Of a DNA stretch of 64,000 nucleotides, positions 1 through 64,000 are shown piece by piece. The position numbers were made by a program, and so were the translations under genes. The notes beneath the pieces were generated by a model, which searched no databases, was not told where the DNA came from, and saw only the letters and a program-made list of their open reading frames with translations. The DNA is taken from assembly GCA_010015585.1 (NCBI GenBank), contig ML975175.1; one strand, given 5' to 3'. The stretch comes from Eremomyces bilateralis CBS 781.70. Lineage: Eukaryota. Position 1 is the stretch's first letter; each line of letters begins with the position of its first letter.

Positions 1-306
1 CTGCAGCTGCCAGAGATTATTTGGCTATACCAGCATCTGGGGTATCAGTCGAAAGACTGTTCAGTGGGGGAAGAGATCTCTTAGGAGTGCGGAGGAGCTC
101 AATGAGTGCAGAGACTATGAGGCGTCTTATGATGCTGCGAGATACATGGAAATAGCTTCAGAGATTTACGAATAATTACGAATAATTACGAATAATGCGA
201 ATATTATTCGTACGAATATTAGTAAGCGGAAATTCTAAATTTTATTCGTATTCGACTACGAATATTCGTACGAATATTCGTAATCGAATATTCGTGTCCA
301 GCCCTA
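1..306 (+). mobile_element. 3' end of a hAT DNA transposon (cut by the window edge): transposase C-terminus, subterminal repeats, right TIR
   Basis: Frame 3..155 reads ARDYLAIPASGVSVERLFSGGRDLLGVRRSSMSAETMRRLM (hAT dimerisation domain). TTACGAATAA x3 and several CGAATATTCG palindromes follow. The end ...GTGTCCAGCCCTA (revcomp TAGGGCTGGACAC) is a typical hAT terminus. Confidence 0.88.
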
Positions 307-755
307 ATGGCCAAAGACCTCTCTGTCTTTGAATGAGTGTCGAATCGTACGTAGCTTGAAGGCGTCTTTACGGATTTTCGGCATCTCAGAGAAATGAAGC
401 CTTATCAGCCGCTGAGAACCCCCACCTCGAAATCTGCGTATTTGACCGCCGGAAATAGTGCTTTAACGCAAGAAACGGCTTGCCGTCAAGAGGCTGAAGG
501 AAGTGGGTTGTTTGCGGAGGAAACGGAATCAGAATAATACTACCTGGTCGCGGTCAAACTGCGCCCAGACGATGCATCATGCATCATGTAATTACCTATC
601 ATCCACTGGATTCGCGACACTGACCTGCAGAGGGTGCTGCAATGGGCAAACATTCCCGGTTTTTTTATCCCAGTGCGAACATTCACAGCATTACCAGCCT
701 ACAAGAGGCCTACTAAACTAGAAAGTCTTTTATGGCTCCGTAATCCACACCATAT

Positions 756-2405
756 TCACTTTTCGAGACCCGTCTCCTTGCGAATGCCCCTGCCAAGGAA
801 CTTGAGCCCGATGACACCCAGAGTCTGCGCGCCAGCCATCCCAGCGATGATCGAATAGCCAAGATGGAACTTCGGTGCCATAGTGCCCGTATTGAAGATC
901 AGAATCGGTACCCAGGCGTTAAAGGCAGCGCCGATTGCTTGTGCGCAACCTAGGATGAGTGCGCGTTCTTCTGGCAGGGCGGAGAACGTCTCATTAAGAT
1001 ACGACTAGGTCACAATTAGCTTTCACTCCTGGCTCAAGGTCGGAATATAAAGCTTACAATCATGATCGGACCGTACGCAAGTGTCGTGGCCATGCTGATA
1101 TATCCATAGAAGATTGCCCCTTGGCTCGGTGCGGCAGCAAGGACGGCGCAAGATACAGTGCCGACGATGCAGATGAAGAAGGCCACGAAGGTTCGGTTTC
1201 GCAGACCATCTGACAAGAAGCCATAGAAGATGGTGAAGACCAAACCGGCTGCGTGGGCAGATGTAGGGATGCTGAGAGCTTTGTTAGGTGTGAACACATG
1301 CAGTGGAATAGTAGACTGACATGTTGACTTGCGAGACCGAGTATGTCTTGAGCGCCTTGAGGTAGATAGCGAAGAAAGCAAGCGGATAAGTATCCAAGCA
1401 GAAGAAGATGTAGTTCACCACAAAAAGCCAGACGAAGGGCCGCATCGCCATGGTTTTGAAAGTTGTAAAAGTAGCGCCAGAGAACGGCTTCCGGCCAATT
1501 CTTGTCATTCTTGACTGTGCAAGCTCCCTTTCCTCCTCGCTAAGGTAGCGAGCCTTGGTGTTGTATGGCGAGTCGGGCACGGCAAAGAAGCCATAGAGTG
1601 AGCCTGGGACAGTGATGATGCCACACATGATGAAGAGCCATCTCCATCCGGCAAGTCCGTGGAGGCCATTCATACCATTGTAGACGCCAGCCTGCAGGTA
1701 CCCGGAGAACATATTCGCTGCGAAAGAGGCCGAGTAGAAGATACTTGCTCGCTTCGCTAGCTCCTTTGGCGTGTACCAGTTGCCAAGTAGCGTCATCGCG
1801 CCGATGTAGAACGGCGACTCGATCAACCCGATGAGGAAGCGCATGGCATAGACTTGCTTCGCATTACTGACCGCGGCAAAGCAGAACGTGATGATGGCCC
1901 AACAAACCTCGCAAGCGGGAAGATAATACGATGGCCTAACATAGGTGATGATATATTGACTGGGGATCATGCCAATGGTGTAGCCGATGGTCCAGAAGGT
2001 GGTGAAGTAATTATACTCGTCGCCAGTGAGATTGAGGTCTTCCTTCATGCCGGAGACATATGCATTAGCTAGGAAGGGTTAGCTCCATCGGTTATAAACT
2101 TCGTCGAGTGAAGGCTCACTCATGTTGGTGGTGTCGAGAAGCCGAATAAAGTAGCCAAAGCATGCCCAGCTCCTGGTTTGCTGTCAGTATACAGTCGTTC
2201 TCGTTAACGCTCTGCCTCCTTCAACTCACAGAATATATAGATCAAGCTTCCACAGCAGCCTCCTCTCCGCTGTCATAGTTCCGCCCCTCCACCATGGCTT
2301 AACATCGCCCTTCCCACTCTCACGATCGCTCTCGGAAGCATATTGCACCTCTTCATCAGGCACTTTTGCCTCGGACAGCTTCTGAACCTCGATAGGCGCA
2401 GTCAT
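756..2405 (-). CDS. MFS transporter, allantoate/pantothenate (Fen2/Liz1-like) family; spliced
   Basis: ERRLLWKLDLYI, NAYVSGMKEDLNL, RFLIGLIESPFY, WYTPKELAKR, GLAGWRWLFI motifs across GT-AG-separated exons; stop at 756-758. Confidence 0.88.
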
Positions 2406-3205
2406 GGTTCACCTCCAAGTGGATACAAGATTGATGAAAAGGTATGCACGGGGTGATGGGCTGATGGCTGCAGAGGATGATCGTTCGCCTACCAACTTAC
2501 CAACCACTGTTCTTATACACATATCCGATCGCTCGGTAGCATAATCCCGATCCATCATGCTAGTGAGCATGTTGGCATGCAATTGTCCAACGTTAGACTG
2601 TTTCAACGCAAGCTTCAATTGCGTGTAAGATAGGGATATGTTGCCATCATCAAAAATTTCCGTTCATCCGTTTCATTGCACGAATATCGGGTCGGGTTTC
2701 CTAGGCTGAAGGACACTCCACCATGGCAGCGTCAAATGAACCGCCAAATGAACTGCCAAATAAAACTGCACGATGATTTACTCTAACCGAAGCCAGCCAA
2801 TCGTTGCTCGGACAGGGCGGGTCCGATTCGGAAATGCCATTATTCCCAAGAGTCCTCCTGCTCATTGGTGCGACTTATAATACCATGCGGATGCCCAGGG
2901 TCTGAGTCATGTACTAAGACTGTACTATCCTACAGTCTAAGCTGGAACTATATCATATATGCAATAGTCTGGCGGCCAGATGCGGTAAAGGACTCCCGAT
3001 ACTGGTGCTATTCCTAAGACTAGATCATTCGTTATTTGTATATGGAATTGCGCAACTGATGCTATGCGATTCTGCGGGTCGAGCTCGGATAACGAGGCGC
3101 AAGTATTTCCAGAACTGGCCATCCCCAAGTTATATGAGGACGCCGTGAACCGAGACAAGTAGTTGAAGATCGTCTGTACCTGCTTTTGATAAGCAAGAAA
3201 TTAAG

Positions 3206-4693
3206 ATGGCTACCGTTGACACCTTACCTTCATATGACCTTTGGAGCGACGCTCCCGGGTATCTGCTTAACAAGCCAGAATGGGAGGCCGCCAATGCGTC
3301 CCATCCAGCATCCTTCAGCTTCGGTGATGTCCCAAAGGGCTGGCCGAGCCAGATTACTGGGCCCTCGGTATGGACCGGTGATGATCTTCGTCGAAACCGT
3401 ATGTAGGACGAATTGTATGTATACAATGAGTTGACCATACTGAGACATTCATAGCCGACTCGTATCTCCGGATCCTCAAGGAGGAGGAGATCGAGGAAAT
3501 AGACACTGCCATCAAAGCATGGAAGCAGCTCTCCATTCCACAGATCGAGCTCTCCCGTTCCAACTTTCCTCTTCCCACACTTGGTCCCGTGCTGCGCCAG
3601 CTCGCCAACAATATCTACAATGGCACCGGCCTCCAAATCCTGCGTGGCTTTCCTATTGCTCAATACAGTACGGAAGACCAGATGATCGCGTTCCTCGGCA
3701 TTAATGCATGGATCGGCGACCAGAAGCTCAATCAAGGCGCTCAAAGGGCTGTCTGCCATATCAAGGTGAAGCGGAATATGGACTATGCTAATGACATTTT
3801 GCTGACACTTCTGTAGAGCATCGCCCACCTTGATCCCTCCCAGCGCGGCAAGATCTACGTCTCTGCCCAAGACACGAATCCACAGATGTACCACAGCGAT
3901 GCAGGTGGGGATATCGTAGGCTTGATGGCCGTGAGCACGTCTGGCAAAGGCGGCAGGTCAAAGGTCGCGAGTGCGGCGCAGGTCTACAATCATCTTGCAA
4001 AGCATCGGCCGGACATCGCACGCATCTTAGCCGAACACAAGTTCCGATGGCAGGCGTACGACTTTTTCCAAGCTCTTCTCATATTTTTTCACTGACGATA
4101 TCGCAGGGTTGGCATCCCTAAAGACGGTGTCCGCCTAATCCACTACCAAGACGGGAAACTCTTCCTCAACTTCTCGACTCGCACATTCATCGGGTATGGC
4201 GAGGTTCCCGATCGTGACACAAACTTCCCAGAATTGACTTTCGAAGAACGCGAAGTCTTCGGGGGGTGGCAATGGGTCGCTGATCAGTACAGCTTCTCCA
4301 CGGAGTTGCAAACAGGCGATATAGAATGGTATGACCTTTCTCCTCCTTGGGAATGGAAATACAAAGGCACTGACAACTATGCTCTAAAGGGTCAACAACC
4401 TCCACCACCAGCATGCGCGCTTTGGCTTCACCGAAGATCCTTCAAATCCGCGTCACCTCCTCCGCGTCTGGCTACGTGACAGCGAACTGAGCCCGAAGAA
4501 GCCGGCAGATATGCAGAACAAATTCGATGCTATGTTTGGTGTTGAGCCGAACCTTGTACCGGTGGATGAGCTCGAGGAGGATGTTATCCGGAAAAGTACG
4601 GGAATTTTCACTGGATCGTGTGAAAAGGCTCTGGCCGACTATCGGCTGGAAAAAGGTGGCATAGGCGCGTTAAACAAGAAAGCCGACAGGTAA
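3206..4693 (+). CDS. TauD/TfdA (clavaminate-synthase-like) Fe(II)/2-oxoglutarate dioxygenase; spliced
   Basis: GWPSQITGPSVWTG, NFPLPTLGPVL, YHSD (HxD), GGRSKVAS, NNLHHQHAR, RHLLRVWL. Confidence 0.85.
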
Positions 4694-5038
4694 ATATGCT
4701 GGGACACGTTCGGCATGATCACATAGACCGCGTAGGCTTCCAGAAGCTATTAATTCGATGGTAATTGGTATACCAAGGCCAACATATGCTAAGTATATCT
4801 GGATAATGTGGCCAACTTGAGGAATGGAGAGGGTGTACGCGCGGATGGACTCTTCAAATGAACAAATGATTGCATGATATCAAAATTTTTGTTCGTACCC
4901 AGCACGTACCTTTGTATGGATATCCCTTCTTGCTTGCTGTGCGAGCGAACCGTGACATATGGAGTAATAAGGTATGTGTTCAATGAGCAACATCGACGTG
5001 TTCACCTAACAATACCCCATCGAGCCACCCCTTCTCCT

Positions 5039-5722
5039 TCATTTTAGTGCAGTTTGAGCAATCATTTTGAACATCTCCTATCGCCCCTTTTCCCAACCCT
5101 CACCTGCCATCTTCGGAAGCCCACCCACATAAATAACATCGTCGCCCTTGTCAAGTCCATCCCAAGCCTCCGCCGTAAATGTCTCCAGTGGCATCAGGAC
5201 GTGCTCTGGTACATGTACGCCTGGCTGATTTTTCTCGCTGTGCAGCTCTGTCTTCACTGCGGGAGGCACAATCTCCACAACCTGTACAACTCCTGGCCCG
5301 GCCCTCATCTGTTCCTGTAGACATATAACGAACGAGTGGAGTGCCGCTTTAGTTGCACTGTAGTTCAGACAACGTGGAGCGGGGACCAAAGCCAGGCCGG
5401 AGCTGATGAAAACCAGGTAGCCCTTAGATTGCGCTTGGAGGTGAGGTAGGAATGCCTTGACAAGATGAATGTACGAGAGGTAGTTAGTTGTTATTTCAGC
5501 ACTAACAACCTCTAGATTAACTGTGTCCGGATTGGAGAAGTCGAAGCTTCGCTGGATCCCGGCGTTGAGGATGACTGAATCTAGATCCGGGTGCTTCTTC
5601 ATGATATCATTCGCAAAACTTCCAATCTGGTCGAGCTGAGTGATATCCACCTGGTAGGCCGTTACTTTGTCCTTGCCGTGTTTGCTGGCAAACTCGTCCA
5701 GCCTGTCTTCGCGGCATCCAGT
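5039..5722 (-). pseudogene. Short-chain dehydrogenase (DltE-like), 3' part; gene interrupted by transposons
   Basis: LNAGIQR, YSATKAALH (YxxxK), EIVPPAVKTELH. Lacks the N-terminal GxxxGxG, which lies at 22962-23058. Probable premature TAG at 5078 shortly before a natural TGA at 5039. Confidence 0.9.
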
Positions 5723-8400
5723 CCCTTACTAGGTTTTCATGCCACTTGGCGTGGCCGCGCTAGCACCACCCCCTGAAGCACTTAGCTTAATAGTTTGGAA
5801 GAATTACGAGTTCTTACTTGTCAAGATGTCACATTTGATTTGTATGCAATCCTCATATAGTATAAAGTTGTCGCACGTGATGTGCTAAAATGGTTGGGAG
5901 TGAGGTGCTGTTGTTCCAGCAGCGAAGTTGTTGTATTGTGTAAGTTGTGTGTTCTAGCTGAATGCCTGGTCCCCAGGCCCTACAGATATACGAGAGTCAC
6001 GGCAAGATTATTAATGCAGTTTGTAGCCTTGGACTCCTAGAGCTCATGCCTTGGCCTGCGACAAAAGTAAATAGACACAATTACCATAGAGGAATCTAGT
6101 AGTATCTAGCTAGGTCTTTGACTGTGGAATGGTTCTATACAACTAGTACAGAGAGAAAATCCTTCTCCACAGATCTCACAGTAAAAGAAGGTCCTTCGGT
6201 CCTTGATTTGGTTATCCCTTAGCTTTTTCCACCTACACAACCAACACCACCGTCGCATCCCTCTTGAAATTCGTGCCAGGCGATGAACACCACTTCTAAG
6301 AGTAGTATGATACGGGAACTCCGTATTTGGCCGTACGTACGAGTTACCGGATCTCCTGATCCCTCGGTTGCCTCGAATTGAGGACCTTCCTGCTCATTGA
6401 AGCCCTGTACTACTCGGGGACCATGACCATCTGAGATACCTTTGATGACCATATTCCAGGCAAGCTGTAGACGGAAATCCTTAAGGCTCTGTAGGTATCT
6501 AATATTCTGCTTTCGAAACTGACATGTACCGAGGATATGAGCGTTCGAAGCAGTCGTATCGAGTATCCAGAAGAGAATAGGATACCATGTTTTCTGGCTA
6601 ATTAGGTGGGATGTGAAGTAAGCTCGGCGTTGATCCGCGATATCGACGCCTCCCATAAAGCTATTGTATAGTATGGCAGCTTTAGGTTGTAGAACCGGTA
6701 TCTCGTGGACCCCAGGAGGGTAGATTTGATCAAGTTCTCGCTGGTACGCAGCTGTACCAGTCGCGGGACGCCTCCGAGGTACCCAATCATTCTCTTCTGG
6801 CTCAAAAATGGTATGGAGGAAACGTATGAGTACCCGATCCTTCCATAAGAGGCTGGCAACATCGCGAACGCAGAGGAAGTCCTGCTTTTGAAGCGGCCAT
6901 CTGCAATTGTCCTTTACCTCTTTGAAGTGCTGTAACGGGTACTCTTTATACGACGTCCTAGTCGTCCCACAGGCCCCAATCCTCATTTTTCGAAGGACTG
7001 AGAGCAGGCGAATATCGGTAAAGTAGTTATCCATAAAGATAACAAACTTGCGGAGACTGACAGGAAGAGAGGCTACCAAGGTAACAACCGCCTTTGAGGT
7101 AGCCGTAAGCTCAAGATTCTCGTATCTATGGGGGGGCTGATAGTTTACACCATGGATTGATGATGTATCCTTCCTTCCTCCGGTATCAAAGCTTCCTCCT
7201 AAGGTAAAAAGAAAGCTATAAACATAGCCTCTATCGGCGAGGGCAAGGATTTTATAGCCAACAGGGATAGGCTTGCCTTTAATAGAGACAATCTCCTTTG
7301 ATCGACCCGTAAACTTGACCATAATCTCATCGATTGAGACGTAGTTTAAGGGGAGATATACTTGGTTGAAGCGAGCACCTAAAAGCGAGGCAATTGGTTG
7401 TACTTTGTCGAAGACGGAGGTCGGCTGCGGCTCTGTATCGGGATCAGAGGTGGATAATCCGTTTGATCTGCTTCTATCTTCGAAAGGACATAAACCTAGA
7501 GATACAGTGAAGAGGCCGCTGGCCATTCCTACTCCTGAGATCCCCTCGAGAAGCGATATTAAAGGTACCCATGTAAAGGACAAGGCCCAGCCATATCCGG
7601 ATATGGCCGGCGGTAACAGGCCTAATCGAGATTTCATGCTTCTGGGCGTACCGGTTGGAGTGCTCTGCGATCGTCTTATAAATGCCTTCATCAAATAGCT
7701 GGGAGAAAAGGACAAGCGGAAGATCCCATCGCTCAGCAAGTTCTTCGAAGGAAGCGGGAGGGCGATCGTGAAGCATTGGGTCTAGGGACTGACCATTGCC
7801 ATGGAAAATCCCGCAGCCAGTACAACCTGGAGTCCCACAGGATACACTCTGGGTGTCGGTAGCGCAGAGAGGGCCTTGGACGCCAATGAAGAGATCAAGC
7901 AACGCTTCGGGGTAGTGATAGTATGAGACGTATCCTTGCATCTTTTTAAAGTACGCCCCAGGCTACCCTAAAGGCCTCTTAGTAGCAGGATCAATAGCTA
8001 TGTAGGAGGCATCCCCAGGTTGTCCAATTGGCGTAGGAAGAGATCCAGCGGAGGATGTTGCAGGCTCAACCTGAGGTTGCTGTAATTGGGACTCCGGATC
8101 CGCTTCCGCAGCGGTGGTAGCATCAGACGGCACTCTCCATACAAATTCAGTGGTGAGCTCATCCTCAGATACCTCGTCATCGGAAGCGGTGGCGTCTGAA
8201 GCTGATGGGAGCATCGAAAGCATAGTTGATCGCTTTGATTGTACAGAGTAGAGTTGCAATGAGCAATGGAGCTGGCAAAAAGGCGCAAAGGCTGTAATTT
8301 TCGTACCGCGTTGTGATTGGAGCCTATTAGTACGCTAACTTAGCGCCACCAAGCCCCTCCCGGCACTGAAAAGGAATGGACCAGATGGACCGTGTATGGG
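5723..8400 (-). mobile_element. piggyBac-type DNA transposon with CCC..GGG termini and a GT dinucleotide duplication
   Basis: Ends CCCTTAC... / ...GTATGGG, flanked by GT on both sides (5721-22, 8401-02). Removing it restores the SDR reading frame. Contains a piggyBac transposase pseudogene. Confidence 0.82.
6106..8224 (-). pseudogene. piggyBac (DDE_Tnp_1_7/PGBD-like) transposase, frameshifted
   Basis: SIDEIMVKFTGRS, KPIPVGYK, FMDNYFT, YNSFMGGVDIADQ. The N-part (LFSQLFDEGIYKTIAEHSNRYA..IWLGLVLYMG) and Cys-rich tail (CWLC..CEIC..CTSCIEPFH) are in other frames. Confidence 0.9.
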
Positions 8401-10836
8401 GTAGCGATAACATGTCACAGAAAGTGACAGAATCTGTGTTTCTTGACGTTTCCCCACTGCTTCATTCCGTATTCGATTCTATACCCCTATTCTTTCCCTT
8501 TTTAGGGAATAGATCACCATTGTAAACCATATAAAATAGCTGCAGGAACAGCCTGTTTTCGTAGGATCCGGCTCTTCAGGATCAAGTTCAATCTATCTAC
8601 GCTCTTTTGGAATCTAACGGGGTTTTGTCGCAATTCGCGGGGTGATGATTAAGCACGTTCGCTGCTTTTGCTCAGTTGCTGTAGAGTCACAACGCAAGTT
8701 GGTCTTGACGATTCCCATTGTCTCCTCAAAAGGAGATCTAGCTAGTAAAACAGTTGAAGATAATTAAATACAAGGTAAATAAGACGACGGCAGGTGGACC
8801 GCCAGAATGGCAGGCTTGCCCAACCGTGCATGCTCATTGGCCGAAACCCATGATCCGAAGGTTTCCCGCCTGCTCTGCCCAGTTCGCCTGCTTCGACCTC
8901 CCATATAAAACGCGCATTCCACCATTCGTTCTTCTGCCGTTTTATTTCATCGCTCTCGTCTTCTTCCCCTTCCCTCTCCTCTCAAACCCCTCAACTACTA
9001 CGGCGACCGAGAATCCACGACCGCTCTTCATTCTTCGCTTGCTCCCTGCTCCACTGCGTCTCTGGTTTCGCTGCGTTCCCTAGCCGCCCCGCTCCCTCCT
9101 GATCGCCGTCTCAAGTGTTGCACTCTGTCCACACGGCGCTGCGGTCTCTTCTGCTGGTCATTTTATTCTCAAGGAGCTCGTCTGCCTGGATTGCTAGGCA
9201 TGCCTCCCGTTCCCTGGACCGTTTCTCTCCCTCTCGAGAGTGAGACGGTCGGTCTCCCTAAATCCGAATCCGAATCCAACCTCCTCCCTCTCCACGCTCC
9301 TGCCCAAGTCCAGCAGGTGGCCGGCCATCTCGCTCACATCCTGCTCGCGAGCTCGGAGTGGCCCACACAGCCCCCGGCATTGGGGCCCGTTGATTCCGTT
9401 CGGCGACGCCGACTCCAGCGCCTTGGTTCACCGTCATCCTCAATCCGAGTCATGGAAGTCGGTCACAAGGTCCACGGCTCATGACGATCCTAGACCCCTG
9501 TATCATTGTTTTCGTCGCTTTGCTGCCTACGTGGCACTGCCGGACTTGTGGGCTGAGCCGGTCTGGATGAGGCGGAGGTGGGGAAGGAAAAGCAAGGCGA
9601 CGGCGAGACGAGCAGTGGCGGTCGCGTTCATGCTCAAGGAGGGCCACGAGAGGGCGAGAGGGCGAGACGGTGAGACGGTGAGAGGCATACGCATGTTACG
9701 CTTCCTCCTTTAGCTCCTTGGCTTTCCGGAAGTAGTTGGTGAGTTGGAAATCTATCTGACACCCGGCGATCCCGAAGGATCTTCAAAAAACCTGCTCATC
9801 TCGCCTAGCCTGCTGAGCCCGCGTCTCAGGCAGCAGCTGGAGCGGTCGAGGGGATAGGTGTGGTCGGAGCGCAGGGGATTGAAAGGGGCGAAGGGACTGG
9901 CTCAAAATCTGGGACGTTATGGAACGATGACGCTGTCACCAGACACACATGATGCAGCATGGGCCATGGTTCTGCCCCAGAAAGGCCGCACCGCCATCAG
10001 GCGCGAATCTCGGACTGAGTTTCCCGAGAGAGCGCATATGACCGAATACGAGCCAATTCATACGTCGCCGTTCATGCGTTAAGCATCTCCGGCCCTTGTA
10101 TGGCTGAACGTTAGGGACGATGTGTTAGATTACGCGCTCGCCCCTTCGTCAAGAGGGAGGTTATCGGATGGAATACCCTAGAATGGTGGATTCGCGCGGA
10201 CGGAGCTCTTGTTCCGGTCCAAGATTGAGCTACCCTTTTCCGAGCCGCCTTTGGAAGCGGCAAGTTCGGAGGCTGAGCAGCTCCATGTCGCACATTATCG
10301 CATGACGAGGGCTTTCGCGCCGCTTGAAACGCGGGATCCTTCAGGGAACGAAGGCATGACGCGGGCCTCATTCAAAGGCTGCAATGATGCAATTCAGGAT
10401 CGAAAAGGGGACACGTCAGCTCAGCCTCCTTCGCTCCGGCAGATGGGCGAGCAGGCGATATCATGCTTGATTGACTTTCTACGCTTCAGCTGCACATGTT
10501 TGTTCCATCCTTCTACCTAGAAGACCGCTGCAACTGCTCCAGGAAATGGGTATGCTCGTCTAGCGCTGGCGATGGCATTTCATTCCCTTACCCCTTTGAT
10601 TGAATCAATAGCCTCGGTCTTATCAGGCTCACTCTTCTCACAAGATCCGATTTAGAAGCGCCGAGCCAGAGCTGGCGGATAATCCGCTCACGGGCGAGCT
10701 GGATAAACAAGGCGAGCCTGCTTCCCGGCATAAAAGGTTTCCCTGCTCCCTGCTCCCTCCTTTCAAAGGTCAGCGACTCCTCTACACTTTTAAAGGATCA
10801 CACGTATTCTAGAGTGAAAACTGCGCAAAAACGGAC

Positions 10837-12943
10837 ATGGCGGTCACGACAGCCCCTTCTTCCTTCGATGCGCAATCGCAAAATCAGTCGCCTGATAACT
10901 TTCGCAATTATTCTGACCCGCCAAAAAGCAGATGTGGAGCTGATGCCATTCTTGACATCTCTTTTAACGACCCATGGACCGATATTGATGGTATTCTGAA
11001 GGGCGAAGGCTTGACCGAGCCAAAGCCCACGCAGGAATCAGCGTGCGAGGCATTCACAGGAAGCTGTGCAGGTGAGTTACTAGAGATGCTGCGCGAACAG
11101 CTTCCGAAGAGGACCATAATCTAATCTCTCTTTAGATGCAGCTATACTTATCGAAGACAGCGAATCGGACACTGATTCCGAAGATGAGCTGCCTTCTCTT
11201 AACGCATTGTTCAGTTCGGGCTCCCAACCGGAAGTTGGTGGCACGCCGGTTGCAGATAGAGTCTGTGATTCGAGCTCGTCACAAGCGATAGAGAGCGGCG
11301 AAAGTCCGCCGTCTGGACCGAACGGCGAACTGTCTACTGGTGCCGACATGTCCTGGAGTGTTAGCGACTTATGTGAGCCAGTGTATCCCTTCCAGTGCTT
11401 CGCCCTATGCTAACGCAAATGGTAGCCAACTATTCTGCTATGGAAGTCGGCGTCTTTGTAGCGGACCATACGCGACTGTCATTTGAGAGCCTTGTTCCAT
11501 CTACTGAAACGGCCGAATCTAGCAGCCTGCAACCTTCAGGTATGGCCTTACCGCGCTCTAGATTAGGCATAACCCCGACTGACAGTTTTGTACAGAGGAA
11601 ACAGATAGCATCGCCGACGAAAACTATGACCCTCTAATCAATCCGTCGTTCCTTGAACAGAGGAAGCGGGTCCGTTCCTCCTCCCGCACGACCCCGTCCA
11701 CCGACATCGATGTTGCGCTCGGCACTAGATCACAACATCAGATGGATAGGCAACCGCCGGAGAAGCCGCGTCCGGCGAAGCGGTCGAGACGATCTCGTTC
11801 CAGCGAGGCGCCACTATCCGTCACCGCTGTCCCCGATCCTGGGGTCGACTGTTCAGGGCGGCGCGAGACTCCAAGCATGTTTCATCGTGTAGGGAGGGAA
11901 CAATCGGGCTCTGTCGATGCCGAGGCATCTCCCCAAGACAGTGATGAGAGAGACGCAGCGGATACCAGCGCTGGCCCACGACCTGCCTCGTCTCCCCGTG
12001 CAATAAGGGCGTACCAGCGACGTGCGACCGACGATCCGATTCACGAGCATAGCCGGCTAGGAGACACTGCTGACTATGGTCGTGGCTGTGGCACGGACGA
12101 AGAGCACGCCGTGGATGATGATGACCACGGAACAAGGTCGCCGAAACCGCCACCAGGGCGACGGCATCGAGGCAAGATCCAACGCAGACGTCGGCCGTTC
12201 CAGTCCGATGCTGAGAGGAACACTCGCACGCTCGCACGGGATCAGCAGATTCCACGCTTCTTAAGCAGTCCGCATCCCGACTCCTCTGCACCGAGAAGAG
12301 ACGATAGCGGCCCACAGGACAGTGACAAGAGCGCACCCTTCACCATGGCCCGGCATACTGTGGTCGACATTTCTCTTCGTCCAACGCCGGGGACACTCTC
12401 CTGGCAGCTACGATGAAGGTTGATAGCGATATGCAGGCAATTTCTTACGGCACGCTGCTCAAGCTAATAGAGAATATTTTGGGCAATACAGCGAAGATAC
12501 ACGACATGACACTCAAACCGCTTACAGCAGGCCAATGGCTGTTAACCGGGTTCCTTCACAGTCATTACGTCAACGCCGGCGTTACCACGCGGCACGAGTT
12601 TACACCAAATCCGCGAAGGGATACTACCGCCGCGACCACTATCCCAATGGCCAACACTCCCGACTCAGAGGATGACAGCAGCGTGGGCGGGAGCGATAGT
12701 AGCGTCAGTGACGATGATATCAGCGATAAGAAATACATTGACCAAGGTGTGGAAGGCGGAACGCGCCGTCGGTGGGCGCCTTTAGAGGAACAGCGTCTGT
12801 TGGCTTACAAGGCCGAGGGGAAGCCATGGCCATGGATCTCTAGAAAGTTCCCGGACCGGACACCAGGTGCTGTGCGCGTCCGTTGGCACATGTTACATCG
12901 GTTGCAGGAAGGAAAGAACGAACGAGGCAACGGACCCACCTAG
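10837..12943 (+). pseudogene. Spliced gene for a low-complexity protein with a C-terminal Myb/SANT-like domain; apparent frameshift near 12400
   Basis: Introns 11072-11135 and 11540-11595. C-terminal RRRWAPLEEQRLLAYKAEGKPWPWISRKFPDRTPGAVRVRW. ORFs 11742-12416 and 12413-12943 overlap in different frames. Confidence 0.65.
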
Positions 12944-13759
12944 CAGGAGGACAACTCTTCGAAAAGGTCGGGTTTTGGATACGTGAAGAAGTGAAGGAAT
13001 AACGTCTTCTTCACTTAACGAATTAACGATCCAGTCTTTGCAGTACTCACAATTTTATCTATGCTGCTGAATTCAATCTTCACTCAATGCCACTTCCGAC
13101 ACTTCCTAAGATCTACCCTAGATGAAACGCGAGGATACTACAATGATTCCTTTAAATCCATACAGCGCATTCGAAATCGGTCCTTAAGGATAGCCGAACG
13201 TATCGACGCAAGCCCACTCGCACAGCAGCATGCAGAGATGCAGCCTTCACGTGAGCAACAGTGTCTTTCCTGTGACAGATTCGACTTGGAACTCAGGAAA
13301 TGGGTGGACTCCCGTTCTCGACAACCGGCATATTTTCGTAGTCACTTCGCCGGCCAAATGGTGGATGACGAAAGCGGCACCCGATCTTTTTGGGGAGCCT
13401 TGAGATTCTACTATCTAGGATCTAATTGGCCCAGATTGTTCCGGATGAAATAGAACAAGATGGCGATGGCCATTGTTACAGCCGCTAGCGAAATCGCCTT
13501 CCGCCTTTTACACCTCCAGGAATTCTCACTGAACAGCCCACTTTCAGGTCATGGCGTAAATCTTTACGCCACGATTCTTAGTGATCAATTTCCAAGTGTA
13601 CAACCACCTCCCCATCATGGTTCATTTACTCGTTTATCGAGAAACAATATTTAAGTCTACAAGGAAACTCGATTCCTGAAACACTCTCCAGTCGCTGGTC
13701 TGAATAACTTACTTCGCTAGGACCTTCATCGATAGCGATAGACCGTTTCGGATGTTCGC

Positions 13760-13970
13760 AAGCAACGCCTACAGAAGCTAGCCAATGGTGCCCAAAAGTC
13801 GTTCGCTGGTTGTGCCCTCCTCCTCGACGAGAATCGGCTCTTGTTCAAGCAAAACATTGAAAGAAATTGTCGCAAATCGACACGGTCAACGGTAGTCGGG
13901 AAGGAGAAAATGATAAGTTAGAAGGACATTGTCGAGGCCAACATGAAGCATGATGCGAAGGAAGCTACGG
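13760..13970 (+). pseudogene. Relic of a Fot1/pogo-family transposase C-terminus
   Basis: KQRLQKLANGAQKSFAGCALLLDENRLLFKQN..RKSTRSTVVGKEKMIS*KDIVEA matches the conserved tail of fungal Fot1-like transposases; in-frame stop. Confidence 0.65.
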
Positions 13971-14219
13971 CAGTATGGATAGGGCTACAGATGCACTAAA
14001 AACAGCGGCCCCACCAGTAGCGTTGGCACGTGGAATGACAGAGTTTCATTCTTACTGACCTGTCCTTCACCGATGCGGGGTAGCTTCAATGCACAGAAGA
14101 GTTAAATTGGGCCATTCCTTGTCTTGAAGTATTTTTCCGGGCTGACCTCCGCGCTCTGCTGCGCAACACTGATTAGAGTCGATTCCCGGAGTTCATACTA
14201 TCAAGCCAGATATTCCACC

Positions 14220-16187
14220 ATGGCAGATATATATGAACAAGTCTTTACCCTTAGTCCGATACCGAGTGTTATCCTCAATCCTGAGCTTCGCATCCAAAGA
14301 GCTTCGAACAGCTTCCTTCACCATACAAAGTTGCGCGTGGACGAGTTGTGCGATAGTAACTACCTCGAGCTACTCAAAGATCGAGTGCTGATATCAGACA
14401 CCGATATGCGTCACGTCCGCGACGTCATCCATGGGACGATTCAGACGCTGGAAGTACAAACAGGCCGGCGCATCCGTACAAGCCCAGGGGCAGTGTGGCA
14501 ACTGCGTGTGGTTCCAACGGTCATGAACGGTGCCCTCCTCTACCTGCTGGTAGAATGGCTGCAAGCTGCAAAGAGAGAAGAGAAAAACAGTCTAATCGGC
14601 AATGGTTTGGCAAGAAGCGAGGCACTCCGACTACTGGTAGGAGCTGTCAAGGATTATGCCATATTTTTGCTTGACACCGAAGGCATCGTGCTGACTTGGA
14701 ACGCCGGTGCCGAGCTCAACAAGGGATACAAGCCTCACGAAATCATCGGCAAGCATTTTTCTACATTCTATAGCGAGGAAGACGTAAGAGCAAACAAGCC
14801 TGCGAAAGAACTGGAGGTCTGTCTGCTTGAGGGAAGGGTGGAAGATGAGGGGTGGAGGTACCGCAGAGACGGCACCCGCTTTTGGGCCAATGTCATCATC
14901 ACAGCGATCTACGATGTCGACGTTCATGTGGGATTCGGTAAAGTTACTCGGGACTTAACCGAGCGCAAGGCAGCCGAATCTCGCCTTCTCGCCGCATACG
15001 AGGAGAGCGCAAATCTAAAATCGGAGTTCCTTGCCAACATGAGTCACGAAATCCGGACACCAATGCACGGGATGATATCAGCTAATAAGCTACTTCTCGA
15101 CACTCAGTTGACCGAGGAACAGCGAGATCTGGCAGACATCATCAACGACTCCGGAAAAATCATGTTACAGGTCATCAATGACATTCTCGACTATTCTAAG
15201 CTGGTGTCCGGCAGTTTCTCACTCTCCTCGAGCATCGTCGTCATCACCTCTATTGTCGGCTCCGTGATGCGCAACTTCCAGACAATTCTCAAATCTGGCG
15301 TGTACTTTCAAAGCTTTTCTGCCGAAGGTATTCCCAGGTCCATACAGGGCGATCCTCTTCGCTACCGCCAGGTCCTCCAAAATCTTGTCAGCAACGCCGT
15401 CAAGTTCACCGACAAGGGTTTTATAGGCATCCGCACATGTGTCCATTCAGAAGACGACCACACGTATACAATCAAAACCGAGGTTCAGGATACCGGGATT
15501 GGCGTTTCTGAGTCTGCAGCCAGCTCTTTGTTTACGCCTTTCCGGCAGCTTGACAATACCACCACCAAGACGCACCAAGGCACAGGTCTTGGCTTGTCCA
15601 TTTCTAAATCTTTGGTCGAGCTGATGGGCGGACAGATATGTTTCGCGCCCAACCCCGAGCGCAGCGGCAGCGTATTCTGGTTTACGGCAAAGTTCAATAA
15701 GATAAATATCTTGGATGGAATGGAAAGCCTTACAGCCCAATTTGATGGGACAACCCCGTTGACTCCGAATCCGGACGACTCCACCTTATACCGAGAATAT
15801 TTTGGAACCAAGAGTCTTCTACTCGCCGAAGATAACATTATCAATCAGAAGGTTATGGTCAGAATGCTACACTCACTCGGTTTTATGCGAGTTGACACAG
15901 CGGTAGATGGTGCTCAAGCAATCAACTTGGTTATTAATAGTCCAAAGAATTACGACCTCATCTTAATGGATATCAGCATGCCCGTCCTTGATGGCATCGC
16001 AGCAGCGACCCAACTCAGAAGATCTGGGTGTCGACTACCGATCATTGCCGTCACGGCGAATGTCCTGAAAGAAAGTCGAGAAGATTTTCGTGCTAAGGGA
16101 TTAAATGACTATGTTCCAAAACCTGTTGACAGAAATCTCTTGACAAAGATTCTGATGGAATGGCTGGTTCTAAAGACGTCCACGTGA
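14220..16187 (+). CDS. Hybrid sensor histidine kinase (PAS-PAS-HisKA-HATPase-REC), intronless, intact
   Basis: PAS (YAIFLLD..WNAGAE..WRYRRDGTRFWANV), H-box FLANMSHEIRTPMHG, N-box NLVSNAVKFT, G-boxes DTGIG and GTGLGLSI, receiver LLAEDN..LILMDISMPVLDG..PKP. Confidence 0.95.
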   Translation: MADIYEQVFTLSPIPSVILNPELRIQRASNSFLHHTKLRVDELCDSNYLELLKDRVLISDTDMRHVRDVIHGTIQTLEVQTGRRIRTSPGAVWQLRVVPTVMNGALLYLLVEWLQAAKREEKNSLIGNGLARSEALRLLVGAVKDYAIFLLDTEGIVLTWNAGAELNKGYKPHEIIGKHFSTFYSEEDVRANKPAKELEVCLLEGRVEDEGWRYRRDGTRFWANVIITAIYDVDVHVGFGKVTRDLTERKAAESRLLAAYEESANLKSEFLANMSHEIRTPMHGMISANKLLLDTQLTEEQRDLADIINDSGKIMLQVINDILDYSKLVSGSFSLSSSIVVITSIVGSVMRNFQTILKSGVYFQSFSAEGIPRSIQGDPLRYRQVLQNLVSNAVKFTDKGFIGIRTCVHSEDDHTYTIKTEVQDTGIGVSESAASSLFTPFRQLDNTTTKTHQGTGLGLSISKSLVELMGGQICFAPNPERSGSVFWFTAKFNKINILDGMESLTAQFDGTTPLTPNPDDSTLYREYFGTKSLLLAEDNIINQKVMVRMLHSLGFMRVDTAVDGAQAINLVINSPKNYDLILMDISMPVLDGIAAATQLRRSGCRLPIIAVTANVLKESREDFRAKGLNDYVPKPVDRNLLTKILMEWLVLKTST

Positions 16188-16649
16188 ACTCGGCCGACGT
16201 ACAAGAGGTCACTTAGCACGGAGCATCATGATACGCGGAACAGCATAGATAATCCAGCATCGACGAACAGCACAGCAAACAGGCCCGATAGGATAGAGCT
16301 AAAGCACTAGAGGTGCAAATGGTGGAGATGAACAAGAGGGTTCTTGTCCCGGAGCATCCAGACACGAAACAATCTGGCCTTCACGTGGAGAGGACTCGGC
16401 GGACAAACAGAAGCTGTAGGACCGATATAGGATAGTGTATAACTGCAGATGAATATCCAAAATCTCTACGCAGCCAGGCAGCACCTCCATGTTCGAAACC
16501 CCCATGTCTCTTCAGAAGAACATGTGCCAGCAAATCTCAAATGATACTGGCTTGCATCTTCATACTGAGCTCGGGGCCGTCGCTCTTGGTCAGTCATTGG
16601 CTTCATTGGGCACCCAAGAGCGACAAAGCCCCAAGCTCCACTCCGAATA

Positions 16650-17407
16650 TCGGTCGTCATCCAGCTGTCGACCGTGGCTCGATCTCCTCTAAACAGAGAT
16701 GCGTCCGGGGACTTAGAGTTATCGTGTCGGCGCTCTAGAGGGGAAAATCTAGGTGCCGTCGTCCCTAAATGATATGGTCGGGATAAGACAGAGAGTTCGG
16801 AGGGTTCGCGTGACAACGTAGCACTCGCTACACCCATTCGATTGTTCGCATCCTCGGCGGCCCGCGGCTTCGAGATGAGGATTTCAATGACAAGCGCGTC
16901 CCGTTCACGCTCTTTCTGTAGCTACTTCAGTAGTTCGGTCAACACTGTAAGTCTCGCTCCCACAACATTCTTCTCTTGGCGCAGTTCTCGATTTTCGTTG
17001 GTCAATATCATTACTTCCACTCGGAGACTCTCGTCCGTCAAGGAACCTGCGCTCATCTTCGCTCGTTTTTCAATTGGCATCAACACCTCCCGCCGGAATT
17101 TGGGTCCATGGCCTTGGGCCCTCGAGGAACTGAGACTCCGTACCTGGGCATAGGGGATCGTTTTCGCTAGCGTAATCTCTCGCGTCAATGATTCCTACGA
17201 TGCTGTCTGCTGCTTCGATTTCGGTATCGGCTTCGGGGTTGTTTTCATTACTAGGAGCGTAGCTACTTCATCGTCCGAGATGTTGAAACGTGGAGAAGGG
17301 GATTCTCTCCTCATGAGTTCAGATGGATTGTTCTTGGCATCGGATAGCCTGCGTTGTCTCAGGTAATCCTCCTGTGTCTGAGTATCCCCGATGATCCTTG
17401 CTGTCAT
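16650..17407 (-). pseudogene. Truncated Gag-like ORF of an LTR retroelement, with two in-frame TAG stops
   Basis: ORFs 17195-17407, 16922-17188 and 16466-16837 share one frame. A coiled-coil region is followed by PDASLFRGDRATVDSW (Gag-like PDxxxFxGxRxxxxxW). Confidence 0.45.
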
Positions 17408-17500
17408 TGTTCTGGTGACTGTGGTTGCCTTTGGCCCTAGTTGTCTTTGGCCCTGGTGGTCTTGGATCGTGTGGTTGTCTCTGGGATTGGTGCTACGTAG

Positions 17501-17610
17501 TGTTAGGTGTTCACGTGCGATCGTATTTCAGCATTGACCCTCCGAGGCAAGAGGGGCCTAGCGCCAAGACTGTCCTGCGTAAAAGTCACGTGAGACATCA
17601 TATCGTGACA
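17501..17610 (-). repeat. Possible short LTR upstream of the Gag-like relic
   Basis: TG..CA bounded (TGTTAGG...CGTGACA), ~100 bp upstream of the Gag-like ATG; no second copy in the window. Confidence 0.3.
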
Positions 17611-18194
17611 TTATGACACCTGTTGTACAATACCCAGGACGCTGTACCAGGACACGTGAAGTACTGAGACTGTAGTCCCAGATTACTGGTGCGAGGTTCC
17701 ATATCAGGTTCGGTGCTTTCCTAGTAGCCTGGGCGGCTTTATTATTACCCACGAATTCCCGCCCTCAATGGCTCGGATCTAGGGATGTGTAAAGTGGGAA
17801 AACTAAGGACTTTACCGTAAAATAGCCTTAGATTTCTAGAAAACGGAGGTCAATCTGCCGTCTTTTTGTTTAAAAGGGGAAAACACTAAGCTGTCCTAAA
17901 TAGGCCTAGCCTAGGGGTAATTGGCAGTGGAAGGAAAGTTAGGGCAGTAGAAACCAACAGGGGCATCTTGCGACAGGTTTTCCCACCGTATCGCGGCATT
18001 AATCACCTGATTGAGCGAAACCGCTATTTATCTTACAGTTATGCGCCCAATTATCGCTTAAAGCACCATAGACGACATTAACAGATGGTTCTATCGTGTC
18101 TTTCCCTCTTGTTCTCTCAAATTATATTGACGTTCGCTTATTGGAAAGTCTATCGTTTCATCTCCAAAGTTTACCTCTGCAAACGACCTCGCAG

Positions 18195-21100
18195 TGATCA
18201 TCAAGGCTGCTCTACCTCTTAAATCCCCAGCGGATTGGCGTGACTGGTACAACTTCGTCAAGTCCTACGGAAATCGAGTGAGAGTATAGAAGTACATCGA
18301 CCCTACGACCGAGGAAGATCCCGAGGAACCCCAGATATACAGCAAGGAGGAATACAACAAATTGACGGAGTACGACAGGGACCAGATCGCTCAATCGAGA
18401 AAGCTCGAGGAGAATGTTCACAAAGCGAAAGTCAGGATAGGAGATATCATCTTCGCAATCGTACCTGAGGAAGCGAGGCGTGGTTTCTCTATCAACGATA
18501 CACCACGTCAAATGCTCTCCTACCTCAAGTCTCGATATGGACCTGACGAAAACCAGTACGAGGAACTGGTGGAAACTGCCTGGGAACGCCTTCGCGTCCG
18601 TCCAAAGCGGATGAAGCTACAAGACTGGATCCTCGAATGGAAACACTTTAAGGAATACGCAGAAGAGCTAGGGCAGGAAACCACCTATACCGATCTGAAG
18701 CTTATCCGAGAACTCATCAAGATCTGCAGACGTGAAGATCTTGACCGATTTGCAACTCGATCTGAGGATGCTATATGGGTTGCAAGAGAACCAGGAGGTA
18801 ATCCGGCGCATCTCAAACTGAATCATCACATCGAGCTCTTTCTAAAGACGTACCCTATGGAGATACCGAAGCCTATGAAAGGGGCACTTTTCGCAACTCT
18901 CCAAGGAGAGACTCTAGCGCAGACGTCTCAACCATCACATATGCCCGCTACAGCGGCATCCCCGTCGTCGACTCCCGTCCCCCCTCAACAAGAGAAACGA
19001 GAGAAGACTCTCCCAACCTGTGTGTGTGGGGAGAAACACTTGTACAGGCGTTGCCCGTACTTCAATCGAAATATTAGGCCCTCAGGTTGGAAACCGAACT
19101 CTAAGATCAAAAACCAAATCATATCTCACTTGAAGGCTAATCCAGAGGCCAACAAGTCTCTACGGAGGGTCCTTAAAAGAGAAGGAATCAGTTTTCCTGA
19201 TTGGTTCCCAGCGGAACCATCCTCTACCACATCTACGAATTCGGAATCGCGTGAGGATGGATCCTCTCATGCGTTCGCTACGCGAGTGATGGAAGAATCT
19301 CAGGCGTTCGCCATGCAGGCGTTCTCCGCATTTGAGCATACAGAGACCAACGAAGGAAGGCCATACGACCAGAGTTTCTACATGGACAACCTGGCTTCTC
19401 ACCACATCTGTGCAGACATTACACGTTTCACGAACTACGTGTCTACAGATGGTATAATGAAGACCGGAGACTCGTACTCATCCTATGTGGGCATAGGAGA
19501 CGTTAAGATCCCTGTGGTAGGAAAGCACGAGAAACAGACATTCATCACTATCCTCAACGTCTACCATATTCCGGGTTTCCACATTAATATCGTTTCAGCC
19601 AGGATGTTCCGAAGGAAAGGCTATGTACTTGATGAGTATTCCCAGGCAATCCGCAAGCTTGACGATAGGTCTCTCCTTTGCCATATGTATCTTCGCGATG
19701 AATATTGGACGTTTACGAGCGACGTATTAGTCCCTGTACAGAAGGGAATCGCATTCGCGACACGATCGTCTTAAATTTCTATCTCAACCGCTCCTGAGGA
19801 GGTGTGGCACCGTCGGATGGGACACGTTGGCATAGACAGCGTGTGAAATCTGGTGGGATCCGTACACGGTGTGTCAGTTACCATAAACCCTCCATCGCAT
19901 CCAGGCTCACAGAGTCTATGCGAGACATGTACGGTCTCTCAGATGAAAAAACAAATCTCAAGAGTTCCGCAGCATCGCGGTACTCGCCCGTTTGAAAAGA
20001 TCCACGGAGACCTCATCGCCTTTAATACAGGACTCTCAGATGAGACGTAGGAGCGTCATTTCTACTGTGGACACGCACGTTTTTATTTCGTCTACCCGAT
20101 TCCAAATCAACGTAAGGAGACTATCTCACGATGTCTCACTAAGACCCTTAATACCATTAGGACTATAGGCTATACCGTCCAGTTTCTTCACTTTGATAAT
20201 GAAGCTGCGATCGAGTCTGACCATGTTACTTCTATCATTGAGGACCACGGAATCATCCTAGAACTGTCTGCACCGAAAACTCTAGCACAGAAAGGGCCAG
20301 CGGAAAGGTCAGGAGGTATACTTGTTACCGTCGCACGCAAAATCTGCGCAGACTCTCCTCTACCAGAGAAGCTATGGACCTATTTCGTGAAACACGCAGG
20401 ATATCTCCTGAACAGGGCTCTTGTGCAATCCCCTCAGTGGAAAACCCCCTACGAAGCTGTGTTTGGTAGGAAACCAAACCTCTCACACCTCAGGATGATA
20501 GGATCAAAGGCCTACGTCCTAAAGACGGATATCGCAAAGAAGGACAAGATGGAACCACGTGCATCAATTGGTTTCCTTCTTGGATATGAAGCTACAAACA
20601 TCTTTAAAGTCTGGATTCCAGACGTTGGGAGGGTAATCACATCGCGAGACGTCCGTATCGACGAGACTATCCGGTACGATCCAACAATTGATAGGAACTC
20701 CACCCTCCCCCTCATAATCGGTTTGCGCTCCAGGCATTCCTTGACGATATTGAAATCGACATACGTGCGTATATCGATGCTTTCGAAAATACCCCGGTGG
20801 TAGGTAATTACCGACCACTCGCTCTCTCAGACCCAGGACTGTCTACGCCCGCGGGAGAAATCGCGCCCGACACACGGATAGACAGGTCAACTGCAAATGT
20901 CCGCGGATCTCTTTCTTATCTTCCTACCCCCTCATCATCGAGGAACCCAACACCGGCAATACCTGCTCTACATTCCCCTACTCTTATCTCATCTGGGAGG
21001 AATGAGGACTATTCTGGCGAACCAGACGTTCCACCGGACGCTCTCATCGCAAGCCAACAGTCGGTGGAAGGGCCTACTTTACAAGTCGGTGGCCTAGACA

Positions 21101-22650
21101 TCAACAGTACGACGGACACGGATGGGACCAGAGGAGGTAGTACGCACGATGATTACACAGGATTTACTAGACGGTCATTATCCACGCCCTCAGCCATCGG
21201 AGGAACACCTATACCGGCCCTCTAAGAGGAAGAGGAAGAAGAGAGGCAAATTCATGAACAGATCGCTTCAAATATTGCCTCCCCCGTAGGAGCGTATCAA
21301 GAGAACAGACAAAGGAAGAGTGCTTGCGAGAAACACCCATCTCAAAAGGCTAGGGACACGATGGAGACAAAGGCCTTTAAGAACTAGACGAGATATGCCT
21401 CACGTAAACAGGCGCATCTCACGATGATGCTCAATGCGACCCAATTGGCCCCATTACTCTATGCGTTCGCAACAACACGTACGGATCGCATTCATCGGGA
21501 TAATCTTCCTCTACCACTAAAACATTAGGGAGAAGTCCTATCGCGCCTAGACTCGCACCACTGGATCCAAGCATCGAAAGGAGAAGTCCCTATTGTGATA
21601 AGAAACGGCACGTTTGAACTCGTTCCCATACCGAAGAACGATCCTGTGATTCCTCTCAAATGGGTCTTTACGTACAAGTTTGATGCCGACGGATATCTCA
21701 TCAGGTATAAGGCGCGAATCTGCGTACGAGGATATCTCCAAGAAATTCACGACCGGGACGCACTGTACGCTGCGACAGGCGCATACACCACCTTCCGAAT
21801 CCTGATGGCCCTTATCGCTGCACGATTCAATCTTCTCGATCATCAGCGTCCTCCTCTTACTCCGCTCTCCACATCATTCGACAATTACGAGCCAAATCCT
21901 AACGCAACGAAGGAACAGGTCACGGGATACCAGCAGCGCATAGGATCTCTCATCTATGCTGCGGTAATTTCACGCCCAGATATCTCTCACGCGGTGAGCC
22001 GTCTAAGCGAGTTCAATACACGCCCTAGACCTAAGCACCGACGAGAGGCTGATCGTTGTATCTCCTACCTATATGGAACTCGTTTCCACGCGATTGAGTA
22101 CTCTTTCGACTCTTTCGACTCTGACCCATCGGTCTCTTCACGACCTTTCCGGTCCTATACAGATGCATCTTTCCCAGACGACCGCACCACAAGGAAATCG
22201 TCTCAAGGATATCTCATCTCACTTTTTGGTGACCCTATTGCTTGGCAGACATCCAAGCAAAAGAGTATCACTACCTCTACCACCGAAGCGGAACTCCTCG
22301 CCGTCTCTTACAGATCTAAGGAGATGATGAGGATGATACGTCTTTTCCGTGATCTTCAATTCGATCCGGAGTGCCCTATCGTCGTTGAATGCGACGATGA
22401 CCAAACGGTCGGTATCATTACCAAATCCATGCCCATTCTCACCACCAAACTACGCCACGTAGACATTCATCAGTTCTGGTTGCGTCAGGAGGTGGAACGG
22501 AAGGACATATGCGTGGAATAGATTCCGTCAAACAAACAGGTGGCTGATGGGCTCACGAAGATCCTCTCTATCGCGAAGCACCGTGTCTTCTTTAACCAGA
22601 TAGGTCTGCAGGACATCTACGCACTTGTTGGAGGACCAAAGGGATCGTGA
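18195..22650 (+). pseudogene. Copia gag-pol (Gag-PR-IN-RT-RH) with stops, frameshifts and an internal RT deletion
   Basis: DWRDW..V*KYIDP; Zn knuckle CVCGEKHLYRRC; PR FYMDNLASHH; WHRRMGH; IN FEKIHGDL/FDNE/GPAERSGG; RT LKWVFTYK..YKARICVRG (YVDD region missing); RNase H YTDASF..STTEAE..ADGLTK. Confidence 0.92.
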
Positions 22651-22699
22651 GATCTATACAATCCAGACATCCCCTTCAACGGTGATATCTGAGGAGGTG

Positions 22700-22961
22700 T
22701 GTCACAGAATATCTATATTTCTTGGCGTTTCCCCACGGCTTCATTCCGTATTCGATTCTATACCCCTATTCTTTCCCTTTTTAGGGAATAGATCATCTTT
22801 GTAAACCCTATAAAATAGCTGCAGGAACAGCCTGTTTCCGTAGGATCCGGCTCTTCAGGATCAAGTTCAATCTATCTACGCTCTTTTGGAATCTAACGGG
22901 GTTTTCCCACCGTGTCGCTGCATTAATCACCTGATTGAGCGAAACCGCTATTTATCTCACG
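22700..22961 (+). repeat. Copia 3' LTR
   Basis: Near-identical to 8413-8625 + 17981-18037; starts TGTCACAG; terminal CA mutated to CG. Confidence 0.93.
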
Positions 22962-23058
22962 TAACATGCGTGCCGTTCTCCAGAAACCTCTCTGCCAAGG
23001 CGAGACCAATGCCAGACGTTGCGCCAAGAACTAAGGCTTCCTTATACGTGACTGGCAT
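22962..23058 (-). pseudogene. Short-chain dehydrogenase, 5' part (Rossmann motif)
   Basis: MPVTYKEALVLGATSGIGLALAERFLENGTHV; continues in frame through 8401-8407 into 5720. Confidence 0.9.
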
Positions 23059-24697
23059 CGTGAATGAAGTTGTAAACACTCGCCGATCGATGATAGAATT
23101 GGATGGAGGAAAGTCTTAGAGAGCCCTAAAGTGCGGACGATGGCGAAGGTGTTGGGACCGGATAAACAATGATGATACTTTGTGGAATTTGGGAGGCTAG
23201 GAAGGACCAAGGCGTTGGCAATTCCTTCAGGTGGCGCAACAATCACAAGACACGTCCTACTAGCCACTCATGCGAGCTGCACAGTATTAAAGCGCCAGGA
23301 ATGATCGGGAAAGAGGGGAAATACGAAAAATACGAGAAGGCCATATCTGGCTGCCGCGATGGCGGGATTGTTGATGAGAAGGCTCAAATACGACCACTCA
23401 GTGAGTCCCTTCGGCCGCTCCTCTAAAACAAGGCGCTGCCGACTCCAATATCACACTGATATCTAGCAAGGTGCGAGAGTTTTAGAAGACATCATTGCAT
23501 CAGTGTGCATGGTAGTGTAAAAAGGTAGAGAAGAATCAGATATGGAAACCAAAGTTGGATAGGATCGTGTTTAAAAGCAATGATTTCAGCATCACCTTGT
23601 TAATTGGGGCACCGTGCCGTAACCTGCGGCTATTACCCTCTGCACTCGCTATCCCATCGCGATGGCTCGTCTTGTCTGTTACTGATATCCGCAAACCCCC
23701 GTAGCTGCCAGTGGTTTTGCCTCGCCACAGTTGCCGCCAGTCCACGGTTTGCAAGAGGATGTGCATCTTGTACCTAAGGCATGAATATATCATCATGTCC
23801 TGGTTTGTGTGCATCATTGTTTAGAGGGCGTGTCCAAAAATAGTGAAAGTTGAAGCGGTACCATAGATTGACGTTAATAAGATCTGCTTGATGTCTTTGG
23901 TTTCCTTCTCCCCTTCAGTCCATGACTAATGACGGTCAGATATGATACGTATAACGTAACGTCGCTCTTGCGCCTATATAAACATCCAAGGTTAGAAGAG
24001 AAAACAATCTCGCTAAAATTCTATCGTCGCGGGATCGGAGATAGCAGGCAAGCTGCTTGACTTCGAGATAAGGGGCAGCCTCTGTGAGAGCGTGTGGCTG
24101 CGAGGACTAATAGTGCTTGGGTGAGAGGCAATCTCAATGGTCGTGCTGGGTCCCCAACCTCGAGCAGCCAGGTGGATCGGTGGTCAGTGGTCCGTCGTCA
24201 CCTGCTTACTGTGTACATCCGGACGACTGTGGAAATTCTGGTTCGCGAGACCATACGCAACGGCAATCGAGCTATTGAATCCACAGTCAACTATTGTACG
24301 AATTGGTACGATAATTCTTCTCGTATTCCTCATGCATTATTTTACGGTTACAGGGGCTCGACCACTTCTACGGTATCTGCTCTGCCAGTCAACGATCGAT
24401 TATTAATCACACCAGACAGTGGTATATTAATCTACCTTGTGGTTCAGTCACATGCATATGTGGCAGGACGGTACTTTGCACTGGGAGATACATAAGAGCT
24501 GGTCAACGGCGTTTTTTTTCTCGAAGAGTCCAGATTCTCTCTCGAGCGGCAGTTGAGCAGCAGTTAACCGTCTATTGACGCAGATTTCGATCGCTTGTTC
24601 GGAGTCACTCATCCCGAAACGGAAGTATTTTTGCGGTCAAAACCTGAACCACTTGTCCATCAGCCTGCACGCCGCTCTAAGGCATTTCACTTGCGTT

Positions 24698-25682
24698 TTA
24701 TCCAGCGGCTTCAGTTGGCGGTGGTACTGTCTTTTGCGCACGTCTCTTTCTCCGCCTACGGAGCAGCCACCAAACCAGAATGATACAGAAAATCAGTCCA
24801 CCAACCCCTCCAGTAACCCCACCGATGAGTCCTTTACGATTTGAGCGGTCTATGTGATCCTCATCGATGTCCTGTGATGCCCGAAGTCGATTCAAAGGGC
24901 AAGGTCTCCACATGCTGCGAGTGCCATATGCATGAGTGCGGGAGAAATTAGGTAAATTACCCATCAAACTCCTAGGAATTGGGGTGAAGGTCGACAGTTC
25001 GCGCGCATGCCACGATATAGAATATCCCGATCGTGTACCCACAACGTCGGCTTGACATTCACTGTCGCGCGACTAGTAGGGGCAGACTCCGATATCATTT
25101 TTGTCTTGTGCGTAAGGTATGAGGAACATCGGAAGTATTCTGTTCCCCACGGTCCGGCAGCGAAACCCCTGTCCTCCATTAGTCCAGCCAGAAATGGCAC
25201 CGACACGCACATCACTTACGGTGGACAGCAGTATGCGGTTGTATAGGGGATTCCGACGCGGGTATTGGTCGAGATGATAAAGGTAGAATCGCGATCGGGT
25301 CTCGGATCAAGAGTCCACCATGCTGATATGGCTGTGCTAAATATGTTGGTGAGGTTTGCTGTTCGGATCCCTATAATTTTGTATCCATGATGACAGAAGA
25401 CTTTGACCGGGGCAAAGGCTTTATAGCCCCTAGGCTCTCTGAAGTGAAAGAGGACAGCAAGGAACGCGCCTCTGGAGGTGTACACGTTGCGACTGCGGCA
25501 TCGAAAGTAGCATCCCAGATTGGCCATTCATCCTCGCAGGTCATATGGTATATCGTGAATAGACGTGTAGAACAATCTGGGGGAGGCGTGAAGGTTGTCG
25601 TCGGGAATGATGCATCCCAAGCGGTCATGTAGAACGGAGGGGGGGTTCGGATGGTTGGAGTCGGTTCTGATGTGGCTGCCAT
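24698..25682 (-). pseudogene. Fungal single-pass membrane protein (TTTFTPPPDC..YCCP type), probably frameshifted
   Basis: TTTFTPPPDC, TAYCCPP and the TM GLIGGVTGGVGGLIFCIILVWWLLRRRRKRR lie in different frames. Confidence 0.5.
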
Positions 25683-26784
25683 GGTGAAAGGAGAAAACCA
25701 CGGGAATGGGAGCGACGACTGCTAGTTTTGTCGAGAGCCGACTGTTGGGGGTTATTTAACGCATGTATATTCGAGATATACTGTGCAGTAAGGTACCTAG
25801 GCAACAAATATCCGCGTATACCCAACCATATCCACCGACCTGGCTCTTTGGGCGAAGCCTACCCTTAAGTATTTCTATTGCTTCCATGCTCTTGCTGTGG
25901 CGACTTTCCCAATGCGCCCTATAGGCATTCTTACTACGTACGTAGTAGTAGATCTTAGTCCATTGATCTTCATCTCATGATAGCAGAGTTCTATTCTTTT
26001 TCCTTCTGATAAACCACCCGGTGATTTGCGTGGTGATAGGTCCTGTCCTGACGAAAGTTCAGCTACCATGCATCAGAAGCAAAACAGGGGTTGATTCTGG
26101 GGTTGATACAAGCGCCGAAGCGACAAAACTTTAGAACATCGAAAGGATTTGACTATTTGAGCAACTAAGTTAAAGATACGATTAGTAAAACATTCGAATT
26201 TCAATGGGGCTGGATTTTTGGGACGAACAGATCGCCCAATTATTTCGATCTCGGTACGGGCGCCAAGTGTAAATCCTCAGACCAGACCTACTGATCAGCA
26301 GCCAGCAGCCCAGGTTTTAACACCACAGCATTGCCACAGAGAGGCAGTGCTTCGGTTCGCTGGCTTTGCTTTGATGTCTGCGTCGCTGCTTATCTAATTA
26401 CATGGCCCTGATTCCTTCCTGGTGTCCTCCAATACTATAATGTGTTACAGGAACGGCAGTTTAACAACGAACCTTGCCCGGCATGAAATCCTGATCTAGG
26501 CGCAGTACAGAATACGAGGCTGCGGTTTCCGATGACGATGGCACGACGTTCAAATATATTCTAATAAGACGAGTTAGAATTGCAGGTACAACTCCAGGTC
26601 ATCTAATATCCAGTGGGATTTCGACAGAAGAGTACATACCGGTATGGTAAAGTACTGTAGTTACATATAATTATTTCGTAACCTCATCAAAGTGCCCCTC
26701 CGAAATCTCAGCGCTTTCTTTCGAAGTCACCACCCTTTCGAAAAGAGTTCAAACCCTCCCGACGATCCCTCGCGTCTTGCAAAC

Positions 26785-27531
26785 ATGGACAGGCTCTTTC
26801 CGCCAAACCAGTTATGGTCAGGCGGTCTTCGAAATGGCATGGTCGTTTTGCTCGTCATTTCCACCCTGGTGTGCATCTACACGGTACTCACGATCGCTTC
26901 ATTAGGATATGCGGTGACACATCCATTCATATCGAGTTCAAAACTCTCTTCCAAAGAGTACGAGGAGGGCAGTTCGGGAATCGCATGGGGAAATTCCAAT
27001 TATAACGGGAGCGATGCGTACGTCCGCTTTTACGTGATTCTGGCTTCCTGCTTGCTGTGTATTCAGCCATTATCCTGCCCAATCAATCATACAATACTCA
27101 AGAGAATGCACAAGCTAACGATTTACGGACATTTCGAGATCATGATACGCCTTTTATTTGTCCCCGTAGAGCTCTTCCACCTTCCCATCTCCTTCTACCT
27201 GTATCGCTCCGACCGCCATCACCCTGTCGCAGCGCTCGTAATGTCAATCCTGCTTCTCGGCACATGGACCACCGTAGCGGTCTTCCGGGCTTTTCTGGAC
27301 TTCATGTTTCATGAGATACCCCTTACGAGCACGTGGCTGTCACTGAGCTATACGTCCGTCGCGTTCGCGTCATTCACTACCTTGGCGTATATCGTGTACC
27401 TGGGGTACGCTGCCGCTGCCGTGCATGCGTGGAGGCGGGAGAAAAAGGAAAGAGAGCGGATGAGAAGGCTGAGTTGGAGGATTGGGAACGGCGGCGATGG
27501 AAATGAGATCGAGTTGGAGAGAAAGGGCTGA
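26785..27531 (+). CDS. Hypothetical multi-pass membrane protein
   Basis: Open frame with ~4 hydrophobic segments and a basic/acidic tail (AAAAVHAWRREKKE..EIELERKG); may contain an in-frame intron. Confidence 0.55.
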   Translation: MDRLFPPNQLWSGGLRNGMVVLLVISTLVCIYTVLTIASLGYAVTHPFISSSKLSSKEYEEGSSGIAWGNSNYNGSDAYVRFYVILASCLLCIQPLSCPINHTILKRMHKLTIYGHFEIMIRLLFVPVELFHLPISFYLYRSDRHHPVAALVMSILLLGTWTTVAVFRAFLDFMFHEIPLTSTWLSLSYTSVAFASFTTLAYIVYLGYAAAAVHAWRREKKERERMRRLSWRIGNGGDGNEIELERKG

Positions 27532-28709
27532 CGAGAAGCGACGCATACGTTAAATGATCTAAGGATGAAGGATGACTGCGGTAGTTATCATAATGTTTAT
27601 AATAATTAATCTGTAATACTTACCAGGATACGACGACCCAAGAACGAGGTTTGTAATGGGGATTGGTGTCATAGCAGGACTCTGATACGAGAAATGGGCG
27701 AACAGACTGAAAGTGGAGAGGCCACACCATCTTATAATATCAGATGGCAGGTTTCTCTTTCGTCGAGAAGTTTAATTCTTAATATAACTGTCCTGTAACT
27801 CACGATACGGCAACTCCCATTCCCAATCTATTAGCGACTTGTGCATACCTTGTTACGCTTGTGTCTGTGTCAGCGTTGCAAACCAAGGCATCAGCTCCAG
27901 GAGCCTAAGGCTAAAAACTGCGTTATAATTTTGCCATGAGTGTTATGGTCCCAGACTGTGGCATGAGTCCTTGGGTATGGTTGATTGCGATGGAGATGTG
28001 GCTAGTGGATTGCTTAGGGATTATCAGAAAAGCAAACATGGTGACACAACATTACTCTAGAGCAGCAAAGGGGAGAGTCGCTACTTCGAGTACAAAGGCG
28101 CTGAGGGATTTCTTCCTTCTCTCTCTCTAGTTTAGATTAATGGAACTTAGTAATCGCAGACCTTGCGCTGTTGCGCATCCAAACCGTGTTAATAATGAGT
28201 CTCGTATAAGTTTTCTGCTGCCCACCCCCGATCCCGCCCACTTCGAAATCAGTTGCACTAACTAGGATGGTTAACTTAAGTTTAACCAAGTCTTAACTAT
28301 TACTAATTCATTCCATATGGCGGGCCACCCATTCGCACGAGGAGATGGATTTCTTCCTAGAGCTCTAGGGGAAATCTCAGCCGACAAGCACGAAGTTGAG
28401 AAAGTCATGAGGAATGTCACAAAGGACATTGGCGACGTATGGGGTGATGTGTAACACCCCAACGTCGGACAGTTCGTGCAGTTGAAATGTTGAATTGAGG
28501 GCATAGACCACTGATATGTGGCATTAAAGGCGTTCCACCACCATGTGATGGGGCAGAGACCGGAGTGGGGCCTGCGGGGGTCTTGGCGGAGGGCGATCTC
28601 TACTTTGCCGAGTATTAGCCGTCGATGGGGTAATCAGGGTCCGCTGCCAACCAGGGTCCAGGAGTATCCTCCGGCGTAGCTGGTAATTACTAATTATCCC
28701 AACTCCTGG

Positions 28710-28752
28710 CCACCTCCACCTCCACCTCCACCTCCACCTCCACTTCCACCTC
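28710..28752. repeat. (CCACCT)n microsatellite
   Basis: ~7 hexamer units just upstream of the HDAC start. Confidence 0.9.
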
Positions 28753-28873
28753 CTAGATACGACTTTCGCGTAAGCACCATCGCCCGCCGTTCGCAGCGAT
28801 ACAAAGACGAGGAAGAGAAAGAGCGAAAGGACAACAGACGGAAGACCCAGCCGTCGCATGTCAGGAAGATATC

Positions 28874-31247
28874 ATGGCCGAAGACAAGCTCGAACCCATC
28901 GATGAATTCAACGTCCGTGAGACGAAGCCGAAGAAGGTCGCGTACTTCTACGACAGCGATGTCGGGAACTACGCGTACGTAGCAGGACATTATATGAAGC
29001 CGCATCGCATTCGAGTCGCTCACTCGTTGGTCATGAACTATGGCTTGTACAAGAAGATGGAGATCTATGTTAGTTCATTCCCTCCCTCATGGCGGTCTGC
29101 GGCGGATGCGACACCTTGAAATCACTTGCAATTGAGCTCATGCATGAATATGAGCCAACGGTATGTCTGTCTTAGAGAGCAAAGCCAGCCACTAAGTACG
29201 AAATGACCCAATTCCACGCCGACGAATACATCAACTTCCTCTCGACCGTCACTCCCGACAATATGGACAACTACTCGAAGGAGCAATCCAAGTACAACTT
29301 TGGAGACGACTGCCCCGTCTTCGATGGTCTGTTTGAGTTCTGTGGTATCTCCGCAGGTGGCTCAATGGAAGGCGCTGCGCGTCTGAACCGGCAAAAATGT
29401 GACATCGCAATCAACTGGGCGGGAGGGCTACATCACGCGAAGAAGTGCGAGGCGAGCGGGTTTTGCTACGTCAACGGTGTGCCACCCCGACTTTCCACAT
29501 GAGAAACCCAGCTAATCCTCACTCCCAGACATCGTCCTTGGCATCCTCGAGCTCCTCCGATTCCACAAGCGAGTTCTCTACATCGACATCGACGTCCACC
29601 ATGGCGATGGCGTCGAAGAAGCGTTCTACACCACCAACCGCGTCATGACATGTTCTTTCCACAAATACGGTGAATTCTTCCCGGGCACCGGCGAGCTCCG
29701 CGACATCGGAGTGGGCGATGGCAAGAATTATTCCGTGAACTTCCCTCTCCGGGACGGCATCACCGACAAGACCTACAAGAGCGTTTTCGAGCCCGTCATC
29801 GAAGCGATCATGCAGTGGTACCAGCCTGAAGCGGTCGTCTTGCAGTGCGGCGGAGATAGCTTGTCGGGAGATCGTGTGGGCAGTTTCAATCTCACGATGA
29901 AGGGCCATGCGAACTGTGTGAGATTTGTCAAGAGCTTCAATCTGCCCACTCTGGTCCTTGGTGGCGGAGGCTACACGATGCGGAACGTGGCGCGGACATG
30001 GGCTTTCGAGACCGGGGCCCTAGTCGGACAACTAATGCCTACCGTCTTGCCTTTTAACGAATACTACGATGTAAGCCACTCCTTCACTCCTCATCCTACT
30101 TCGGGCCACTCCAACATGATGCCAGTATTTCGCCCCTGACTACGAACTCAACGTCCGTGCCTCCAACATGGAAAACAGCAACTCTCCAGAATACCTCGAC
30201 AAGATCAAATACCAAGTCATCGAAAACATCAAGCGCACCGCCTTCAACAACTCCGTGCAATTGACCGAAATCCCCGGCGAGCTCCGCCCCGGCATCTCCT
30301 CCGAAGACGACGACATGCGCGACGACGAGGACGAGGACGCCTTCCCGGACATCCGCGTGACCCCGCACCGCGAAGACCAACGGACCCACGACGACCGCGA
30401 GTTCTACGACAGTGACAACGAGGAGACGGAGCGGCCCCGGGCGCGACGGCGCCTCAGCCACTTGGTTGGGCGCATGATACTGCAAGACGAGCACAAGGAC
30501 ACCGAATCCCGCGACGCCGTGATGGCGGACAGCGAGGACATCCTCGCCGAGATCGCCAAGGTCGACGACGACATGGACGAAGACCCTGACGCCCTACACA
30601 CCAACCACCCCATCGACCCCACCAACCCCACCGTCGCCCCCATCAACGGCACCCCCACCCTCCGNNNNNNNNNNNNNNNNNNNNNNNNNNNNNNNNNNNN
30701 NNNNNNNNNNNNNNNNNNNNNNNNNNNNNNNNNNNNNNNNNNNNNNNNNNNNNNNNNNNNNNNNACCCTCCCCGCCCCCATCGGCACCCGCGCCGAGAAT
30801 AAAACCATCGAAGCCCTCGCCGCCTCCCTCCCCACCGACCCCTCCGCCTCCCCCACCGTCTTCCCACCCGCCGCATCCCAACCACCAGCTGCCGAACTCG
30901 CACCCGAGCCAACAACCAGCTTTACCGAACTCCCAGCTGAGAGGCCGACCGCGGACGAGGATGGTGACGTGGCCATGGACAAGGACGACGCGAAGGACGC
31001 CGTCCCGGGCGTGGAGAAGGTGGAGGCGGAGACGGAGGGTGCAGACGTGCCTGCGAAGGAGACGGATACACACGTGGAGGCGGAGAAAGATGCGGAGATG
31101 GGGATGGAGGGGACGAAAGGGACTGTGGCTATGGCTACGGTTGCGATCGTGGATGCGGGTGCGGATGGGGAACAAGGGAGTAAGGAGGGGGAGGGGAGGA
31201 AGTTGGTGGAGGCGGAAGCGGAGAGCGGGGAGAAGGCGAGCGAGTGA
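28874..31247 (+). CDS. RPD3: Class I histone deacetylase, Rpd3/RpdA type; spliced; N-gap in the acidic tail
   Basis: [62 protein letters not shown]. Confidence 0.92.
30665..30764. other. Assembly gap (100 N)
   Basis: Run of N. Confidence 1.
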
Positions 31248-31759
31248 ATTCGAAGTCCGATGGTTCCGTTTTGCAATTTCCTACCGACGCCGGACGAGCC
31301 GATCGTTCTTGTTCCGGTCCGGTCCGATCGTCCCTCCAGGGCCTTTCACACCTGAACCCGATTCAGAGACAGCAGACCGACTGACCGACCGTCACACATG
31401 TCCTTCGGTCAACGTCGGCGAATGGATCGGCGCGGGATGGCTGGGCGTTTATACTCGGGGACGTACGAAGGGGGAGGAGTCGTATCATCGTTTTGTGGCA
31501 GCGACATGCATATATGAATTGGGATGCATGCATGCGTGCATCAGCAAGGAGTTTTGTTCTCGTCGGGTTCTTCCTCGCTAGGTGAGTTGGCTCTGCTGGC
31601 TGGCTCGCTTACAACTGCCTCTTTTCAATTACATGCCGTTCTGATTGTTTCTTTCGCGATATGCGGACACAGTCCAAGGTTTAGATAGACGAAATTAGAA
31701 AAAGAACGAAGAATTCATCGATATATTGTGGCGTTTGGCTTCAACTCGCTTTTTTCGGG

Positions 31760-32230
31760 GCGGCCTATCGGTGTCGGTGGTAAAGGAGCCTGCTGCGCGG
31801 CAATGGATGTGTGTGAGGCCAACAGCGTCTCCACTGCCGTCACGCCCCATTCCTACCAAACGGAAGCCTACAATATATGCCAGGGCGAGAAGTGCGGTGG
31901 GACATACTCCATACGATACGCCGGAACATGCGATCCCTATAGCTGCGACTTCAACTCCTTCCGGAAGGGTGACAAGAGTTTCTATGGAAAAGGAGAACCG
32001 TCGATACCAACGGCAAGATCATCGCGGTTACTCAGTTCCTCACCGGAAGGAGCGGGACGCTCAGCGAAATCAAGCGATTCTACGTCGTCGACGACAAAGT
32101 CATACCGAACTCCGAATCGAAGGTTCCGGAGTTACTGGGAACTCGCTCAATGAACAGTTATGCACTGCGCAGAAATCCACCTTTGGAGATGAAGACACCT
32201 AGAAGGAGAGAGGTGGGTGGGCATCCATAT
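31760..32230 (+). pseudogene. GH7 cellobiohydrolase fragment
   Basis: [45 protein letters not shown], then [24 protein letters not shown] in shifted frames. Catalytic EMDIWE is altered; no 5' half. Confidence 0.85.
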
Positions 32231-33171
32231 CACGCGCCGCGGAGAAAGGGATGGATATGAGTATAGGCCATAAGCATGATAAATCCAAGTGTTCTGTACT
32301 CCTTGAAAAGCCTCATGGCATAGCCGCGCTTGTACGAGGTTCTGTCCGACACTGGGACGATATCGTCGAGGGGCTTGCTCTGAAAATCAGTCAGAAGCTC
32401 CTTTATCTCCTGTTCTCTGGCCTCGCCCTTTTTAATAATGCGTTGCGGCGCCATTGTCAAGACGCTTCTTTGAATGGACGTAGAGACAGAACTTTTGCTG
32501 CTTGGAGCGTAGATAGCGTCGACTACCGCCGAACCGATGAAACTGGAACTGAAGGAGTGGACTATAGACTGCGAACAAGACTTTGACGGAGAGCGAGACT
32601 GGAAAACTAGGGAGAAACGACATCTTTACAATCCTTACCATGGCTACAGAGAGAGTATTTTCGACGAACCCTCGTCCTCCGGTGGTATTAACCCTCTGAT
32701 TTCGACCGATTATGTGTAGCTGGGGGATTTTAGGGAACTCTCATTGCTGTATGTTTTTTTGGCTTCCTGCTATAGGAATTTTTGGTCTAGAGATCGTCGC
32801 ATCGTCCAGGCATGTGCTCTCGAGAGAGTCCAGGGACCTGGGTGTGGTCTGGATAGTCGCTTCTACTAGAGCCTGTGTAGTTCAGTATTAACTGTATTAT
32901 TTAGTGTCTGGTCATTATCTCGTCTGCGCGCCGCAGGCATGTGCAGACTGCAATCCCACAATTCGGCTCTCGGTTGAAAGTCTAACCGGTTTCGAGTGAG
33001 ATGTGTGGAGTGTGGAGTTCCCCGTCTCGCGCGTGGGTGTCGGCGCGTCGCATCATATAAATACTTACCTACCTGTGTCCTGTACAAGTCTCCAGTTACT
33101 ACCCACCCACGTTCATACTTGTCAAATTAGCCATTTTTATAGTTGAAAGCTGCATTACAATCCCCTCCAAG

Positions 33172-33600
33172 ATGTCCGACAACGCTGCCCTCCGCTCCGG
33201 CCTCTTCAAGACCGCCGCCATCCTCAGTCTTCTTTCGACTGCCGGTCACATCAAGATGGGTCTCGACGAAATTTACCCACAATTCAAGGCCCTCCAAAAT
33301 CCTCGTGCTAGACGCGCAGCTCACAATGGTTGGGATTATATCAACGTGACGATGCTTCTTTCAGGTTCGTTCCTCTGCCCGGACATGCACCCCGGGTCAC
33401 TGACACTGATGTTTGAAGCTCTGCTCAACTGGCAATGGGCGAAAAAGGCCCCGGAGTCTCTGGAGGACAAGGGAATGCTGGCAGTCTTAGCAGTCGGTGG
33501 TGCGTTCATGGGATTCCGCTACGGAGCTGTTGGAGAATGGCGTCCGATCGTGACGTATTGGGGGATTCCGACCATTGCGATTGCAGCCACTCTTTTGTAA
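33172..33600 (+). CDS. Small hypothetical membrane protein (probably one intron)
   Basis: ORF with hydrophobic segments; candidate GT..CTGAC..AG intron at ~33365-33418. Confidence 0.6.
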   Translation: MSDNAALRSGLFKTAAILSLLSTAGHIKMGLDEIYPQFKALQNPRARRAAHNGWDYINVTMLLSGSFLCPDMHPGSLTLMFEALLNWQWAKKAPESLEDKGMLAVLAVGGAFMGFRYGAVGEWRPIVTYWGIPTIAIAATLL

Positions 33601-33617
33601 TGGAGATGCCGCATGTA

Positions 33618-34065
33618 CTATGGTTACAGGCAAAAGTATTGTTAGCGCGGCGCTAATCAGGGGTATCCAACCTAAACCGTTTTTGTCCTTTTTTCATTAC
33701 AAATTAGATATAGATTTCATTATCGTGTATAGCCTCCATTTGCGCCTATCACATCCTAGCATCTCTAGCCCATTGATTCGACAACTCGTACAGGAATTCC
33801 TCTAGTATAGCCTCCCAAGCATCGTTAATTCCCTCCCGAAGCTGGTCATAAGTTAATCAGGCATCCCCAATTCCCTATAGTGGTCCTGGATCTAGTCCTT
33901 CATCTAATTCCATACTGTCTCAATAGGATTCAGGTCCGGAGAATGAGCAGGCTAATAGATGGTGAAATCTATATCCAATTAGTAATGGAAGAATGAACAA
34001 AACCGGTTTAGGTTAGACACCCCTGATTAGCGCCGCACTAACAATACTTTTGCCTGTAACCATAG
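33618..34065 (-). mobile_element. Internally deleted Tc1/impala-like element (MITE-sized)
   Basis: TA TSD (33616-17, 34066-67); ~100-bp TIRs starting CTATGGTTACAGGCAAAAGTATT. Interior encodes *PAHSPDLNPIETVWN*MKD*I..DAWEAI..VIGANGGYT (Tc1 C-terminus). Confidence 0.92.
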
Positions 34066-34729
34066 TAAACGTGATTGAAGATATCCAACTTTTCCGATGC
34101 CTGGAAACACATAAACTGAGCTATCGTTCTACTTATTCACCACTGAAATCGGAGGTTAGATTGGTTAAATTCGGACGAGATCAGATGCATCATGCGTGGG
34201 ACGACTGCAGTCGGATCACCTTCGCGAAAGAAACAGGCCAATATTACGTGATATATCCATCAGTACCATGCGATCGACCGCTGTTTTCGGCCCTCTAAAA
34301 TTATGCAAGTTTCCAATGCACCAGTCCACTGGTCCCGACCACTACTCAAGGCAGGGCCTTTCCGAGTTTACCCACGTTCCCTCCTTTCCCTAGAGGGCGA
34401 TAAGAAGGAATACGATGTTACCGAATGGCTGGAACACTGGCGACCTGGCGCTACCGTAACCTCTGCGTCCAGAGCTATCGAAACCCCCCCTCCAGATGAC
34501 AAGGATCTCCGCATGGTTGTAGCAGCTGCGGGGAAGGTATCATTGTGTGAGGTTCAACACATGTCCCTAGCCTGAGAGGCCTCGGGTTCGACAGCCGATG
34601 GATTGATTAATGCTTGAGTAGGTATAGGTAAGTACCTTATAAGGTCCCTACTCCCTAGGGTACTTGCGAATTCCCGGGAACCACACACAAACCTTCAAAC
34701 TACTTACTGCTACTCTACCGGTCATCGTC

Positions 34730-36748
34730 ATGGCAACTGGAACCAAAGAGGACCTCATTGTCCGTGTCCCCTCTGATTTGACCAAAGAATGGCTGTCTTC
34801 GAAGTTCAATGCGGCTGTATCGTCCTTTAAAACCGAGAAAATCGGTACAGGACAGGTCTCGCATTGCCATCGTGTATCCTTGGACTACGTGGACCCGAAG
34901 TCCGCTGGTCCAAGCAGCGTGATCTTGAAGGTTGCCTCTGACGATAGCTCCTCCAAGGAGTCTGCCCAACTCCTCAATCTGTACCAGCAAGAGGTCAAAT
35001 TCTACACGGAAATATTCCCTCATCTCCATCCTGGATCGCTATCTCCAGTGTACCATGCGGCTTATTACGAAGATGACAACACTTTCTGCTTACTGCTCGG
35101 AGATGCGACTCCAGCAGTGGTTGGGAATGAGATCGAAGGAACCACCATTGAAAAGGCACGGCTTGCAATGCGAGAGCTCGGCAAGCTCCAGGCGTCAACC
35201 ATCAACAGTACCAAAATGCAAGAGTTAGAATGGTTGAACAGGCCAAGTCCCCTGGATCAGCAAATGTTCCAAGCGATGTTCAAAGAATGGGTTGAAAGAT
35301 ATGAGAAAAGAGTGAAACCGGCGCATATGGTCGTCTGCTCCAGCCTCGTCAGCACCTTTGACCAATTTGAAGCGGAGAGAAAGGAGAAAGAAACCGTATG
35401 GGGACTCGTCCATGGAGACTACCGACTCGACAATCTTCTCTTTGGGGAGAGCGGCTCCGATCGGGAGTTAACCATTGTCGATTGGCAGACCCTATTCTGG
35501 GGCCCGCTCATGTCCGATGCAGCATATTTCCTTGGATGCGCCCTGGATCCCGCACTTAGGCGTGAGCACACTGATGAGCTCCTCAAAATTTACCACGAAG
35601 CCCTAGGCTCAGAGATCGTGACTCTGGAGACGTGTCGCGAAAGCCTGCGGAGACAGGCATTCTTCGGCGTCGTGATGGCCATCGTCTCACCGATCTTTGT
35701 TGAGCGAACCGAGAGAGGAGACGATCTGTTTATGACGCTTATCGCCCGACATTGTCAGCAAGTGCTCGATCTTGACTCGTTGGACATGTTGCCGCGGCCT
35801 GCTGCTCTTGTACCGCTGTCACCGGCACTGAAAGATGAGGGCCGTCACCCGCCGGGAAAAGAGCATTTCTGGCAGGAGAGCTATTACATGGATTTTGCAG
35901 ACCTCTCACAGGGCATTGGAGGATATGTTCGGCTTGGTGTCGACCCTGCTCGAAATCGCACATGGTATACGGCTGTTCTCGCTGGCCCAGGAAGGCCGTC
36001 GGTGGCGATTGTTGACTTCCACGCGCCGTTGCCAGACGCAGACATGAACATCAAAGCTTCTGATTTTGAATCCAAGCAGAAAGTGAATGATCCACTAAAG
36101 AGCTATACTGTTACCGTTAAAGGTACTGCTCGGTCCTATGCGGATCCGTCAATGCTCCTTCAAAAAGACTGGGACACGCTAGGGAAACCAGTGCCAGTGA
36201 CATTGGATTTGACCTGGGTTTCTGACGGAACACCTTACAAGTACCGTATCACCACTCGCTATGAGATTCCATGCCTCATCACTGGGAGTATCTCTATCGG
36301 CTCGGAGACTATCAAGCTAGATGCTGTCCCAGGGCAAAGAGATCATTCCTGGGGGGCACGGGATTGGTGGTCAGCGGATTGGGTATGGAGCGCACTCCAT
36401 TTGGATGAGAAGACACACATCCACGGGCTGGACCTGCGCGTCCCATCTGGTCCTCGGCTGTCCCTAGGATACGTTCAAAATGCCCCGAAGGAACAAAAGA
36501 TCACCGAATTGAGCAGTAACCTGTGTGAGGAGGCGTTTCACGACAATGGGTTGACCAGCACGGCGACCTGGACAATCAAGAGCGAGGGGATGGAGGACAT
36601 AGTTGCGAATATGGAAATTCTGGGACATGGGCCGCTCAGGCTTGAAGCGGATGACGGAAGGGTGGCACTGTTCCCAAGAGCTTGGGGGAAGATCAAAACC
36701 GAAGACGGTCGAGAGGGGGTCGCATGGGCGGAATGGAATAAAAACTAA
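34730..36748 (+). CDS. APH/ecdysteroid-kinase-like phosphotransferase fused to a C-terminal beta-rich (CrtC/tocopherol-cyclase-like) domain; intronless
   Basis: KIGTGQVS, VILKVA, Brenner motif HGDYRLDNLLF, IVDWQ; C-terminal WQESYYMDF..GGYVRLG..GQRDHSWGARDW. Confidence 0.8.
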   Translation: MATGTKEDLIVRVPSDLTKEWLSSKFNAAVSSFKTEKIGTGQVSHCHRVSLDYVDPKSAGPSSVILKVASDDSSSKESAQLLNLYQQEVKFYTEIFPHLHPGSLSPVYHAAYYEDDNTFCLLLGDATPAVVGNEIEGTTIEKARLAMRELGKLQASTINSTKMQELEWLNRPSPLDQQMFQAMFKEWVERYEKRVKPAHMVVCSSLVSTFDQFEAERKEKETVWGLVHGDYRLDNLLFGESGSDRELTIVDWQTLFWGPLMSDAAYFLGCALDPALRREHTDELLKIYHEALGSEIVTLETCRESLRRQAFFGVVMAIVSPIFVERTERGDDLFMTLIARHCQQVLDLDSLDMLPRPAALVPLSPALKDEGRHPPGKEHFWQESYYMDFADLSQGIGGYVRLGVDPARNRTWYTAVLAGPGRPSVAIVDFHAPLPDADMNIKASDFESKQKVNDPLKSYTVTVKGTARSYADPSMLLQKDWDTLGKPVPVTLDLTWVSDGTPYKYRITTRYEIPCLITGSISIGSETIKLDAVPGQRDHSWGARDWWSADWVWSALHLDEKTHIHGLDLRVPSGPRLSLGYVQNAPKEQKITELSSNLCEEAFHDNGLTSTATWTIKSEGMEDIVANMEILGHGPLRLEADDGRVALFPRAWGKIKTEDGREGVAWAEWNKN

Positions 36749-37119
36749 GGGTGAGATGAAAGATCTCCTGCGTAGCTGTGAATACAATAGAACCAGCAGC
36801 CCTCTTGCTTCGAAATCCTACAAGTCCAATGACAAGCCACCAACGAGCTTCTACAGCCACGAGACCCTTTTCTCATCAAATATTCCGTTCGATATGCACT
36901 GCTTTGAGGCTATAGACTCCATCGCATTTTGGGACGGCCGTATGCGAGACATTGTAATCTACATTTTCGATGTTCCGCGATACCTGATGCACGAATCAGT
37001 GCTTCATTCGTCCGCCTGAGAACCTGTTTTGGCACGTTCATGTAAAACTACGGAGCCCGACCATGACATAATAGCCGGATGACCGTAGGTGGTCCCGTAT
37101 TGAGAAATAGACTTAGCAC

Positions 37120-38123
37120 TTACAAGTGCTGATGGAAGAAGTTAAGAAGGAGCTTATAGGCCTTTTCGTAATCGGTCTTGACTTCCGCTTTTTCCAAATC
37201 ACCACTATTTCCGTTAATCAAAGCCAATCTATTAGGTCAGAGTTGAATTCAGGTAGACTTACCGGGCAGCCATGAATCCGTGAATCTGGTTGTCGAACCA
37301 GGTCACTTCTCCTTTTACCTTCAAACCTTCCTGCCATTTCCCGACATCGTTCTTATCCTCATCCTGACTTGGCAGCATGGCAAATGGGATGGTGATGTTG
37401 GGGGCATCTGCTGGGTCCACCATTGCCGGGTGGCAAGCTGCGCCAGCTTTAAAAGGGGTGCCAGCCTGGGAAGAGAGACTGACAATCTAGAAGAACATGT
37501 TCGTCAGCGGTCCATTCTCGTTCATATACATCGGTCAAGCGCACCTTTCCTCCCCAACAATAACCGTAGATCCCCCAGGTTTCGATCCCTGCCCCCGGCC
37601 CCTTGGATTTCAATTCCTCCAGGACCTTTGGGACGCGGCTCACCGTCTTGGGCGGTGCAGCAGGGCCAGAGAAGAATGCACCCATCTTCTCTTTCTTGTC
37701 GTCGGTGTCCGGTGGGTACCAGGAAATGTGTGCCGGTTTGCCCTCGAACCAATCCGGCATGAACACCAGATAGGGACGGTCTTTGTCCGAATGGGCCAGG
37801 ATGTCGGCTCCCTGGAGTGTTTGAGGGAAAAAGCCGAAAATGTCATAGATACAGAGGAGGGCACGTTTGGCGTTCGCTGGTCCGGTCACATCTTCCTCGC
37901 GTCAGATCTGGCATATCGATCGGACCGAGAAGAGCTCATGGAAATATCTTGGGTTCAAATGGACTCACATGTTTGCATGCCATTCACAGTGATGTATTTG
38001 CCCTTAGGTACGTAGTCCTTGGACACGACCGGAGGGATAGTGCAGCCTAATATGTGTCTCAGCATTTCAGTACTCTCACACCCCACTCCGACACAACTTA
38101 CAAGCTTCGGAGTGCTGAGACAT
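37120..38123 (-). CDS. Dienelactone hydrolase family protein; spliced; possible upstream ATG at 38294
   Basis: MSQHSEAC-CTIPPV, IYDIFG, VFMPDWF, GYCWGGK nucleophile motif, CHPAM, HGFMAAR. Confidence 0.9.
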
Positions 38124-38637
38124 GCTGGCGAGATATCGGCGGGGTTGCGTCGGGTTGGTCAGTGGGATGCGATTGGGCCTTGATATTGAAACAATTGGTT
38201 GCAAGTGATTCCGAGTCGCGGCGATCCGTAATGTGCTCCGCGAAAGAAATGATTTGGATAGAATTTGTCGGTTCGGAATGGAGAGATGGAACATTTCTGG
38301 CCGATGAGCTGGTGGAGCTGGAGGTGCCGTTGAGTTCCAATGCCGAGGAAAGTGGCGGGTCGACGATCAATTACATCACCGCGTGTCTCAACCCGAATCT
38401 GCACCTGAAATCTGCACCCGAATCTGCACCCGAAGGCCGAGATATCGCATTAATCTACTAAATCTACTCGGGAATGAAACTTGCTGTCTCTCAAGTAAAG
38501 CGCGTAGAAATGAGGTTAACCAACCTCTATCTTCCGAGAGACCAGGATGTCCAAGCTGTCCATATTCGTGATCATCTTCATTCTATTACAATGCACTCCA
38601 TACGCCAATCTATGCATGCTTTGAAACGTAATCAAGC

Positions 38638-40659
38638 TCAGAAATGACCTGCATCATCCAACTTGATTCCGTCCACACCGTTTTCCAACGCATTCGCGGC
38701 GTTGATCCCGTTCGTAATCTCCCCCAGGCAGCCAGCGCTTGCTGCCACGAACCCCAGATACGGCTTGCTTGGATCCAGGACACGGCTGAGATACTCCGGA
38801 TGGAATTGCACGCCAACAAACCACGGATGATTTTTGAGCTCGATGATCTCCATTCGCACGCCCGTATCGTCCTTACCGATGAAATTGAGACCCTGATCGT
38901 GAAGCTTCTCGACCATCTTCGGATTGACCTCGTAACGATGACGATGACGCTCCGAGATTGAGTTCTGATGGCCATAAAGCGCCTTGATCTTGCTCCAGTC
39001 CGTATCGGGCTGGAATAGAGTCGGACGAATGCCCAATCGCATAGTGCCGCCCATGGTCGTCTTGTCGATTTCCGGCATGAAGACAATGAGATGATTCTCT
39101 TCCGACACGCTCTGTTTGAACTCTTCACTGGTAGCTTGTGTGATGCCACATACATTCCGGGCGAATTCGATGACGGCGATTTGCATTCCCAGGCAGATGC
39201 CGAGATAGGGAGTCTTGTTCTCTCGAGCCCACTTGGCTGCCGCGATCATACCCTCTGTCCCGCGGATCCCGAATCCTCCAGGAACCAGGATTCCATCGGC
39301 CGTGCAGACGGAGTGCCATGCCTTGTGGAACTTGGCAGGGTCGGACTCGCGCGTTTCCCGTTCTAGATGTTCGGAATCGACCCAGATGATGTGGAGCTGT
39401 CGCTTACAGCGCATCGCCGAATGCTCCAGAGACTTGATGACGCTCAGGTATGAGTCGTGCAGCTCGGTGTATTTCCCCACAAGGGCTATCTCCACCTTCT
39501 CGTAGAATTGATGGTTGCCAACCGTCAACCCTTTCCATTGTGTCCATGTTCGTTGACCGCGTGTAAGGAGTGCTGGAGGAATCGTAGCGTTGTTGAACTT
39601 CAACTTTTCTCGAAGAAGAGGAACCAACCCTTGCTCTTCAAGCAGCACGGGAACTTGGTATATTGAGGGCATGTCTCGAACCACAATGACCTGCTCGACA
39701 TCAACCAGGCAGAAGTGTGCGATTTTCTGGATGACCGACGGTTCTAAGTCTCGTTCGCATCGGCACGCGATCTACGCTAGTCAGTTATCATTCCCAGGAA
39801 TTCGAGGTCCAACATACCAAATCCGGAATCAGACCGGCACTCCGAACGGAGCGGATGGTGTGCTGCGTGGGTTTCGTCTTCTGTTCGCCATGTATCAATG
39901 GCACGTAAGACACGTGGATTTGCATGAAATTGTCCTTCCCGGCCCTTCGGCGGAGTGCGGTAAGGGCTTCAACGAACGGCATGCTCTCAATGTCTCCGAC
40001 CGTCCCACCAAGCTCGATGATGCAGACATCCGGCTCCTCCTTGGTGTCGTCCACCGGGATCCTGGCGACCCTCTCGATCCAATCCTGAATCGCATCGGTG
40101 ATATGTGGAACCACCTGCACCGTCCGGCCCAGATAGTCACCTTTCCGCTCGCGTTCGATGACATGCTTGTAAATTTTTCCGGTGGTGATGTTGTTTTCGC
40201 GGGTGAGGGTGATGTTTAGGTAGCGTTCGTAATTGCCGAGATCGAGGTCCACTTCGCCGCCGTCGTCGAGAACAAAGACTTCGCCATGTCTGTAGCCGTA
40301 AGTGCACATCCTTCATGCAACGATTTCTGCACCACCCACTCTCTCGGGTTCATGGTCCCTGCATCGACATTGAGATAGGGATCGATTTTGATCGATGACA
40401 CGTATGAAACTCGTCAGTACACATGATGAAGCGCGTCAGAAGCGTGAACATATCTTCAGTCCGATCGTCTTCAGCAGCAGGCCCGTGGAAGAGGCTGCAA
40501 CGCGTTAGTGATCACTGCAACCTGTGTGAGCGTCGGTAGCGGGGTATACCAATGATGCCCTTTCCCACCCCACTAATGACACCTGTAGTCCTTTGTTTAG
40601 CATGGATCATATACAGTTATGGCCATTGACGGACCTCCGGATACCAAAACGTATTTCAT
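38638..40659 (-). CDS. URA7: CTP synthase; spliced
   Basis: [62 protein letters not shown]. Confidence 0.97.
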
Positions 40660-41782
40660 CTTGTGGAGAGGTATGGGGAGGGGAGACTCAATGGTCGGCA
40701 ATATTTTCGGAGAGGAAATCAGACCGGACGGGAACTTTTGATATTTTGTGACGCTTGCGGAATTGTGGATTGGTGAAGCAAAACGGGAGGACCCACTCGC
40801 GACAGGGATTAGTTTATGCCTGAGGCGACAGGGCAATATAAAATTGATGACATAATCAGATCGATTAGCATGATTGATTTCATCTGATGATGGAAGTGAT
40901 GAGATCTGATGATACATGCATACATATACCGAAGACTCCTTCTTAGCTGCCTCTACGATGTAGACGCCTATTCAGTCTCCCCTCAGTTTCTACTCTTCTG
41001 TATCAATGAAGGTGGCAATTCTCTCAAGAAACCAGACGTCTCGTGCCCTCCGGCGAAGCACCGCTCGGGACACCCTCCGTACTACGGCATAAGATTACCC
41101 TATGCCTGGTCGAAGTAGGCATCTATATACAACTTTTGGTAAATGTCCGAACAATTTGCATATCTTCCAACGTGGCTCCGTATGTCCGCTAAGAGTATCC
41201 CGTAAGGGTAATCTCCAGGCTTTTGGCATCACGACTCTTGAACACCCAACATACTCCAACGCAGCAATCGTACTCATTGTGGAAATCCAATAGCCAAAAT
41301 TTCGAAGATTCCGGAAGCCGAGACGCCTTGCACACATTTGTCCTCAAGCGTCGGCCGGGGGATGAAAGGGGTCTTTCTAACAAATCGTTACTCACGGAAT
41401 CGTTCCACTCGTCCTATTCAAATCATTGATGAGAGGGCTCTTGGAAGCCACCTGTTCCCTCCAGACCGGCGCTTGTATCTGTGGCAGTGCGGTCGGAAAA
41501 TCCTCAACATAATCAAGCCGTGTCTCGGGGTTTCTAAGCAAAGTGACTCCCAACGGCGGGAAGTGTTCGGGGAGGGTTGTTCGGAATCCTCCGATGGCCA
41601 TATGTGGGTGAGGTATATATTGAACGATTTTCAACTCGTTCAGTGATACTCCATTGGATCCGACGCCATCGGAAGGGGATCCTTCTTTCGAAGTCGAAAA
41701 TGGCATAAACCTCGTTGAAGATCCTGTAGGATTGGTCGATGTTTCCTGGCACTGCTCTTGATAACTAAGGCGCGGGAGGGTT

Positions 41783-43854
41783 TCAATCCGGGATGTCCGC
41801 TGGTGAAGCTGTATCTGGAGGGGAGGAGAGTACAATTGTGGGCGAAGAAGGAACGCTCGGCGTCAACACAACCGCCGGTGTAGGTCGTGTAGGGCTCGGG
41901 TAGGGCGACGGCACCTGAAGAGTGTCCCGTCGTCTTGGCTGAAATCCGGGGCTTGGATCAGACGTCGATCGAGAAGCCTCGATAGGGTCGGACATGGTCC
42001 GAATCCTTGCTTGCATGGGTGCTCGCATAGATGGGGACGGCGACGGCGACCTCGAGGCGACTCCACTCTCTGCAAAGCTTATCCGTGAGGCTCGTCGGCT
42101 CAGACCAGTCGGGGCGCCCTCCTCGCCCTTCAGGGCCCGGTACTGCTCTTCGGTGTGTCGCAGCTGTTTATTCCGACTCGCCTCTCCTGGAACGGTGGGG
42201 TACATTCCTGCCCTGCCGAACTTGAACTCGGAATAATCGTATCGGTCCGGCGCTGGAGTAACAAACCAGTCACTGACCGAGTTCAATGCCTTGGCCACCT
42301 GTTTTCGAGCCCCAACGTCGACACTTGGCATTGAAAGTCGATGTGCTCGATCGTGGTCATCCGAGTCCATCGTTGAATGCGGCCTTCCATTGGCTTGCAA
42401 GTCGGTGGGCGATCGGGGTCCATCAGAGCCCGAGCTCAATCCCGATCTGACCCTTTCAACCTCCACCATCTCGGTTTGTTGATCTCTTGGAGGCGGTCTT
42501 CTAATGGAAGCATGTCGCTCATCCTGTGTTGGGTCCGCCGCACCTGTCGCTGTATCAGATTCCGAGTCCGGAGTATAGACTTCTCTTCCGTTTCCGTTTA
42601 ACCCTTTCGGGTCCGAAGCATTCCTTTGCTGCGGAGGGCTCTGGGGGATATGAAGAACATACAACGACCCCAGAGCTGCCAATCCGGCGGCAAGGATTGG
42701 ACCCCAGCCACCAATGCATGCCATGGGCTCGATTCCGTAAAGCATTGGCTGGCTAAAAAAGTTCAGTTCCCCGATGATGAGGACAAACCCCACTGCACCG
42801 ACGAAGAATGGGGCTTCGATCGCGGACAGAAATTTCCGGATGACGGAATTGATCCCTTCCATGTCTTTGAGGGTTGCACCATTTGTGCCTTGGATGAGAT
42901 CGTTCTCGTTGGTTTCATCTTGGTCATCGCTGTAAATCAATTTCAGCCAGTTGTCCTTTAGGATCTTGTTCCACATAGACACCAAGGAAAGGACGGCGGG
43001 AATGCAGCACGCAGCAGCGAGCAGCGTTGCGGTTCCGAAGGTGACTTTGCTCGGAGCCGGGATGACGTAGATTTCATTGGCCGAACCACCTCGAAAGGGA
43101 GAGGACGGCCCTTCTGTGGTCGAACAGGTGAGGCCACAGGTATGTTGCTCGTAGGGGAAGGAACCAGTATTCATCGGGACGGGATTTCCCAAGTTGTCCA
43201 GGCAATCCGACTCATGCTGGCGGTAGAACTCCACCATCAAGCTTATCAAGCCTGCGATCCTTAGCAAACTATGTCATCTGTGTTACGGATACCCACTCAC
43301 CGGCCAATATGAGGCTTGTCCAGATGAAGATGATATTTCGACCTGGATCGTTGAAATAAGTTGTGGATAACCTCGCGGTGACCGGAGCGGCCAGAATGCC
43401 GATGGAGCAAAGCTGGAAGATTCCATACACGTCTAGGTCGATGGCGCCTATAGGTTATTAGCTCCGGAGTGGAAGCACCGAACGGCCAGGACGAAACTCA
43501 CCATCGATGTGGAGGGAAGCGATAGCGATGCCATGAATGGCGGCAACGGCGGGGAAAAGTAATGCGGCAGCTAAACAGGCGTTTCTGAGCCACTCGTTCT
43601 TTCGAGCCAGAACGCAGGCTAGAACGAGGACATAGTATCTTAAGAGGCATGGCAAGTTAGCCTACCATTCCGCCTGGAGCTGTGCAACAGATGGGAGATC
43701 GGGTTACATACAAGACTCTCGAGCCCGGTCCATACTGGTCGGAGACGGGCCAGGCACACACAACTTGCAAAGCCTCGACGGTCGCATTCGGAGGAGAAGC
43801 AGCACGGGAAACGAAGGTGTTCGGATCAACGAGAAGGCCAAGCACAGGCGGCAT
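41783..43854 (-). CDS. Conserved fungal membrane protein of unknown function; spliced
   Basis: VVCAWPVSDQYGPGSRVLYY, several TM segments, IGELNFFS, Ser/Pro-rich tail. Confidence 0.7.
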
Positions 43855-45991
43855 GACCTCAGGGCTCGGGATGGCACAGGATGGAGATACGAGTATAGGT
43901 GAGGGAGTAATACATGTAACCGGATTCGCAGAGAGGGTTGTTATATAGCGACACCAGTGGCATGGTGGGAAGGTACAAGAAAGGAAGGGTAAGGTCCGAG
44001 ACGAGAGATAGTATGCATCGACAAGGCCAAGAAGGGGGAGCGAAAGGGCCGTGGCAAGAGGTCGGAGACCAAGGCTGAGATTTGGAGTGGTCTCTCCAAG
44101 TTAGGTGAACGAAGGACGCAATACGTATCTCACGTTCGCGCAGGGCGACCAAACAGGACGGGGGACATCACACTGCAGATGGGACTGCAGCAGCCGGTGG
44201 ACTTTGTGTCATTTGTCAACTGTCAAACTGCACCTATCCCTCAGGCTAAGGCTGGGGGAAAGAAGCAGAGCCTCAAGTCAAGCCACCGTCTCAGCGCTGG
44301 GTATTAGTAATAATACGCGGAAATTCCTAGCATGTTGAGTGGTACGTGCGAGGAGAGGGAGAAGACGCAAAGACGGTATGAGGGTTTAGATTGCTCGCTA
44401 ATATTGGACACGGGTAAAGGAAGGCTCAAGGACGGATTTCCATCTATTAATCCTATCATTTCTAGGTAAACGAGGCACTTACGTGTACTCCGTACCGACC
44501 AGAGACCAGAACATCATCACTTGCTCAGTGTGACACACGTGACTCGACCTGACACACACCCATTGACCGCTTGACACCTCAGCCACCATCTCGGCCGCTG
44601 ACAACAATGACCGACAGGACAAGTGACGGACCTGGTAATATTACCCGACGGTCCCGACCCAGTATTTTTTGCGCACTCCGTTGTCCGTACATAGTATGTT
44701 TGATATCCGTAAGCACTAAGCCGCGGGTGTCGTGGGCTTCAAGTTGATTTCCTTGGACTCTGGAATAGAAGTGGAGGTCTTGGAGGTTCTTGGCGGCGTT
44801 GGGGATGGCTGGACACTGGGTACTGGGTAGAGATAGACCATAGAAGGCCGAAGGAGAGACGGAATTGATAGTAGGGGGTACGGGGTTATTTCAACCAATC
44901 ATATTTCGGTCCATTGTTCACACGGCTCGGGGACATCCGGTCCAGGGTTCGTGCGATCCTCCAGGTTTGTCCAATCAGAGTCCCCTGTCCCCAAAGATAT
45001 GACGATCGCAAATCGAGGGGATCAGGAAGCGGCCCCGCAGACCGTAGTACCTTCGACGTTCGACGTTCGAATCGACCCCATGTCTCTCCCAGCCACACTC
45101 CGACCTCCGGGAAACAGCAACCGAACTACGGAGTACTGAAATGAGATTCCCTGTTTGGGCTTTTCCGGTCAGTGCTACGGCATCTCACTGCGAATCCCCC
45201 ATAGCGGTGCTTATACAGCCAACTCGGTACGAGATTATGTAAGGACGTACCGTAATTGGCGTAGTCAGCATGTCCGATGTTTCATCTTCTCATCTCTGAC
45301 CAGTGATCATAGATGAAATGGGAGAAATGAAGATTCTGCCTTGCCAAGCTACCATCAATGAGGTGCATCCATGATGCCAGTAAACAGCCAGTTCCAGCCT
45401 CACGCTTCTCATGTTTTCTCACGCTTCTCACGCTTCTCACGCCCATCGATGTTACAATTTACGACCTTTCATTTTTCCTTGCAGCACGTGAACCCCCAAG
45501 CCGCTCTTACAGGTCTTACTTGCACAGAGTCGTACTCGGTACTCAACCATCTCCACGTCTGCATCTCCTGCCGTGGTTCTCTGCCGTTGTATTAAGGTAG
45601 TGTATTCTGCACTCCACTGAGGCTGTGTCGCGTCTAGGTAGCGTCTAACCGACCATTTTCATGCACCTACTTTTTCCAGAATCTTTTCATCTCAAGTTCA
45701 TCTTATCAGAATATCGGAGGGCTTTCAATCAGCCTTGCCCACACTCACCATAGTAATCCCCCTCCTTAGTCCTTGGGGCTTGGGCTAATTCTTCCTGGCT
45801 GATATTCGTTGCCACCACTCAAGAACCCCATCCACGGACTGCAGTTCATTCTTGCTGCAGACAACTGCACCCACCACCGCTTTCTCCGCTACAAGACTTC
45901 AACACCCCCCGTTCCACCCCTTGGAAATCTCCATACCATCAGAAGATCAGAAGATGCCTTAGCAACTTCCGTGCTGTGATATGACAGCGCC

Positions 45992-48338
45992 ATGGCTGGC
46001 CATTCAATCTCCGATTTGCGAGACGACGACCTCGACACCAGCAAAATCAAAACCTGGCCATCAATTGTCACCCTCGTCGTCTTTGTCGTTACCAGTACGG
46101 CCCGAATAACTCGTATGCCCTAGACCCTCGCTTAACTGACCATTCTCAATAGATGTCATCGTTCTCTTTCCATTTCACATCCCCTTTTACTTTCCGCGGG
46201 CCATTTCGACCGCCAGCGTAGACGCCCTCGCTGCATTGCGAATAATCCCCCCGCGACGATGCCATCCTGTTACCTCCGATCCTTCTGAGGACGATGATAA
46301 CAATGGCAAACGCAAACCATGGGTTCGCTTCCGGTTCCCCATGAACTTCGTCACCGCCCCGTTGATCGCCGATCTCTTCCTCCTTGCGATCCAAGCCATT
46401 GGCCGACGGGAAGTTCACGATGGAACCATTGGGGCAGACAACATCTCTCCGATCGATATCATGGCCTTCTTCATCACCTTGGCATACATTGCTATATCCA
46501 TCGATGCCTCCGGATTGATCAGATACCTGGCCTTCAAGGTGCTCCAATACGGTGGGAAGGTTGGCCATAAATTGTTCTTCTATCTGTATGCCTTCTTCTT
46601 CGTCCTGGGCAGTTTCATCGGCAACGACCCTATCATTTTGTCCGGCACCGCATTCCTGGCATATATGACCCGAGTATCCAGCAACATCGTCCACCCCCGA
46701 GCCTGGATCCATTCTCAGTTCGCCGTTGCCAACATCGCTTCGGCCATCCTCGTCTCGTCCAACCCGACCAACCTGGTCCTCGCGGGCGCCTTCGAGATCA
46801 GGTTCATCACCTACACCGCCAACATGATCGTTCCTGTGGTTGTCACCGCGATCGTCCTCTTTCCCTGCTTGCTGTATGTCATCTTCGCGAACGAAGCGTT
46901 GATCCCTGTCTCCATCCGGATGCACGAGTTGTCCGAGGAAGAGAAAGCAAAGAAACCCGTGAACCCGAACATCCCAAATGCCAGAGTGACGGCCGAGGAC
47001 CAAGAGGAGCTCGGCAATGAAGAGGAGGGTAAACGTCTGTCGCTCGAGGAAATTATGAATCCGTTCTTAGACAAGGGCGGCGCCGCATTCGGAGCGGTCA
47101 TCATGACGGCCACCTTGGTCACCCTTTTAGCGCTCAATGCCGCCAGTCAGAGCACTGGCGAGCATCCCGTGTTCTGGGTGACATTGCCGGCTGCGTTCGT
47201 CATGTTCTGCTGGGACGTGGCGTTCGGTTGGTATCACCGCAAAGAGACGCGTGAGATCGCTCAAAGGGGTCGCCAGGAACTAGAACAAGCGCGCGCCGAT
47301 CGAGCAATAAGAAGTCAGGCAATGCTCGTTGAAAATTCTGAGGAAGGTGAGGGTGATCTCTCTGAAAGCCCGCCGCAGAGCCCGGGTGCCGGTGGCGATG
47401 GGGGCGGTGTGTCGCGCCGAAAAGATGCCAGCAACGCCACATCCGCAGATGACGTGGACACCATCGAACCAGGCATCAGTCGACCGTCCACCTTCGCGAC
47501 GAGCACATTCGACGAAAAGCAAAAGGTAGCTCCCGCACCTGCCAATGACCCATCCAAAACGACGCTTGCACCCCTCTACGCGGAGCCGAACGAGAAGTCG
47601 GCAGAGCTGGTTGGTCCAGAGATCGACCCCGAGATGCGACCCTCCGATGATGAATTGTCTCTCGAATCAGAGCCGCAACCGACAACGCTAGTCTCGCTTG
47701 TCAAAGTCTTTTACCGGTGGTGTCAAGAGAGCTTTCCCACCGTGACGGCTGTTTTGGCACACCTACCATGGGCGCTCGTCCCCTTTGCCTTCGCCATGTT
47801 CGTTCTTGTGCAGGCGTTGAAAACGAAAGGATGGGTCCCCGTGTTCGCCTACGGATGGGACCATTGGGTGGATAAAACGGGCACCGTCGGTGCTATTGGC
47901 GGGATGGGTTTCGTGTCCGTCATGCTCTGCAACGTAAGTTTTTGTTGTTTTTAAGAAGCCTCTCGGCGGTGGTGGGCTAAGGGAAGAATATTTTAGTTCG
48001 CCGGCACGAACATCGGCACCACCATCCTCCTCTCCCGCATCATTCAAGCCTGGCAACAGATCCATATTAAAAACGGCACTATCATCACCGACCGCACATT
48101 CTGGGGGACCGTATATAGCATGGCCATTGGCGTTAACTACGGCGCGTTCAGCACGTCCTTCAGTGCCTCCCTGGCCGGTCTTTTATGGCGCGATATCCTC
48201 GCGCGCAAACATATCCGGGTTCGGGAGCTCGATTTTGCATACGTCAACGTCCCCATCATTGCGATTTCAATGACGGTGGGTTGTGCCGTTCTCATTGGCC
48301 AGATATATATTATACGGGACACCGAGCCGTATCGATGA
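45992..48338 (+). CDS. ArsB/NhaD/CitMHS (IT superfamily) membrane transporter; spliced
   Basis: ISIDASGLIRYLA, GSFIGNDPIILSGT, VSSNPTNLV, GVNYGAFS..ASLAGLLW; many TM segments. Confidence 0.8.
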
Positions 48339-48904
48339 TTTCAAGAAGGTTGCATTGTCTCTCTTCCTTTATGCCGGGAAATCCCTCCCCGTAGCGCGCG
48401 CTTGGTCCGAGGAGTCAAACGATTCCCTGAAACTGGACGATGAATATATAACGACGGTGGAGGTTCTCTAAATATTAAACGAGGTCAGACGTGCAGGGTA
48501 GGTAGTTGGGACCGCCTTGGGACCCCCATGGATTCGGGGTAGCCATTGGACGCACTTCTTGACAGGTAGGAGGAGAACAGAGAAGGGTTCCTGGGTCATT
48601 TTTAATCGCATCTACGGCCGCGGCACTAATCCAGCGTGCACTGGATCTAGTGTCCTATTCTTCTTACCTAGGACCTCCTGAGAAGATAGAGCGGATAGTT
48701 GGTTGGAACATTTCAAAGCCATGAGTGAGCGTATGCCGGAAACAATTATGAATAGATATTCGAACACGCTCGATTGTAAATACAAACTTTGGCCATTGGA
48801 ATCACTTCATGAAGCTTGTACAATTTGGCCCAAAAGGATAGCACGACTTTCCGATTTGAGAAGGTGGCCAAAAACGCAAAAACGACAGGGTTTGACGACA
48901 ACCA

Positions 48905-49482
48905 TTATAGCTTCGCAGCTGGGGTTGGGCTCTGGACGCTAGTGATCTCGTTATAGAGGAGCCTAAAAGGGGGTTGTTAGCTTTTGCTCGCTTTTGCTCC
49001 GCACAAAAGGGCGATGGCAACAACTTACGAGGTCAAAAATTCCGCATAGTCCTCGCCCGTCACCTGGCTCTCGAAATACTTGGCGGCCAGATGATACTTG
49101 TTGCCCTTGGGGGCCTTCTTCGCCAACTCCTCGGCCTGCTCCCGCAGCAGTTTGATGGCGTAGCTCTTGTCCACCTTCTTACCCTCGGCGGTGGAAACGC
49201 CGTGTCGGCACCACTGCCAGAGCTGCGACCGTGACACCTCCGCCGTGGCGGCGTCCTCCATGAGGTAGTTGATGGGGACGCAGCCGACGCCGCGCACCCA
49301 ACCCTCCATGTAGCCGAGGCCAATGTTGAGGTTCTTGCGGATGCCGGTCTCGGTGATCTGGCCGGGCACGTTCATGTTGAGGAGGTCGTTGGCGGTGATG
49401 TGGACGTCCTCGCGACGCACGTGCATCTGGTTGGGCGTTGGCATGTGAGTGTTGAAGACGTCGGTCGCGATGCTCGCGAGGG

Positions 49483-49514
<32 letters not shown>

Positions 49515-50718
49515 GCGCGCACCTCGCGAAGCTTGTCGGCGCGGACAGACTCCATGGCGACGTCGTTGGCAACCGGGTCGTCCTTGATGGGGATCTGGGC
49601 AGCCATACCGCCCATGGCGTGCACGCCGCGGCGATGGCAGGTCTTGATAAGAAGTTTGACGTAAGAATCCATGAAGGGGACAGTCATGGTGACGGCGGAA
49701 CGATCGGGGAGGACGAAGTTGGGGTTTTGGCGGAAGCGTTTGATGACGCTGAAGATGTAGTCCCAACGGCCGCAGTTGAGGCCGGAAGAGTGGTCGCGGA
49801 GTTCGTAGATGATCTGGCATATGTTAGCAAAGTATGCCCTGAATCCTTATCTGTAACATTTCCTGAGATATGACGTACCTCATCCATCTCGAAAGCGGCC
49901 ATGATGGTCTCGATCAGCACGGTTCCACGGATGGTGCCCCGCGGCATGCCAATGTAATCTTGCGCCAGGTTGAAGACATCGTTCCAGAGTCGGGCCTCCA
50001 GATGGCTTTCCATCTTGGCGAGATAGAAGTAAGGGCCAGCACCCCGCTTGACGAGCTCTTTGGCATTGTTGAAGAAGTACAGACCAAAATCAAACAACGC
50101 TCCGGAAATGGGCTCCCCGTCCACGGTGAAATGCTTCTCCTCTAGATGCCAGCCTCGGGCACGGGCAATGAGAGTCGGCAGCTTCTGGTCCGTTCGCAGT
50201 TTGTACCACTTCTCTCCTTGTTTGAAGTCCACCTGTCTGCGGATGGCATCGTGGAGGTTGAGTTGACCATTGATCATGTTGTCCCAGGTCGGGGCGCTCG
50301 AGTCTACTTCGGTCAGCGTGTGCCCTCTTCTGCATCAAGGTTATGATCCTTTACCTTCGAAATCCGCCATATAGGTCCATACATCCGAGTTCAATGCGTT
50401 GACGACCATCTTCCTATCGGTAGGACCAGTGATCTCTACCCTTCGGTCGACGAGACCCGGTGCAGGGGCAGCTCCCTTCCATGTAGCATCCTCGCGAATG
50501 TGTCGGGTCTCAGGAAGGAAATCCGGAAGGTAACCTTTGTCGAGCTCGGCCTGACGGGCCATCCGTCGCTGAAGCAGGGCCTTGCGGGTTCCATTGAAGG
50601 TTCGGTGAAGCAAGGCAAGGAAAACGGCGGCATCTTTGCTCAAGATGTTTTTGGTCTTGTCGTTGAGAGGACCCAAGACCTTGACGTCCCTCAAAACCTG
50701 TTCTGGGTTGGCTGCCAT
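48905..50718 (-). CDS. MLS1: Malate synthase (peroxisomal, PTS1 -AKL)
   Basis: [58 protein letters not shown]; ends PAAKL*. Confidence 0.97.
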
Positions 50719-52252
50719 GTTGTAACAATGGTTGGTCGGAATGGAATTTGGGAATTGATAAAACAGCAGAAGTAGCAAAAATCCCGTCAAACAGAGGTTC
50801 GGAAAGCAATAGTTAATATTTGGGGAGCGAAGGCGGATTTAAAAGCACCGCAATAAGGCGCTGCCCGACGTCACGCTTCGGGTTGCCGAGGGACGATTGA
50901 CGCATTCGAATGATTCGAATGAACGAGCGTCTGGCCAGCCCCACGAGCGCCGAAAGAGCGGATCACCAACCGTTTTTGGTTTGATGGGACAGGCTTGAAC
51001 AAGGAATCGGGCGGGAGGGGCAGGTTTCGACTCTCTAACTAGCTCGTGAAGATCCAGAAACCCTTTTTCGCCTCCGATGAGCTTACAGAACCCGGGGCAG
51101 AGGGGCATTTGTTATTTGTTGGGGCAGGAATGCTATCACCTCCGCTTATGCGAGGTTCAGCGAACGTCATACTTCCAACAGGGTCCCTTTCTCTTTTCAG
51201 TTTTCTGCCATAGAGGCATTGACTATGACAATGCGGAATGTTCCCATCCCAAATGATACCAGCCGATGAAGGGGAGATGCTGTATAGCATCGAGGGGTTT
51301 CCTCACCGATCTCGATTGCATGCATCCCCCAATTCCGCATCAGATTAACGTCGAACTCGAGCTCCGGTGGAGGTGGAAGATGTCACACAATGATGCCGCG
51401 GCAACGGCCCGATTGGTTCCGATGGCCTGCAGCCATGTTCCGATATCTTCCACTCGTGCGAGACCCGTCACCACCATATCCCTGGGAAGGACAGTTCCGT
51501 AGTGACAAAAAGATGACTTGGATTGATGTTCACCGTGACCGGATGAAGCCGCTAGGAATTGACGGGCCGTTTATGAACAGGAAAATCCATTGTTGACTCA
51601 CTGCTGTACTAGGATCTGATGACTGAAGGAGGTTGATTGTCCAACCGCACATGGATGCAAAGTTCTTGGGTGTATATTTAATCAATTGATGGAGAGATTT
51701 GAGAGCCCGGCCAGAAGGAGCTGTAGGACGCTTCTTGCGCTTCTGGTCTCTGCAGTCTGTACATTACGTTTGTTGAGGTTTCCACTAATTTTGGCCAGAT
51801 TTTGGCTAGGCACGTGGACTGCGAATATAACATTTGCACGTGCAAGAGCCACAGGTAACATCACATGATTCAATATCTGTGGTTAGACACGTGATGTAAT
51901 CCACGTGACTGGCTCTGGATCGACCAGGATAACGGCCTTGGCAAATACTCGTCAGTTGGTGACTAAACAGCAGCAAACTGGAAAGCATCCTCATCTCTCG
52001 CTCGAGCTATCAGTCTTATCACCCAGTCCTGGTATTATATCACTCCATCTTCATGCAGTTTTATGCTCCCCTCAAGCGAATCGCGTCTAGTTTTTGCCAT
52101 TAATACCCCTTCCGCCATTTTGAACCATCCGAATTGTCCCTTGCCGTTATTGCATGGGCCAACTCACCATTCCCCGTCCTTGCCGTCAACCCCGAGACTC
52201 TCCAACCCCCTTGGTGTCGAGGATCTGTATGTAGCCTCCTGGTATTCTCAAT

Positions 52253-54227
52253 ATGCCCTCCATCCTCTCCGACGACGACAAGCAAACCGTCAAACGAAAT
52301 GTCCCCAAAGCCTCGAACAAGATTCACGCCGTGGCAGTTGTGAAGCTGTATGTTGCATATCCCAACAGGCAGCGATGGACATATTCCGGCCTTCAAGGGG
52401 CGGCCGTTCTTGCGAATGACTTGGTAGGCAATACCTTTTGGATCAAACTAGTGGATATTTCGGTAAGTACTTGCCATTTAACAAAGTAGCCCTCTCACTA
52501 ATGCGGCACAGCCATCCAACCGTGGTGTCATATGGGACCAGGAGATATACGACACATTCCAGTACAATCAGGACCGGACCTTCTTCCACACCTTCGAGAT
52601 TGAGCAATGTCTTGTAGGCCTATCCTTTGCGGATGAGAAGGAAGCAAAGACTTTCCGGAAAAAGGTGGATGATCGGGAGAAGAATGCCCACAAGAACACC
52701 CAGCGCAAACCCTTTGGGACGACAGCAGCGAATGGACAGCCTCGCCAGGAGAAGCAACATCACCACGGAGGAGGAATTTTCAGTGGACTCTTTGGCCATC
52801 GACATACTACAAGTCATCCGGAGCCGACACAATCGATCATACCTCCGAAAGACATACGCGTCTCCTCGCCGACACCATCTCGCGTAATGCAAGAACCCCA
52901 GGAACTACCGTCGCGCCCAAAAGGCAACACTCTAGGTCTAGACCAGGATATCCTGAATGAGATCCGAGAAATGGGAATCACAGACGATCAGATCGAGGAA
53001 AATGCAGACTTTATCAAGATGTGGTTGGAACAGCGAAAGGCCAACCTCGCAGCGGAGGAAAGGACTCGTTCACGCGCTCCACCTCCACCTCCTCCAGCTG
53101 CACCCTCAGTGCAGCACCCAATTAGTCCTCAAGGGACTGGAAGCACCACCAGATCTTCCCGTGGTCCACCTCCAGCGCCACCTCCCGCACGGCGTGGAGG
53201 AGCCGCAGTTCGAGCTTCGTCTCCTTCTCCTCCTCCTCCGCCTCGTCGAGAAGTAACACCGCCCGCACCACCATCTGGACCCAAATTCCGTGTCCCACCT
53301 GCATTCGCGGATGCTGGTAAATTAGCGGCCGAAACCGCTGCCCCATCACGGCAACGTGGCAGGTCGACGTCATCAGCGAATCAAGGACCACCTCCGCCCC
53401 CGCGACCACCAAAGACGCCTCTCGACGAGTCCCAGGAGGCACCCTCGTCTCATAGATTTGCTGTTCCGCCGCCATTCACCGGTCCTCGCGCGACGCAACC
53501 GCCGCCTCCTCCTGCTCGAGGGGCCGCTCCATCGGTACCACCACCTCCGCCGGCCCGAGAGACTCCCGTTCCCGCAGCCGTACCTCCCGGACCACCGCCG
53601 AGGGCCAACGGTTCTCCTGCACCCCCACCGCTCCCGTCAATTCCTCGCCCAACACCACCTCCTCCGGCACCGGCTTCCTCTGCCCCCCCTCCCCCTCCTT
53701 TACCGTCGTCCGGCGCTCCCCCGCCACCACCCCTCCCCCAGACCTCCTCTCCACGTCCACCACCGCTTCCCCCTNNNNNNNNNNNNNNNNNNNNNNNNNN
53801 NNNNNNCCCTCCTCCTCCCCCTCCGCCTCCCCCGACCGGCGGCGCTCCCCCTCCCCCTCCGCCTCCCCCGACCGGTGGTGCTCCCCCTCCACCTCCGCTT
53901 CCCCCATCCGGTGGTGCGCCCCCTCCGCCGCCTGCCCCAGGTCCAGCGCCCGCTCTACCGACCCCGTCAGGCGGCCGCGATGGTCTCCTTGCCGACATCC
54001 GCGGCGGTGCGCGGCTCAAAAAGGTCACCGACACCGAGAAACGCGATCGGAGCGCTGCAGCTGTACCGGGTGGGGCAGCATCTCCATCTCCAGCCGCGGC
54101 TTCGGGTGGCGATTCGGCGGCGGGAGGTCAGGAAGGGCTGGCAGGAGCGTTGGCTCAGGCGTTGGCGAAGAGGAAGGGGAAGGTTGGTGATAGTGATGAT
54201 GAGAAGAGTGACAATGACGACTGGTAG
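52253..54227 (+). CDS. LAS17: WASP/Las17 actin nucleation-promoting factor
   Basis: WH1 (MPSILSDDDKQTVKR..FWIKLVDI..WDQEIY..FHTFE), polyproline region, WH2 GRDGLLADIRGG.LKKV, acidic DDW terminus; N-gap 53775-53806. Confidence 0.95.
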
Positions 54228-54584
54228 CGGTAGCGTTCCTGGGAACAAAAGTTAATGGGGAAAAGACGATCGTACAGTAGATGTGATAGGTTGGGTTCAA
54301 ACTCGTAATAGCGGGTAGAAGCATATGATACCAAAATTGCCGATAATTATCCAATATATACGGAGTAATGTCTATGAACTTCGATTCCTACTGGTATATT
54401 CGTGGAATCTTCAACCCCCAATCTTAATATTGATCGCATCCCCGGACCCTTTTCACATGGAATGACCGGGGGGGTATGACGGGGGATTTTACAACTTGCC
54501 AGGGATAGACAGAGCGGCCGCAACACCAAGCTCGACGCTCTCAGAATATCACGGGCGATGATTTCGTTGATCGGCTTACGCGAG

Positions 54585-56569
54585 ATGGATACTCTAGGTT
54601 CAATCCTACATAATCCACTTCTTGCTCTCTCCCTCGCTTTTGCTATCGCTTTAGGATTCTTCGCTCTGCAGCAATGGCTGTTCCCAACTCCGGAGAAGTC
54701 GGTTCCGTCCTTCACTGTGCCTCTGCCAGCCGCATGCAAGTCTGACTGGAAAGGCGAGGAGCTACTCAACCCTACAGTCAAGGTAAGCAGTTGTGTCGGA
54801 TGAATGAGGAATAAATCAACTCTAATTGGTATCAAGGTTTCTGGATCCTCCCTTATTCAATGCTACTGTCCAGCGAGCGGTCAGCTACTCGGCCGCATCA
54901 ACCCTGTGACCCGTGATGGAATCGACCGCGCAATCGCAGCAGCAAGTAAAGCACAGAAGCAATGGGCGAAGACGAGTCTTACAGAGAGGAAAAGGGTGCT
55001 GAAAACAGTGCTTCGGTATGGGCTCCCGGATCTTTCCTAGCAGATGCGAGACTACCCCTCAGAAGATAAATGCTAATCCTGTTTGCATATCCACAGATAC
55101 ATCCTACACAACCAAGAAGCGATCGTAACAGCAGCATGCCGCGACACGGGCAAGTCGCGGGTGGATGCCATCTTCGGCGAGATCATGGTCACGACGGAGA
55201 AGTTGCAATGGACTATCACGAATGGCGAGAAAGCTATAAAGCCAAGCAGGCGGCCGACAAATTTTCTTATGATGTACAAAAAGAACACTGTTGCATACGA
55301 GCCTCTAGGTGTGGTTACTGCGCTGGTATCCTGGAAGTACGCTCACGAATGGATCCTATGTCTATTCGAGTCTAACAATTGCCCAGCTATCCATTCCACA
55401 ACGCTCTCTCACCTGCAATTGCCACGCTCTTCACTGGCAATGCCCTCGTCCTTAAACCATCCGAACAGGTCGCGTGGTCTACCGCGTACTTTGTCTCGAT
55501 CCTCCGCGCCGCCCTCACTGCCACCGGCCATTCCGCAGACCTCATCCAGAACATCCCGTGCTGGCCCAACACCGCCTCCCACATTACCTCCCACCCCGAC
55601 ATTTCTCACATCACTTTCATTGGCTCCCGCCGCGTCGGTCACCTCGTGGCTGCCTCCGCTGCGCAATCCCTCACCCCCACTGTCATCGAGCTGGGCGGCA
55701 AAGACCCTGCGATCGTGCTGGATACGGTGGCCGATAGCGGGTCGGAGCTCTCCCGGGTCGCGGACATCCTCATGCGTGGCACATTCCAGGCTTCCGGACA
55801 GAACTGCCTCGGCATCGAACGTATCATCGCCACTCCCCGCGCCTATAACGCCCTGCTGTCCGTCCTCCCGACCGCCGTTCGCTCGCTGCGTCAAGGCGAT
55901 CCGCTATCCGACGAACCGGTCGACGTCGGCGCCATGGTCTCCGACGCGCCGTTTGCGGAACTGGAAGCCTTGATCAAAGATGCGGTGACGCATGGCGCGA
56001 AGCTCCTAGCCGGCGGACAAGCGGGGAAGGTGTCATCGGCGCCCAATGGGCATTTCTTCGCCCCAACGCTGTTAGTCGATGTCACACGGGAGATGCGGAT
56101 TGCGCAAGTGGAGCTGTTTGCGCCGGTGATGGTCGTGATGCTGGCGAGGGGTGTGGATGATGTGATCGCCATTGCGAATTCGACGCAATATGCGTTGGGG
56201 GCATCGGTGTTTGGAAGCGCAGGAAGCAAGGATGTCAGGCGCGTGGTGAAGGAGGTAAGGGCAGGGAATGTGTCGGTGAACGATTTCGGGGTGTTCTATG
56301 CCGTGGGGATGCCTTTTGGCGGCGTAGGTGGGAGTGGGTATGGGAGATTTGGCGGTGAAGAGGGATTGAGAGGGCTGTGTAATGTGAAGAGCATATGTGA
56401 GGACCGTTTTTGGGGAGTCAAGACGCCCATTCCAGGTCCCCTGAGGTTGCCTTATGATGACGTAAATGAGGCCTGGAGGGTTGTGAGGGGTGTCATCGAA
56501 GTTGGATATGCAACAGGTTGGATGTGGTGGAGAGGACTGGGGAGGGTCGTTGGCATTATCAAGAGTTAA
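54585..56569 (+). CDS. Aldehyde dehydrogenase with N-terminal TM anchor (Msc7-like); spliced
   Basis: IQCYCPASG, YEPLGVV..SWNYPFHN, KPSEQ, ITFIGS, ELGGKD, GQNC, ELFAP, PFGGVGGSGYGRFGG. Confidence 0.9.
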
Positions 56570-56794
56570 GGAGCAGCAAAGATGGTCCCAAAACAAGTAT
56601 CTGAGAGCATCGTGTTCTGCTTTCTATTTACTCGTATAAAATGTAAGCGATACCCTTAATGTATGCCCAAAGCTTCCACTATTTAGGATACCCGATGTGC
56701 CGAAACGCCGAACTATATTCGCATCGACATTGAGAGGAAAGGCATGAAATGGAGTCACGTACTCATCGGTGCAGATCAGCCCATGAATATCGTT

Positions 56795-57846
56795 TCAGCC
56801 AAGGTTAGCCGGGGCTGTGGTCGCTGGGCCTTCCGCGGTGATATAGGCCTTGAGAATGTCAGATGTTGGTACAGAATGCGCCGGGGGAGTAGGATATCTG
56901 CTCACCTTGCTCATACCACCGTCGATGACGAAATCTGTTCCATTGACGAAACTACTTTCATCACTCGCTAGAAATAGAACCCCTTGCGCCTGCTCAATCG
57001 GCTCACCGAAACGACCAGTCGGGAAATGGATCTCTCTCCTCTTTCGCTTCTCAGCATCATCTCCCAGCCAGTCCTGCAACAGCGGGGTGTTTAATGGCGC
57101 CGGGCACAGGGAGTTGAATCGGTATCCCTCCTTTGCATGGACAACTGCCAGTTCCCTGGTCATGGCCAAAACCGCCCCCTTGGATGCCGTATATGCGAGC
57201 TGCGGTGTCGCTGAACCGACGAGTGCAACCACGCTAGCAACATTGATGATCGAGCCCTTTGTCTTTTTATGCTTTCGCAACGCCAACACGGCATGCTTGG
57301 AACCGAACCACACTCCTTTGACGTTGATGGAAAAGGTCATATCCCAGATTCTCTCGGGTGTCTCAACCGCGTCGGCGTCGTCAGCGTGCATGATTCCGGC
57401 ATTGTTGAATATAACATCCAAACCACCAAACTCATCAAGTTTTCCCACAGCCTCAGCAACGGAATCCTCATTGGACACATCGCAGATGGTGCTCATAGGT
57501 GTAATAGCATTGGGGTACAGCTTCGTAACGGTTCCCACAGCCTTTTCGAGGGCAGGTCCGGAGATATCGGCCATCAAGACACGAGCACCTTCACGGACGA
57601 ACAAGATCGTGGTCTGAAGACCAATTCCACTGTGTCGAATTAGACATTCTGAAGCAAAATTCGCGACTCTGCCTGGCCATGTACAGGCACAATGGCAGTA
57701 AATCAGAATAACAGAAGGACCGGGCGGAAGAATGCCGGATTCCAAGGGCAAGGACGGAACGAAATGAACTAAAGCACATACCCGGCAGCGCCGGTAACCA
57801 TGGCATTCTTGCCAGCTAATCGGCCTTTAGGTGCTTCCGATGCCAT
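56795..57846 (-). CDS. Short-chain dehydrogenase/reductase (Rv2857c/SCO1611-like subtype); spliced
   Basis: RLAGKNAMVTGAAGGIG, FNNAGI, YTASKGAVLAMTRELA, LCPAPLNTPLL, FLASDESSFVNG..DGG. Confidence 0.92.
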
Positions 57847-58969
57847 AATGTATTCCTGACGAATTCCACACTCTTGAATTGAAATGGGCAGATAAACGAA
57901 AGGGTTAGGATGAGGATTATCCTCGCGCCGCCAGAAGTTAAAGAATACGCGGAATATAAAAATCGAGGCTTTTGACTTCGAGTCCACGGAGTAATGGTGA
58001 TATTCTGCTTGCTACAGTATTAATGAATGATGAATGTCGTGGAATAGCTCCAGTCAGTGTGAAGTCGGACTATCCGTGTGACGGGATGACTCCGCTACCG
58101 CCATTATTAGATAAGACCATGGACACTGGACAGTGGAGCCAAGGAATAGCTGTTGTCGGTCTACCAGTCGGTGCAGTCCGAACTCCGAAGGTGTTGCATT
58201 GTTAGCTTCCTCGAAGACAGGTCTCCCAAGCTCCGACAGCCCGGATCGACCGCCCTATAAGGGGTCAAACATGCAGATAAATGACTTCTCCTAAAGCCAT
58301 CATGTTAATTGCTTGCCAACGTTAGCTGTGAATCATGAAGCGACGAGATGATATGGAGTGCATCTGTGCATGAACGACACGAGTCATGTGATTTGACCAG
58401 GTCAGATTGGCATGACGTAATTGCTGCGGCTGCTGAGGCCGGGCTGCTGTGGCAGTTGGTGCCTTGCAGACTTTGGTTGATGCCTCAACATGCAGCCAAG
58501 CGGTGCAACAAGGACGTCTTATCAGAAGTTGATCTTTGTGCACGATATGCAGTTTTCAATGTGAAAGGTTTTGTTTCTAAATCACAATAGAAAGGAAACC
58601 TAGGAGTGGAAGTCCGACTGCTTGGCGTGGGAACTTAGGTGGCTTTTTTAGTCGTTTGTCTCCCTTAACTTTATCAAACCAACTCCATCCTTCCCAGATT
58701 CCTGATTTCATCTGAGGCAGTCGACGGACTCCCACTCTCCACTCCACCTACGTAGTAGTATCAGTCATCAGAGACACTCTAGGTCCACGACGATTCCCTA
58801 CGGCTACTGATACGTAGAACGAAACAAATCCTCTTTGCATGCATAGTTCTCCTCTTTCGAATGAATTAGCGAATTGATATCTACTTCAATCTCTCCGCTA
58901 GACTACCATTTGTCGCGCCATCTCCATTATTCTTACTTCACTTCGCTCCAGTTCCTCCTCCACAGCACC

Positions 58970-60789
58970 ATGCCTAATATCGAACCGGACAAGATCACCC
59001 CCGAAAACGTTGCCGAGCTTCTTAGAGATGATGCCGCCGTCAAAGTCGCGGGCCTCGACGTGGATGGCATGCTCCGCGGCAAGCTCATGGCCAAGAAAAA
59101 GTTCCTATCTGTCGTTCACACTGGATTCGGGTTTTGCAGCGTCCTTTTTGGATGGGACATGCACGATCAGACCTACAGGAGGGAGCTGGGAATCAGCAAC
59201 AAAGAGAATGGATACCACGACATAATAGCCAAGGTAGACTTAGCGAGCTTTAGGAGAATTCCTTGGGAGAATGATGTGCCTTTCTTCCTGGTGAGTTTCT
59301 TCGACCCGGATACTGAGGAGAGCTTGAGCGCATGTCCAAGGAGCGTGTTGAAACGGGCGGTGGATAAGCTGGCGGGTGCGAATATGAGTGCTATGGCAGG
59401 AGGTGAGTAGTGATCCCGTCAATATACCCGTCAATATTATCCCAACCCCCGAGACACCAGTCCTTCGTGTCTCCTGTCAAGAGAGACTGGACATATGTCT
59501 AGTGTACATCTCGTTTACGAAGAGTCCGTTACGTCCATTGCATACGTGTACCACTCAAATACCCCCAATGGGGCAAAAATGTGTTCATGAATGCCACAAT
59601 CTTACCATTCTGTAGCCGAATATGAATTCTACCACTTCCGAGTTCCTCCAACAGAAGCATCGGTTGCGTCATCCGGGATGTCGCAGGATCCCCCTCCACA
59701 AGCCATGGCTTTCCTGCGTGACAACCCGCCTTGGAAGCTACCTGCCATGACGGAGGGAATGTTCGGATATAGCATTTCGAGACCAACCCATAATAAAGAC
59801 TACTATTACGAGACCTTCAAAACTTGCGACCAGTTCCGATGCCCCATTGAGGGCTGGCACACGGAGAGCGGGCCAGGTGTATTCGAGGCGGCATGTTCAT
59901 CGCATTTCTGTTGAAGACGAAGGTCAAGGCTGACTACTTCCAGGCACTCTGTTTCACGGAGATCTGTGAAATGGCCGACCGAGCCGCACTTTTCAAGTAC
60001 ACGGTCAAGTCTCTTGGAACCAAATACGGCGTTCTCCCCTGCTTCATGGCCAAACCACGAGCCAACCTCCCGGGCAACTCCGGCCACATGCACATCTCCC
60101 TCGTATCCGCCAGTTCACCATCTATGAATCTCTTCGTCCGCGATTCCCCTGACCCGAACCCTCCCTACCCCGACCTCGTCTACCTCAGCGACACCGGCCG
60201 GCAATTCCTCGCCGGCGTGCTTCAGGCCCTCCCCGAGATCATGCCACTTTTCGCTCCCACGGTGAATAGCTACAAACGGTTGGTGGAGAACTTCTGGGCC
60301 CCGGTGAGCGTGTCGTGGGGACTGGAACATCGCGCCGCCTCGGTGCGAGTCATAACGCCCCCATCCTGCTCTCCGAAGGCAACGCGGTTGGAGATCCGAA
60401 CGCCGGGTGCGGATACTAATCCATATTTCGCTCTGGCGGCCATCCTCGCGGCGGGCTATCGAGGCATCGAAAAAAAATTGGATATTGCGAACGCGGAAGG
60501 CGTCCCGCCGCCCCTGAGCAGGGGAGATGGGATGGGAGGTGAGGCGGATCGGGGTGAGAGGTTGGCGAAGGGGCTGGGTGAGGCGACGAGACGGTTCAAA
60601 GAAGGCAAAATTGCAAGGGAGCTGTTTGGCGATCAGTTCGTCGAGCATTTTGCTGGGACGAGAGAACATGAGTGGAGACTATGGGAGGAGGCGGTTACGG
60701 ATTGGTACTATGATCCGGTCTTCTTGTTTACGCATCCACCACTGACTTCTAGCATTAGGGAGTTCCAACGATATGTTGAGACGGTCTAA
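58970..60789 (+). CDS. Glutamine-synthetase-like gamma-glutamyl ligase (GlnA4/PuuA type); spliced, one GC-AG intron
   Basis: DVDGMLRGK, FCSVLFGWDMHD, HTESGPGVFEA, FMAKP..GNSGHMHISL, PTVNSYKRL, WGLEHRAASVR, LEIRTPGADTNPY. Confidence 0.92.
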
Positions 60790-60989
60790 GTCAAGCACCG
60801 ATCCTTGGACTACACGATGATCTTAGATGAGATTCTCACATTTACTAGAAACATCTTTGCAAGATATGTCCGAAGTCGAACCGGAATGGGGGGTTATGAC
60901 TTAAATCTTGAATAATCTATTGGCATCACTTGTCCAACAAAATCACCATTGCATCAACCCAGTCAGTCATGAACTCAAACGATACAAAA

Positions 60990-62888
60990 TTATACAGCGT
61001 CACCTCCGCCATCGTCGTCTATTTGCCTACCCCGTCGTTTCCACCATCTCAACTTAAACCAACCTCCAAGACCGTCATCCCCCCTCTCCTGCGCGTTCCC
61101 ATTGCTATCGCCACCAAGCCAACTCCGATTTCGCCCATGATCCACCAACAGCTCTTCCCCTTCTGTATCCAGATGGTCGTTGTCCTGCGAAATACTCGGC
61201 CGCTGCATGCGATCCCACCACCTCTGTCCCGTGGTCCTGATCGTTCCGAAATCTAGCCCAAGCGCAGTGGCTCGACGGTTCGGCCCGCCCATCATACGAG
61301 CTCGCCGAGCTCTCCGAGACACGGGGGAACGAAGAGAACCGCGGCTGGGTATCATACTGGCTGAGCTGCGTCGCATCGAGTCCTCTCCTCGGTCGTTGAG
61401 CTCGTCCCAGATCTCGGCGGCATCTTCTGGAACGTTCAGTGTCAAGCTCCTCGGTCTTACGGGACGATTCTTGAATGATAGTGAGCGATCAGTGACGGGA
61501 GAAAGGGATTTAGGTGTTGATATGTTCGGGTGACGAGGGCGAGTGCGCAGGAGTGGTGTAGTTTCACTGTGTCCAGGGTGAGGACGATCTCGAGTTCGAG
61601 GTCTTACTGGAACTCCACTCTCGACATCCTCGGCATAAGTTCTTGAAAAGCGTGCATGGCGGTCACGCTCAGTCTCTGAGACTGCTTCATCCTCGAACTC
61701 GAGAAGTTCAGGGCCGGGGGTGAGAACCGCACTTGGTGCGGTCAAGTGAGAGGTGATTCGGGGGCGCCCTTGCGGAGCCTTGCCGAGACCATGCTCGTCT
61801 TCTAGTCGCCAGCTGAGGGCGAGAACCCCGGAAAGTAATATAGCGGTTCCCAGCGCGATGAGACCTGCATCCAGAGAGGGGAGCCGAGATGCTTGGTGGA
61901 AGTATATGAGACCGTTGAGAATGGATACAATGTTATAAATGCAGAACACGAACGGGTATAGCACGCTTGTAGAGACGATCCGCAGACCAAGATGCAGACA
62001 GTATAGCTGGAGTAGAGCAAACCCGAGAAGACCAAGAAGGATGATCCAGGATTGCCACCGGTTAAATTGATTGTTCCGGTCGCTGATCGATCGAACAAAC
62101 AACTCAACGGCCGACTTGGCGATCAACAGTCCATGTGCCGAGAGCACTCCGCTCAGGAAGCCAAAGCACATGCCGCGGAAAAGTCGCATCCGTGGAGTTG
62201 CCGGGTTGAAGAGGCGATTCGATACCCAGATGGTAACCGCGACGATGGCCATGACGAAGAATGTCCCGAAGAACCAGACCAGGAACTCGGGGCGCACCAT
62301 GAGAGACAGAAGCTGGTCCAGGTTATGGGACGGTTCACTCAAAGCTCCAAAGTAGGCGATAAGACCGGCGCCTCCTGCGACGAGGATCGTCCCAGCGAGG
62401 GAATAGTATGTGAACGGCTCTTTGAGCATGACCGAGGCGCATATCGTGTTGAAGACCAGGCCACTCTGTTGAAACCGTGAATACTCGGCATTTCCCATGA
62501 CTTTCCAAGAACACTTACAGCATGAAGTGTCGACAACACCGGCAGGGGTAGCATCGTGATTTGGATTGTGCTTCCGATGAGGTTCGCGAGGATGAACATG
62601 GCCATGCCGAGCTGCGAAACGGTCAGCTAGGGTCGTCCAACATCAAATCGGGGTCCTTACCTGCCACCGCCGTCGCCGGTATGGCGGTCTGCGGGTATGT
62701 TGATGCTCCTTCTCATCTTCGATCATGTGCGACTTGCGCTGCAACGTCAGGCCGATGCTTTGCGCGCATGTTGAAATGAGGCCGACGAGGACGCCGATCT
62801 GGATGTCCGTGGATCAGTCCCGGTGCATCAATGCTCGGATGATTCGGTGGCATACCGCTATAGTCGCTCCCGGCGACAAGCCCCCCAT
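60990..62888 (-). CDS. NIPA/DUF803 Mg2+-transporter-like membrane protein; spliced
   Basis: QSIGLTLQRKSH, RRRWQLGM.MF..N..GS, LPLPVLSTL, SGLVFN, VLYPFVFCIYN. Confidence 0.85.
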
Positions 62889-63533
62889 TATGTGCCTGAC
62901 AAAGAATCCGGGGATGCTACCGGTGGGGAGGCGGCATGCTTGGAGGTGTAGCTGAAGGAGCGGATCGTTGAACTAAAGGATGCCCGCAGATCGCGTTCTT
63001 CCCGTTCCTAGGGCAAAATATATGATGCCATTCATAGATATATCCCAAGCAAGCTGGAGTTGGGTATGAGGGATACAGAGCAGGATGGCAGGCAAATGAC
63101 CGTGGATCACTACCCCGGATGGTCTGATGAACACACCGTATACAAGTAACTTGGCTACAGTAGCGGTGATGCCAGTGGAACCGTAATTAGCTGCAGCGAT
63201 GGCTGGACTGTGGCTGTGCAATATATATTATTTCATGCCTGAGGCAACAACATTGCCAAACTGTGGCTGACCTAGGCCGAAATAGGATGGTCCGTGCACT
63301 ACAGTTCAAGCAAGTCCGCCAAGTCGGAGTGTTTGGTGGTCCAAGCTCCTGATCCTTGCATCGTCGGTCATCCATCCACCTCCAAGTGATCCAACTGGTT
63401 ACAGGACGCTCCAGGCCTCCTCGACCCGACATCTCGAGCTCTTGACCACCTTTCCTCCACATAACTTTCTCTCAATTCCTCTTCCGACCTTCAAGACACC
63501 TCTAGTAGTGTGATCGGGCCATCAACTTCCACA

Positions 63534-64000
63534 ATGTCGCAAATTCACGCCATGTCCGACGATCAGGTAAGTGCTCCACAGCCCATCGACGACATGTTAT
63601 CTCATACCCCTTCTACCCAGGTCGCCGGCGAACTCAAGAAGATGACCGCATTCATCCGTCAAGAGGCTGTGGAGAAAGCCAAGGAGATCCAAAACAAAGC
63701 AGACGAAGAGTTTGCCATTGAGAAATCGCGACTCGTCCGCTCCGAAACCGCCTCCATCGATGCTTCATACGAGAAGAAGTTCAAGCAAGCCAGCATGTCC
63801 CAGCAGATCACAAAGTCCACCGTCGCGAACAAGAGCAGACTACGGATATTGAGTGCGAGACAAGAGCTGCTCGATGATCTGTTCGAGCAAACGAGCGGGA
63901 AACTCGATGCCGCCATCAAGGACAAGAAGAGATACGAAGCAACCCTGAAGGGGTTGATACTAGAGGGGCTGTATGCGTTGAATGAGAGCAAGGTGGAGTT
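63534..64000 (+). CDS. VMA4: V-type ATPase subunit E (partial; runs off the window)
   Basis: MSQIHAMSDDQ-VAGELKKMTAFIRQEAVEKAKEI..ADEEFAIEKS..NKSRLRILSARQ. Confidence 0.95.
   Translation, partial: MSQIHAMSDDQVSAPQPIDDMLSHTPSTQVAGELKKMTAFIRQEAVEKAKEIQNKADEEFAIEKSRLVRSETASIDASYEKKFKQASMSQQITKSTVANKSRLRILSARQELLDDLFEQTSGKLDAAIKDKKRYEATLKGLILEGLYALNESKVE

Follow-up and report, generated by a model that had tools for sequence, protein, structure and literature searches.

The hybrid histidine kinase gene at 14220..16187 (+ strand) is, with a probability of about four in five, the cargo of a small Starship element of the Prometheus (fam05) type that is either non-autonomous or derelict. It lies in a 64-kb stretch of DNA (the window, to which all coordinates refer) in which a copia LTR contains a short repeat, the short repeat contains a captain-less Starship and the Starship contains the kinase. 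The preliminary description of this DNA, which presented the kinase as cargo inside nested transposons, was right in placing the gene in a mobile element within other transposons but named the wrong vehicle, and the nest has one layer more than the single TG..CA element proposed there. The carrier has the workings of a Starship derivative, and the missing captain keeps it out of the group.

The outermost layer is a broken copia retrotransposon (8413..22961, + strand) flanked by the target duplication TAACA (8408-8412 and 22962-22966). Its 3' LTR occupies 22700-22961, while its 5' LTR is split into two halves, 8413-8625 and 17976-18037, which are identical to the 3' LTR at 245 of 256 positions and differ from it at 11. 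The copia frame is broken into at least nine stop-free pieces across two frames, and a frameshifted piggyBac-like transposase gene (DDE_Tnp_1_7; 6219..7962, - strand), which adjoins the nest and is not implied to enclose it, also changes frame, as expected from the earlier remark that the flanking transposon frames are damaged. Around 21800-21840 the copia reverse-transcriptase frame apparently misses a large internal part, since 330 codons accommodate everything between the RT start and RNase H. Left of the piggyBac-like gene a short repeat of very high depth (5840-6063) is skipped by contigs with the joint 5858-6064; an inverted copy of 66 bp of it lies at 27875-27939, and the repeat is probably a MITE or a solo LTR. 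Another inverted repeat at 33616-34067, with 80-nt arms (91%) set 292 nt apart, is likely a MITE of about 450 bp. An Rfam search of 5000-24000 gave no matches.

The insertion that splits the copia 5' LTR (8626-17975, 9.35 kb) is bounded by a perfect 8-bp TG..CA inverted repeat and by the 5-bp duplication GGTTT (8621-8625 before it, 17976-17980 after it). This unit had been taken as the vehicle of the kinase, a claim that the junctions contradict. Junction evidence was drawn from contigs of four public runs (X1-X4). In run X1 the TG..CA termini occur with other flanks, the left one on five contigs and the right one on seven; three of the four runs (X1, X2 and X3) contain a contig in which 8770 is joined to 17943, and one X1 contig running leftwards from 17877 continues into nine letters that equal 8765-8773, which is the uninterrupted target. 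The recurring termini and the joined contigs therefore assign the TG..CA ends to a 247-bp repeat, which is itself interrupted, its left 150 bp lying at 8626..8775 and its right 97 bp at 17879..17975. The exact empty-site junction is read from one contig, by a loose end of nine letters, and represents a paralogous copy of the repeat rather than the orthologous locus; the site is filled in all three runs that contain the window stretch. The 247-bp repeat is either solo-LTR-like or a MITE, the 8-bp inverted repeat and the 5-bp duplication being equally expected of a solo LTR. Another X1 contig passes from the right end of the repeat (17975) through 30 other letters into copia-LTR-like sequence at 22846, a further instance of the repeat lying within or beside the copia LTR family.

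It is improbable that the whole TG..CA unit was mobile as a DDE/integrase-type, pack-type element, taking the kinase along and creating the GGTTT duplication on insertion. Such an element would have the perfect terminal repeat, the duplication splitting the LTR and the recurrence of both termini elsewhere, and if the short repeat is a MITE the composite could have moved after the entry of the Starship; against this stand (i) the short joined form of the termini; (ii) the Starship ends that the interior possesses at the very break; and (iii) the interior itself, in which a transposase search of the 115 stop-free frames of at least 40 aa gave no match and the kinase region is unique sequence. 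A Ginger-like 9.35-kb element was also considered and dropped, given the joined short-repeat contigs and the matches to fam05 ends.

Just within both breaks the arm TAAA-N6-GACGGC faces inward, and these are its only two sites in the window. The arms delimit an element of 9,097 bp (8776..17872, - strand) with its captain (5') end on the right and its 3' end on the left. The 5' end (17855..17878, - strand) is made of the arm and a 6-bp junction spacer (17873-17878), the 3' end (8770..8791, - strand) of GCCGTC-N6-TTTA(C) and a 6-bp junction spacer (8770-8775). Compared with published ends in Table S7 of PMC11162782, which was searched with the window motifs so that six to eight of the matching letters are pre-selected, the right end agrees with two fam05 5' ends at 16/19 and 14/18 letters, and the left end with two fam05 3' ends at 13/17 and 12/19. 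Among the matches listed, motif and spacing are shared by three elements (aspfum15_s01319, colfru1_s04050 and colfru7_s04082), all of fam05, which is Prometheus; in the other elements listed GCCGTC stands in other surroundings. The consensus patterns made from published ends find one match each in the 64 kb, and 1 and 4 of 100 shuffles equal them. The inner inverted repeat has little weight by itself, being equalled in 13 and in 15 of 500 shuffles. The case for fam05 is made by the two ends jointly with the way they face and their place at the empty-site junction; membership is assigned from end sequence alone, the captain that defines the family being absent. Terminal inverted repeats of the fam05 type, a feature by which Starships are recognised, are present at both ends, and Prometheus-family elements often insert into other transposable elements according to the available text of PMC11162782.

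The right end recurs outside this locus. Five X2 contigs share it and diverge inward of 17840, and a 6,485-nt contig of run X4, from a second organism, holds 35 letters of the 5' end (17840-17874) with a different outer flank. The outer flank of the X4 contig starts with a spacer resembling the published fam05 ACTA repeat. The two junction spacers in the window share four of six letters, the left one being that of the target, and the ACTA core of published fam05 elements is absent from them. We considered that unequal spacers might arise by a Tn916-like coupling-sequence mechanism or by mutation of an ordinary repeat, and one site fits both; among the papers listed on such coupling sequences none mentions Starships in its listing. 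That the ends are merely fam05-like, the two-ended insert belonging to some other family of tyrosine-recombinase elements or of Starships, appears very improbable, since motif and spacing are fam05-exclusive among the Table S7 matches listed, although the spacer letters are unlike those of both published fam05 elements, ends vary within Starship families (PMC11162782, available text) and the 3' junction TTTAC is the repeat given for Phoenix-family elements in the accessible part of PMC12257634.

The DUF3435 captain that comes first at the 5' end of a Starship is missing here: none of the 115 interior frames matched DUF3435 or any recombinase (Pfam, run without a known-captain control). The captain's expected place is taken by a 353-codon frame that is interrupted by two TAG stops (16466..17527, - strand), for which, read-through included, there was no homologue, no Pfam match and no Atlas match of at least 0.9; by its resemblance it may be gag-like. 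A decayed coding fragment upstream of the kinase (13658..13993, + strand), recognised from sequence only, gave no Pfam match and may derive from a Fot1/pogo-type transposase, whose C-terminus it seems to resemble. Inward from the 3' edge runs a spliced Myb/SANT-domain gene (10837..12943, + strand) with one frameshift near 12390. A tblastn search with its paralogue P0126 recovers the gene in five pieces, its Pfam Myb match is below the cut-off (E 4e-4), and GT..AG joints of the gene family are found in run X3. Three named paralogues are from Eremomyces, which points to a host that is probably a Dothideomycete; over the region searched, two of the three are 76 and 86% identical. The family counts 258 relatives at E ≤0.001. 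Cargo combined with an edge MYB/SANT gene opposite the captain end, a frequent though not a required trait of Starships, is thus found here; the available text of PMC12256816 places MYB/SANT genes at the far edge from the captain and gives 9% as the share of elements in which the MYB/SANT gene stands alone. From the Starship 3' end to the Myb gene there are 2 kb (8804-10800) that are represented by many variant contigs, X3 included, and gave no Pfam or Rfam match; they are possibly a leader or a non-coding transcript conserved in the element family.

The kinase frame runs from ATG to TGA through 655 codons with zero internal stops. All of its Pfam domains score above the cut-off: PAS (residues 147-248), HisKA (267-330), HATPase_c (377-492) and Response_reg (534-644). 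The phosphorelay motifs that had been read from the sequence are all confirmed, namely H276 (in SHEIRTP) with the N box (388-396), G1 (424) and G2 (454), and in the receiver the acid pocket E537/D538, D584, T612 and K634. The gene had also been described as intronless, which holds in so far as it is a single frame and aligns over its full length with relatives of 655 aa, so that an intron is not required. The trait is not peculiar to this copy, however: relatives in five metagenome loci (L001, L002, L003, L005 and L007) are likewise single ORFs, and intronlessness is therefore uninformative on capture. A PDB search with the protein returned generic kinases only. If expressed, the protein would, by analogy with its family, act as a soluble sensor whose PAS region controls autophosphorylation of H276, and the phosphate would pass from H276 to D584, giving the host phosphorelay one extra input. 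In the accessible part of PMC13452588 the transfer from group IV receivers to HPt is weak in vitro and the phenotypes of TcsA mutants are disputed; as the published mutants are mild or disputed in phenotype, any benefit of the kinase to its host is probably small.

Relatives were taken from the best 120 of 7,991 matches (8,000 candidates scored). The closest 21 of these 120, with 55-86% identity and lengths of 644-672 aa, are all environmental, and 18 of the 21 carry the source label TcsA. The first named relatives among the best 120 are Sordariomycete proteins with 53-55% identity; the Neurospora cluster that includes 'two-component system protein A' (XP_957446.1) is 54% identical over 98% of the kinase. 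A FastTree phylogeny was made from 53 chosen sequences (47 of the best 120 matches and six locus ORFs), most of the named Sordariales matches being omitted as redundant and neither Aspergillus TcsA nor any other fungal kinase group being sampled. In this tree the kinase falls in a 12-member clade (support 1.0) within a 24-member clade (0.997) of exclusively environmental sequences, the named Sordariomycete orthologues are separate from the 24-member clade, and the root is unsupported. The phylogenetic check proposed earlier is thereby answered in part: the best named matches are labelled TcsA or two-component system protein A, but the tree spans no other fungal group. By the labels of its sources the kinase would belong to group IV (TcsA/Fos-1), and the PAS, HisKA, HATPase_c and receiver domains with their His, Asp and Lys residues, by which this group is defined, are all present.

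With Aspergillus TcsA/Fos-1 and Neurospora XP_957446.1 it shares the domain order PAS-HisKA-HATPase-REC, the lack of an evident membrane segment and every phosphorelay residue; it differs from these group IV kinases by a shorter N-terminus, by its place in a clade of its own made of 644-672-aa environmental sequences and by being housed in a mobile element of a probable Dothideomycete. The receiver beta-4 motif is Val-Thr in the kinase and Met-Thr in the Chaetomiaceae matches, neither having the Val-Ser given for Chaetomium hHK4 in the accessible text of PMC11224324. One survey, as far as its available text goes, places group IV in Eurotiomycetes and Sordariomycetes only (PMC6324907); the best 120 of the 7,991 matches also include Coniosporium and Hyaloscypha, and the group is therefore wider than the range given in that text. 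Class IV kinases are expanded in Fusarium oxysporum, one of them on a lineage-specific chromosome (PMC6001611, accessible part).

A scan of metagenomes, from which 80 loci were kept, yielded nine fungal-type TcsA genes, one of which (L001, 2,108 nt) is in the close clade and is too short for its flanks to show. The metagenome TcsA loci share no other part of the element, and the arm pattern occurs in 0 of 81 loci. In L007 (747-6035) a distant TcsA-type kinase has, 1.3 kb upstream and oriented alike, an intact Fot1/pogo transposase gene, and this transposase gave no match to the window fragment at 13658..13993. A scan of viral sequences for the kinase returned one partial match, of bacterial type. 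That the kinase was a long-standing host gene which unrelated insertions, or a rearrangement, enclosed where it stood, its Starship-like ends being chance or parts of separate elements, is hardly credible: a GC3 of 0.56, which we count as within the range of the neighbouring host genes (0.57-0.87), the TcsA relative among ordinary genes in L003 and the TcsA-type gene named in another Dothideomycete, Coniosporium, would accord with it, but a gene in place cannot explain that three nested targets (copia duplication, LTR halves and repeat halves) rejoin exactly.

The PAS hybrid kinase class with a strong expansion in fungi, which the preliminary description may have had in mind, is group XI; the present gene carries the label TcsA. 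The suggestion that mobile elements have served here as a route of expansion finds no backing at this locus: the kinase region (12810-17808) assembles into unique contigs with 0 differences, its X1 depth is 230-257 against 219-230 in the unique flanks, and it stands at single-copy depth in both DNA runs. Summed depth does not equal copy number and contigs can hide copies; as observed, the kinase appears to be single-copy with no hint of a second close copy. The contigs of the four runs showed the element as a whole only once, and its unique interior gives no sign of movement in trans.

Whether this copy is under selection had been left to dN/dS, RIP and transcription. Against L001 the dN/dS is 0.16 with dS at 1.31, near saturation: the lineage has been under constraint, which tells little about this copy. 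At 272 columns that are invariant in the other 10 sequences the kinase has six private changes, among them G474C, G618E and L624R; the others have 1-22 (median 5). Neutral drift since the copia insertion, with LTR divergence as the clock, would be expected to leave 1.1-1.5 stops in the frame, with a probability of 0.23-0.32 for none. The copia's own rate (a hand count of seven in-frame stops over about 4.6 kb) gives about 0.05, which is a lower bound because the Starship arrived later than the copia, and a clock set by the one lesion of the Starship's Myb gene gives about 0.37. The probability of no stop under neutrality is thus 0.05-0.4 depending on the clock; the intact frame therefore does not show selection, and the copy may be drifting neutrally. 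The RIP composite index is -0.47 to -0.66 over the kinase and at most +0.13 anywhere in 1-30 kb, so the contrast with the flanks that had been suggested is lacking, there being no signal in either. Run X3, which is RNA only by guess, has a 4,583-nt contig with 0 differences over 12810-17392; the spliced joints of the Myb family are likewise found in it, but so are a DNA-type joint and a contig of 4,615 nt that covers the broken copia, and for these reasons it is neutral on expression of the kinase.

On the preferred reading, that of a Prometheus-type Starship with the kinase as cargo, we propose that a captain tyrosine recombinase would have joined both arms into a circle, which would then have integrated at the 6-bp spacer in an AT-rich stretch of the short repeat, the latter sitting already in the copia 5' LTR. 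The captain may have been deleted after arrival, which would leave a frozen wreck, or before it, in which case the element would have moved in trans. For Hephaestus the available texts describe excision of the element by its captain, in circular form, followed by integration at a short core (PMC10104507; bioRxiv 10.64898/2026.09.21.753150), and a captain can act in trans according to the accessible part of PMC10104507. A two-ended remnant with a kinase inside suggests a part for such elements in carrying signalling genes to new places and from fungus to fungus; a single case by itself shows no expansion, no transfer and no benefit.

Here a complete signalling sensor is placed, to the base, within an element derived from a Starship, in a host class (probably Dothideomycetes) for which the accessible text of one survey gives no group IV kinase (PMC6324907). 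The element is a small natural substrate for asking how little end sequence suffices for Starship movement in trans and whether Starships carry those fungal kinase groups that are patchy or expanded; tools anchored on captains would miss captain-less elements of this kind. A bolder and rather unlikely extension is that the compact environmental TcsA clade of about 650 residues represents a Starship-borne lineage which spreads group IV across fungal classes, two-ended captain-less Prometheus-type elements being moved in trans as small gene cassettes. Were this so, Starships would be a route to new phosphorelay inputs in fungi and the patchy spread of group IV would be explained.

A search of open text, outside which subscription papers and bioRxiv supplements lie, listed no account of TcsA as mobile cargo, and in the papers listed for both Starships and histidine kinases the kinase term stands in a reference title. 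Table S7 of PMC11162782 has at least seven HisKA rows among its cargo. One of these elements, the Galactica-family (fam07) pensp.9_s08575, carries a 1,977-bp PAS-HisKA-HATPase_c-Response_reg gene (pensp.9_KAF4764961.1) like the kinase described here, compared by its listed domains only, but that element is about 500 kb long, bears a captain and belongs to another family. Captain-less Starship regions have already been published as 'Derelict' (bioRxiv 10.1101/2021.12.13.472469); as described in the accessible texts, these and the MYB/SANT-only regions (PMC12256816) resemble the present element in having no DUF3435 gene, persisting cargo and an edge MYB/SANT gene, and are defined by gene content, whereas here both recombination ends and the target are mapped to the base. 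The nearest counterparts are the fam05 elements aspfum15_s01319 of Aspergillus fumigatus and colfru1_s04050 of Colletotrichum fructicola (PMC11162782, Table S7), which have the same end sequences, spacing and orientation, are likewise inserted in another transposable element and hold cargo between their ends. They measure 49 and 73 kb, their DUF3435 captain lies some 450 bp in from the 5' end and their repeat is of the ACTA type, whereas the element described here has 9.1 kb, no captain and CC-type spacers.
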